Assembly (NCBI GenBank): GCA_977030845.1
Contig: OZ365112.1
Location: forward strand, 6,200,001 to 6,264,000
From: Fimbriosthenelais zetlandica
Lineage: Eukaryota
DNA: 64,000 bases
Direction: 5' to 3'
This document shows, one piece after another, positions 1 through 64,000 of the stretch. The notes under the pieces are model-generated. The model was not told the DNA's origin and ran no database searches. It saw only the letters and a program-made list of their open reading frames with translations. Made by a program: the position numbers and the translations under genes. Numbering within the stretch: the stretch's first letter is position 1; each line of letters starts with the position of its first letter.

Positions 1-90
1 ATCGTTTTAACTTAAAAGTTAATTTTGTGCGACTGAAAAAAATAACATTACATTGGAGAATCAAGTGAATGAGGATCGAGTGAAAGTAAA

Positions 91-96
91 ACTTAC
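91..96 (-). other. 5' splice donor (G|GTAAGT)
   Basis: Plus-strand ACTTAC at 91-96 is the consensus GTAAGT. It closes the 1248-nt exon in phase 1. Confidence 0.8.
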
Positions 97-1344
97 CATC
101 GGTGTAATAGTAGCTCCCATTTTCATCTTTTCTATCATCTTCCTCATCAAAATTATCATCTTCGTCATCGTACTCCTCCTGGGATATGCTGCTGTTAGAA
201 TACACATAGGAGACATTTCCCCACACGTCTAACCTCCCCGCCTCAGAACCCCCAGGCAAACTCTCATTGAAAGTTAAATTAGTCCTCCCCTCACTCAAAC
301 TCACATTTAAGTCTTTAGCCTTGCCGTAAAGTGTCTCCTCCACGACCCAGCCATGGTCGTGTGAGGTGGTGAAGTTTACACTAGGTGAAATATTTTGTTG
401 GCTTTGGGCTCCATCTTCTGCTAACATTTCTTCCCCTTCCCATTTCCCATCTCCCGGTTCCCCCTGTAATGAGGAGGAATTATGACTGGGGAGGAGCTCT
501 CTTCCCATCTCCCCCTCCTCCTCTTGCTCTCCCAATTTCCCGTCACCTTGGAAGTCTGTGGAGGAAGTGAGATTATTAGGTGAGGTAATTGTGTCATTTC
601 TGTGGTCTGTTTGCTCAGTAAAAATCTGTGATGACACATCCCCTTGGGAACTACCATTGTTACTATTCCTTCTGCTGTTCCCTCCCGTGTCCTCACTCCC
701 GTCCAGGGAGGAGGTTTTCAGGAGGGACTCCTCATCCCTAGCACTATGTATAGATGACCTATTCTCCCCTGATTTGGTGACATCCTGCTTTGCAATTATT
801 TGTGAACTCGACTGGTTAGCTTCAAGCTGACCCGTGTCACTAAGTAAAGCTTCTGTGTCATTACTCAAAAGAGAGAAGGTTTTCCCTTGAGGGGGAAGCT
901 TTGGCTGTTGGGACAATTTTAAAAGACTATCTTTTTCGATATGTTTGTTATGAATCTTGTGTGGTTTACTTAGTACTTTCTGCAAGGCATTCTTGACAAC
1001 GGTCTGGGTGGATAGGACTGGGGTGTGTGGCGACACACCAATGAGGTGGTGATGTGAAGAAGAGGACGATGATGAAGAAGTAAAAGACGAGGTGGTGTTT
1101 GTGATGGACTTCAAGTTTGATTGTTGGGCCACATCTGAAGTGTTAACTTTAGCTGGGGCGGAGTCTGTGGCTACGTGGCCGTGTGGTGGGAGGAGCCATG
1201 ATGGTGTAGGCGGTCTGTGGAGACTGCTGATAGTGGGGCCGGGGGTTGAACCATGGGTGAACAGGTGGTGAAGGGAGGAGGGTGACGTAGGTGTCACCTG
1301 ACCCTCCCTCCCAGCCGGCGTTGACTCTCCCCTCACTCTCCAAC
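97..1344 (-). CDS. Large internal coding exon (1248 nt, phase 1-1): Cys-free, S/T/P/G/E-rich, heavily N-glycosylated mucin/proteoglycan-like extracellular spacer; gene not recognised
   Basis: Manual translation: the minus frame has no stop from 1366 to the window edge at 1 (about 455 codons). The ORF track probably missed it because it has no in-window stop. Acceptor ...CTAATgcgatttttttaaattttCAG|GT at 1345/1344 and donor GATG|GTAAGT at 97/96. Length is divisible by 3. Peptide begins WRVRGESTPAGREGQVTPTSPSSLHHLF and ends SQEEYDDEDDNFDEEDDRKDENGSYYYTD. 17 of 25 Asn lie in N-x-S/T sequons. Confidence 0.85.
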
Positions 1345-1370
1345 CTGAAAATTTAAAAAAATCGCATTAG
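1345..1370 (-). other. 3' splice acceptor with branch point and polypyrimidine tract
   Basis: Minus strand CTAAT (1370-1366), then T-rich tract, then CAG ending at 1345. The upstream in-frame stop TAA (1369-1367) lies inside this intronic segment. Confidence 0.8.
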
Positions 1371-1502
1371 AAATTGATGCTAACCTTATTAATCGTTGGG
1401 CAAATGGCTTCAACTTCCCATCCACAAAGCAGGCTCAATGACCAAATTCCTGTCAGTCTATTAATCGATTTTGTTCTTTATCCAAGGAAGTGTAGCAACC
1501 AG

Positions 1503-1552
1503 GAGCCCATTTCAAAACAAAAATTAGTCAATTTTTCTTTTGAAATAGGCCC
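1503..1552 (-). mobile_element. Tiny hairpin MITE, family 1 copy 1 (PIF/Harbinger-like), internally deleted
   Basis: Arms including flanks (1500-1525 and 1530-1555) match 22/26 as an inverted repeat. Flanked by CAG...CAG direct repeats. Homologous to 5194-5260 in inverted orientation. Confidence 0.6.
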
Positions 1553-4500
1553 CAGATTTCAGCGCAATTTCTCTTTTGTTCCCTGACAAGTTACTCTGTT
1601 ATGGTTCAAGAAAATGGATGTCAATCCATATTGGATTTGGCATTCTTTTGTTGTATTTCTAGCGTGCTTTACTGTAAGGTGCATGGAGTGGAAATTTTGC
1701 TAATTACCAAGAGACAAGGCATTGGTATTGGGTTGCTACTTGAGATAAGACGCAAGAAATCGATTGAGCAGAGTTCCTTGAGTGAAGACAATCGAACCCT
1801 AGGAATGAAACATGGGAACACTCGCCTTCAGAAATGGTTCAGATTTCAGAGCTGAAGTTCCTATTTAGGCAATGTCAAGAAAAGAAGGCTAGATACAATA
1901 CCGCCTTATCATGTGTCATCCAACAAGCCATGGAACGTGGGAAAGAAAAACAGAATCCTTCTGTGTTGGATCATTCACATAGAGGTACAGATACGGCTTT
2001 CCCATGCATGGTGTACCTCAATCCATCATAAAACCTGTATACCTGCTAATGTCCTCAGGGTACAACCCTTCTTTCCTGAGTGCTTTCATACTCAACTTTT
2101 CCTGTTAGTTCTCGTCTAGAAAGAGATGTATTACATTCTACGAAAAACAACTACTTCTACGTGGATTAAAAACTATTAATCCTTAACTAATGCAGTCCTA
2201 CGAATGACACGTATTATGTACTTAAAACAGACCCATGTATCACCATCTCTGAGAGGAGTGCTTCCCACATAACCCATATTATATAGGCACTGTGGCCTGA
2301 AGGACTTAAACAATCCTATTTCATGACATAAACATTATGATGGTGTTCACTATCTATAGCTAATTATAGTGCGCATCAATATAACAAAGGGCACCTGGGG
2401 ATGTAGATAAGGGAATATAATCAGGGAAGTTGAGAGGATGAACAGGAAAAACTAAAAGAACACGAAGAAGTAACGAAATGAGCTAAGACCATACATACTA
2501 AGCAAAACAGAGGACCTCTTAGAACAGGCTCTATCTCCGAGATCGATGTCCCAACAATACATACCGTCAATGCAGCACAACAGTCAACTACACTGCTTGA
2601 CAGAAACCAATGAATAATCTTCCGGCTGGATACACCTATGACGTCTGTGGGGCATTATATGGATGGTTTCAGCCCAAGATTAGGCGGCTTGGCCCCTTCC
2701 TGTGCCTTCAGGAAGAGGCCCTCGGCAAAGAGGGGGAGAGAAAGAGAGAACAAGAAGGAGCAATTCCAATAGGTGCCTAGGCATGCACATATAGTGAAAG
2801 AAGTGAATGGTTTGCTATTTGTGTCCTTTCTTCGATAACGTTGCATATATGAGAAAAAGAGAGGAGGAGGCAATATGAGAGTGTATATAGAGCTTAAGTT
2901 GCAGCAATAATCACTCTCCTCAATATTATTCCACTTACCAAATAAACACATCAGTGTACCCGGTACTTCACAGAGAGGGCAATGACCGACACTTGCTTTT
3001 GTACTTTGAGAAATAATTTGCTTGAGTCAAATCTGTTACATAAATAACTCATGGTCTTGGTGAAGGACGGTATATTAGTGGGGCTTACATTTGTCACCCA
3101 TTCTGTTATTAATTAAAGAATTATTCATTTCGCATGACAGTTGCATAATTTATGACATCATTTGTTACGCAATAATGAATTCCGTGTACTAAAGCTATCC
3201 TTCATGTATTCATATCAAGTGATTCCATCACAGAGATAGCTGTACACAACTACTGCCCTACATCTATCACCATAATCACTAGACCAGAGCAAGACATGAG
3301 AATGAGAAAGTCAAGGGAATGAGAAAGGCACCATTTTGTGTTAAAATACAATTAGCCTGGCGGCGATATGTCTAGATTATACATAATAAAGCATGGCTGG
3401 ATAAGGAAGAGGTGTCAGATATGGCTATACATAGACAGTGCCATGTCTCATCGGGCCTTCACCCCAAGTGGGTAAATCCCAAGGATCTCATATTTTTCAA
3501 ATTTGACTCCAATCAGTCTCTTACCGAGTTGTATATTATGTTCAATGTGTATTGCATTTTACCTTTAACCCAAGGTATATCATCCATCGCTGAAGATCAA
3601 ACCGTCAATAACAGTGGAGAGGGTTTAGCATATACATGCAGCTCTAATACTGCACTGTTTGTGGGGAGATAAGTAGAGGATTTCACATTTATAAACACAG
3701 ATATCTATCAAAAAATGAGCTTTTACTTCAGAGGGAAATGGAATAGATCCAAGATTTTACCCTATATATGTATATAAAGTGAATGTAATTTAAGTGCTGA
3801 GGCTTATCGCATAGATATCACAGAAAGAAGCAGTGGGGGTCTTCATCTCCTGGGATGAAATGAAATGACGATTATTGTGTGGAGCCCAAAGGAGGAGGAC
3901 AGTGCTCATGCCAGGGCAAAAACGAAGCATATATGAGTAAATGAATTGCCTCCAGCTAGAATAAAACCTTTCACGGTGTGGAACATCACGAAGCAATATC
4001 AGCCAAATCCTGCACCTCATATATCAAGTAATCACATATTACGTCTGGCGATCAGCTCCCAGCCTGGTCTTAATTAATTATATTATATTAAGGCCTTAAT
4101 GAAAAGCTGCGGGTTCTGCGAAGGAAAGGCAGGGGTGAAGCCATTATATCACTGATAGCTATTTTGAATTAACTCGTATGATAGTAATGACATTATGAGG
4201 CTTTATACGAATGGGAATTATGAGTAATATTAATCCTGGTTATGAAATAAAGTCGATCTCATTTCATAACCGTCCCATTCCTGATCTAAAATGAAGTTCT
4301 TTCAAAATATCCATATAATAGGTTTCATTATTGGTATTCAACCCACAGTCCCATCCAAGCCCTCACTGACAGGATTCTGGATGATTCTAGAGCACCCACA
4401 CTATAGGACTCACAGATATTGAGTGTTACTTGTATGAGAGGGCATCAAAGCTCAAGTGAAGAGCTGGGCCTATGACTCAGCTTCAGCCTGTAAAGTAGTA

Positions 4501-5193
4501 TAAAACACCCAGACCAGGCCATGATTGGATCTCAGTCATCCAAGCATTTCATCACTCAAATTCATCTCTGTCAACAAGTGAATAGGGCAGGTTTTTTACA
4601 ACTTCTAACCTAGCCAAGCCCGGGTCTTATAGTCTAGCCTACAACTGGAAGAAGGAGGAGGAATGGGAAGGGGGCAATTCAGCAGCGTGGTGCTGGCACA
4701 TCTCAACAACCACCTCAAGGATGTCAGGGAAGGTGATACGAACACCGTTATTGATGACACTTTAAGCTTGATGACCGTGCCTGGCTCAGTCCCAAGGCAT
4801 TTTCCTCCAGGCAGCCAGCAGCCACTGGAGGGCTTTCTCACCATTGGCCCTTATCACTCCACCCACCTCCTCCAGTACAAGAGTCCCAGCCGTACCACAA
4901 GAAATAGACAGGGCCAGGATAGCCTGACTTATGCCTCCACATTGCTGTTCCTTTCACCCCTGGTTGAGGTTCAGACGTAAGCAAGGGGTTCGCTTACAAT
5001 GTACGGGGCTTGGGGTCTGGGGAAGGCCATCCATTCCACCAGGGATGGAGTCTGCTTTATATTCTGTGAGGCCAAGTGTAGTACAGGGAATCGCTACCTT
5101 GTGATGGCCTCTCCTCTCAGCAATTCTGACATTAGTAGTATACGAAAAGTGTGAATGATCTCAGGATTCAGATGCCTGATTTACATTGCTCTG

Positions 5194-5260
5194 GGACCTA
5201 TTTCAAAAGAAAAATTAGCAATGCTAAGTCTATGGCTAATTTTTGTTTTTTAATGGGCTC
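5194..5260 (+). mobile_element. Tiny hairpin MITE, family 1 copy 2 (PIF/Harbinger-like)
   Basis: CTG|GGACCTATTTCAAAAGAAAAATTAGC...GCTAATTTTTGTTTTTTAATGGGCTC|CTG. Ends match copy 1 at 25/26 and 24/26. 3-bp CTG direct repeats. Confidence 0.6.
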
Positions 5261-5814
5261 CTGATTCCAGGAATAGGCCTTATCTTTATTATTCTATTAG
5301 GTTAACGTAGAATATTTCTAATATTCTTAACTAAACTGGGTGTCCCAATATTATTTTTAAAATACTTATATAGGCTTATATGTCAGACGGTAAAGATTTG
5401 AGGAACGTCAAAAGTTTGCTTTCTTAATTCACATCTTGAAGGATTAAGAAAGCTTAATGAGGACTTTAAGGAGGGTATAATGAGTAACCTTTAGCTTCAT
5501 CACAAGGTAAAGTGCCCGGTAACAGCTAGTATGAAGTAGCCACTAATCCGCCGGCTTACACAGCACCTTCTCTGTAATCAGGATAACTACGTCCGGGATG
5601 GGACAGTCTTCCACTGCAGCCTTTTTTGAACGCCGGAAGATTGCAATCAAGTAAAGTGTCTAGTGTACTTCTGCTAATGGCATCTGAATAAGTATGATAT
5701 ATAGCTAACACATAATATATCTCACAATATGAAGCTAGGGCTCAATGGACATTGTCTCAAGCCATAGAGCCATAGTTGTTATAAAATACCCTGCTGTTAA
5801 ATACTTTTACCGAA

Positions 5815-5897
5815 AAAGGTAAAATCTTACAGAAGGCACATGCCATCTGTAAGATTTTACCTTTCTTTTTAATATTTCCGCAGAAATATTAAAAAGA
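5815..5897. repeat. Two abutting perfect inverted repeats (19-bp and 15-bp stems)
   Basis: AAAGGTAAAATCTTACAGA (5815-5833) / TCTGTAAGATTTTACCTTT (5846-5864). TCTTTTTAATATTTC (5864-5878) / GAAATATTAAAAAGA (5883-5897). Confidence 0.9.
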
Positions 5898-8800
5898 GTC
5901 GGTACTATGTTTTGTTCAGAAATAAATGCAATGTCGAGGTGTCATTGAGCTAGCTTAAAATTTAAGCCAGTTCCAGATGTTCTCACAAGCCAGGAATGCC
6001 TGTCAAACTACAACAGGAATTCTTCCGGATCTTCAAGACTGATTTTCCAGGGGAAGGATTGAGATAAATACTGTCTTTAATTTGCTTTAATCACCAAACG
6101 CTGTCGGTCGTTTGAAGGTGATAAGCCGATTGTGTTTCTTTGGAGCTCCTACCAGCTCAAAATCAATGATTGGAAAAGTGGGCAAGAACGATAACAACCT
6201 CCTCAGATATGAACAATACGATTTATCATTAGTTCCATTAAAACCGAAACAAGACAAGAAATAACATCACAAGACTCCCTCTTCTCTCTGCCCTCGAAAT
6301 TAAAATGGGGCTTAAAAGGATGAAACAACCTTGTTATGTCTTGTAATTAGATTTGGGCCGGATTTCATGGGTTGTTATTTTGGAAGGAGGGTCGGTGAAT
6401 TGGAGCAGCTTTCCCAAGCGGTGAACCACATGATAAGCATGTAAGCTTCTCATTATTCGCTAATTTTCCCGGCTGTGAGCTGGACCCAAACCATACTGTG
6501 GTGGAGGATAAGGAGTCCATGAGATGGCCTTCTCTTATATATATATACAATCAGGAAATCACAGAAAATGAATCGAAATATAAATAAGGGGCAGGTTATG
6601 TTTCGGAAACCCCTTGCAATACCACCTAAAAGATTAAATAATCCTAACCCATACACACGACCATTGAAGACTAACTAATGCCTCTTCTCAGATTGTTTTC
6701 TCCTCCTTGGCTCCCAACGACTCCACGGGGCCTTCCGTTGACTTCATTAAGACACTGGTGGAGACGGGTCAATGCCACCTTAATGGTCGAATCCAACCGG
6801 AAACTCAATGGGCACTAGTCGCTGATTGGTTGCAAAAGCTGGGTTAACTCAGGCTGGTCTTGAGAAGGAAAATGTCATTTGGAGGGAAGAGGGCGGAGCA
6901 GTAGGCCTACAAATACCGGGAGAAGGCACGTGACTTACCTTCATCTGGAGGTTGAGTTTGTTGGGGGAAACATTATAGAGGCATGGAGAACCAGAGTGAC
7001 TGAGGAACACTTCAATGCTATTATACCAAATATTACGATTCGATGATAAGCCAAATTGAAGACACACATATCAGAAGAATATATTCAAGAGAAGAGAGAC
7101 TCAACTTATGAAGCACCTGACCAATGTAGGAACAATCCAGTCGGCTTCAATAAACATTCGTATTATGTGGACTTTCGCATAAAGCATGTTGATGACTACC
7201 CAGCTAAAATGAAAGAAGTGCCCTTATGTCATTTGGGCTTCTCAAAATTATTTATCATAGGCTGTAGACAGGGCCCAATGTGGAGGGCCTGGTGACGGAG
7301 GTGAGAATCTGTCCCACTAAACAGTATGTTGTCCCATCGGATCACAGTAAGCCGCTTATCTAGGCCTGGCGATCCTTCATCTGGGCCGCATGGTGAGAAA
7401 CAAACCGACTGAGCTGACACGCCATGCACCCTGTAAACCTTATATACGGCCTCATATTTCACCTCCCGCTGAGGACAATCACATCCTACCTATCACTCCT
7501 CCCATATACTTTACTGATAAAATCTCAAATCAAATCTAATTTAAATCCCAGTCGGGGTGGAAGGTATGGCTTGGGCTTCTCCACCTACAGTCACAAACAG
7601 TGAAAGTTAGCGATGCTTGCTACGGGCTTTGAGGGTTTGAGACTTTAGGTTGCCGTGAGAAGAGGGTCAAGAGTTTGAGTAATGTTATTGCAACAGGTCA
7701 GAGAAGTGTTATTGGCGCCTGGGAGGTCAATGCCTTGGGCTGAGAGGTAATCATTGGTCATTCAAGATGGTCAGTGCCCCTTTGAGCTTCTCGGTGAGCT
7801 GGTCAGTGGAGAGGTTGAGAAGCAAGAATTGGGGTCAGTTACCCCCATAGATTTCCCAATACTACCGGGAATCCAATAACCCCTGACTCATTATCTGCAC
7901 ATATCTTTACCGGTAGATGGGTCAGTTTGCCACTTACATGACGACTCTGTTATGTGTTATCTTCAGAATGGACCTTCTATATGGCAGGTCAGCATGCAAG
8001 TTAGCATTCAAATCAAATTCAAATAGGCAGTGGGTTAACACGCCTAATGTCAAAAGAATCGGACCACAGGAGGCTGATATATATCATTATCGATTACTAT
8101 AGCCACAGTCAATAAGTCCCCGAGGAGCAATAGCCAATTCAGGCTTTATCTACTCCAGGTCAGTGTCATGTAAAATCCTCACCGATTAATCCCATTGGTA
8201 TGATACCTGGGTTCCTTATCAATTTTTCTGTCAGAAGCTCTGAGTATTCGGGGATGGTGCACTCGGGTTAGTGCACCAGCTGGCTGACAGTAAGCTGATC
8301 AGTGGTCCAGGGAGACACCTTCCCACGCAATCAACTCTGGATCAATCAGTCCTTTCTAAACATTCTGAAAACAATTGCAAGCAAGATATTTGCATACAGA
8401 TTCCTTAGAATTTTTCAAAATGATGAAACTATTCTACGAAGGAGAATTCTAAGGCGTGACTCATGCAGATTTCAGTGGTTAATTCTGATATCAACTCCGC
8501 GGAGTTGAGGGACAAAGACCCAGACTTTCACTGATAGTGTATTTTAGGAACAGTATACCAGATGTGATCGAAGAAAATCTCGAAGTACATTCAGAAGTAT
8601 AAGAACTGTCCACGCAGCAGAAGCGGAGAGCCGGATGTGAAAATAATGGTGGATCGGGGACTGGATTTATAAGGGCCTGAGGCACCTGAGAGATCTTTGT
8701 GAGGACACCTTTGGGGTGTGCTCTAATGAGCTATTAGTGATGGACAGAGGTATAGATGATTCCAACCACCTGGTGCACCAGCCATCCCAGTCCACAGATC

Positions 8801-11800
8801 AACTCGGAAGTGTATCAGTCACATCAAGTTAAAAACATTTCATCAACGAGGTGCCCTTTTAGTTGCATTCAAAAGCTACCCTTTAGTCTGGAGAGGCTGA
8901 TGCAACTTGGTATATTGACTTGGCTCTGCTTACTTCGGAGACCTGACAACAATGGACTACATGGTAATGACCGTTTTCTACCGGAATTAACTGAATCAGA
9001 ATTAACTGAGCATGCGCAAGATTTGTCGATTTGAACATTTAACCAGATAAAATTAGCTTCAGTTTAATCAGATGTCCTCGATGGTCCACACCAGGGGTAA
9101 TTATTATACTCCAATCTTCAGACACAATATACGTGTTGGACAGGAAAGCCATGACTCCCTATAGTCCATTAGAGACTTAGCATTGAGAGAAAAGGTTTTA
9201 AAAGCACTGCATTCCCCATAGATATCTGAAGGCAGCCATCTAATCGAGCCAAGCCTAAAGGTATGAGGCTGCAAGTGGCACTCCAGGACTGCGCCCTGAA
9301 GATGCGCAAACAATCCTTATCAATTGTCAAGCCACTAACAGAACTTTCATCAAAGAGTAATAATATTCCTGAGAGCAAAACAAAGTCACCAGTGTTCCAG
9401 TCCCGTGTTTCTTGAGAGCGCATGTCCAATCTAAATCGATTTCTGGTGCCTTTAATGTGCAAACAAAGGCTGCGAAAATGAGATTGGCCCATGGAATTTG
9501 ATCCATGGGCATCAGCTGCTGATTGGAAAGAGGGGAATGCAAAAGGGTTCTTTAGTTACCAGGCACAATACAACGTGATCTGAATTAGAAACACCAACAC
9601 CAAGTATAGTTTTGATCCCGCAACTTGATTGATTCCTGACGACGATGGCAACTTCTAGCATTACTCTTGCTGACACATGATTATAGGCTTCGACAGAAAG
9701 TTTCACTTTACCAACTTGGAACAAAAGATAGATATTTCATGGCATGAATCTCATGAATCCCGAACACCACGGGCTTTGTTTGACACATCAATGATATGAG
9801 ACTCAAAACGAAAGCTTCAAGTTCTGAACAGTGGCTTGGAAAATCAAATCAAATTCTCCCTTATATGGACAGCTTACAAGATGAAAGACCCAAATCAAGT
9901 GAATATCCCTTTACATTCGAGCCAGCGTAGTGGATGTTATCGATTTGCTTTCACTGCTTATTGAACATTTCATATAAGAATGACCTTGATGGCAACCCCA
10001 CCTTGTTAAGGGCCAAATTTTCTGTTAACAGTACATGCCCCAAGCTTTCTAAACTGACAGCATCTTAAGAAGGCTATCTAAGTAGAGTACAGCCTATTAT
10101 TGAGTGGTTCTGCCTGGCTGTGCTCCCCTTGGTGTCTGCCTCAAACTCTTGACTGGGCATTATCAAACCTGTATTAAAGACTAGCCTGCCCTTAGCTCCA
10201 AATTCCCTGCTTTGAAGCTGACAAATAGTGGACCAGTGTGGGGTCCGCAGAAATAAGACCAATATCTGCTTCAGAATGTCTGAAGATCTCGGCGGCTCCA
10301 ACTTGAGTAAGAAAAAATATCTAGAAGTGGGAGAAAACAAGCAAATCTATTGGAACTCCTCGAGCCTATAATTCCTTTCCACTGTAAGGGAACTGTAAAG
10401 GCTGGGTGCTTGTCAAGGGCAAGTCTGAGGCGTGACCCCCTGTCTTTGATGCATTCAGTTGTATTTGCAAAGAGATTAATGGTCATAAATAAAAGCAAAC
10501 AGACTTTCCAATAGACCACGCTCGAATAGGAATGCCAACCGTACACATATTATGTAGGGATTTCTTAAACAACATTCAGATATTGCTGCATTCAACATCA
10601 GTAATCCAAGAGGAATATAGCTTGTTGGGCTATACATGTACATGCAGTTTCTTTGGTACGAAACTGAATTCAACAATGGTAAGTCGGCATATCACTGAGA
10701 TATAAGGAAGCATCTGGTAAATTGTCGAGCCTGACCAGTATAAAATAGGCGAGCATTTTCAAAATAAGTTGATTATCTTTCGACCCCGTCACATTCAATA
10801 TGATTTCATGTAAATCGAATTACAAGCCCCACTGGAAAAAAATCCCGTTGAAAATCAAGCAGGCGGGATCCCAGACAGCAAAATCCAATTAATTCCAATT
10901 TAACTTCATAGCATGCCAGTAGGGTGCTGCAAGTGTGAATACTCGTTTCAAAATTTGACTTTGTGTGAATTTTTACTTCCAAATGTTGATTGATTATTCC
11001 TTTATTAAAGTCAAATCAAGATTGGAAGAGTGGGGGCGAAGATACTTCACTGGTTGACGAGAAAGATGCAGAGCGGAAATAGCGGATTGAAGGTTTCTAA
11101 ATGAATGGTTCTGCTGCAATGATGGAACTACAAAGGTTATGAACAAAAGTTTAAATGTTAGGTTATGAATCAAAAGTTTCAAAGCAATGTTATAGCAGAA
11201 TAATGTAAACTTTAAGAGGAAAACCATGAATTAATAAATTGAAATATCACAGCCTTAGATTCAGGTGGATACCAACTGAATATATGACAGAAATGAACAA
11301 ATAGAAAAAGAAAAAGTCGTTGGAAGTTCATTTGAAATTTGAGACAATCAGGAGGAAGTATGAGAAAATCAGAAGGGAGAATATAAATTATAGAATCGTA
11401 GACAAGATAATGACATGACCGCAATAGACAATGGAATTCAGCCTTCTATCGTACCGCCTTTCATATTGTGACGAAGAAAGCAATAATGAAATATGCCAAG
11501 CGCACGACAAGAATAGCCTTTGCATGAGGTTTAAGGCAGCTCGTCAGCCCACCATCTCTAATACGCTTGGGGAATGAGAGAGACCTTTGGCATTTAAATC
11601 GATGGAGTGTCAGTCAATGGGAGCTAAGTAACCATCCCTTCTCTCTTTCCTATACCAGATGTGAAATAGCAAAGTCCGAATGACACAACGGGCTTATACA
11701 ATGTAGCTACCCCACAGATAACCCATCGGGGGGCTTTAAGTGGGCCAATAAAATTTATAAGGGGCGACACCCCGATTCCTAGTTAGGATAATCAAAATAG

Positions 11801-14800
11801 TTCAAAAGACTTGTTCATGACAAGTAGGCCTGAAACTCTTTTTCAGGCTGATGATTAATAAATCGACACTGAGGCATACTTAATAAGTCCACTTGGTCCC
11901 CACAATTAGCTCTGCTGTCCAGAAAGCAGAGCATTGTCTGATCAAAGATTGATCGCCATCCTACTTTGTTTTGAGAAAATTTGCCTCACATCGTCGACAA
12001 GGCCTTGGTTATTGAATACTGGTTATTTTTTGTGTAGTAGCATTTAGCAATTCACACTCAGATTGTACCCTCCTCGTCTGAGATCTTAGCTGCAGTATAA
12101 GTGTTTTTAGGACTAAATACCTTTGCATTAGTGCATAGGACTGTTATTGGTCATGTTATTTTTGCCTCTGATGGAGTAGTGGCCAAAAAGTAGAGAGAGC
12201 GGTCAGCCGGGTGGGTTTGTAGGGGCCCGCCAGTAGGAATATCGACCGTTTTGATCCTAATACGCTTCTACTTGGACACGGGTCACTTTCAGAGGACATG
12301 GGACTTACATTTGCTTCATCCCAATACCGGAGACAAGCTCGAACCTGCAAATGAAAAAATACAGGCGAGGGAAATCTAGCGAGTGACCTCTATTGGGGGG
12401 ACATCCGAGGGGACAGGGGCTTGATAAAGGCATTCTCGTGCATGTAACCATTCATTTACTGAAATTCGTACTTAAATTTACAAGTATTACGGAGCACAGT
12501 TCAACGTTCATAGATTTTATATCCTCATAACCATGCTTTGAAATGAGCAGATATTGAAATCTTCTGAAAGAGGTTATGTCAAGGGGTCTTCCAAATGGTG
12601 CTAGCTCCAAGCTCCTTACCAGTAGCCCCACGACACTGTACTAGATCGGCTACTGTCCCCAAGGGGGTGTTCCCAACGATGACTTCAGTTCCTTCGGTTT
12701 TCCTATAATTCGGCGATGTTCCTGCCGTTTGCCATGTATTGATTGACGTGGGAATGTCAGCTGGTACGCGACCAAGTGTAGGCCCCTGGGTGATACGAGG
12801 AACTAGATGTCCTATAGCTTCCATCCCAATCAATGGCCCTGCCCACCCCTCTCTCCCTTCACCTCTCCTCTTTTCCTGCTTCATTGGACCAGAAATATCA
12901 CTTATCCTCCCTCTTGGAATCTATCAAAGGTCGGGGCCTTTTTTAACTTAGGTTGTATATCACAATTTTCGTAGCTTTCATCTACTTTCATTCAATATTC
13001 ATCAGGATATATGAGCAAAAGCAATGGTTTCCAACATCAAGGCAGTTTCTGAGCCACCTCAGTGGAAGCTGGCATCACCAAACAAAGCATTGTTCAGGTT
13101 GAATAATTGCAGCGTATCAATCTGAAGTCCACCACATGTAATTAACTCCGGGTAACTGGGTTAAAGTTTATACAGAACCTAAGTAACTACATCTTAATGA
13201 AGCCTACATAAAGAACCTCGGCTGAACATGTACGTGTGCATCAAAAACCAATCCTCAGATAACTTAATTTCTCTCTTGCCGGGCTGGAGCACGGTGCAGG
13301 GCCCCGGCACCGCCAACGCAAATCTGATTTTCGGATCGATACAAACCCAATAAAGATGATAGACCCGCCTTTACATCTTGGCATTATTTCATTTACTATT
13401 TCTGGACCGGGAGATCGCCTGCTCATTCACACCTCATTGGGCCTGCCAAAATTAATGCCTGCCCAGCCCCATCAATAACTTTTTTGGGTCTGTACCTTTT
13501 GATAAAAGACGACAGAAAGGTTTTATTACGTTCTATTACCTAGCAATCAAACAAATGTCATGTAAAAGTCTCCATGTATAAAAAATATCAATGTTTCCAC
13601 TGATATAATTAATGAAGTGAGCCAAGTGTTATTTTAAAACCTACTTTCAGGCAACTGGAGCATGTCAAGGATCGATTCTAAACCTATCCTCAAAGTGCCT
13701 TTGCAGACCCAATTATGGTTCAAAAGCACCAGTTCAGAATCTTTTCATTGATTCGCAAAAGGGAAAAGAGCACACAATGATTATAACTTTGCAGGAATCT
13801 TCAAGTGGAGAGTTTCTATTGATCTCTATATATGAGCAGTGGAGTTTGTAAAAACTGTGGAAAGGAGCCTAACAGAGGCCGTACCCAAATAAATGACCAA
13901 GTGGCCAGGTCATGTCAGGAAACAGGAAGAGAGGTCGGGAACGCCAGAGGCTTGGAATGCCCGGCATGGGACTGGGTGACCAGCTGCCTATAGGACATGA
14001 TGGCAATAATCATCCGTCAGTTAGTATTCCACTTGTCGCTAAATCGATTCTTCTGTAACAGGGTTATACATCATCTCCCCCTTAGGCTCAATATTGGGGC
14101 ATTTATATGTAACTGTCTGCGCAGCTGGTGCAAGGTAATAGCTCAACGCTCCATACTTTCAATGGTTTACATAGACTGAAGGAGCAATGTCTCTTATGTA
14201 ATTGAGGGGGGAAATGCTTTCTCATGGGCATAAGTGTGGTCCATAAATAGGCTAATGCATCACAACATGATCCAGCAATTGCCTGGCATGCTGACGGTAT
14301 ATGCAATTGTGTTATAGATCAATAGTAACAGAGATTAAGCCTGGAAGTACAAAAGGTATCTCGCAACTTATACATTTCATGGGAAAACCTACAAATTCCC
14401 CATAAATAAAGTGGAGGTATATATTATTGATTTCAGGGATGATGGTTCCAGTTGGTTCCAGGAAGCCAAAGAGCAATTTAAAGCTTTGTAGCCTTTAAGC
14501 AGTGACATAAAACATACACCACTTTGAAGCCCAACTTGTAAGCAAAAGCTTGAATCGGGCCACTAACTTAACCCAAGTTTCTCAATAGCCGGGGCAATGG
14601 AGCCTGGAAATGAAGGGGAATTGGCTGGTTTGTGGCTAGGGTGCCAAGTACAGAAGGCCTATTGATTAGCGTATAAGGGCAGGGGAAGGCAACGTCCCAG
14701 TATAGGACAGGCAAGCGGTTGGGTGTGGTGGAAGGCCCCACCAACCTCCACCTCCACCAGCTGATCTCCCAAGGGTCAGCGTGTCCAGCAAAGCCACTTA

Positions 14801-17800
14801 ATGACCCCAGCCTGGCCGGCTAATATCCCCAGCAGCTTGTGGCCAACAGTTGCCATCGATTCCCTCCCAAACAAGCAGTGTATGCCACCAACGATATGTC
14901 TTTTTGTTCCGCTCACCATCTCTCACCACGTTTCATACTGAATTATTCATAGATTCTAAACTGCAGAATTGAATATATCTGCACACAAGAAAGGAAACTT
15001 ATAGGATATTAACTCTTGGCGCCCGATTTCCATTATATGTATTTTGCAGAAAAAAGGGCCTGTTATGATAGGAAGATTGAGGTTGAAATGGTTAATTTGC
15101 TCATTAGTGCATGGCGTTGGTTTGGCAGGTAACTTTTCATCTGAATGATCTCCTGTCTGTAGTTGTTCTTTAATTAACGAAGTACACAGACCACGTCACG
15201 ATTAACAAACCACATCTGTGTTTAACAGCACATGACGTATCAAACACCCAGCTACCCCGGGCACTTATTGAGATTAATACCTACAGCTATGTTAATTTCC
15301 CTTCAGCTATGATAAAGCATTTCATAAGACCTTAATCGAAAAGCTTAATTAGAACAAAGCCAAGCTTAATCAAAATAAAGCTTGTGAGTCGGATCATCCC
15401 TCACTAGAGCTCGTTGCCCTACAGGCAACATTGAGCTTAATTTACCATTCATTATCCAGAGACCGATATCTCCATGTATAGAAACGAATCATTTAAATTA
15501 ATGAAATCCTATACACCATCTTACTTTAAATCCTCAGCACTTGCCTATAGGGCCATCCGAAATTTCCCCGGTTTCTTCCAACAACACTTCTTGGCCACTT
15601 CACCAACTCAGTTCATTCATGCTATCTCAGCATCGTAATAAAGAGAGGCTGGAATAGATATGCGAGAGCACGGATAAGCAAGGCAGGCTCACCAGCTTGC
15701 ATCCACATACATCATCTCTTCAGGCGACCAGTGGCAAGATACCAACAATGAAATATGCCGCCGTCCTCTCTGCAAGAGTCCAAAGCTGCAGTCACCTTAG
15801 CAAACGCCTTGAATGGAGCACTTGGTCAGTGTTTGCTTTAGGTCTGCTAGCCTAAACTTCACCCATGTCCACGCTCTTGCCGTTGGGAAGAGAAGGCCCT
15901 CCAGGAAATGAGGTTGGACTCGAGGGGTATTTATTTTGTCTCGTATGATTTGTTACTTGTCGGGGGATTAGATCCCATTTTGGCCTCCCGAGAGCTGCTC
16001 TGTGAAATCGAAAAAAAGTCACAGCATATATGTATGTGGTGCATGTAAATATCTCTCCCTGGCAGCGACGAAAAAGTACATCAGCTTTAGCATCGCCGCC
16101 TGTGCTATGAATATATTCGACATAAATTTCAAATGAGTCATAAGAATGGTTCATAATTATGCATGGTGCTGACTACTCATATATATAGACACGTCTAAGG
16201 AATGAGGGAAAATTCAAGGAGGATACAAAATCATTTTTATGAAAAACAAAACCATTAAAAGATCACCTTTCCTGCTTCTGTTTGAGAAAAGTGAAATATG
16301 ATGTTCAAGAGGAGAAACGCCAGAAGGGCAAGGAGGATAAAAACAGGCAGATGTTTCCCACCTGCTTCCCTGTCCTAATAAGGCCGAGTAAGAGCTAAAT
16401 CCTCATCACCCACCTACAATTGTGTATATTCTAAAGTGCTTTGGTACTATTTTTCCTCGCGTATGCTCGGCTATATAGCAGACAGCGTTAAGACTGTTTA
16501 AATATTCCCAAGCCATGAAAGCAGGTGCACAACTCCTATATGTGAATCTAAATAAGAAAAACTGGGTTCCTAAAGATTCTTTTCTTCACATCCAATAATA
16601 TATTATTTATAAATTTTAATTTAGTAAAAGGCCTAGCTAGATGGCTTTAAGTCCAATATAGGGTCTGGAATTTCAAGAAAAGGCCTCAAGACATCTTCCT
16701 ATATTAAAGCTGTATAATCCTATGTCAGACAGGAATAGAAACACTGGAAACACAATCCCGAATCTGCTGAATCTCATGAAGAAAAATCTCATTCTGAGAA
16801 AAAATGTTATTCTGGTCCCCTTCTGGGTCCAATATGGCGCTGGGGACAAATGTCTGGCGTCCAGTGAAGGCGGTGTACTGGCTTTGAATTACAACCAAGG
16901 GAGAAAACATTTACCATTTAGTCATGGAATGGGCCAACCTTGACAATATGTATGCTTTTGATCTTCATCTAGAGTGTTTGCAATGGGCGGAGCTGTCAGG
17001 CGGACATGGGGCCTTCCACCCTGCTGGCCCTGGGCTGTCAGTCCTCCAGCAGGCTCCAATGGACTCTCGTGTTTCAATGAGCTTCTATCCTGCTTACCAC
17101 CTCCATAATAAAGCCCTGCAGGCGTAAGGGCCGTGACCCTATGGCAGCCTTTCTCCTCCCCAACCTCTCCCCCCGACCATAGTTCTGTCTCTAGCATACC
17201 CCATCCATACAAGCTACTGTCAGGTCCCAATCTAATCTACAGTCAGGAGGTCTCAGTGGCAATTGGAATTCAAGTAGCACTTCAAACTGCTACGTCTTAG
17301 CCCTACCACTGGATAAGGACCCCGGCAATATGGCTGAAGATGGGAAATGTGAAACAGTTATTTAGGTAGACGGAGGCAGGCTCAGTGGCTCACAGGGATA
17401 CAAGTTAATGTGAACATGGGATTTAATGTGAATAAATAACAGATCAAGTAACCCATAAGAAGCTATGAATAAGGCCAAATCACTACTGATTCTTTCCATT
17501 AAATATACCTTGTGAATAAGGAGTGCTGGCATGTTATCTCGCCTGACTCAAAAACTCCAGGGCTTGATTCTGTAGGCGTGTCCATTTACATAATGAAGAC
17601 TGTAAAGCGGTGGATTTTTCTGGATCAAATCTCAGCTCTAAATTATTTATCCTACGCATCTTTTCATGGAAATTTCTGTTCCAAGTGGCATGATTAATAA
17701 TGTCCTCAATCCTCCAAAAATATACAGTTGTCTTGTCAAATATGTATCAATGAATGTAAAGTATGTAAGTATTTACAGTAACCCTTATAGAAAGTATGAC

Positions 17801-19406
17801 TAGAGGTAATACATCACGTCTTGAGGGTTTACATGTTCCGATAGTGGGGCCCATATGTTGAGCTTCCCTTACATTACCATCATTAGTCCTAAGTGTTAAA
17901 TGGACTTGTTCTCTCTTAGGACTCATACATAACAACTGGATTTATGAGGTCATCTTGTCATCCACGTTTATATCCCTCAGTACGGGTCAAGTTTCCATCA
18001 TATGAGTAGTATGATCAAGTCATGTATCATTTATAATTAATACAACTAGCAGGATAATGTATCAGACAAGGCAGAGACTAAGAGAACAAACGTATACAGA
18101 TCATGTATGAGCAATAGGATAGGATGGTTGCTATGGTCCTATATATTATAAGACATCCTTCTGTACAGTAACTTCCTCCTTCAAAGACAGACACGTTAAA
18201 ATCCACCAAAAAAATAAGCCTAATTAGAGGAAGACGTCAGCAAAGATGTTTTCCTTTCTGGCTTACTCTGTCTTTCACCAAGTCTGGGCTTTGATTTCTT
18301 TTGGCTAAATAGACTTTACCTCGGATGACAAAGACAGGGTTGTTTTTCTCCATTGATTACAGAATTTGGAGGATGTGAGGGGGCTAACTGTAACTTAGTA
18401 GCCTTGCCACTTTAATGAACATGTCTGGGATGCAGGACACAACAACTACAGACACTGTCAGAATAAAGTGGGGAATTAGAGGGGCTACCTTGATTCTCTT
18501 CATTCTGATCTGACAGTGTCCATCATATGGAGGACAATTGACCACAGACTTATTGTTATCATTTGACATTTAAGTATATTGGTGGGGCACCTAGATTTCT
18601 CCTGTCTTTCAATAACAAATAAGCAACAACTGACAGAAGTAAATCTTATTACTTTCATAGCTCTTTTTACTGTCAAATTCTTTATAATCCGACAGATCAG
18701 AAACACTAGAAATAAATTCCACTACACATCACAGGCATTAAACACTTCCAAGATTAATTCAGCAAATGTGAGGACAACTTTCCTCTTTGACGTAAGTGGA
18801 AAATGTACAAGAGGCAAGATGACATTTAGGTTGAAAGAGAGTCAAGTGAGTGTATGACTGAATTCATCAGTAAAGTACTGCAACAATAAGGCTTGGAAAG
18901 GACACTCCTAATGACTTAAGTTACAGAGTTCTCACTGGGAAGCATAGGCCAAATGTCACTTTCACGGCACAATGTCTCGCCATAGATATTTAAAGGAGTT
19001 CTATGTGCATTCAATGCTAAATAAAAGCCTTTTAGCTCCTATACGTATGTTAGAGATTGCACCTGCGACTGGAATTTTATTGCAAGGTACATTCATACAA
19101 ATTATCTCTGAAGGCAAATGCAGACTCTTTTGAAGTCGGATTCCTGCCTCCTTCTTGAAGATTGGTGTTTATAATCTATTTCATCCATAGTTAAAATACA
19201 TGGTTATATAAAATTGGTCATTCCACTTCACAGATTGCTGAAGTGCTGCTGAATATCGTGTATACACTGCTGTAGAATTGCATCAATAACTATTCATATT
19301 ATTGTGAATGAGTCAAACCAGGCACAGGGGTTACTACACACTTCTGGTCCTGACCTTATCAAAGGTCTGCATATGAGCTCTGTGGTGTTAGAGAAGAGTC
19401 ATTTGA

Positions 19407-19697
19407 TTATTCAAGTCTGTAAGAGCCGTGTATACAAGCATCACGTCTGGGTCTGGCATGGGACAATGAGAGTAATGGGACAATGTCCTCAGGCATCATG
19501 GACAGGAGGAGGGGGTCTATATGGCCTCCAACCATACAAGAAATCCACCGCCACAGTAGCAGTAGGATGGATTCTTCTTTGTTAGTTTCTGTATCCCAGC
19601 AGAACCAGCACTTCCGGCTCGGAAGCCACTGGCTTGAAGTAAGATGGATACGACTGTACCAAGGCCACAAAGAAACCGCGAGACTCCAACTTTTCAT
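19407..19697 (-). pseudogene. Possible decayed L1/Tx1-clade ORF2 C-terminal (Cys-rich) remnant
   Basis: LWPWYSRIHLTSSQWLPSRKCWFCW...WRWISCMVGGHIDPLLL loosely resembles the WY..P..L...S..CWRC...FW...I.G..I..P..LL pattern of L1 ORF2. Judged by eye only. Confidence 0.3.
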
Positions 19698-22600
19698 ATT
19701 CAGAATGATCTATTTTTATTTTTCAATGCCAGTCCTATATTTAATTCATATCAATTGGCACAAGGAAAAGGCATTAAATAGTACGGCCTTTTCACCTCTT
19801 TTGAAATGAGCGACCTTGGATATTTCAATGTTCTGACAGCATCTTTCATGGGACAAGTTGTGCTGGGTGCAAATACGAACCAATGTCCATTATACAAAGC
19901 CCAAAGCTGTTCAACTGGGTCAAGCGGGCTCTAAATCGGATTTGACCAGACTTTGTGAGGGTGTTTATCAGCTGCCGCCGGCTGTACAATAGCAACTTCC
20001 TGTGGGGGTTAAAAATGGCTTGATTTAATGGAGTTCAAGAATTCCTCAAACATTTGCAGGAGCCTGAGGGAAATGAAGCAGGCATAAATGAAAGGAAGCG
20101 GAGGTGCTGCCACACAAGGCACGACTTACACCGAGCAAGGTGCTGTCCTTTGTATGAGTGGCTTTTTCTGCCAGAAAAAAATGACAGAAATTTGAACTGA
20201 TCGGAGATAACATGCAGCACATTGAGATTCATATGATGGATTTAATTATATTAAGCTGACTTTAAAGTTGTCACCTTAATTCCAGGGAGAACTATATGAA
20301 CTGGACCATGCACTCCTAGCCTAGATATGCATTGTAGAAACTGGTGTTCAGTCATGGGTTTTTGTGCATTGAGCTTGAGTGATACAGGCCTGATCAGACT
20401 GATAGACTGATATAAAACCATATCTGAATCTATTCCACAAAGCTCGACCCCATAACAATGAAAATCCAGTCGACGACCTGACTCTTTCTCTCACGTGTGA
20501 ACGTATCTTGATTTCCATTGGCCGTTCAATTACTTAGGTCTATGGCAATGCTTGTTGACCTTGTCAATCTGCCTGTTCCCGGACTGGGGTTGGATCAGGG
20601 GGCAGGGTTTTCATTATGAGCCGGACAAGTGTCAGCGGCACAGTCCAGCATCTTGACAGGCTGGGTGATTATGGCAGGCAGCAGGCATAACATCAGCTTC
20701 CTAATGCATGACGGGCATTGCATGATAGTGCCGGGATTGGCGAGTTGCCGGGTAGACAGTTAGGGCCATTTCCTTCCACAGGAGCAGCTTAATGTGTCTG
20801 CTGCTTGTCATGGTACATAATCACTGACGTATTGATATATTATAATTGATGGCATTATGATTATTGCTCATTTTAGCGTGACAATGTGTAAGGCTGCATG
20901 AGGCTTTGTCATCGTTACTACCATAGCATGTGTTTCCATTGCTCTGGTTATTGGACATTAATTCCCTCTTTAAGAAGTAAGAAAGTGAGTAAAGGCAGAC
21001 ATAGTCCAACCTCCTACATCAAATAGACGCACCATAAGAATGCCACCATCTAGAAGTTAGCTGATATTAGCATACTATAAGAAACACTGAGAAAGAATTG
21101 TGGAGGACAGCTGTAATTCCAATATATCAGGATCAGTAGTATATAGAAAGTGCCCATAAAGTGAGGCACGACCACAATGCTTCCAGATGCAAGTCTCTTT
21201 ATTGCATTCTAAGCACACCTTTTCGGAAGAAACGATCAAAGACGTTCAATACGCTGGCATAAGAATACCGGCTGAAGAATCATAAAATGCATAATAGGGC
21301 CATCAAAGAAGGGAAATCTGCTGGTGCAAAAGATTCAGCTGAGTGATGATCAACTGCCTGGGAACATCTATACCTCCATAAATTGTATCATTAACACGGG
21401 CCCGAGCTAATACCAGCCCATTCCTAGCTCCACCAGATAACGCAATGGCTATTCCCACTGCCTATAAGATGTACTTTATGGAGGGTGTAGTTGTATATCA
21501 CATCTTCTAACAGTCTTGGACCTAAAGCAATGTGACCCTGTGACTGATACTGGGGCTGAATCGAGGCAGTAAGCAGGTGTTATTGATGTGGCAGGCTTAA
21601 CCCTGGATCCAGGCAGTGTGGAGGGGTTGGTAGGTGGTGGCTGGAGGGGATGAGATTATCATACTTGTAATTAACAGTCTACAGGCCGGCTGGGTATTTG
21701 TCATAAGTGGTTGTAAATGGTGTGTGATATGGCTGGGTGATCATGATGAATGGTGAGGTGGTGGTTCAGGGTGGAGCTGGGCTGGCTTACTAACACATCT
21801 ATAGCACCAGGAAGGCTTTCTTCATCATTTGGCAAACTTACTTCAAAACAGGATTATTCTTTGCTTATGCTGTATCTTCAAAGGGCATTTCAAAAACAAA
21901 TCATGGAATCCCTGAAGAAACCCCATTAACTAAAGTTCTCTCTTTCCAGTTTCCTGTTCTCTGGCAGTTTTTTTAATGAACACTATCAAAAAAGAGCTAA
22001 TAGTGTTGTGTCTAGTGAAGGGGACTAAAAGCAATAAGCTTTAAAGAAGGGATCACGCTAATCGTGAATGGTAGACTAAGCCAATAGAGATCAATGCATT
22101 ATAAAGGCACTGGGGTGGAAATCAAAATAAACAGACACTACAAAAGTCAACAGACCACTAATGGGTGTAACATCCATCACGGCCAATTGCTGGCTTCTCA
22201 CTTTGATAACATTTTAAATCTTTCAATATTTGGCTCTGGCATTATAACCATGAAGGCCTGCGGCTGGTAAATGCATGGGACGTCGATCAAGAGTGCACAC
22301 TTCGAGTTAACCGAGTACACCCACACAATGTGCACTTAGTCGGCTATTCACGAGCAGTGAGAGGCAATTTCAGACCTATATGGGAGTCCCATAGGCCAGC
22401 ATTTGTCGGTGTGACAGGGTCGGTTGGACGTATCTCCCGCCTGAGTGCCAGGCCAGGTCCGTACATGCATGTCAAGCACATTAAACATCAAGCAGGGAAT
22501 GATAGGGAACTGCTCTCACAGCAGCCACACCATAGCCGTGTTCTCAACCCACCTACACATCCCCTGCATCCTAAATCCTGACCCCACACACCCATTCCAC

Positions 22601-25600
22601 CCGAGATAATGGCTCCCACGCCTCCTTTCAGATCCACGGGGCGAGACCAAGGGGCACTGGTGAGGGCAATTAAGTTCAGATGTAATTACAGCGGAATCGA
22701 TCCAGGGATTTAGGAGCCACTGTTTAGTTAGTCACCCTTTACTGGTGTAGTTTATGTGTCTACAGCTTCAAGGAGGGAAGGGGAAAGCAGTTAATCTAAA
22801 CATAATATACACATAGCACGTCTACTTAATAAAAGGCCATCAATTTTGTTGTGAATATTAAATATTTTGCTTTATTGCAGGAGAAAATCACTGCTCTGGG
22901 AGAAAACACATTTTGGCGTAAAATAATTCGTAAAGGGATCGGACAAATGGCGTTTTCTGGAAGATTATGTAAAGTTATGTTCAATGGGAATTGTTCTTCA
23001 GAATTGAACATTTGGGTCCTGATAAGAAAATGACAAAATGGACTGACGGCTTCACATATTCAGGACCAACCCTGACAGGACGGGAACACGCACATCAAAA
23101 AATGAACTTAATCTGCAATCATTCCCTCAGTGGGATGGGGGTATAATGAATAGCAGCTCCATCAACACTTATTGTCCTCTGAGCGACTCGGTGTATTAGG
23201 CTGAACGCGTGCAATTCACTCAACTTAGCATGTCATATCGGGGATGGATGGGTGGAGGATAGTCCGTATACGTCCAGGCAATATGCATGAACCTCAGGCT
23301 TTGAGCGTATGATGGATGGCCATGTATGTTAGGATTGATGTGTAGGCAACTGTCAGAAATATCTCAAGAACTGTGCTTTATCAAAAATTCTGGTTGAATG
23401 TCAATATTTTAGGACAGTTGAGGGCTTAGGGCCTTAATATTTAGGACAATCCTAGGTTTTATAGGGACTTGGAATCACAAGCCAAGTCTCGTGCTTCTAT
23501 TGGATTTTGAAAGTTAGCAATATAATCCAGGAGGAAGTAACTTTGCTTTGCGTATGATGCACAACAACTTCTAAATTTGTTATACTCAAATGCTGAAGAA
23601 AACAGGTTGTTTGCTTAAGTTGCTGATGTTAGAAATGTTCTGCTGAAATTGCATTATATACAGGGACACCTAAGCAAACCGATGATATTGCTTATATGAT
23701 CATAACACATATGAATTGGGGGCTTTTCTGAATGGTTTCACATCTATATGCACGCATTAGCTGCTCAAGCTCCAAATATAAGGAATATCAATAATATAAA
23801 TACACATTTGTAACTATCACATTATAGGCCATTTCTATTTCAGCTATACCTGGCTCATGACTCACATGGGATAAGTCCTGTGAATGCTTTCTGCCAGATT
23901 CATATCTTCAGCTTAGGCGTTCACTATATAGCGCCCAAATGTTATTCCTATATCAATTTATTCTCACATCAAGCCAGATAGAAAAAAAATCAAATGTAAC
24001 AAAGCACCGTCACAATCTCTTGATGCATTGCTATTTCCTTTGCCATGATATTGCAGATATGCTTAATTTTATGACATTGGCATAGCATCCATTTTATTAC
24101 CTAAAGATTTATTTCTGTCCTTATTTGCGCGTTTTTATTGGTCAAGGCAGCTGAGAGGGGTATGGATCCCATCGTTCTTACACAGGGCCTATCTGTGCAG
24201 AACATGTTCAGATAAATATTCATCTATCATCCTCCCCGACCAAAATGGCTGTGAACTGCTCAAAAAAGACTGATTCGCACCGTAACTCTTATCCAATATT
24301 ATTGCCATCAATTACCTTAATGAGTCAGCCTTTATTATCTTACAACTTGCGTCCGATCTGTATTTATTACAGATGAGCGATAAGGATCAGTATTTTGATG
24401 GTCCCATGCATGGACCCAAGCTGAGCCAGAAGTGGTAATCTGCACAAAATTAGTTACCCCCTACAAGCATGGTGAATTAATGTCACTATACTATGTAGTA
24501 TTCATTTGGAAAAAAGTAATTTTTCACTGAACATATATGTCTTCCCTCATGAAATATTGTATTAATTACTTGATTGATTGCTTAAAGCATTTCTTGTATA
24601 TATTACACAGATGTTTGTCAATGAAATAACTAGTCTTGCTTGAGAGGAGTGTTGAGTAGCCTATTATCGCCCAGCAGCTGAACCGGAAGCTGTTGTATTC
24701 TCACCGTTCACGAGATCTAAATTACAGACATATATATAACAAGGATCATATTGCAATATTAGCAAATTGTCATGTTAGAGAAAGGGATGTTAAGGTTCTG
24801 CATAATGATTATGGCCTCAGAAGGAACATCAGAACATATGGTCTACAGAACTGAGGTTCATTCCCCTCATCAACAAAGCTATAGAAGGGTCTGGTTGGAG
24901 GAGGGGGCAGGGGGGACTGCCTCAATAATATGACATGGGTGTCATACAAGATGACATCCAATGACTACATGTATGTATATATATAATATACATCCATTGG
25001 ACCCACCATCATTATGTGGTGACAATGAGGATCTGGTTTCACTGTTCCATCCGCTATAGGCTATAATTTGCCAAGAGAGTATACATTCTATTCCCACTGT
25101 GATTATATAGGATTATCAGAATTCCAATCACAATTCATTAGAATATCACAATATCAGCGTGCTGAACTTATAGGTGAATACTATTTTTCCTATGTTAATC
25201 AGTAATAATAATTTAATTTAATCATTTAATGGAGCATGCTCAGCCCGAAGTACCTGACGATATGTAAAATCTATTGTAAATTCAAGTGATATCCAAAGTG
25301 TATCAAGATACACATGGAAAAGGTACAAATCTGAGCTTGAGAGCGTGAGGGGTTGGGGCGAGGTTCTTCTGGTTTCAACAACTCCTTATAGGTAACCCTA
25401 GCCCGAAGTGGAGGAGATGGGGGAAGTGGAGGAGCAGTGAAGAAGCAGAGATAGTCACGTCAACCCCAGTACTGGTCATTAGGATGGACAGTGTAGCCAC
25501 TTACTTCTAACCCTAGGTCAGCACTAGCTCAAAACTGTCTCATGACTGCCTCCTGCCAATTGAAAAACTCCTCCAAAATGAAATTAAACCGTGACAACTT

Positions 25601-28600
25601 AGGTTGCTGGCTGGGTATATTGCTCAAATTGAAACCTACAACTGGGAGGGAATCAGGAATGCCAGACCACGAAGTGTCATTCAATATGTCGGTTAGTTAT
25701 AAGTATTATAATTTAACCTTTGACCACTGACAGGATGGGTAAGGAATGTATCTATCATCTCCCCTGCACCGTCATGGGTGCACCAAGTTGTTGACTCCCT
25801 CTTTCTCTCTATAGTCATGTGTGGGACTGGTTCTGGTGACCTGTGGGTACTTGTCAGACAAGCCCTCACATCAGGAGAGTCCTCCACCAACAAGAGGACA
25901 AGGACCCTTCAATGTCATTACTGTGGCATGTGCTTCTCCAGGACACAACAGTTAGCACTTGGCAAGACTAATCATAAAGGCGAAAATGGATGGGAAATAT
26001 TGGATGGGGAAAGATACAAGATCAGAAGGTGAAAATGAAGGGAGGCAAACGAGGGAAGTAAGTCAAGTCAAGTTGTGCAGCACTCAATGCACACTCTGAT
26101 GACAAGGCCACAGTCCCGGAGTCAATCAATGAAGAGACGGCAGTGACTTATTAGATTCAATATGCCAGGAGAGTGATAGATCACTGGCTTTGACAAGGGT
26201 CACTGGCATCCAGCCCTCCACAACCCGGTCTATACTGCCCAGACATTCACCAATCAAAGGCATTGAATAAGGGTTTCGCTGAGAGACATTCTGGTATTTT
26301 TTCACTCAAAAGCTCAGGCCTTCACATTAAGTCAGCCTTGATCTTTAACTGAAGTTAATGTAGTGGTTGCAATTCAATGGGTATCACAGAATTTAGCTCG
26401 TTTCTCTATGTCTATGCCGGCAAGGCTTTCGTGTTCAGCTGGTACCACCGATCATTTAGCCTCAGGGTCAAAAGAAGAGCTAGACTGAGATGGGGAAGGG
26501 ATCTATTCAGTGGAAGATTGCTGAGTGCGTGAGATCTAGTCAGAAAGGAAGGGCGACAGGTGAGGAGAGAGGGGACAAGCAAAGAGCGAAACAAGGAGGT
26601 AAAGGCTGCGATGAATGGACTTCCTTTCATGGAATGTCTGGGTGTAATGCATCAAGAATACTGGAGGATTGGAGCAGAACACTTTGGCGTTTTAAGATCT
26701 CTATAAAGGCTAGCTTATGAAAGTCTTTCAGGCATGTTCTCAAGCCGATGTAGGTGATACATGATTTTAATTTCCTTTAGATCTAAAAATGCAAAGCTGA
26801 GAATGTATAATGCATAATCATGGCGGTTATCAAATTAGTTCAATTTTAAGCAACGTAAATGCCAACCCTTTTAACCGCGAATCTGAAGAAGAAAACACAC
26901 TTCTCACCTTCGAGGCCATTCCATTCAAGTACTTCACTTAATAATTATGGCATTTGCAATTTGCCATGAATGCAATTCGGATGAAGCAAGAACGTTCTAA
27001 ACTCCAATAAGGGAAAGGTCATATGGGATCTAACGAACATGACTTTATCTTTCAGCAATTAGGATAAAATGTTAAAGTGTTTTATAACACAATATAGATA
27101 GTACATGGCTACGGTAGTGGGAATGGAACACACTTGGCGTACGCTCACTCAAATTCAACTTCAATGCATGCTTTTCTGGAATTACAGGCATGAATGGTCA
27201 GATCTGAACTAAAGGGTTTTAGTGGAGTATAAAACAAAGCCTCCTATTAAAAGATGGCACGGTTGGTGATTTTAATTTTAACACAATGAGAGGGAATCTG
27301 ACAGCTCCTATGCTTCATTTGTTTCCTTTTCAATGGAATCCGCGGACAAAATTACCAAATGAATTATGGCCTGACTGGCCCAATAAACGATACATGTCAG
27401 CGGAAAACAGACGAGAAGCGGGCTTTGATTTTGTTTGTTAATTTCATAAAATCAAAGAAGAAATCCAACTGCGTATTTTCACCCACTCTGAGTCTGTGCC
27501 AGGTCAACATTGGACCAGGTGAAAATGAAACCAAGAACCGAGAGATACTTGCGTGTATAGGTTGGTCAATGTTAACAAACTTTTCTCCGAGAATTATTCA
27601 ATTAGTCACCCGGCCAACATTGGGGCCTATTTATAATGCAGTGAGGAAACATAGGATACACAAGTGAGAAAGAGAACAGAGACCTTGGCCAGAGAGAGTG
27701 TCACTGCCCGGATGTGAAATCCATGGCTTCAAACCAGCTTCATGACTGATCATGTCCGCTCACTATTTCATCAGGCATGCTCGACCCTGAGTGGACAGAG
27801 GTCAGCGGTAGATTGTGTGTGTGGATGAGCAGGATTCTGACCCTTTATTCCCGGGACAAGCCTGGAGAAAACAGCCATGGTCCGCCACATACCTGAGACT
27901 TCCTGCCTTTCATTCTGGATAATTGATGAGAGAAAGTGTTGCAGTATGGTACACAGACCGGGGCATACTGCTCGCTCTACCATCTCCCACCTCCTCCCCT
28001 CTGAGCAGCTCGGGTTTGCAATTTTTAATCGAAAGGATGTCTTTGAGCATTCTATAAATAGCTCAAAATACACTAAAAGGTCAGGGTTGTGATTAATGAA
28101 ACTTTGGGTCTTGACATTTCATAGCAAGTAATCGCTTCCTCCTTCTATGGGTTAAAACCCGGGGAATACTTTGCACTCTGGTTTATTCATCAGAAACAGT
28201 CCATGTTCACCCTCATATGAACCCCCAGTGAGGTAACATCAACACAAATAAGTTCAGTTGTCTTGGAGATAATACATTTATAAATCCATGCACTATTCTC
28301 TAACAAAATTAGGAAATGTTTCCTCGGGCAGTAATTCTATTAGCGGATCGATTCATTGGATTGAATAACAGTAAATCAAAGGTGCATTTCAGGTTGCGGA
28401 TTACACAATCCTAGCACGAGATAATCTGAAAATCCTCCGCAACGGGGCAGAATATACACTGCCATTTTCATAGCTCTGGTGATGGGTGGATGCTCCAAGA
28501 AACGGAGATAGTCAGATGTTTGTAAGAATGTCCCGTTGATGAGGTTGGACCGGAGCTGATTATAATGACTGCTTTTAGAAGGAGTCCTTCAGGCAATAGT

Positions 28601-30099
28601 ATTGACGGAAAAGATCCCAGTCTAGAATACAACCAAGGCTGGCATTGAAGGAACCATGTCAACCATTGTAACTGATGAAGCTTCACAATTGTCAGGTACC
28701 TTTAGTTGGCAAATTATTTTGCATGCAAGGAATTTATGAACACCCAATACTCAATTACCAATAATGGATTATTGGTATTATAAGCTTTATATGCTATTGA
28801 AAGCATTTAATTGAAGCCGGGTTAGGCTGAATGGAAGGCATGATGCATTAGGGTTTCAAACTCTATAGAGGCAAACTTGATGGTGCAGTTATAGGAACTG
28901 TCACAATGGCAAAGCCATTCGTTCTTAGTTTAAGGGGCAATAAAAATATGCTCGTTACTTCAAATCAGACACCAGTCAATAATTTCCATTTCCCGAAATC
29001 TGTAGAGCAGTGAGTGGATTAATATCCCCTCCGCAGACATTCATCATCTCACAATGAATATCTTGATCAGTAATCAAGCATAATGACATCGGTCCGTTAT
29101 TGGTATAGGACATTTTACTGGGCCTACTCTAAAAGTGGAGCTATTCATTGAATTACCTTCCAACGAGGCAGCTTGAAAAGTCTCATTCATTCCCCTTCAT
29201 CTCCACCAAGTCTGTGACAAAGATTTTAACAATATGCCTGCCAAGTGGATTGTTGATAGGCTGAATATTACCCGTGAATAATAGCACCTTAATAATGAAG
29301 GATTGAGGCAGTGAGTCTTTTACTTATCGCCCAGACCCAGGCAGCGGGACCGGATCAGTGGCATGATTCCATGAGATATTGCTCTCTTTTCTCACCGTTA
29401 TTCAAGGCTTATGATGTAGGCAATGCCTTTAGGCATACAGAAACTCTCCTGGCCTAATACGAGGTATGCATTCAGAGGGCTCCCATTCAGGGATCTAATT
29501 GGTATTTCAAAGCGAATTCCCTGACCGAGCCTGGGAGAACAGTGAGAGGGATTAGTCCGCCTATAGATGCATGTCTCGGGTGTATATTTTTCACAGTAGA
29601 TTCACAGGCAATGCTTTATCGGGAAATAAAATCACTTTCATTCAATGATAGAATCAGGGGAAGATAGCGATTCATTTATTCTTTTGTCAGAGACTCTATT
29701 TCAATACTTGGTTTTCATTGATTGTATTACCAGATTAAAATGGAAATTCTGGTGCATTAACTCATATCATGTAGCTTACCAATTCATGAATCCCCAGAAC
29801 TGAGGGATGGCTCTCTCAATCTTTACACTATCTAGCCAAGCTTCAAGCTTGAATACATTTTACAATATTCTCTACCTATATTACCCCGACCCTGCTCTAG
29901 CCTGTCCAGGCCAACACTGAAGGATCCTTGGAGCAGAAAACATATTGCCTGGTGGAAATAACAAGCTTCTGGCTGAACTTAAAGTATGATTCATCCCCTT
30001 GTCAGTTTATATTTTCCCCTGGACAGTCTTGAGTGGTAAAACCATATGGCTATAGAGCCTATGGACTGCGGCTGGTGGAGGTGTACTGGGTGGAGTGGA

Positions 30100-30114
30100 G
30101 GGGGGGGGGGGGGG
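30100..30114 (+). repeat. G15 homopolymer in a G-rich context
   Basis: 15 consecutive G, preceded by GGTGGAG/TGGGTGGAGTGGA. Confidence 0.9.
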
Positions 30115-31739
30115 CAGGATACCTGCATTATATAGAAGCAACCAACCCATACACTTCTGTCTTCATCATTATAGGTGTAAGTGGAGTCCTTCGCTCCGTC
30201 ATACACCCCAGTAACTCAAAGAAAATTCATTCCAGGAGAAACCTTTACCAAGCTTGAGCACCTTCTGGAGTGGAGCTGATGGTTTAGAAAGGGGTCGGGT
30301 GGAGTGGTTGCATTGGCATAATGAGAAGTAGAGCTCGATCGATAGTCATCGTAATAAGAGGCTCAATATCGAGACATTTGGGCTTGTTGAGAAGAAGGCA
30401 AGAGGAGGTGGGGGGAAGAGCATCAAGGTAATAGATATAAAAGTGCCACGAGAAAAGATGGGAGAATTTAAATATGAATATACTACCATTGCGGGTATGT
30501 CCCCAGCAGCAGTCTTAAGCTATACGTATATATTCCTCTATGGGGGATGATGGGTGTTGTCCATAAATTTCAGGGACCGAGGCACAGACGGGAAAACTCA
30601 AGACGCAATTTAGAGATTGGTCTTTTTAGGCGGGACGCGGAAAGACAAATCACCGACAGGTAAATACAATCGCTTATCGCTCAGTCTCAAAAAACATTAT
30701 TTCAGCCAAGTGATCCGGACCAGCATTACGACGTATTTACGCTATGTATAGTACCTCCTGTCTTTACCCAACCAAGCTTCTCCCACCCCTACAAACACCC
30801 AGACGCCATCCGAGATGTTGTCTCACTCAAAACAATGGAGTAAAGTAGATGGATGGGGAAGCTGGACAGAGTCTGATGCACTGTAAAAGAATCTCCATGG
30901 ATTAAAAAAGCAGAATTAAAAAAGTTTAATCCCCACTGGAATTGACCTTCATTATTCCATATTGGAAAAATAAACCATATTGCTCCATTGATAAAATAGT
31001 CTATTTTAATGAAGGAAGTTGGTATATTATTTGTAAGGATGTTTTAACAGTGCAGGGAGAGGCTGGCTTGCTGCAGTGAGTTCCAATACAGAATAAGCAT
31101 CATCAACTTGTCATGCTCATGTTCACATATTAAAGGGATCTTAATAACAAAAGGCATCCATGAGCCGCCATCACAAGTCGAGATGAACATGGCCTAGCCG
31201 GCTGGCGCGGTATTAATTCACAGCCACCCATTCACATGCAGATCATTATCTCTTCTTACCTGGACTTGCCATTTTACAGCTCCCTTGGCTGCTTCCCAAC
31301 CTTCTAAATCTCTGCTCAACTTGAGGATTCAATCCTCCAAATCATCCCTCCATTCCCGGACTTTTAGGGGAAGTTGGAGCAGAGGAAGCACAGGGCTTTC
31401 CTCTTATTTCAAATGTCAATCTCCATTCTCATCTTCCAGCAGAGATCAGGGAATCCTCAAGCCATTTTGCCCTCTAAATCCCCTCTCAACTCGTGGATCC
31501 TAGGAGGATGCAGGATCGGGCTGATGTGGGGTTTTGCTCAGAATCCAGTCGAGATTATGCCGACTGTAGTTTTAACAAAACTTTTATGTTTAAAAACTAT
31601 AAAATCAACCGAGGTTTTGTCATCGCAATCACCCGATACTGTCCATAAACTTTACTTTTCTGTGGAAATATTTCTGGTCTCGTTTGGGCCCTCTGCCTGG
31701 CCCATTCAAAAGCCATCCACACTTCTTCAACCCATATTT

Positions 31740-32340
31740 TCATTATCCCGCCCGGGAGCCATTTCCATACAAACATAAAGGGGTATTTTACTACCCATCT
31801 TCCACAGTCGCACCCAGGAATCGCCTTCTCTGCCTACTCGCCGACCTCCTTCACCCTTACTTTCCATGCCTCTCCTCCTCCATTGCTTTCTCTACTTCTT
31901 TGCTCTCCGGGGACCATCACCAATGCCTCCGCTTGCATTTATGGCAATATAGTTTCTTCTGCCTACTCAACCCCAAAACCCGAACCTTCTGTTGGCACAC
32001 AATCGCCCTCTCATTCCCTCAGGCGCATTTTCCAGAGGCTGTTATAATCTCATCCCATGGAGGCCCCACCTCCTTCAACCCAAACACATTGCCCTTTCTC
32101 ACTTCCAACAAACCTCTCTTCCATCTCTAGCCCTTTATTCTATCCAGCTGCGCCTCTCCGCCACTTCTGTTTTATCTCAGTGGGAACCATATTTAACACC
32201 AAAGCTCCAGATGTACAATATTTACCACACTTCTCTCCATTTCTCCCTCTGCTTTCATTGTTTTCTCATATTTTATGCTCATTTCATTTCGTTATTTACG
32301 TATTCTCCCACATTAAACACTTTCCCCTTGTTCCTCTTGA
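31740..32340 (+). repeat. Pyrimidine (C/T)-rich low-complexity tract, possibly a decayed L2-type LINE segment
   Basis: Strong C/T skew over about 600 bp. Faint SRGCYNL...LSH...SIQ similarity to the L2 SRLDYCN...LSHLSPLQSI region. Confidence 0.4.
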
Positions 32341-35300
32341 TAAGGATCTCATATATTCGATCATGAGAGCTTTTGGCTACAAAATCACCGGCCAACAGTT
32401 TGAAAGGAGCATATCCATCACAAAGATTACAGGGACTGTCAAATCCGGAAAATATGCGATTATAAGGGAGCAAGGCAAGCAGAACAAAATATGGATGAAA
32501 TCATGCAGGGATAGGGTAAATCACTTGTATCTGTGGCCCCGTATCAGGCCTTTCACTATAGGAGACACCTGTATAATTTATTGCTATGAATAAATCAGTC
32601 CTTTCAACAATTCTGTATCATAATTTCAATTGATCTTGAAGGAAGATCTTCCCACTGACTTGCTCACAATACAATAGGAATGGAATTCTACGTAATCAGA
32701 AAAATGTACATGCAGGCAGTTCCAAACCAGACTTCCATTCGGAAGTGAGATTTTGTCTCTGTCCAGGGATTTTGTTTTATTATGGAAGGAGGGAATGTCG
32801 TGCTTAATCTTCCTAAATTGCATATTCAGGACCAATATGACTCTCAAATCCATTCATCAGCTGTATTTATGACTCTGCTTAATTGTTTTCGATTTTGTTA
32901 GGAAGCGCGAACCTGGTGAAAAATTGGGTGATTTATCTGCCCTCTAAATCCTCTGGAACAAATAATTAACATTGGTAGCTCGTGGAATGTGTTTGCTAAC
33001 AAATCTCACTTCTGTGTCTCATTTTCCCAAGCTTCAATGACTTAAGAGCATGTACTGCCACACCTTAAATTATTCCATCCTTTTCAGAGGAAGAAAACAC
33101 GGGATTATGCAGGAGAGGCGGGGTACGGTACCACAAGTACCAGCTGAATGAGAACCATGTCAATCACTCAACCTCCGATCACTACTCAGTGCTGGATAGA
33201 TGCAGGATTTAGACCAGCCAAATAGGTCCTCTTTCCCTACCGTTCCTGCACTGGTTTCAAATAATCTCTCAATAACTAGGGAGTTTATATAGAATGATCT
33301 TCAATTCAAAGATTGATTAAGTCACTGCTATGCACCCAATATGGATAGAAATTGCTATAGATTTTATATATTTTATACCCTGTTAGTAAACTCCAACCTT
33401 TTTGCCGTGCTCTATAGCCCTTCACTAAATCCTATACATCACTCTGTTGGCGTGCACTCTTGTACCGTATAGTGCACGGGAATTGTAGGCAGAAATAAAT
33501 GTCTGCATTGCAAACAATTCAAACAGAATTCCTTACACCAAATGCAGGCATCTTACCACTGAGCCAGAGGCAGCTATTCCAGTAGTATCCTAGGCGAATA
33601 ACAAACGAAGGCTATACAACACAGAGTCACATACAAGATGGATAATTCATTTTTTCCACCGTTGTGTACATCATCATATCCATCATTGTATTCAGGATTT
33701 AATTGATTTACTATTCGTCTGGTGTATACAAAACAGGAGAGCAAATTTGATATGGCTCCTTCTCTATCCACTTACTCCACTCTGTTTCATATCTGTATGA
33801 TTTTGAAGATGAAGATAAAAGGATAAGTCCAGGGGAAGTGTATACCCCTGGTGAAGCGTCCTCCTTCATTAGATACTGGCCTTTTGTTTTGGGATTTGGA
33901 AGCCACTTGTATCGACTATGGAGTCATTACAAATACAAGCATTTTCTCATCTGATATATGGGATGGGAGTAATGCAGCACTGCATTGAAGTTTTCCCAGC
34001 AGTTTCAATTCAGGGAAGTGACATTGTAGTCATCCATCATGCACACTCGGTGGAAGCTAGATTTGTATCTACAGACCACATACTTGGTATTTTGATGGGA
34101 CACGTACCCATAGGTGGCAGATGCCTTCCCACTTACATCCAGCAACACTTTGATAATGAAATTTAATAAGTGTCCATACTCGCTGAGATGTAAATACAAC
34201 TGCACATACCAAGCTGAGAATCCAGTCTCGGGGGGTCAATAATCCACTTGCTTCCACCAAGTAGGACTGGTGGTACTTGCAGGCATTACGTTCGCTGGGA
34301 GAAAGCAGGCACATCTATGATTTATAGCTGGCATGGTCACGTAGCAATATTAAGGAACAGTTGCCGGGCCCCGCGAGTGTCATTCCCCAAGCAGATACCA
34401 AATGATGGGCCCTGCAGAAGTTGACGAGTACCCACGAGGGACATGATCACGAGTTTTGTTAAGTGCACGTGGAAAATGAGTTCCGGCCCAGTGTTGACCC
34501 AGACTTTGTTATGTAAGCAAGGTGGGAAGGAAACAACATCCGAGGTGGACGGGTAATGCATGATAGCACAGGGCCTGGAAGGACACGAGGAATAACACTG
34601 TATAAAAAATTTACTGGGAAGGGATGGAGGAATGTATTGATTCCATGTCCCATCCTATGGAGAGCAGATCTAGATGTAACTGCTTAAGTCTACATTTCCA
34701 TCCCTCTCCACTTTCCATCTTGTTTTTCATTTTCTTGTATCAATCTAAAGCAGTCCTTTACCTCGAATACCCTGTCTCTCCCATTCTCTCAGCTTTTCTT
34801 TCCTCACGCACATGAATCTCACGCCTGAGCAGCGAGTGAGGTGTTATTTCAACCTCTCTCTATCAATCTTATTCATAATAGATGTAAAGCCTCTTTTAAT
34901 ATACCTGTGAATACCTCGGTTCACTCTGACCCCACCTCACATCTGCCTTTCACGAGGGTTTCAACTCCTCACCAGCAAATTCCCCCGAGACCTTCCAGGT
35001 CATGACCCCAGAACAAGAGAGGAAAACAGTTGAAGGCCAAGGTACTTTCATGGAGGCTGGCCAGACTGAAGGTGTGTTCTCTGGCCTGGAGGAATAGCTC
35101 CACAACACCTGGCTGCCTCCACAGAAGGTGGCCATCCACTCGCACAGGCATAATGGACTCAAAGTATGCCATTTACATCCTTGGGATAAGAGGCTGCGGG
35201 GTGAATTTTACAACTTTGTCTACAGATACTTCAATGTGAAGCTTGAAACAGGTTTAAACTGTTATCACATGACATAATCTCTGGAAATCTACGACTTCCA

Positions 35301-35942
35301 TTAATACTAAGACCATATCTTTAATAAAATTAAGATTCTAATGGGTGATAAAATCCAAGTCTGTATAAGTAGTATAGGGACTAAGTCAGGCCTGATTGCG
35401 TTGTCTATTTTATGATCTGGGAGGTATTATCTTCACCAAGTTACAATTCTCAGAGAGCCCGGCATTAGAAGGGGTCCTTCAGATGGTTTTAATTACTCAA
35501 GGCCATAAAACATTCACTTCCTAATTGATCTGTTAATTTTTGCATGCTAATCCAGAGATTAAATAAAGACTGACTGTGCAAGTTTAGCCCCATCCATCAA
35601 TAAGAGATAATTGGTTTTATCAATTTGATTACGCCACCACAGCTTAAACAACCCATTGAGAGCACATTTCCATTATCTTATTATATGAGAAAGTGGTGAA
35701 AGGCTCTTGTGTTGTTTCTTTTGTTTGAGGCGGTGACGTTATGGAGCTTTATATAGCCTTGGGTCTCTCACTCTTAGTAAACTGATAATAACAAAGGTAG
35801 AACTGCCTTGGGTATGGCCAGACCAAGAGGCTTAATTGATTAAAGGCAGTATCAAAGAAATTGCTCTATATCCCCCATAGCCCTTTAATTTTAGGCTTAA
35901 TTAGATTACCCTAAATTCAATACGTATTACTAATGGACTTCG

Positions 35943-36351
35943 TGAGTCAAGGACTTCCGTTCTGACTAAAGCTTTAGATGGCCTGGAAATCCGGTATAAG
36001 GACCGACTGCGCATGCGCTGCTAAAGTGGAATATTGCACGAAACAGGGTTGAGACTGCTGAGTGCATTGAGCCACATCGCTTAATACCGAAAGGGGGTTG
36101 TTGCAAACTGTTTTGGGCTAATGGGAGTATAAGAGGATGTGATACAAGAATTGTTATCAGTTAACCTGAAACATAGCAGGGAACTTTGGGATCAATGGCG
36201 GAATTAATCGTTTTCTGCCAAAGTGCACCATGTTGGAGTCAGATGACGTCAGAAGTGAGGGCGGAAGTAATGAACTGACTGATACCAGGAAAGGGTCAGC
36301 CCATTTGTACAAGGGTAAAGATCGGCTTTAAGGTTACCAACCTGGACCAAT
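35943..36351. promoter_or_regulatory. Cluster of housekeeping-promoter-type motifs
   Basis: TGAGTCA (AP-1, 35943), ACTTCCG (ETS, 35953), TGCGCATGCGC (NRF1, 36008), ATGGCGG (YY1-like core, 36195), TGACGTCA (CRE, 36244), GGGCGGAAGT (Sp/ETS, 36259), CCAAT (36347). Confidence 0.4.
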
Positions 36352-39300
36352 CGTACACTTTTTGATTTGTTAAACTACTTTAATGTATCGACTTCTCAAA
36401 TTATCATATTAATGAGTAGATTTGTACGCCCTTCCATATGCCTGGCCTTTTTATCAGCCTCAATGATGTATTTTGCCATCAAAGTACCAGTATGTAACAC
36501 TGAATCCCAGACAAAATCCCCTCTCAAGCTTTAATGAGGAATGAAAAACGTTGCAGGGATCATTTCTCAGATCCTACTTAATCCCTGGCCTCGATTCCGC
36601 CAGCATTCGTCACATGGCTATCACGTGACAAAAATAAAAACATCTAGATTAGAAGTTAAATTGACCCGGAACAAATTTCCCTCGAGAAGAGCAGGAGGGC
36701 TGCCCAAATTTAAATAAGAAATAAATAATCAATGGATTAATCTTGAAATAAATGGTGAGCTACAATTTGAAAGCGAGAAGGCTAGTAGAAGGCTATATGT
36801 ATACCACTCGGGGTGGTATGGGGGTGTCTGATGTGATCCTTATTTACTAGTGGAAGATTCAACCTGTCCCATTTTTCAACTTCTCAGATATATCTTGGTT
36901 AAAAGTCGGAATCCACGGATAAAGAAAGATGGACCAAGATTCATCCTACCTAAATGGATTTCTAGGCCACTAGAAGGCTGCATAAATTGGCCTCACTGAA
37001 TCTGTGTTATAACAGAATAATCCATGCAGCCATGAATGTGTAACTAGGCAAAATGAAGGTGTTGAATTAACAAAGGATGGGCTGTTATTGCGGCATAGTT
37101 TCCATCAGTGGGGCATCCAGGGATTTCATAAAGGACATCCGAGAAAAATCCTCCAATAACAAAGAGGTTCGCCCATTAATTGAACTTCAACACGGCCAGG
37201 TTTATTTTAGAATGTTGACAAAACATTCCCATTTGTCAGCACGCCTGACTTTTGCATTAGACATTTACCTCTATTTCCACCTGAGTTTTCCCCTCAGAAT
37301 ACCTGACAGGTTGGCAAACATTTTCTTTCCTGCCCTGAGCGACTGGCCCTCATAAACTAGGGTACCTGGCTCCCCGGCTCCTCCCCTGTTTGTATGGAAA
37401 TTTATGTAGAGGCTCGAGGGACGAGGTATGCTTTGTGATACTCGAGGCGTGATTTCTGCCTCCTCGCACATTTTATCACTGTCATGGCTTTATTTTTACC
37501 TAGGTTGAGTTCACAGCTGTAATTAACCCCGCACTCCATGGTATTGCAAAAAGAGAAGCTTTCTTTTCTCTTACCTTCCCTCACTTTCAGTCAAACATTC
37601 GCTGCCCTTTCACAAATTATTTTTGGGAAACGTTTATCTCAAATGCTCCTCAAAGTGTGCATCAAGCAGAACAAATTTGCGCACCAGAACAAGCTGAAGA
37701 TGAAGAGAATACTGAGGTACTGAGAACATTGAGGTTATCACCATGTACGTCAAGGCGTAATGAAGCGGTATCTTTAGTGAATACATAAGACAAGGGATGA
37801 ATGATGTAAACAACTATGCGGCTTATATGCTCACTGGCCCATCAAAAGACAAATCATTGTATCTCATGCACTGCGATACGTTTGGTGTAAGAGAGACAAA
37901 TTACAAAATCATATATAGCAAGGTGAAGAATAACCAATGAAAAGGTTGTAAATATGGACTAATTTTATGCTTAAACTGTGAACTAAATCACAGTGTGCAT
38001 ACTATTATTCAACAAGATCTCAGGAAGCATCCATGGGGCCATACTGCTCATACTAATGTATGCGCTTCAGCCAAGCTTCTGATCGAAAGCATTGTCTCCT
38101 ATGCAAATATTATAAGAAATGGTTCGGTACAGGTTGCTTATTACTCAGCTGGGAATATCTACGTTTTATTCCATTACAGGCGACATTCATTTTCGACCTG
38201 CTTCACACTATCAAAGGCTTTCTGCTCACAATGATCTGTATTTAGAGTGTGCATTTCAATGAGGCCTCCCGCAATGAAGTTCATTAAAATTTCACCAATG
38301 TTTTCTGGGTTAATGAGTCAATCTTCCTGCTCCATAAAATAAAAGGGCACCTCCGTTTGGGGCTTAGTAGGATGTTCTCCCATTAAGGAGCCTTCCCTAA
38401 TGGTCGGTGGAAGGAGCGTTTTCCCCAACCTGAATTGGACCCATATTTGCTCCATTTAGGCACTTTAGAAATATGAATAAGGAGGTCGAAATGAAATTAA
38501 TAAGCAACTATTACAGGATACATAATGCAGGTTGCCACTCTAGAAGGGGAATAACCAAGTAGGTGGCTAGGCTGTGTTTTTATGGCTCATGAGGGAGTGG
38601 CGCGCCAAGTCTTGGAGAAATCTTAATGTGGAAGGAAGTGTGAGGAGTGAGTGGAGGCATTCCTTACCGCCCATCCATCTGTCCTGCTGGAGTCTCCAGG
38701 GACAGACCTATATATCCAAACGCTATATCCACCTCCCCTCAGGCATTCCCCCAGCTCGCCTGCGACTCCGTCGACATGGGCTCCCAGGACAGCAATGTCA
38801 AATCCCCTGATACCAATATCAGTCTTGTGACTACCAAAAGGGCCCACAGGAGACAAAATGCTTCCTACAAATTCCTATAACCCGAGTAATAATATCATAT
38901 ACATAATGTGTATTATCTGATTTATGGAAATCAAAGTAAACATATTTGTAGTGACTGAGACATACATACCATATGTTTATCAGAAAACGTATGTAAAGAG
39001 ATATCCTATAGAAAAGAAGCCATCATGATGGCTATGTATTGCATATTATGCATAATATAGATATTGTTTACATTTTAGAGACTGGATGTAAATTACTAAA
39101 CCTACCTGTATCAAGAGACATATTTACACGAAAAAGTCAAAGGTCGAGAGTCGGGGTTTTTTCATGACGTGGGAACGACGTGAAAAGCCACAGATCTGGC
39201 GGCTTTTAAGGGCAGGCTTGCCTACACACCTTGTCACGCTATGCATCTTCATTTCTCTACCTCAACACGCCTACCGTCTCACTACCACATGACATTTAAA

Positions 39301-39603
39301 CAATACTCCCCAGAGCTTTTCAATGGATACTAAAATAGATAGACTTAGCAGTATACAGTAATCCCTGGGGCTTGAGAGGAAGCAAAGGTCTTTTCACCTC
39401 TGCTGGAATGCTGTAGGAGTGCATATATATTTTCTTTTAGAACAGAGTGTAGAGTTAAAATGTTATTTCCTTCTGACAATGCTTTTGTGTTGAAGCTGGA
39501 TGCTTTCCCTTCACGGGTATTCAATTCTCATGGTTTCCGTCAAACCTTATACGGATATATCGGATATAATTTAATCAGATAACTTAGAATTAATCAAAAT
39601 TTT

Positions 39604-39772
39604 TGATAACGTTTCGTAAATATGATTTTCAGATATAGCAGTGCAAACCAGGAAGTGAGCACGGCGCATGCGTATCCGTATCTCATCTGTGCTGCAGTCT
39701 GCGATTGTCACCTTAACTAAAATCAGAGGAATACATATGATAACGTTTCATAATTATGATTGCAAGATATAG
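39604..39772 (+). repeat. Pair of 35-bp direct repeats (30/35 identical) 134 bp apart
   Basis: TGATAACGTTTCGTAAATATGATTTTCAGATATAG (39604-39638) and TGATAACGTTTCATAATTATGATTGCAAGATATAG (39738-39772). Confidence 0.8.
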
Positions 39773-40244
39773 GTTACGTTCTTATTTCCCCAGCTAAATA
39801 ATAATCGGCTAATGAGACATTCTAATGGCTTCCCAAGAGAAATGTCAGAAAATGATTATTTAGGTTAAGAGATACTGAGCAGGTTGGTGGGGAAGGATAA
39901 TGATGACATGGGTAAGCTTACCGGAGTAGAAGGAGAAGGTGACCTGACACAAGATGGGAATGTTAAACCCCCATTAACCTGGCCAGGGAGAGCTTCTCCC
40001 GGCTGACCTGGTTATGTGCGAGCTGCTCCCCCGGGGACTACTTACCCTGTGTTACCTCATCGTACAAACATCATTAAAGCATACACTCACCTGAAAGAGA
40101 ATGAGAAATATGGGTGAATGGAGGAATACAATTCAAGTGTCTTAGATAGGCAAGATTAAATATAGCTATTTAAATCTTTCACTTGTGATTATTTTCTAAC
40201 ATGCTGTTCCTAACTATTCCTTTCCTGTATTTTGACACCTCCTG

Positions 40245-40282
40245 AATAAATTAGATTTATAAAAAAAAAATAAAAAAAAAAA
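40245..40282 (+). mobile_element. AATAAA plus genomic poly(A) tail: 3' end of a retroposed sequence
   Basis: AATAAA at 40245-40250, followed 10 nt later by A10-T-A11 (40261-40282). Confidence 0.5.
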
Positions 40283-43200
40283 TGTATAAGCGAAAACATA
40301 TGGATTTATGCATGAGAATGGCTTAAGTTGTGGGATATAAATTAGCCAGGAATCATGGTAAACTATTTTAAGGCATTTCGAGATAATATAAAAGGACATA
40401 CAAAATACTTTCTATGAATATGAAAGTTGATTTTTTCTCCAAAAATAATCTCTTCAAACATCCAAACAGAATTATAATTGGAAGCAACAACTTTAATCAA
40501 CTGAACGGTCCTGGAATCATTCTACGTGGAACATATTAATTTGCTTATTTGTGGGTTTATTATATTTGTGGAATATTCCCTTCATACATTACATGTAGAA
40601 TGATTCCAGGTTATGTTGAACAAAACTCCAGAACAAACCACTCACCAAGGATATTAAAAAATTAAAAAATCAGCACCTTTTCTAAGATTGATCATAATTC
40701 AGTAACAATTCATAATCAGAGCAATAATGAGAGATTCCACATTTAATCACATCCCAATCCCTTTTAACCAAAGGAGCATTTAAAATTAAAATTAATCTTT
40801 TTTAATGTTCAGAATCCCTGAGGAACACACAAATACTCTTGGGCACATTGTGGGGTGGGGCGGGAGACAATCGATGGACAAATTAGCTTAGTATATTCCA
40901 GGCTTTTCTGCCATCCCTTATTATCATGTCTACACAAGGTTGTGTGAGGAATGGTCACATCTAGCTCGGGCGAGGCGTGTCATGTCCATGGTACACACTG
41001 GGAGGGTGTGTATAGATGTATGTAATCAAGGCTTGGCTTCCTACAGACACATTGCTGCATCTGAGCATACACAGACCAATGCATGTTTCCCCAGTCATAG
41101 GAGCAGCAGAGCTTCTCCTAAGCTTATATTCACATGTCAGGCTTCTTAAAATGACAAAAACCGGGAAAGGATAAACCTGAAAGTTTCAGCTATATATCAG
41201 TATATATGTAGTAATGGCTTGGATATGTATTTAATATACAAGCCTGCAGCTCGCTCACATTCGTTTTATCATACATTCCATCATATGATTCAATAGTTGT
41301 ATAAAATATGGATAGCTTTCACGACACGAGAAAGATGGATTTTCATTAATCGATAAGTGTTAATGAAATGACGTAAGAATGATTGATTGATAGTGCTATG
41401 GGGTTTTTAATTACCTGCATGTCTTTAATCATGCATACATTATAGCACCGCTCACACACAATTTGGCAGCCTTACATTGAGAGCTCCTATTTTGGCAGTG
41501 AACCAGATTGAAGACTTTCACCGTCAATTACATTCCCACATACGCCAACATTTTATCAAGCATCTTAAAGGAAAAGAAATCCAGCTTTTGCTTACTGTAA
41601 TTGCATTTAATATACATGTAGTCATTGTTTAGAAAAGATTCGGAGCTGTATACCTGTCAACAATTTTAAAGACACTCAATCTTAACTGTTTGAAGTTATC
41701 ATTGCTGACACATAGGACTGTAATATTTGTATAGATGTAATGTAAAATATACATTATGTGTCGGAAAGATACGTCCCCAGCCTTTGACTGTGATGTCCGC
41801 AATCTTATAGGAGTACAGCATTACATCTGGGATGCCGCAGGTCACAGAAATATGACCTTTGATGAGAGGAAAACGCTGGGTAATATCCAATAGTGAGAGA
41901 TAGATAACTGTGTTCTTTTTCTCCTTGTGTCAGCAGTGGCGCTGCTTTGAAATGTATTTTATGGCACACATAGGAGGGTGGAGTACGCCCACCTCCACTT
42001 CCTCAGCTTCTTTTCATTTCTTACAGACGCCTTTCAATCTATGGAACCAATATGTTAAGATCAGAGATGATATATATGAGGCAATCTACGCCTTACTATT
42101 TTAGAAATAATGAGAATGGTATTAAATATGCATCAGAGGTATAGCCCAGAAGCATTAAAATGCATTCAGCTCTTGAAGAGAAGTGAGAATACGACTATTT
42201 TAAGCATAAACTTTCTCAATGGTCTGTAAGATAGAAGGTCATTATCCGGCCACTCAAAGGGTAGATGGATGCTGCTGACGCATTGAGTTAGAGGCGATAT
42301 TAAGGGCGTTCTCAGTGGAAAGTGAGACTGACATTTCAACCTAATATTTCCCTCACATCCACCTGCTTTGGAAAGCTACATACACACAACAGCTTTTTTT
42401 GAGTTTCTTTCACATTCGTTGACAAAAACAACATGTTTTTGTCACAGAAAGAATGTCAGAGAAGCTTGAAAAAAGCTGAGAAAGGCAAGGAACTGTCACT
42501 TAAATAGACAATGTGACCTTTGTCATAAATTCTCTTTTAATGAAGCAGTTGTTTTTTCACCACTAAAGAACTGGGAAAGGTTTTTTTTTACCAAAAAAAG
42601 GGGTTGGCAATGGCCTGGAAGTAAACCCCTCTATTCACTCCGGCTGCGTGCGGAGATAATACTTATTTAAATGTGAAAAACCAGGCCTTTTTTAAAGCTA
42701 TTTTTCTTTATGATTTTTGAATAGGGCCATGATTTGTATTTAGCAAGTCCATAAACATTGATCTAGCCCTCTCAGTGACTGTGATTAACTATTATCATGA
42801 GTTTATATCAAGTGGTGCATTTTTTCCAGGCAATTCTATAGGCGTCTAAAATGTGGGGAAAGGGAGAGTGGCAGTGGTAAGCCAGGTATTCTTGTCAAAG
42901 GACGTATATAATTTAACAGCCATGCTGTGAAATATCCAAACAAGCGCGTCCTAGACAGTGGTCTCATCACAATGGCCAGGACAGAATTATCCTTTTTAAA
43001 TTGCAGTCTTTACGTGATATTGATATTTTAATGCGAGTATCCCCTGTGTGCTGAGTTGCCAACAAAACCATTTTTTATTTTCCTCCCCCGAGGGTTCCAT
43101 CAAGGCCAAAATAACAGCTTTGGGTATATCCAAACATAAAATAGGCAAAATCAATAATGGATTGAAAGTAAAAAATGGTGTTTTGAAGCAAGGAACTAAT

Positions 43201-46081
43201 GGAGCCTCATAAATGTCAATCACTAAATGGGACATTTATTGACACTTCGCATCAAGATTGCTGACCGACTAAACACCTCTTTCCCTGATATAATTATATA
43301 CACCTATGAAACATGATGAATATAGGACTAATATTATTTTATACGGTTTTATAATCCTCTAGTCTAGTCAAGTCTGGAATTTTTTCTACGATGCACATCG
43401 GCGAGTTTTCCCCTTGGAGGAAGGGACCCAGTTTGGGTAAAAATATCTCCTGCAGTTCCAGACAGGGTCTTTCCGAGTCAGCAAAGGCTAGACAATAGCA
43501 TCCGCCAGGGAGAAGAGGCAGACCTTAAGTTCCCTCTTCTGGTGCACCAAATATGGCATAAAATATCACCAGTTCATTCCTCTGACATGGGTCTCTGAGG
43601 TAATAAAGCAAGCCCACGATCAAGCTCCACTCACTTTACTGTGAACCAAAAATGGCAATATAGAAAAAAACCCATGATCACGGAAGCAGAAACTCCGCAT
43701 CTTCTAGCATAGGATACGTTTCTGATGGAATATTGTATAAATCATTCAAGGATTCTACACATTAGTATTCAGTAGTGTTCCCATACAGAATATGAATTTT
43801 ATTTTATTTCATTGCCATAATTAGACAGGAAGCGGTGAAAGCTATTTAAGATCCAGACTATAGATCTGTCTGGTTGTGAGGGAATCAAGTGGCACAGACC
43901 AAATTTATCCCACTACTTGTGACGCAGTACCATCCTGTGTTTCGGTATATAACATGGTGAATATTGCCACATGGGAAATAGGAAGGAGAAGGCTCTATGC
44001 TATGGTATATCCTCTGGTATAGACACACCCCTCTTCTTCCTCTGCCTTGTTGATTAAAATAACAATAAAACCTTCTGCACACGAATAAGACAAATCCTTC
44101 AATTAGGGCCATGGGCGCCTCATTCAACAGATAAACGACCCATTCATCATCTTTCTATTTGTCCAACAAATATTCCAATCCCAGGAAACTAGTGATAAAG
44201 TGTCGCTTTTTGTGCGGCCAATGTTTACATGTTTAGCACGAGACAGATGGTCTTTCTGTCCCGCCCTGATTACTATTTACACATGCTTAATTGCTATTCC
44301 CTTCTCTGTTCTCCCATTAATAACTAAGTGTTCCACACGCACCTGGCCCATACAACCATTACTACTATCTTATCCACATTAATAATTTACAGTTCTTGTA
44401 TATATGTCCATTCTATATTTTATCCTATATGCCATCCTACCGAGCGGATGAAATTTACTATATGGCAATGTTGTGTTGTTAAATCGGCTTTTAAAGAAGG
44501 TAAGGCCCTTCCTAATACATATTTTATTTCACGTGTCATTGATAAATTTAAGTCTATCACAATTTCAAGAAGTAAATCCCATTCTAGGGAATTATGAGGA
44601 TATTTAATCAGTTGAATGGAGGAATAGCCATAAGTCTTGGTCTAACTTGATTAAATCTTACTTGCCTTACATGCAATGTGTCATAAGAGACGTTATTTCA
44701 CCATAAAACCCCCGTGTAATGATATAAATAACACGTCCAATATTAGTAACAGAAAAATGAGAGGGGGAGAGGCCATGGGGTACAAACTGGCGCTAGGAAA
44801 CGCTCCTTATTACACATCCTTCACGAAAAACTAATGGTCCCTCTCTTCAAGCGAAAGAGCCCTCATATGGCAGTAAATCAGGTGGACATTGTTACACAAC
44901 CTTTACGGCATAGGCCTTTATAAATGCTAGCAAAGGCCGACCAGGTGCTTGTCCATTGTGTTTGGCCATAAAAAGTGCCGTTAGAAACTCTAGAGGAGCC
45001 AGCGATGAATAATTCTGGGGTGAAATACGGGCCTCAAACGCGGCGTCAGACAAAACAAGGGGTGGGTCATCCATTACCTTATATCTCCCCCAGCTCTAAT
45101 TCTATGGCCACTTTTTAGCTTATACACCACAGACACTTTAAAGGTGCCATAATGTTGGTTGTGGCACAACTCATCCAGTTAGAGGGGAGCAATTAATCTG
45201 GCTTCATACCACCGGGTGAGAAACGGCGACTTTTCCAGGTGGAGGAATCGATAGCTTGCTTCAATCGCTTCTTGCCTTATTTGGGGCTAAATATAAGTCT
45301 GTGGGAGTCAGCTGGTGGACTAGCCCAGATCTGATAATTGATTACAAAGAGGAATCAAGCAGGGATAATTTAGAATCGATAACTCTTCCATAAAAACCGT
45401 GCCGGATGAATCAATGGTTTGTTTCAAGATTTAGTCAATGCTACTGGATGGCGCAAGACGCCCAAGTATGACGTCAATCGATACCTGTTCATTCATAAGC
45501 TAGATTTTTCTCCGAGAAAATATTTAGAAACACTGTTTTGAAAGGAGACTTTTTCAAATATTCCGTTCCCGGTTGACTTGAGTATAAGGCTTGGAAGTGG
45601 GCTTATGTGTCGAATAGGACTGGATCCGCATCGAGATTTGGTTCAATATGTCTGTAGCATCCCCCACTCCAGCGGTCTCTAACAGGGGCTATTGTGCTCA
45701 AGACGCACTCACTGTGAAAGACACTGGAGACAGTTCTTTGTATCTCCATCCACTACTGGAGTCCAACAACATGTGGGCTGAGCCGGGTTTAAACCCAGCT
45801 TCCATGGATGGGTTGAGGCGGGAGGATTACCCTGCACGTCCTCTGGTGGTCATGTGGGTTTTGAGGTCAGAAGACAGAGTAGAATAGAAACGAATAGTCT
45901 TCAATCTTCCTATGTTAAACCCATTGCTTGCTTGTTTACAACATTATTTTTGGGGGGATTCAATTTATCTATTGTGGCTTAATTTCAGTTAGATAAACTG
46001 GTTTTAACAATAGTTCATTTTAACCACATTGCATTCTACTGAATATCTATAATTCTTCTAAATATCTAATCATAAGTACAA

Positions 46082-46140
46082 GAAAACACCCAAAAGAACA
46101 TCCAAAAGAAACACCCAAAATAGAAATAGAAAACACCCTA
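46082..46140 (+). repeat. Degenerate short tandem repeat, unit about GAAAACACCCAAAA, about 4 copies
   Basis: gaaaacacccaaaa gaacatccaaaa gaaacacccaaaa tagaaata gaaaacacccta. Confidence 0.7.
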
Positions 46141-46546
46141 CATTTATGAAAGAGAAAATTAATACATCTTTAAATAGCAGAAATTCTCAAAACAGCCTGG
46201 TATTGGATATTATCAGATAAAACTCCCCAAACAAGTCAAGCCTGACTAATACAGACATGGAATCATGTCATACACCGAAAGATGTGGCTGAGATAATGTA
46301 TGGCCTGGAGAAACAAGTATAGTGGGCAGACGCCTGGTATATCGCCAGCTGATCCCCACCCCACCACCTCTACTTTATATGATCAACCCTCACTGCACTA
46401 CCAGCCTTTAAATGCTCGCCCTATCCCAGAGGTGTTATAATGGGGCACTCAGCGGCCGCTATCTACAATGCTCATCTGGGGGTGGAATCCTGGGTATAAA
46501 CTGGGTATAAACTACGTTCGGTGGGGATTTTTAAAAGCGGGTCTTA

Positions 46547-46739
46547 AGCCAGGTCCCCACTGCTTGCGACAATACAGCGACAAAGGTGATGCTTGCGTAG
46601 GAATAAAATTGATAAATTCTTGTCCAAGTGTCTAAGGATTTTAAGGGTGTCAACCACTGGTAAATTTGACATTGAAACTCAAGCATCACCTTTGTCGCGG
46701 AGGTGTCGCAAGCAAAATCGTAGCAGTGGAGTCCTGGCT
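46547..46739 (+). mobile_element. MITE family 2 copy A (193 bp, long TIRs, TTA target duplication; PIF/Harbinger/Tourist-like)
   Basis: TTA|AGCCAGG...CCTGGCT|TTA. Arms share GCGACAAAGGTGATGCTTG/CAAGCATCACCTTTGTCGC. Homologous over its whole length to 48470-48680. Confidence 0.8.
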
Positions 46740-47855
46740 TTAGGGGTTGGATAGAACACCTTCAACTTTGACCGGCACTGTATCCTACATGCGATATACT
46801 ACTTGAGCATACATTTCGGATCCCATCCCATATTTTCAACCCACGGGGCCTCAAGCTGTCAGCTGCAGTCTATACCCCTTGATCTCTCAACAAATCTTGC
46901 TGAGATACAAAGATATGGGCAATAGAAAATTAGGTTAATGTGATCTGTGGTAGTCAGGAGTGAGTGTGGGATTCATGGCCGTGGTGGTGGAGGGCTGGGG
47001 TGATGGATCGCCCCTTACATTAGTCTAATCACTTGACGACGAGCTGAAAAGGAAAGGGCTGGGTGGCTGCTGCCTCAGGCTGTCAAGAGTACTCTGGTAA
47101 TCGCCTAGGTTACTTATACCAAACAAGTGCAAAACGATCCCGATATAAGCCTATACAGTTTCCACCTTCATATGGGAATAATCTGCCATATTTCAAGCAC
47201 TGATATAATTAGGCAACTGTCTAAATTTATGGTTGAAATGTAGTTTACAACTAATTGAGATTTGAGTTATCCTGGTTATAAATTTAGTAGATGAGATGTT
47301 GGTATAACATAAGGAGATAAATAATTAGTTCTAGTATCTAGTTCTAGTACTGGCGTGCCACCTCATGTTGTGGGTGGCACGGCCCTGCTGTCAAGTTATA
47401 GAGGAGAAAATGCCCCCACCATAACATGTCTTGTACTCATAACTCAGTGGTCAAAAGAATATATCAAACTGAGTAAAGCAAATAGCCAGGGCAGAGACCC
47501 TTAATTTATATAAAAATTGTAATGGGTCAAGCCTATACCTCTCTTGTATGTTTACACAACAGTTCACACTTGCCCATAATTATGTTCCTCCATTTCTCAT
47601 AAATATCTTGACAGTACACAACTCCATCAGGTCTTGTGAGTATAGCTTATAATGATGTCCACATCTACACTGGACAAGCTGTCTGTCTACAGGAACAGGC
47701 CATTAGCACAATGAAGGGTAAACCTATGGTGCTTCAATGGCTTCAGTCTGACCGCCGTCTTATACACTTCCCTGGTGCATATATCACCATAGTAAATCTC
47801 TGATAGTTTCTCTACAGCAGAATATGAGACCTTCATTTCATTTTCTAACCTCTAC

Positions 47856-47933
47856 AGTCTGTACATTCTAAGTTGATCCGAAACCACAGTACAAATGTAT
47901 GGTGGTTTCGGATCAACTTAGAATGAACAGACT
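47856..47933. mobile_element. 78-bp fold-back element (32-bp arms, 1 mismatch), Tc1/mariner-MITE-like or pre-miRNA-like
   Basis: AGTCTGTACATTCTAAGTTGATCCGAAACCAC (47856-47887) / GTGGTTTCGGATCAACTTAGAATGAACAGACT (47902-47933), 14-nt loop. Left flank reads TA|CAGTCTG. Confidence 0.7.
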
Positions 47934-48469
47934 AGGCAATTCTTGAATCTGGTAAGATATAATCACGTTTTTAGAGAATTCCAGAATTCCATCTCCTATG
48001 AATTCACTTTTAAAGTAAAGTGATGGAACCATTTAGTGTTTTTCTGACCATGGAATCAGCGACTCTCATGGCATTGAGTTTTCTTATACAGCCTTATATG
48101 GATGACGTGACCACTAACCTCAGGCCTGACTGGTCTGCTCAGCTCCGCCAGGGAGTGCTGCCTCCTCTGTGTCCCATACATATACCACGGTACTGTCACA
48201 CCACAGGGCCAGACCATTTTATTTGTCTGCATAAAAACATTATTTACATCCCCAATATGTGTTGTCTGACTCGAAAAAGGGCCATGAAAATAGATGGCTA
48301 AATCCACTGACGATAACGCTGGTCGTCTTCATGTATATTTGAACCAAACACGGGGATGCTTATGGCCCTCCTGCTCCAAATGCTGGTCACTAAGGCAAAA
48401 TAATTTCCAACAGTTGGAATAAAGAATATTTTATGGGTCATTATGAGAAGAATCCTTTTTCGGTTTTTA

Positions 48470-48680
48470 AGCTAGGACTCCACTGCTGCGATTTTGCTTG
48501 CAACACTACTGCGACAAAGGTGATGCTTGTGAAGTTGTGTAAGAATAAAATTTATAAATTGTGGTTCAAGTGTCCAAGGCCTTAATGCCGTCCTCCAATG
48601 GTAAATTTATCATTGAAACACAAGCATCACCTTTGTCGCAGACGTGTCGCAAACAAAATCGCAGCAGTGGAGTCCCGGCT
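48470..48680 (+). mobile_element. MITE family 2 copy B (211 bp, 62-bp TIRs, TTA target duplication)
   Basis: Arms 48470-48531 and 48619-48680 match 56/62 as an inverted repeat. TTA|AGCTAGG...CCCGGCT|TTA. Confidence 0.85.
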
Positions 48681-49432
48681 TTATGTACAGATTACTGACC
48701 TGCATAACAAAATAGATCCTGGTTGATATGGGATCATGATGAAAAAAAATATGATCACAGCAACAAAATGAGTCCAACTGTTTGATTACCATAGAAACCT
48801 ACAGGTAATTTATATAGGTTATAGCGGAGGGAATATCAAAGGAAATAGAGGCAATAGCTTGAGATTAGGTACATCATCCACATATTTATCCCCATCTCTC
48901 TCAGCTTAAGGGGAGCAGCCATGGCCATGTATCCTTTAAATGTAATAACACCAACCTGTCCACCATTGACTGATTTCAGGTTGTAGCCATTCTGCCTGAG
49001 ATTATGTATGAGCCCCTCTGCTTGATTTACCCCTGATCCAGTTAATCATATATACTGACCCCATACCCAGACACAAATAGCCGTAGGCACGAGGCAAAGG
49101 CCGCTTGATGACTGCGGCACTTTGTATAGGCACACTAGGTGATAAATCCGCATCAGTGAAGGAGGGGTGGGAGGACACACGTAGAGAAGTGGGACAGGCA
49201 TCTTTTTAGAGGATTATAGTCCACCACGACCTGCCTTACTCTGACCATAAAGTGAGTGGATGATTAAACGAGGTAATATTATGTCAGAAGGCCAAGGTTG
49301 ACAGGAGGACTTTATCACAGAAAATGGCAGATTATAAATGATAGGAGGGCTATATGAAGGACCTACATGGAGACGGCTTTTAGAAAATTAACTGGCCCAT
49401 GTACTAACGATTTCTATTATAACACACAACTG

Positions 49433-49574
49433 GCTCAGATTTCACCTCAGATTAATATTAAGATATAAATCTCAATTTAGAAGGCCTTGGTTTTATTTAA
49501 AGTAACGAGATAAATTATCTCATTTACTCCGTAAGTAGGCCTAAGTACAGTCGGTATATACGTACAATCTGAGC
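49433..49574. mobile_element. Decayed fold-back/MITE remnant
   Basis: Terminal 9-bp inverted repeat GCTCAGATT/AATCTGAGC, two roughly symmetric AGGCCT sites and an internal AGTAAcGAGATAA-a-TTATCTCatTTACT hairpin (49501-49528). Confidence 0.4.
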
Positions 49575-52500
49575 AATTTTTCTCATTTCGAATGTACGTG
49601 TTGTATATAGTACGAAATATCACAACATAATATAGAAATCATTATGAAATAGCCCTTTTCCAGATTTACATGAGATATGATTCATATAAATGTTTATGGG
49701 AATAAATATTTTGTCAATTATAGGGTGCAAATTCATATTGATTCTGGATCCCACAGCCAACCTGTCCTCCACATCCACACCAATTTTCCCAGAGTTTAGA
49801 CAGGGGTGAAAACATGGAAAATAAATATCACAGCAATGACTAGGCTGCACTGTCTGTACTGAGGGGATATGCATTAAGTGGGCAGAAAATTTCAGCTTTC
49901 TGTCAGTGCATTGGAATGATGGACGACGAGCCAGCCAGCCAGCAAGTTTATAGATCTGAATAGCAAAAAGTTACACTTCCCTCCATCCTTGATATTGGAT
50001 CTTTCCAGGTGAAAAATAGCATATTACGGAGCACTGTAGTAATCCATTTATAGTACATCTTGTTAAAATATTATGAGAACCTTGAGGGAAACATAGGTAG
50101 GCTTTATCAAGTGGATAAAAACCTTGGAGAGTTTTATGTGGATGATCTATATGATTCTGCCGGGGTGTCAGGAATGCTCACACAGGGCAGTACATTCTGT
50201 CTGTGACAGCATCCCACGTCCATCATCTAAAAGCTCGTATAAACTAAGCCTATTTCAGCCCCAGCTTATACCATTTGTTGGTCCTCCCAATAATGGCACA
50301 AATGCATGACATGCATGGGACTGTCCCCAGCATGGCCTTCACAGCTCCGGTCACAACCCACTGTGGCTACACTGAAAAATTATCAGCCGAATTCACATCC
50401 CCAAGTGTGGGAGGGGGGACAATCCACACCTCCTCTGGGAGTCTGGGGTCCAGGGGCAGTTTAAGTTTGGTCTCCAAGGGGGTATTATTTTCACCACTTG
50501 ATCACAAGCGGTAGTTTAGTGTTTTAAGCAATGGGAATGACCATTTAATTTACCAAGCAGTGCATGTACAAAAATTACCTTGGTGCATTTCAGGTTTTGG
50601 CAATGGAACCTATCGCTTCATGACTACCTGCCCTGACTACTGCACTGGTTGATGGTGGCATATAAGGGTACGACAATAAGCTGGAGGGATAACTGAGTGC
50701 GTCCATCTCCAAATACATGTGGTCTTATACAAGACTTGGCAGGCTGGCAAGGCATTGCCAACGCTTGCCATCTGATGACAATAGGTTCTATATACATGAC
50801 GAACACGATAGGGCTTCTATAGGCTGACACACCCAACAACAACATCCAGTCCCTCAATGTGGGCGACATGTTCACTTCACTGCAATTGCTTCAGGGCTAC
50901 ATATGTGTTGTGGAATGGGGACAAGGGAAATGGGAAGGGAATGAAGATTATATAGCCAAGAGACACAGTAGTTTGTCTGGCAAATAGCAAAATGGAATTG
51001 GGGATAACCGGAGAGTTTGTTTGAATTCGGATTTGAGCATGGAAGTCGGGGAAATGAAAAGCAGGAGAGCAAAATGAGTATACTTGGAACAATATTGTCA
51101 ACTGGGAAATATATTAGATCGGGTCTGGTCTACTGGTTGTGATAAATTTCCTTTTCACACAAATAGAATACAAAGAATTATGAACAGACAACCAGTTATG
51201 AACTGCAATAATACCCATTTAAATGAATATCCATGATATTTTGCAGCTTGCCAATCCAAATTAATTTAGTTTTCTCATTTTGAATTCAAAATATTAGATT
51301 ACAAACAAGACGCAATCAAAGTTAAAAATTCATGAAGGCTCTCAATTTGAAGTACAAGAGCTTCTGTCAATTTGAATTCATTCGTTTAGTCAGCATCATT
51401 TTTCAGTCGGCATCATTTTTTTTGGTTCAATTTACCAGTAAGAGAGGAAGTCAAATATTGTGTTATCCAGTGTGTAATCGGATCCATAATAGGAAGACTT
51501 AATAAGGCGTCTTATAAAGGTTAATAGATTCAATCAATAAATCACATCTGTCTTACGAAATCCCAAAAGGTTACAGCGTACAAAGACTTGCTGCTTGTTG
51601 ATTATCTAGTCTAGCTCTCAGTGCTAAATCTAATGTTGAATTATAAATCAGATTATACTTAATAATATTCCGAAATTATATATCAGATGAATTTAAAATC
51701 TAATAATTTTCAATAGTTTAACGTGAATATGGTTGAGTCCTCTTACAAATCTCCTAAAACTGAGTCCTCGTTAAAAGGCAGGTCTAAAGCCGAGTGAATG
51801 GCACATGGCCCATCCTTTTAGACGCCATACATATCCACTGGCAATCATTCCTTGACATTTACAGTGAGGCAAATAGTTACAAAGGTGAAATGAAATGAAT
51901 ATTAACATCACACTTAAGCTGGGCTCTTCTGCCACGGCCCGAGAGGCAAGCCACAAAAAGGTGAAGGAATGACTTCCATTGGTTGTCTCACACCCCCACG
52001 GAATCCTGCTTCTAAAGTAAGGCTAAGGCACAGATACTGGTATATGTAACCAACCATACAGGCCAGACCAAACCATGAAAATTGTATCTGACATTTTTAA
52101 CTAATATGTCCCCCAATACATAGCTTTCTCAATAATAATAATAATCCAATAAATTAAATTATAAAGACAAAGAATCGTATCAAATATGAATACCTGGCAG
52201 TCTGACTTTTCCTCTTGAAAAACAAATTATACCACAGACACAAAAAAGATGCAATTTTAGCTGGTTCCCGTAGGAGTAAATGACAAAATAATATCTTTTT
52301 ATTCTGGCCTGAGTGTGGGATTTGTGCGTCTCAGAGTGCCCCCATCAACGGCCTCAGCCGGAGGCCCTGCAAGTGGCCAGCCGGACCTTTATGTCTGTGT
52401 CCATAAGCCCCAGTCACTTTTTACGATGCTCTTCACCAGACATTATGACCTTTCTAACACAGCTTCATTGCCTCTTACTATTCTTAAGTGTATTATAACA

Positions 52501-53574
52501 ATGATGCATATCACACTTTACGCCTGGTCCATGTCACACACGGAACAATCTACAGAAAATATATACCAATTCTAACATCCCGGGTCATGGTGCTCGGGGA
52601 AAATCTGTGAGTTTGCACTTTGATTTTAGAATTAAAAGAAGAATAAAATGTGGCCTCGATTCAGCATCATTAGGCTTGAAGTAGGAGAAGGGGTGCTTGG
52701 TAATCAAAGATCTGATGTAAGGGGTTGGGTAAACATTTGGAGACTGGCGCCACAAACAAGTCTCACATTCCTTTCAACCAGGTTCAGTACTCCAGAAATA
52801 AGTTTTTTAAAAGATAAATGAGAAATTATTTCAAATGAGGACTTGCTATAGATATAAATCTATATATAAGCGCAAATTTTCTTGACCCTCCGCTCAAATG
52901 CTATGTTTTCTTACCCAAACTGTGAGAGGCATTGGATATAGGCCTGGATGAATATCAAAACGACCACCATGCTGCACTGCACTGCTCATTGCCTGCACAT
53001 TGGGAATGCAGTCAAAGGGGAATAAATCTAATTCCTTTTCTATTCAGCCCAATGCTTTCTTAGGTAACCCTTCCCAAATTGTTCCCGCCACCCATATGTT
53101 CAGATACATGGGTTAGTTCTGCGATGACATTGCCATACCAATCATGCCTTAACACTAAGTTCATTGAAGGCTTGGAATCATGTAGGTTGTCTGTACCACT
53201 ATTACAGTGGAGGGAGGAGTGAGGTTAGCCTCAGGATATGAGGGTGAGAGGGACTGACTTGTCTGCCTGACCTAGCCCAGATGACTTGGAAGTAAAGGTA
53301 TTTATACTAGACCAGGAGATCAATTGAGGGCACTTTTTCCTCAGGCTAGAGTTAATCTATAGCAGATAGCGGTCTGCAGATTTCCCCTCTATTCCCTATC
53401 CACCCACATACGGGACGTGGGTGCACGATATATAATAATAGGTCTATATGATAGAAAACCCCTTGCAGGTGGTGCAGATTATTCGGGTTTCATGACTGAC
53501 TTCCAAGTTAAGTTAAGTTCTGAAATTAACTTCTTATGCATTCGGTTTTCAGTTGATTTATTGCTCGCGAGCTT

Positions 53575-53760
53575 CTCCCGCCCACCCCCAACCCACTCTC
53601 CTGCTCATTTTCCCTTCACAATCTGCTCCTAAACATCCCCCTACATGCCAGCTCCTCCCATTTTCCCTTTCTCCATTTCCCCTCCTCCTCCCTCCTTCCC
53701 ATTCATTCTCCTTTCCCCGTTAGTCCTCCCGTTCTATTGTCCCCCATTCCCACCCAACCA
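53575..53760 (+). repeat. C/T-rich low-complexity tract
   Basis: Runs such as ccctcctcctccctccttccc and cccaccccaacccactctcc. Confidence 0.6.
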
Positions 53761-54108
53761 CTGCGCACTATATCCAGCTCCTAGCAGGTGTAGCGAACTA
53801 ACTTTAGCTCATCCTCACAAATTATTTACGTTTATTGCATTATTAATGTCATACAGCAATAGCAGGAGGGCTCCCCGGGGGGAGGCTGGGTAGGATGGGA
53901 TGATAATGGTGATGAGCATCATGTGGGGGCACTATATAGGGGTACGGGATTGCGGCTGGGTCGCAGCCAAATGACAGGCTTTTTCTTGTAAATATTTGGC
54001 CTGCAGAAAAAAAGGTACTCTTGTGCTTCTATCAAGCTTTGAAGCCATGCCAAATTTCTCTAAAATGACCATTTTTCTCTTTAACATCTAACAGGTTGTA
54101 TGTTTAGA

Positions 54109-54178
54109 GATTGGATACTTAGGATTGGATACTTAGGATTGGATACTTAGGATTGGATATTTAGGACTGTATATTTTG
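54109..54178 (+). repeat. 14-bp minisatellite (GATTGGATACTTAG): 3 perfect copies, 1 with one mismatch, 1 degenerate
   Basis: Units start at 54109, 54123, 54137, 54151 (C>T) and 54165 (degenerate). Confidence 0.9.
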
Positions 54179-54344
54179 AGTATGTGGGTCCGAATATATC
54201 ATGAACCAAACTAAGGAGCAGCCAAAATGATGAATATTATCCATAAAATAGCCACCAGGTCCATTGAGCCTCTTCTTTTACTGAAAACAGCATACTTTCA
54301 GATAGTGATTCCCTATAAGCCTGAGAAGATGCCTGAACATAGAA

Positions 54345-54728
54345 ATGTGCATGGATGATGAGAACGTCAATATGACGGGGAGAGATGTCTGTGAAAGGAG
54401 CTTGATTGGCACCATGCAACCCCTGATGTTGAAGGGGTGGGATGAGGACATGGGCAATACTGGCTACTGTCAAGTAGCCCTGCCTCACCTAATAACACAT
54501 CAATTCCTCTCATTACCCAAGCTACATGATATGTCAATCAACCGCATGACATGCTCTCTTATCATACACAGGCTTTTATTGATTTCACGTCCCAAACTCT
54601 TACATGATTGGGCTGTTGTAAAAGATAGAAGCACACGCATCATATGTGGGTATGATAGGATGTTTCCACTATGTCCCTGCAGCATTGATTTCATACTATT
54701 ATCGATTCCGGACATTTTTAGAAAATAA
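54345..54728 (+). pseudogene. Possible decayed L1-clade ORF2 C-terminal remnant
   Basis: KGWDEDMG...SIN...IIHRLLLISRPKLLH...RIICG resembles the order and spacing of W..DLG...S.N...KIIHRWY.TP..LH...C.RCG in fish/amphibian L1 ORF2. By eye only. Confidence 0.4.
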
Positions 54729-57700
54729 ACGTGGAAATAGTAGACACAGCTCATCCTTAAAATCAGATTAAATCAAATGTTTTGACAGGGTGAATATCAA
54801 ATGTGCGTGTATTTGTTCCGATTCCTTTTACATGCCTTTTACGCAATATATTACACATATGAACTGCTCATATATATGATGAAAGGGATTATTTGTCACT
54901 ATTGCAGAGAGGAACTTAACACATGCATTAGAATGGACTGCCTCCTACCGAGACAGTTTCCAGCACTTGGTCAGCAAACATGCCTATGCAATTCATTGGT
55001 TTTAAAACCAATTACTTCCCAAAGCTCTGCAAACACGTTCCAATGAAAAATAAAGAGCAAGAAAAAAAGAACCTGCTATTAAAAAGCAAGGGAAAAGCGT
55101 AGTAAGCTAATTCTGCGATGGAATTTTATTGCTCAGTGAGTGTTTTCTATCACGTCATTCTGTGCCATGGAGTGACCCTAGAGCCAGGTGGCTGGCCAGT
55201 GCCTAGTGTCATGTGAGAGCTAATTCGGAAATTGCTGGGAAAGAGAGTTATGTCCTGGAAATGTCACCGGTAAAGAGTATCCCTGCCAGGATGTTCTGTG
55301 AAGAGAGTAGGTTCCTCAAGGTTTCGTAATTCATCATTCACCCCTCCCGTCCCACCATCTCCATTTTCGCAGGGCTCCCCCACCTCATAACAACTCAAAA
55401 AGAGATAAATTCAGCAGAGCAAACGTGCATCGTTCCAGCCATTTGTTCCTTACACGCCTCCACAATGGCTTTCATCCACTTTTCACTTTTTCACCGGGGG
55501 AGTCGGATGCTTTATTAACTGACTAACAAATAAAGATTGCTGGCTGCGGAAGGAAATTGCTGTAATGAATGGCAATGGAGATCTTTTTGAACAGACTGGC
55601 TTCTGGTTTCTTCACCAATTTATATTTTCCAGAGAAGTATTCCCGGGGGAATGTTTTCCGAAATGAGCCAGCTGCATAAAGAAGGGCGTGTTTCACTGAT
55701 ACTGCAAACCATACACGTGATCAACATAATCGTCATCATCATTCTCTAGGCCACTTTTATTACCCATTATAAGTGACGGTACTCAAGCGATAAATATCCA
55801 ATTATAATTCCCCAGAAAAACATGTTTAGGGCAATCCACAGATGCATGTTTTAATTAGTTTCACATTATCAAGCTCATTATCAGCTGTTTTTTGGTTATT
55901 CGCTGGTCTCTTATTGCGAGATTTATGGGATTTTTAATATCAATATTAGATCTTGGCAAATTAAGACCGGAGTGGTGGATCAGCGATGTGAAATGTGGGA
56001 TTTGAGATGGACGTTGATATAATCCAGTGTAAATGAGGCAGATGTAGCTGTAGAGCCCACTGCTCCCGTACCTCCACCAGACCTGTGCTACATTCATTTA
56101 GTATGAGGAAGAGGGACGACTTGGATAATGATGGCTGACGTTAAGGCCAGGAGAGAACGATACAAGGCCTCTCACAAGACCTCTCAGACCTGGCACCTGA
56201 GACCTAATGAACTCAATGCCCGAATCATGCATTTAAACTGGGTTAATAGGAATAAATGTGATGTATGAGTTGAAATAACTCAAAAAAGGTCCTCTGAAAA
56301 CAGGGTAAATAAATATATGGGTCTCATGTAATGTTCTGTACCTCATGCTAAATTAAAAGAACAGTGGATATATTCTTGGGTATTATTAAAAAAGAGGCAA
56401 CATCATGGTGTTTTCCTTCTTTTTTACCCTTTGATTAAAGGACATCATGACAGGAGTTGTTATCATGAATTGTAGGCTCCTTTTCGCACACAGGAAATGA
56501 CCAGAGAATGAATGTGCAAAGTGATCTCCATCCCGAGGCAGAATATAATGGCTATCACTTTTGACCTTTCCAGCGGAATAGGTCCAGACAATTAATCGAT
56601 CTATGATAAATATGGTCGTGTAGTGATCTGATCGTGGGAGAAATCCACTCTAGAACATAGAGACGTTCCATAGACACAAACAGAAGTTTTGTGGCGGTAT
56701 TTTTCTTGCATCAACCTACAGATCTACCCTTTGATGATTCGATATAAAGGCTTGCACGCAAGGAAGTCTACTAGGAATAAAACATCCTTCAAGATTCCAG
56801 AAAACTTGTGTACAATTTTCCAAACCGCAATTCAAGGCCCAAAGTACTGTGATTAATTTTAAGGGACACCTGCGCTGCAGTGACCTTTCCTATTACTCAA
56901 AAGAGTATAATGCTCTGCTACATGCGTATATCCATTGGCTGGGTGAAAAGTATAGCATAGTAAATGAGAATATTCAATGTGTAAAATCAGTAAAATGTAC
57001 ATGTAAACGTTCATTATATAAAGGCCATCAAGGTAAGATGTAAAAGCTAGGGTAAATTCTAAAATAACCCTACTACCTTTTAACATTTTTCATGGACATT
57101 TTATGCTGTTATACACCCTTCGGTGCATTCTCAGTATGAAGACCTAGACTTAGAAATAATAACAATTTACTGACCAAATAAAATAGTAATTTTCCACTCC
57201 TATATCATTTATAGGGTCTTTGGAAGGCTGGTGGTCAGTGTCAATATTACATATAAGATGACCAGTGGAGAGAGTGACCACATACTGGGTTAGGCTGGGG
57301 GGTGACCTGTGTATGGGGTATAAGTGGTACAGGAGTAGGACTTGAAGGAGGTGCCTTATGATGGAGTAGTCAGGAAGGTACAAGAGAGCAAAGGCGTGCT
57401 TTCAATTTTTAATGTGCCTCTGAAAAGCCCTCCAAAAAAACTTATACATCAATGCCAAAAAGAATCCCATCCATGGGATTGCAGACACCTCTTCTGTCTC
57501 CATTTGATATTTGCCACATCAGCGTTATTGCTGGTTTGATATTTCCCACAAATTAAAGAGAAAAGAATTCTTCTTGAAAGCCTTAAACCATTGTAACAAC
57601 TGGATGCAATTTCCAAACACCGAACAAAGAAAAGGATTTAAGATCATTCAAATTCAAAGACAAGAGTATTGTTTCTGCTAATGCTTCAATGTGCAACATT

Positions 57701-58201
57701 TTCCAGCAAATTAGTTTCAGACGAACAATGATCCATAAAAAAGGTGACTTAATAAGTCGGAAATGAGCCTGTGGACAGGCAGAAAACCAAGTAATTGCTG
57801 AAGATGCTACCTTCATTCAAAGGATATGAAAGATGATGCAGTAGCTATAGTTCCTAAAATTCTGATGCAATGGCGAACAACAATGATTGGGAAATGAGTC
57901 GGGACCCTCACAAAAGAGATCAGAAACTGTCAGTCATCCCATGGTCTTTGAAGTGTCTATACTGTCATATTCCTCTGAGCAGATATGCAATATGAATTCA
58001 TCAGCCAGATTATCTTGCTTCTCTTGAGTTGTACAGTACAAAGCTTCATATCAGCGGCTCGTACAATCTGTCGGTTGTTTAGGTGAAGTATGTTGAAGTG
58101 TTGGAGCACACCAAGCGTGAAATAGAGATGAAACAAGGCTGATGATGTGGCCCATCAAACACTTCCAGAATAACTTTATAGTCTTATGAATATATAGTTT
58201 A

Positions 58202-58396
58202 ATGGAGGAGATGAATTATTTACTAATGAGCAAAATCATGTTGATAGGAGATTTTAACCTAGATGAACATAGTAGGCCTAAACGTAAGGACATAGGTTTT
58301 TTCTCTCGAAATATATTACCTGAATTAGATGTTGGTCTGGGGCTCACTTTAGGTGAAAAAACGTGCTTGGGAGTTAGAAGGGGGGATTTGGTTTGA
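58202..58396 (+). pseudogene. Apurinic-like endonuclease (APE) domain fragment of a non-LTR retrotransposon
   Basis: KIMLIGDFNL motif, followed about 45 aa later by T..G...DLV. This fits the GDFN...PT..G..LDLV spacing of LINE endonucleases. Bounded by stops. Confidence 0.5.
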
Positions 58397-58401
58397 AAGA
58401 G

Positions 58402-58480
58402 AAAAATTATGACCTTGTTGGGATTCGAACCCATGTTCTTGTACTACTCTAAATGGCACCTTACAATATACAAGTAATTA
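58402..58480 (-). pseudogene. tRNA-derived fragment (intact T-arm/B-box, degenerate 5' half)
   Basis: Minus strand GGGTTCGAATCCC (58432-58420), followed by aacaaggtca and a T5 run. Confidence 0.5.
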
Positions 58481-58507
58481 AGGGAGTTAGAATAAATAAG
58501 CAGTTGG

Positions 58508-58606
58508 AAAAAAAGCGAAAACGCGGAACATGGCAGGAATCGAAGCTAGTTTGACATGCCCCTCGTATTGAGAGTTCATCTCTTTAACCATTCGGCCACT
58601 GACTGC
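58508..58606 (-). pseudogene. tRNA-Ser/Leu-type pseudogene
   Basis: A-box TGGCCGAATGGTTAA (58598-58584), B-box-like GCTTCGATTCC (58546-58536), downstream T4 and T7 runs. Anticodon and T stems do not pair. Confidence 0.55.
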
Positions 58607-58805
58607 TTGGATCTGTTGGTGTTCAACAAATTGTGGTACATGAGAAGCGACGGTGAAAAGGAAAATATATTTAATATCAATTCATAATTTAAAACTTTTA
58701 AAAACTACCGAATGTATCAGCTGAATGTGTCTGGTCAGTAGAATAATCAACCTCCGTGGTTGGGGAGGTTCTGGAAATATTACCATTTGGTTTACTACCT
58801 CTAAC

Positions 58806-58894
58806 GGCTGTTCTCGTTGGCCCAGTGGTCAAGGGCGCTGGTAGTCTGATGTAAGTTTTAACAGACTCGTGGGTTCGAATCCCCACAACAGCCA
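58806..58894 (+). pseudogene. tRNA-Leu-like pseudogene/derivative
   Basis: 7-bp acceptor stem GGCTGTT/AACAGCC plus A, A-box TGGCCCAGTGG, T-arm GTGGG-TTCGAAT-CCCCAC (one extra C). No canonical anticodon arm; an AGTCTG/CAGACT stem with a 13-nt loop instead. Confidence 0.6.
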
Positions 58895-59300
58895 TGGTAG
58901 TGGTCCCGTCTGTAAGTTTCAAGTGAAAGACTGGTGAAGTCTCCCACGTTCTGATCATAGCTTGATTTGCGTGGGCCCGCGTTCAATCCGTAAAGGTGGA
59001 ACACTTGCACTGATCATATGTGTGTACGGCCATGGAGCAATTCGCCACAGTGATCAGTTGGTTATCAAGTGTGTAGCCTTGCCAGGGTTGATATGCCAGG
59101 GTGAATGGATCCGGTTGACTAAGACTAACTCACCAAAAAAAAAATTTATTTATATTTTAAACTTAAATTTTGTTTGGAGGGTGTAAGATGACAGATGGGA
59201 AATAGTGGTAGAAATATTTAATAACGCTACGAATAGGGTGATGGGTATTGGAAATTACTGAGGTGAGTGTGTGTGTGGTGGGGGCAGGTATGTAGGTATG

Positions 59301-59510
59301 GAAATATTTTTATGAAACATGCCCCAAACACAGAAAGAGATATGGTGATGGTGCAAGTGATAGTTGTAGTTAAAATGTCCCCAAAAGGGTGACAGATAAT
59401 ATTCTGAAATATTTTATGAAAATTGCCCCAAATAAGAGTATGCGAGAAATTAGTAAATTATTGAAAATATTTTATGAAACAAACCCCAATTAGAAAGGAG
59501 ATGATGAGGT
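59301..59510 (+). repeat. Degenerate minisatellite with a period of about 50-57 bp
   Basis: Core GAAATATTTT(T)ATGAAA-(4-5 nt)-CCCCAA at 59301, 59406 and 59463, plus a partial AAAATGTCCCCAAAA at about 59372. Confidence 0.65.
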
Positions 59511-59760
59511 TCGGAGGGGATGAGACACAGGGTTAGGGACAGAGGGGAGAGATGGCTGGAGGAAAGGGAAATGGTGTGCTCGGGAGAATATAAGAGACAG
59601 TGGAGAACATGGGGGATGGGAGAGATGGTATAGGAGAAGGTATAAGGGAGGGTGAGGGTGGTATAGTGAATGGGACAGTGGCTAAGTAAGACAGGGTGAC
59701 TGGGAGAACTCAGAGAAGGGCATGAGAGAATTCAAAGAGCAGATTATTATAGGAATGATT
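59490..59760 (+). repeat. G/A-rich low-complexity tract
   Basis: Purine-skewed run (gggagggatgagacacagggttagggacagaggggagaga...). Confidence 0.6.
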
Positions 59761-60719
59761 GGAAGCAGGAGGAAAAGGATGGAGATGGTGAGTCCCCTGT
59801 TAGAAATTTTACATAGTGATGGAAATGAAATGTGTTTAATTGTAGCACATGCTTGTACTTGCCCAAGCACTAAAACTAATGTAGTGATCGATGATGAAGT
59901 TTGCTAGCCTCCATCCAACAATATGTCACCCGTTTTCATTAAATGAGTTTAAAGTCGTAAAGGTGAGATATAAGTGGCTTGTACACAGTGCTTTCAGGCC
60001 AATAGCATCGAATGGCCCTGTGCGACTTTAGACTCGCTTACAGAAAACACCTCAAAAATGCAAGAAGCAAAGGAGCTGATTTGGCTGGACGGACCTCCCC
60101 TCGCTGACCAACCGTCAAAAGCCTTGCGAATTTTGCCTGTTTTGTATCGAGAAAGGTATCAAACACCTACCGACTGTAAAGCTAGGGACCTAGGGTAAGG
60201 CTAGCCAAAAGGCGGTCTCAAGGTTCTTGCAAGGGAGAGACCTGGGATCTGGTAGACTATAGTTCTTCCAGAACGAGAAGTTAACTTCTCATTCTGGAAG
60301 TAATAAATGACTAGGTGGATGAGAGCCCCGGGCTGAGCAGCAATAGTAAGATCACTTCATTAGAATGAATTTAATTCATGCATTCTTCTTCAATTATTCA
60401 TGGTACATCAACTCAAGATGACTGTTGACAAGTCAAGGGTACATCTTCGTTATGACATTGACTTTACCTTTAAATGATGGGAGTTACGGTAATGTCAAAG
60501 TCACCTATATATAGAAGGGCTGACTATAGAGCCTGAAATAAATGCTGTCTATAGGGCACTTAGGTATTATCCCACTCAATTTGTCAAGGGGGTCTCATCT
60601 TGCCCCGTGGATGTATAGGGCATGCCCACTGTGCAGTAGATATATATTGCCTAGATGGCCCTAGAGAAATGGTTAACCTAATGATATTGCATTGGCACGT
60701 ACCACTGGGTGCTCTTTGG

Positions 60720-60870
60720 TGCCCTCAACCCCTCCTCTTACTCTCCTTCCCTCCCTCCTTCTCCCCTCCCCCTCTCTTTTGTTTCTCTTTCTCCCACCCC
60801 TTCAATCTTCCTGCCACTTCTTCACAATCTCATCCACTCTCTTTTATTTTTCTCCGTCTCCCTCGACCAC
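60720..60870 (+). repeat. C/T-rich low-complexity tract
   Basis: ctctccttccctccctccttctcccctccccctctctttt... Confidence 0.65.
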
Positions 60871-63003
60871 TTGTTCCCAAGACCCAATGGCCTGAATCAG
60901 AAGATAGGGGATCGATGTAAAGGTTGTTTCTGTGTAAATCTAACCGGGCCAAAACATCATCAATAATTAAGCTTTCCCACGGGCCTGGCGTGCTTTCTGC
61001 TGACGTTATTTAATGCTGGTAGGCCAGAGGTGAGGGTTAGTTGATACATGCCCGCTATTGTAAGCATAACTTGTGGGACTGCCATATACTCTGGAATAGC
61101 AGCAATTGGCTTGAGAACCTGCTCAGTGGCAGACGGGCCTTCGTGACTAGAGGACCCAAGAGTCTGGCCCTAACATGCTTCCCAGACTCTGGAACCCTCT
61201 AAGTGGGTTTATGAATAAAATTAATTTTGAAAAACAAAATTAGAATTAATATTTACAAATATATTGTCCTATTCTTTATTGGGACTCTTCTGCATTAATC
61301 TTATTAGGATAGATTTGTAAGGGGAGATCTCACCTGAAAAGTACAAGCAGTGTATTGGTGTTGGTCAGTTGGACGGGTCAGTTTCTAGCAGGTGCTTAAC
61401 ACCCCAAGCTTGATGGTGATATTCCGTGCTGAGACCCGGCCAAGCTAAGCCTGACCAATCTCAACCAGCTCATCCATCAGCCCAGTCTTCCCAGGACCTG
61501 GCCTGGTCTTGATAATTAATGAACAACCCAGGCCACGTTCAAAAGGCAAACCCAAGTGTAATTATAAGTCATGGTATACGGCACAATAGCCAAAGCTGTA
61601 TCACTATTGACACTTGAGTAGCGATACACTGAAGGTGATAGATACAGGTGTGATGCTATCATGAAACGGTAATCAATTATATGAAGTCTCTAATGATTTT
61701 ATCATCATACTTGATGATAATTTTATGGAAATTGACAATAAATTCAGAGTAAGGGATGTGGGTGTTGAGGGGCATTGATATAGCATTGACGGGGGTCTAG
61801 ACGCTGCTATAGTCTGTCAGACAGGCAGGCCTTGTCGGAAGGGGAAGAATTGATTGGTTTTGATCATGCTCACTGATAATAAAGGGCAACACTTGTTTCC
61901 CCACTGCAGGATATTAGAAATCACGCGGCGATCCACACTGCTCATTATATGGTGTGGTGTGCCATTGATGAATTGGTCAGGTGTAAATTGACCGCGCCAC
62001 CAGCGAGTGTGTGTTCACTGCATGGTGAAACTAATTAATGACATGCCATGCCGCCCATCAAACTCTCCAAATGCTCAATAACTTCAGATTAAAACTAATT
62101 GCCTCGCTCTGTATTTGTTGTGGTTTGTATTACTAAATGTAGGACACTCCATTTTGAATACGGCTATTGAAGTCCACCCAGACTTCATTGATCTTTCAAA
62201 TGATTTATATACAATAAATCAATCGAGACATTCACATCACTGATGATATATCTATAGTGGCAGGTGTCCAAAGATCAGGTTCCTTCACCTTCTACCTTTT
62301 GAGTAATTCTAGTTAAAATGACTTTCTCATATTGTAAAGTTCACACGCTCTTGGCGAGCAGTATACAAAAGATTATAGCCCCAGTAGGAGGGCTTGAAGG
62401 CCACCTTGCCTTTGGACCATGTGTTTTATGACTATAGCCTAGGCGTGTGAGCTTCTTTCTCCATAACCTTTTCCATGGATTTACATACGAGCAGTCGACC
62501 CCTACATGCAAGTGTGTTATCACCACCCATCATTCTATCAGCATACCAGCCCTGTGTCCCCGCCCGCCCTCCACCTATACCATGTCAAACCACAATCAAT
62601 TCTAACTCACACTTTCATCGTTTTGTCAGCTCATCAAAACTTCATATGCATGAGGAATAGTCTGGTTTATAATAACATGTAGGTCAGGTGAATTTATGTT
62701 AAGTCAGAGCAAACTGGGTTAAAATGACCAAAACTGCTTTGAATTAGTTGGAGGACTTGCTATGATAAAATCTTTATACTGGGAAGCTAAACACACTCAG
62801 GACACTTGTAGAAAATGGCGAGAAGGTCCCTGGATGTTCTGATTCTCAGTAATTTAATCAGACCAATAGAAGCCAATAGAAGTGGGCCTGACACAAATCC
62901 TAATTTTCTTATACTACTCCGAGTTACTCCAACCGACTTAACGCCATGGCCCAAGCCTCGCTGCAAGCTAGAGCTATTGGAATGTGGTGATGGCAGCAGT
63001 GGA

Positions 63004-63021
63004 GGTGGTGGTGGTGGTGGT
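63004..63021 (+). repeat. (GGT)6 microsatellite
   Basis: ggtggtggtggtggtggt. Confidence 0.85.
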
Positions 63022-64000
63022 TGGGGGACTCTTGAGATTCCTTGGGGATAAATCTTGGATTTGCGTGCAAGTTGAAAGTCAGATAAGGCAACATGATGAA
63101 ATAGCAGGTATAAAGAAGTGCTATTTTGTCTCCTTGACCTATCAAATACAGCTCTCTCTAACATGTGTTATATATTAGAAGCTACCAGACCATATGGTCA
63201 CATCTCTCAACTGATTTTTTCCCACAATTTATTAATTACAAAAGTGATTTTCACGCGCATTTTGTTTAAATACAAACTAATTTTCTTAAGCTGAAAACAC
63301 CCCTAAGACGATTAAGTATATTTCCTCCTGATAATGGTAAAGGGTAATTGGACCAGAATGTAAAGGCAATAATGAGTAATAATGGGTGGAAGGACCTTTT
63401 GGTGGCTTCGCTCCAGACAATGGACAAAGCAGACAATGTGAAAACAGATTACCTCGTGAATAAGATATGCGCGACACATACTTAAATCTTAGGATAATGA
63501 AGCAGTGCTTCTAAGCGTGTGGAGATAGATGGAAGGAGCAGCAGCAGAGAGGGGGTTAAGCTCAGCCCATTCAATGCTCCCAGTGAGGAACCACAGAGCT
63601 TCTGGATATAAACCGACATGAGAGATCTTCAATACAAAGCCAGTCATTTATTGAGAAGTCTATGTAGGTCTGTAGTACAATGGCCGATACATCCCTGCTG
63701 GGACGTGGAAGCAAATGATACCAGACGCCGTGTCTCTTTTATACCACCTCTTCCACTATAAGGCCAGACCAGTACCCTGATAGCAGCCAGCAAACATCCT
63801 GCAAACAAGGCCAGCTCAGGAACTTGTCAGAAACTGAAGCGGCCCATCATATTTTTCTCCCGGATCCAGGAAGCCAGAATCAATAACTGAGTGAGCTCCA
63901 TACACAATACCATGATATGGCCAGGTCCGTCCCAAGGAATCCTTCGATTACTCTGATATTTCTTTTACAGATATGTGGGCTGTGTGGATCAACCATGGTC

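What the first reader, a model, noticed from the sequence alone, without database searches (positions are those of the whole stretch)
97..1344. Hidden 1.25-kb symmetric coding exon missed by the ORF track
Seen: about 455 stop-free codons on the minus strand, canonical acceptor and donor, phase 1 at both ends, and no Cys. Known: large phase 1-1 Cys-free spacer exons are typical of modular extracellular proteins (e.g. lectican GAG exons) and can be skipped without a frameshift. Inference: a possibly alternatively spliced spacer of a secreted or membrane glycoprotein that I cannot identify.
Basis: partly seen in the sequence, partly recalled or inferred. Interest (0 to 1): 0.8.

Follow-up and report, generated by a model that had tools for sequence, protein, structure and literature searches.

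The report
Glycosylated ectodomain exon of membrane protein
The stretch is a real protein-coding exon that most likely encodes almost the whole floppy, sugar-coated outer part of a single-pass membrane protein of unknown name; this is ordinary gene structure, and the ORF list missed it only because the frame runs off the window edge.

Summary
The minus strand is open for 455 codons in the window (459 in all). The exon at 1344..97 has a tttcag|GT acceptor and a G|gtaagt donor, is phase 1 at both ends, and has no Cys. It is coding. A second species keeps the frame, both splice sites and 52% amino-acid identity, with dN/dS 0.33 and only in-frame indels, and DNA similarity stops at the exon ends. 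There are 17 NxS/T sequons against 5.8 expected, and 12 are conserved in place. AlphaFold gives pLDDT 33, which fits disorder.

No lectican-type or other Pfam domain exon was found on this strand across about 100 kb. Phase-compatible exons lie downstream: a 72-nt acidic Tyr-rich exon, a TM exon conserved in two more species, and short tails with an ExxxLL motif. A candidate signal-peptide exon lies 75 kb upstream, head-to-head with zgrf1.

Best reading: this is the main ectodomain exon of a domain-less type I membrane N-glycoprotein, not a spacer in a modular matrix protein. Alternative splicing is untested because no RNA runs were listed. The gene's name is unknown, and the protein libraries used seem to lack annotated fish proteins. 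The scan had already noted the tail exons (s1-196153). Interest is low to moderate.

The parts
97..1344 (-). Coding exon of 1248 nt, phase 1-1. It encodes 415 full codons of a Cys-free, Ser/Thr/Asn/acidic-rich, disordered, N-glycosylated ectodomain. It ends in an acidic Tyr-rich box (EEYDDEDDNFDEEDD...GSYYYTD).
   Evidence: open frame, composition, 17 sequons; ortholog with 52% identity, dN/dS 0.33, 12 sequons conserved in place; pLDDT 33
1345..1366 (-). 3' splice site: T-rich tract followed by tttcag|. The open frame reaches only 7 codons into the intron.
   Evidence: The same TTTGCAG|GTTGGAGAGTGAGG junction is present in the other species' contig L012.
88..96 (-). 5' splice site, |gtaagtttt, directly after ...ACC GAT G.
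   Evidence: An identical G|GTAAGTT follows ...SYYYTD in L012. DNA similarity ends at window 90.
2..96 (-). Intron read-through part of the open frame (GKFYFHSILIH...). It is not coding. The stop lies just outside the window, at about -11.
   Evidence: There is no similarity to L012 beyond the donor.

Best explanation
Window 1344..97 (minus strand) is a constitutive-looking internal coding exon. It carries nearly the entire extracellular part of a domain-less type I membrane N-glycoprotein. The inferred gene model on the minus strand, in window coordinates, has five parts. (1) A candidate first exon at 76748..76673 (locus L017) has a good Kozak ATG and encodes a signal-peptide-like MACDERLNPTTILLFIGVLSSQIGR. 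It ends in phase 1 at GAG|GTAAGT and sits head-to-head with zgrf1. (2) This exon. (3) A 72-nt phase 1-1 exon at -22101..-22172 encodes D-SDQRSGAKSDWIYDEDYDEEDYD. (4) A transmembrane exon at -37664..-37806, phase 1-0, encodes ...SHDASLSILVFYTWIGIVTVMVIGAFIALKHRHR. (5) One of two neighbouring terminal exons encodes a short cytoplasmic tail of 32 or 45 aa with an EEGxNLL motif of the [DE]xxxL[LI] type. Shown: the exon is coding, is under purifying selection and keeps its splice sites. It is enriched in conserved N-glycosylation sequons, Cys-free and predicted disordered. The TM and tail exons are conserved in other species. Inferred: all these exons belong to one transcript. The ectodomain is a heavily N-glycosylated extended stalk. 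The acidic Tyr clusters next to the membrane are tyrosine-sulfated. The tail motif drives clathrin-adaptor-dependent endocytic or endosomal sorting.
For: The open frame is a statistical outlier. There is no in-frame ATG near its start (only two internal Met), so it needs an upstream exon. Ortholog ORFs P0001 and P0002, on genomic contigs of another species, cover the whole exon. They share 52% identity, and all 53 gapped residues are in-frame. dS is about 1.1 and dN/dS is 0.33, falling to 0.2 at both ends. The acceptor and donor are identical, and there is no similarity in the flanking introns. There are 17 NxS/T sequons against 5.8 +/- 2.1 in 2000 composition-preserving shuffles, none of which reached 17. 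Twelve sit in the same aligned column in the ortholog. AlphaFold2 gives mean pLDDT 33 and pTM 0.15. Downstream exons have matching phases and consensus splice sites. The TM exon is 72-77% identical in two further species, and similarity ends exactly at KHRHR|gt. On contig L028 a tail exon, IANYVWDARTGYRKETVFATEEGRNLLTHQQV*, follows the TM exon by 2.2 kb on the same strand. No Pfam domain exon was found anywhere on this strand between -38 kb and +64 kb. The candidate exon 1 is.
Against: There is no transcript evidence at all, because no sequencing run was listed. The joins between exons therefore rest on strand, order, phase and consensus sites. Exon 1 is unverified: its hydrophobic core is only about 8-10 residues and it lies 75 kb away. 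The Pfam scans only covered open stretches of at least 42-45 aa, so small exons (for example EGF-sized or cytokine-fold exons) could have been missed. The 72-nt exon has no cross-species support. Disorder was predicted from a 3-sequence alignment. Sulfation, glycosylation and sorting are inferred from motifs only.
Confidence: 0.72

Rival explanations
1. One reading: an alternatively spliced, skippable spacer exon between folded modules of a lectican-, PTPRZ- or proteoglycan-type extracellular protein.
For: It is a large Cys-free phase 1-1 exon, and skipping it would keep the frame (G|AT of the next exon).
Against: Per-member Pfam scans of 579 open stretches on this strand over about 100 kb gave no Xlink, Lectin_C, EGF, Sushi, fn3, Ig, carbonic-anhydrase or phosphatase exon, only chance-level hits. 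There is one SG dipeptide only. The neighbouring exons encode an acidic box, a TM helix and a short tail.
Confidence: 0.06
2. The exon is coding but belongs to a different transcript from the TM and tail exons 38 kb downstream. For example, it could belong to a secreted acidic glycoprotein whose remaining small exons were missed.
For: The exon joins are inferred, not observed. Introns of 22 and 15 kb leave room for undetected small exons or a gene boundary.
Against: Phases match at every proposed junction (1-1, 1-1, 1-0, 0). The 72-nt exon continues the same acidic Tyr-rich theme. No other coding signal was found in between. The exon ends at a strong donor, so something must follow it.
Confidence: 0.15
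3. A chance open frame, a transposon ORF or a decaying pseudogene.
For: No Pfam, Atlas or named protein match.
Against: The chance expectation is about 1e-8 per window. The sequence is single-copy in the genome. The frame is kept across dS of about 1.1 with in-frame indels and dN/dS 0.33. Splice sites and glycosylation sequons are conserved.
Confidence: 0.02

Closest known systems
Domain-less mucin-like type I membrane glycoproteins (for example PARM1, endomucin, the CD164/CD34-podocalyxin group, TMEM108). This comparison is from my own knowledge.
   Same: The layout is shared: a signal-peptide exon ending in phase 1, a very long first intron, one large exon encoding a Cys-free disordered glycosylated ectodomain, then a small exon or exons, a single TM segment and a short sorting tail.
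   Different: Here the glycosylation signature is N-linked sequons (17 in 415 aa) rather than Pro/Thr/Ser O-glycan repeats. There is no match to the PARM model (PF17061) or to any other Pfam family. The tail and TM sequences resemble none that I can name.
   Same: A large, Cys-free, phase 1-1 exon that could be skipped in frame.
   Different: There are no flanking link-module, EGF, C-type lectin or Sushi exons. There is one SG site. A TM exon and a cytoplasmic tail follow instead.
PMEL/GPNMB-type cytoplasmic tail (from my own knowledge: ...ENSPLLSGQQV in human PMEL, a dileucine endocytic signal plus a C-terminal Val)
   Same: The tail ends in ExxxLL-[ST]-x-Q-x-V-stop. It reads EEGQNLLTHQHV* here and EEGRNLLTHQQV* in L028.
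   Different: No PKD or kringle-like domain exon was found. The ectodomain is unrelated. The resemblance covers about 11 residues and may be convergent.
Acidic sulfotyrosine boxes of GPIb-alpha, PSGL-1 and factor VIII a3 (from my own knowledge)
   Same: Clusters of Tyr embedded in Asp/Glu (EEYDDEDD, GSYYYTDD, DWIYDEDYDEEDYD) match the usual context for tyrosine sulfation.
   Different: This is only a motif-level resemblance. Sulfation is untested and the surrounding proteins are unrelated.

Membership tests
Lectican GAG-attachment exon | Link-module (Xlink) exons upstream in the same gene | tested here: not met
   No Xlink hit among 258 minus-strand open stretches from 1.5 to 64 kb upstream.
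Lectican GAG-attachment exon | EGF, C-type lectin and Sushi exons downstream | tested here: not met
   No such hit among 210 open stretches from 0 to -38 kb. A TM exon and tails were found instead.
Lectican GAG-attachment exon | Many Ser-Gly GAG attachment sites | tested here: not met
   One SG in 415 residues.
Lectican GAG-attachment exon | Large Cys-free phase 1-1 exon | tested here: met
Mucin-like type I membrane glycoprotein (generic kind) | N-terminal signal peptide | tested here: inconclusive
   There is only a candidate exon at 76748..76673 with a Kozak ATG, a hydrophobic core and a phase-1 consensus donor. It has no transcript or cross-species support.
Mucin-like type I membrane glycoprotein (generic kind) | Long disordered, heavily glycosylated, Cys-poor ectodomain | tested here: met
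   17 sequons against 5.8 expected, 12 conserved in place, 0 Cys, 24.6% Ser+Thr, pLDDT 33. Actual glycosylation was not assayed.
Mucin-like type I membrane glycoprotein (generic kind) | Single TM helix followed by a short cytoplasmic tail, in the same transcript | tested here: inconclusive
   TM and tail exons exist, are conserved, and are linked to each other on L028. Their link to this exon rests on phase and order only.
PARM1 family (Pfam PF17061) | Match to the PARM profile | tested here: not met
   hmmscan of all exons gave no hit at E up to 10. The genome-wide family search found nothing, and it also rang in no control genome, so that search is weak.
PMEL/GPNMB family | PKD and kringle-like domains in the lumenal part | tested here: not met
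   No PKD or KLD hit in any scanned stretch.
Syndecans | Conserved C1-V-C2 tail ending in EFYA, and SG clusters | tested here: not met
   The tails read ...EEGRNLLTTVM* and ...EEGQNLLTHQHV*. There was no Syndecan Pfam hit.

The most novel reading that the evidence does not exclude
This is a lineage-restricted, fast-evolving, so far uncharacterised type I membrane N-glycoprotein with no detectable domain or paralog. It is transcribed divergently from zgrf1. Its membrane-proximal sulfotyrosine-type acidic box acts as a binding platform. Its cytoplasmic tail exon has been duplicated in this lineage into two alternative ends. One keeps a terminal Val (...HQHV, as in the other species' ...HQQV) and one has lost it (...TTVM), which would give two isoforms with different ER-export or sorting behaviour.
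Probability: 0.25. Interest if true: 0.45.

Novelty: new member of a known kind. Interest (0 to 1): 0.27.

Why it matters
The main value is a clean resolution. The 'hidden exon' is real, but it is ordinary eukaryotic gene structure, and the ORF list missed it because of a window-edge rule. The work also shows that a stop-free stretch with conserved splice sites, in-frame indels and conserved NxS/T sequons can be validated as coding without any RNA data. If the gene proves to be unannotated or uncharacterised, it adds a domain-less neuronal-style gene (introns of 15-75 kb in a 447-Mb genome) for a glycosylated, probably tyrosine-sulfated surface protein with an adaptor-binding tail. That would be worth a tagged-expression and knockout look, but it would not change current concepts.

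Tried and rejected
- **Searches with the exon itself.** Pfam gave nothing. The ESM Atlas gave no usable hit. The 1.84-billion representative library gave only P0001, an unnamed ORF on a genomic contig, and the 5.8-billion library gave the same.
- **Why 'no named homolog' is not evidence of novelty.** The neighbouring zgrf1 giant exon also hit only an unnamed Logan ORF. These libraries therefore seem to lack annotated fish proteomes.
- **RNA evidence.** Both sequencing-run runs listed no run, so read laying could not be used.
- **Paralogs.** Searches of the window's own genome with the exon, the TM exon and tail B found none.
- **Families considered and dropped.** These were PARM1 (recalled GWRV at the exon 1/2 join; one search found nothing), FXYD (no FxYD before the TM in any of the three species), and CSF1/KITLG, PMEL/GPNMB, CD44, syndecan, CSPG5 and PTPRZ/G (no matching domain exon or tail).
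- **Signal-peptide exon inside the window.** The scan found nothing convincing.
- **Synteny.** The right neighbour is zgrf1. No LARP7 La motif, which is its human head-to-head partner by my recollection, occurs in the 174 kb read. The 20 kb left of the tails gave only a chance-level CARME hit. Synteny did not name the gene.
- **Other checks.** There is no CpG island and no tandem repeat in the exon.

Full report
**Observation**

On the minus strand the frame starting at window 1366 is free of stops down to position 2, which is 455 codons. With the left flank fetched from the genome it ends at -10, which is 459 codons. The window is G000:C13:6200001-6264000 in a 447-Mb genome of 79 contigs.

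No other open stretch in the window exceeds 181 codons. With the window's own stop frequency (0.058 per codon), the expected number of stretches of at least 455 codons is about 1e-8.

Counting from the frame, the exon begins with two bases of a codon and ends with one, so it is phase 1 at both ends. It is 1248 nt long with 415 full codons and no Cys.

The ORF list missed it for a mechanical reason. The ORF listing does not report ORFs that run off the source, and this frame runs off the window start. In locus L001, which contains all of it, the ORF is listed.

**Is it coding?**

Yes. The only hit in a scan of 1.84 billion representative proteins was P0001, at E 2e-62 and 52% identity over residues 3-415. 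P0001 and its near-identical cluster mate P0002 are ORFs on 1.7-1.8-kb Logan contigs that include intron flanks, so they are genomic DNA of another species.

That contig has the same acceptor (TTTGCAG|GTTGGAGAGTGAGG) and the same end (...SYYYTD G|GTAAGTT). blastn similarity runs from window 1361 to 90 and no further.

In a codon alignment all indels are in frame (53 gapped residues). dS is about 1.1 and dN/dS is 0.33, falling to about 0.2 in the first 60 and the last 100 aligned codons.

The exon has only two internal Met and no ATG near its start, so it cannot be a stand-alone ORF. It is single-copy in the genome.

**What it encodes**

- The composition is 16% Ser, 8% Thr and 6% Asn, with a net charge of -28.
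- There are 17 NxS/T sequons against 5.8 +/- 2.1 in 2000 shuffles, and none of the shuffles reached 17.
- The ortholog has 15 sequons, and 12 of them sit in the same aligned column despite 52% identity.
- There is only one SG dipeptide, so this is not a GAG-attachment region.
- AlphaFold2 on the 3-sequence alignment gives mean pLDDT 33 and pTM 0.15, with no residue at or above pLDDT 70. This is compatible with intrinsic disorder, with the caveat of a shallow alignment.
- The best-conserved parts are the first ~110 residues (WRVRGESTPA...HRPPTPSWLLPP, about 60-67% identity per 30-residue block) and the last ~85 residues (53-64%). The end is an acidic Tyr-rich box, EEYDD(E/D)...GSYYYTD.
- Conserved N-glycosylation sequons are a signature of a lumenal or extracellular segment. 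That link comes from established knowledge, not from an assay here.

**Surroundings**

I translated every minus-strand open stretch of at least 45 aa from 1.5 to 64 kb upstream (258 stretches), and of at least 42 aa from 0 to -38 kb downstream (210 stretches). Each was scanned on its own against Pfam. Only isolated hits at E 0.002-0.009 to irrelevant families appeared, about what chance gives. So there are no link-module, EGF, lectin, Sushi, Ig, fn3, PKD or phosphatase exons. Exons with shorter open stretches could still have escaped.

A splice-site scan plus reading the sequence by eye found three kinds of downstream exon with matching phase:

- **Acidic exon.** A 72-nt exon at -22101..-22172 is bounded by ttttacag|AT...GAT G|gtagga and is phase 1-1. 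It reads D-SDQRSGAKSDWIYDEDYDEEDYD and continues the acidic Tyr theme.
- **TM exon.** A 143-nt exon at -37664..-37806 (L013:2336-2194) is bounded by cgtcag|GT GAA...AGA|gtgagt and is phase 1-0. It encodes G-ETMEMHQPFVPESSHDASLSILVFYTWIGIVTVMVIGAFIALKHRHR, a clear TM helix with a basic stop-transfer end.
- **Tail exons.** Two phase-0 terminal exons lie 113 nt apart, at L013:1081-983 and L013:870-733. Tail A reads IANYVWDARTGYRKKGTVCATEEGRNLLTTVM*. Tail B reads ILKALERFRAAGYYRRRRAVSATRTVLATRFAMEEGQNLLTHQHV*. These are the tails an earlier first-stage note described (s1-196153).

The TM exon is conserved in two further species. P0004, on an ENA metagenome contig, is 77% identical over the exon, and P0005, on Logan contig L028, is 72% identical. 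In both, similarity stops exactly at KHRHR, where the donor lies.

On L028 a single tail exon lies 2.2 kb downstream on the same strand and reads IANYVWDARTGYRKETVFATEEGRNLLTHQQV*. It is 90% identical to tail A at its start, and it ends like tail B. There is no second tail within the remaining 1.1 kb of the contig. The TM-plus-tail unit is therefore real and conserved. The duplication into two tails seems specific to the window's lineage.

**Upstream**

No convincing signal-peptide exon exists inside the window. Beyond it, at 76748..76673 (L017), there is an ATG in a GCCAACATGG context. It is followed by MACDERLNPTTILLFIGVLSSQIGR and a perfect GAG|GTAAGT donor in phase 1. Joined to this exon it would read ...IGR-G-WRVRGE....

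The plus-strand gene that starts there is zgrf1. Its Pfam hits are ZGRF1-like_N at 6e-8 and Zn_ribbon_GRF at 1e-8, and it has giant exons at 90138-95057 and 103085-104998.

This first exon is a reasonable candidate, but it is unverified.

**Mechanism**

Shown: this is a coding, selected, sequon-rich, Cys-free, probably disordered exon, with conserved TM and tail exons downstream.

Inferred: the exons form one transcript for a protein of about 560 aa, made of a signal peptide, a ~440-aa glycosylated ectodomain, a TM helix and a 37-50-aa tail. The exon would supply about three quarters of the protein as an extended N-glycan-bearing stalk. The Tyr residues embedded in Asp/Glu next to the membrane fit the usual context for tyrosine sulfation. 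EEGxNLL fits the [DE]xxxL[LI] adaptor-binding consensus. The motif readings rest on general knowledge and were not tested.

**Comparison with known kinds**

It works like the domain-less mucin-type single-pass glycoproteins (PARM1, endomucin and the like), and it shares their gene layout. It matches none of their profiles.

It is not a lectican-type spacer, because three of the four defining features tested were not met.

The last 11 residues of the tail resemble my recollection of the PMEL tail (ExxxLL...QQV). The PMEL lumenal domains are absent.

The gene's name remains unknown. The large protein libraries returned only unnamed ORFs from stray genomic contigs, for this gene and also for zgrf1. 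The lack of a named homolog therefore says nothing about novelty. No paralog exists in the genome.

**What could not be done**

No sequencing run was listed for the exon. Splice junctions, expression and the proposed exon skipping are therefore untested.

**Verdict**

The 'hidden' status is an artefact of the ORF list. The lectican-like 'spacer' reading is not supported. The exon is most likely the main ectodomain exon of an ordinary, if unnamed, membrane glycoprotein gene.

Noticed in passing
L017-L020, about window 77000 to beyond 105000, + strand: The neighbouring gene is zgrf1. Pfam hits are ZGRF1-like_N at 6e-8 and Zn_ribbon_GRF at 1e-8. It has two giant open exons of 1640 and 638 codons at window 90138-95057 and 103085-104998, and the second contains an (HSLSNN)n-like repeat. 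An ORF from another species (P0003) matches the first at E 2e-241. The gene appears to start head-to-head with the candidate first exon of the gene studied here.
   Followed up: partly
L013:1081-983 and L013:870-733 (window -38919..-39017 and -39130..-39267), minus strand: Two alternative terminal tail exons lie 113 nt apart. The related species' contig L028 has only one, a hybrid in sequence: it starts like tail A and ends ...THQQV like tail B. Tail A here has lost the terminal Val (...TTVM). This looks like a lineage-specific exon duplication.
   Followed up: partly
window 1494-1560: A ~60-bp element just upstream of the exon, in the intron, has at least 45 copies at 72-97% identity on many contigs and both strands. 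It is probably a short interspersed or MITE-like repeat.
   Followed up: no
L014, about window -44500 to -47400: Identical peptides recur at a spacing of 2252 bp (for example -44506/-46758 and -45095/-47347). This indicates a perfect tandem duplication of about 2.25 kb downstream of the gene, or an assembly artefact.
   Followed up: no
window 31200-32600, + strand: A pyrimidine-rich, low-complexity stretch gives several overlapping open frames of 130-180 codons in all three + frames (Ser/Pro/Leu-rich). GC skew is -0.13 in that bin. It is probably not coding.
   Followed up: no
window 58001-60000: There is a strong local GC skew of +0.30, and this is the only 1-kb bin with CpG observed/expected above 0.7. 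No tandem repeat was reported there.
   Followed up: no
L014/L015 (window -60000..-40000): A single open stretch hit Pfam CARME (carnosine N-methyltransferase) at E 0.004. With 88 stretches scanned this is at chance level.
   Followed up: no
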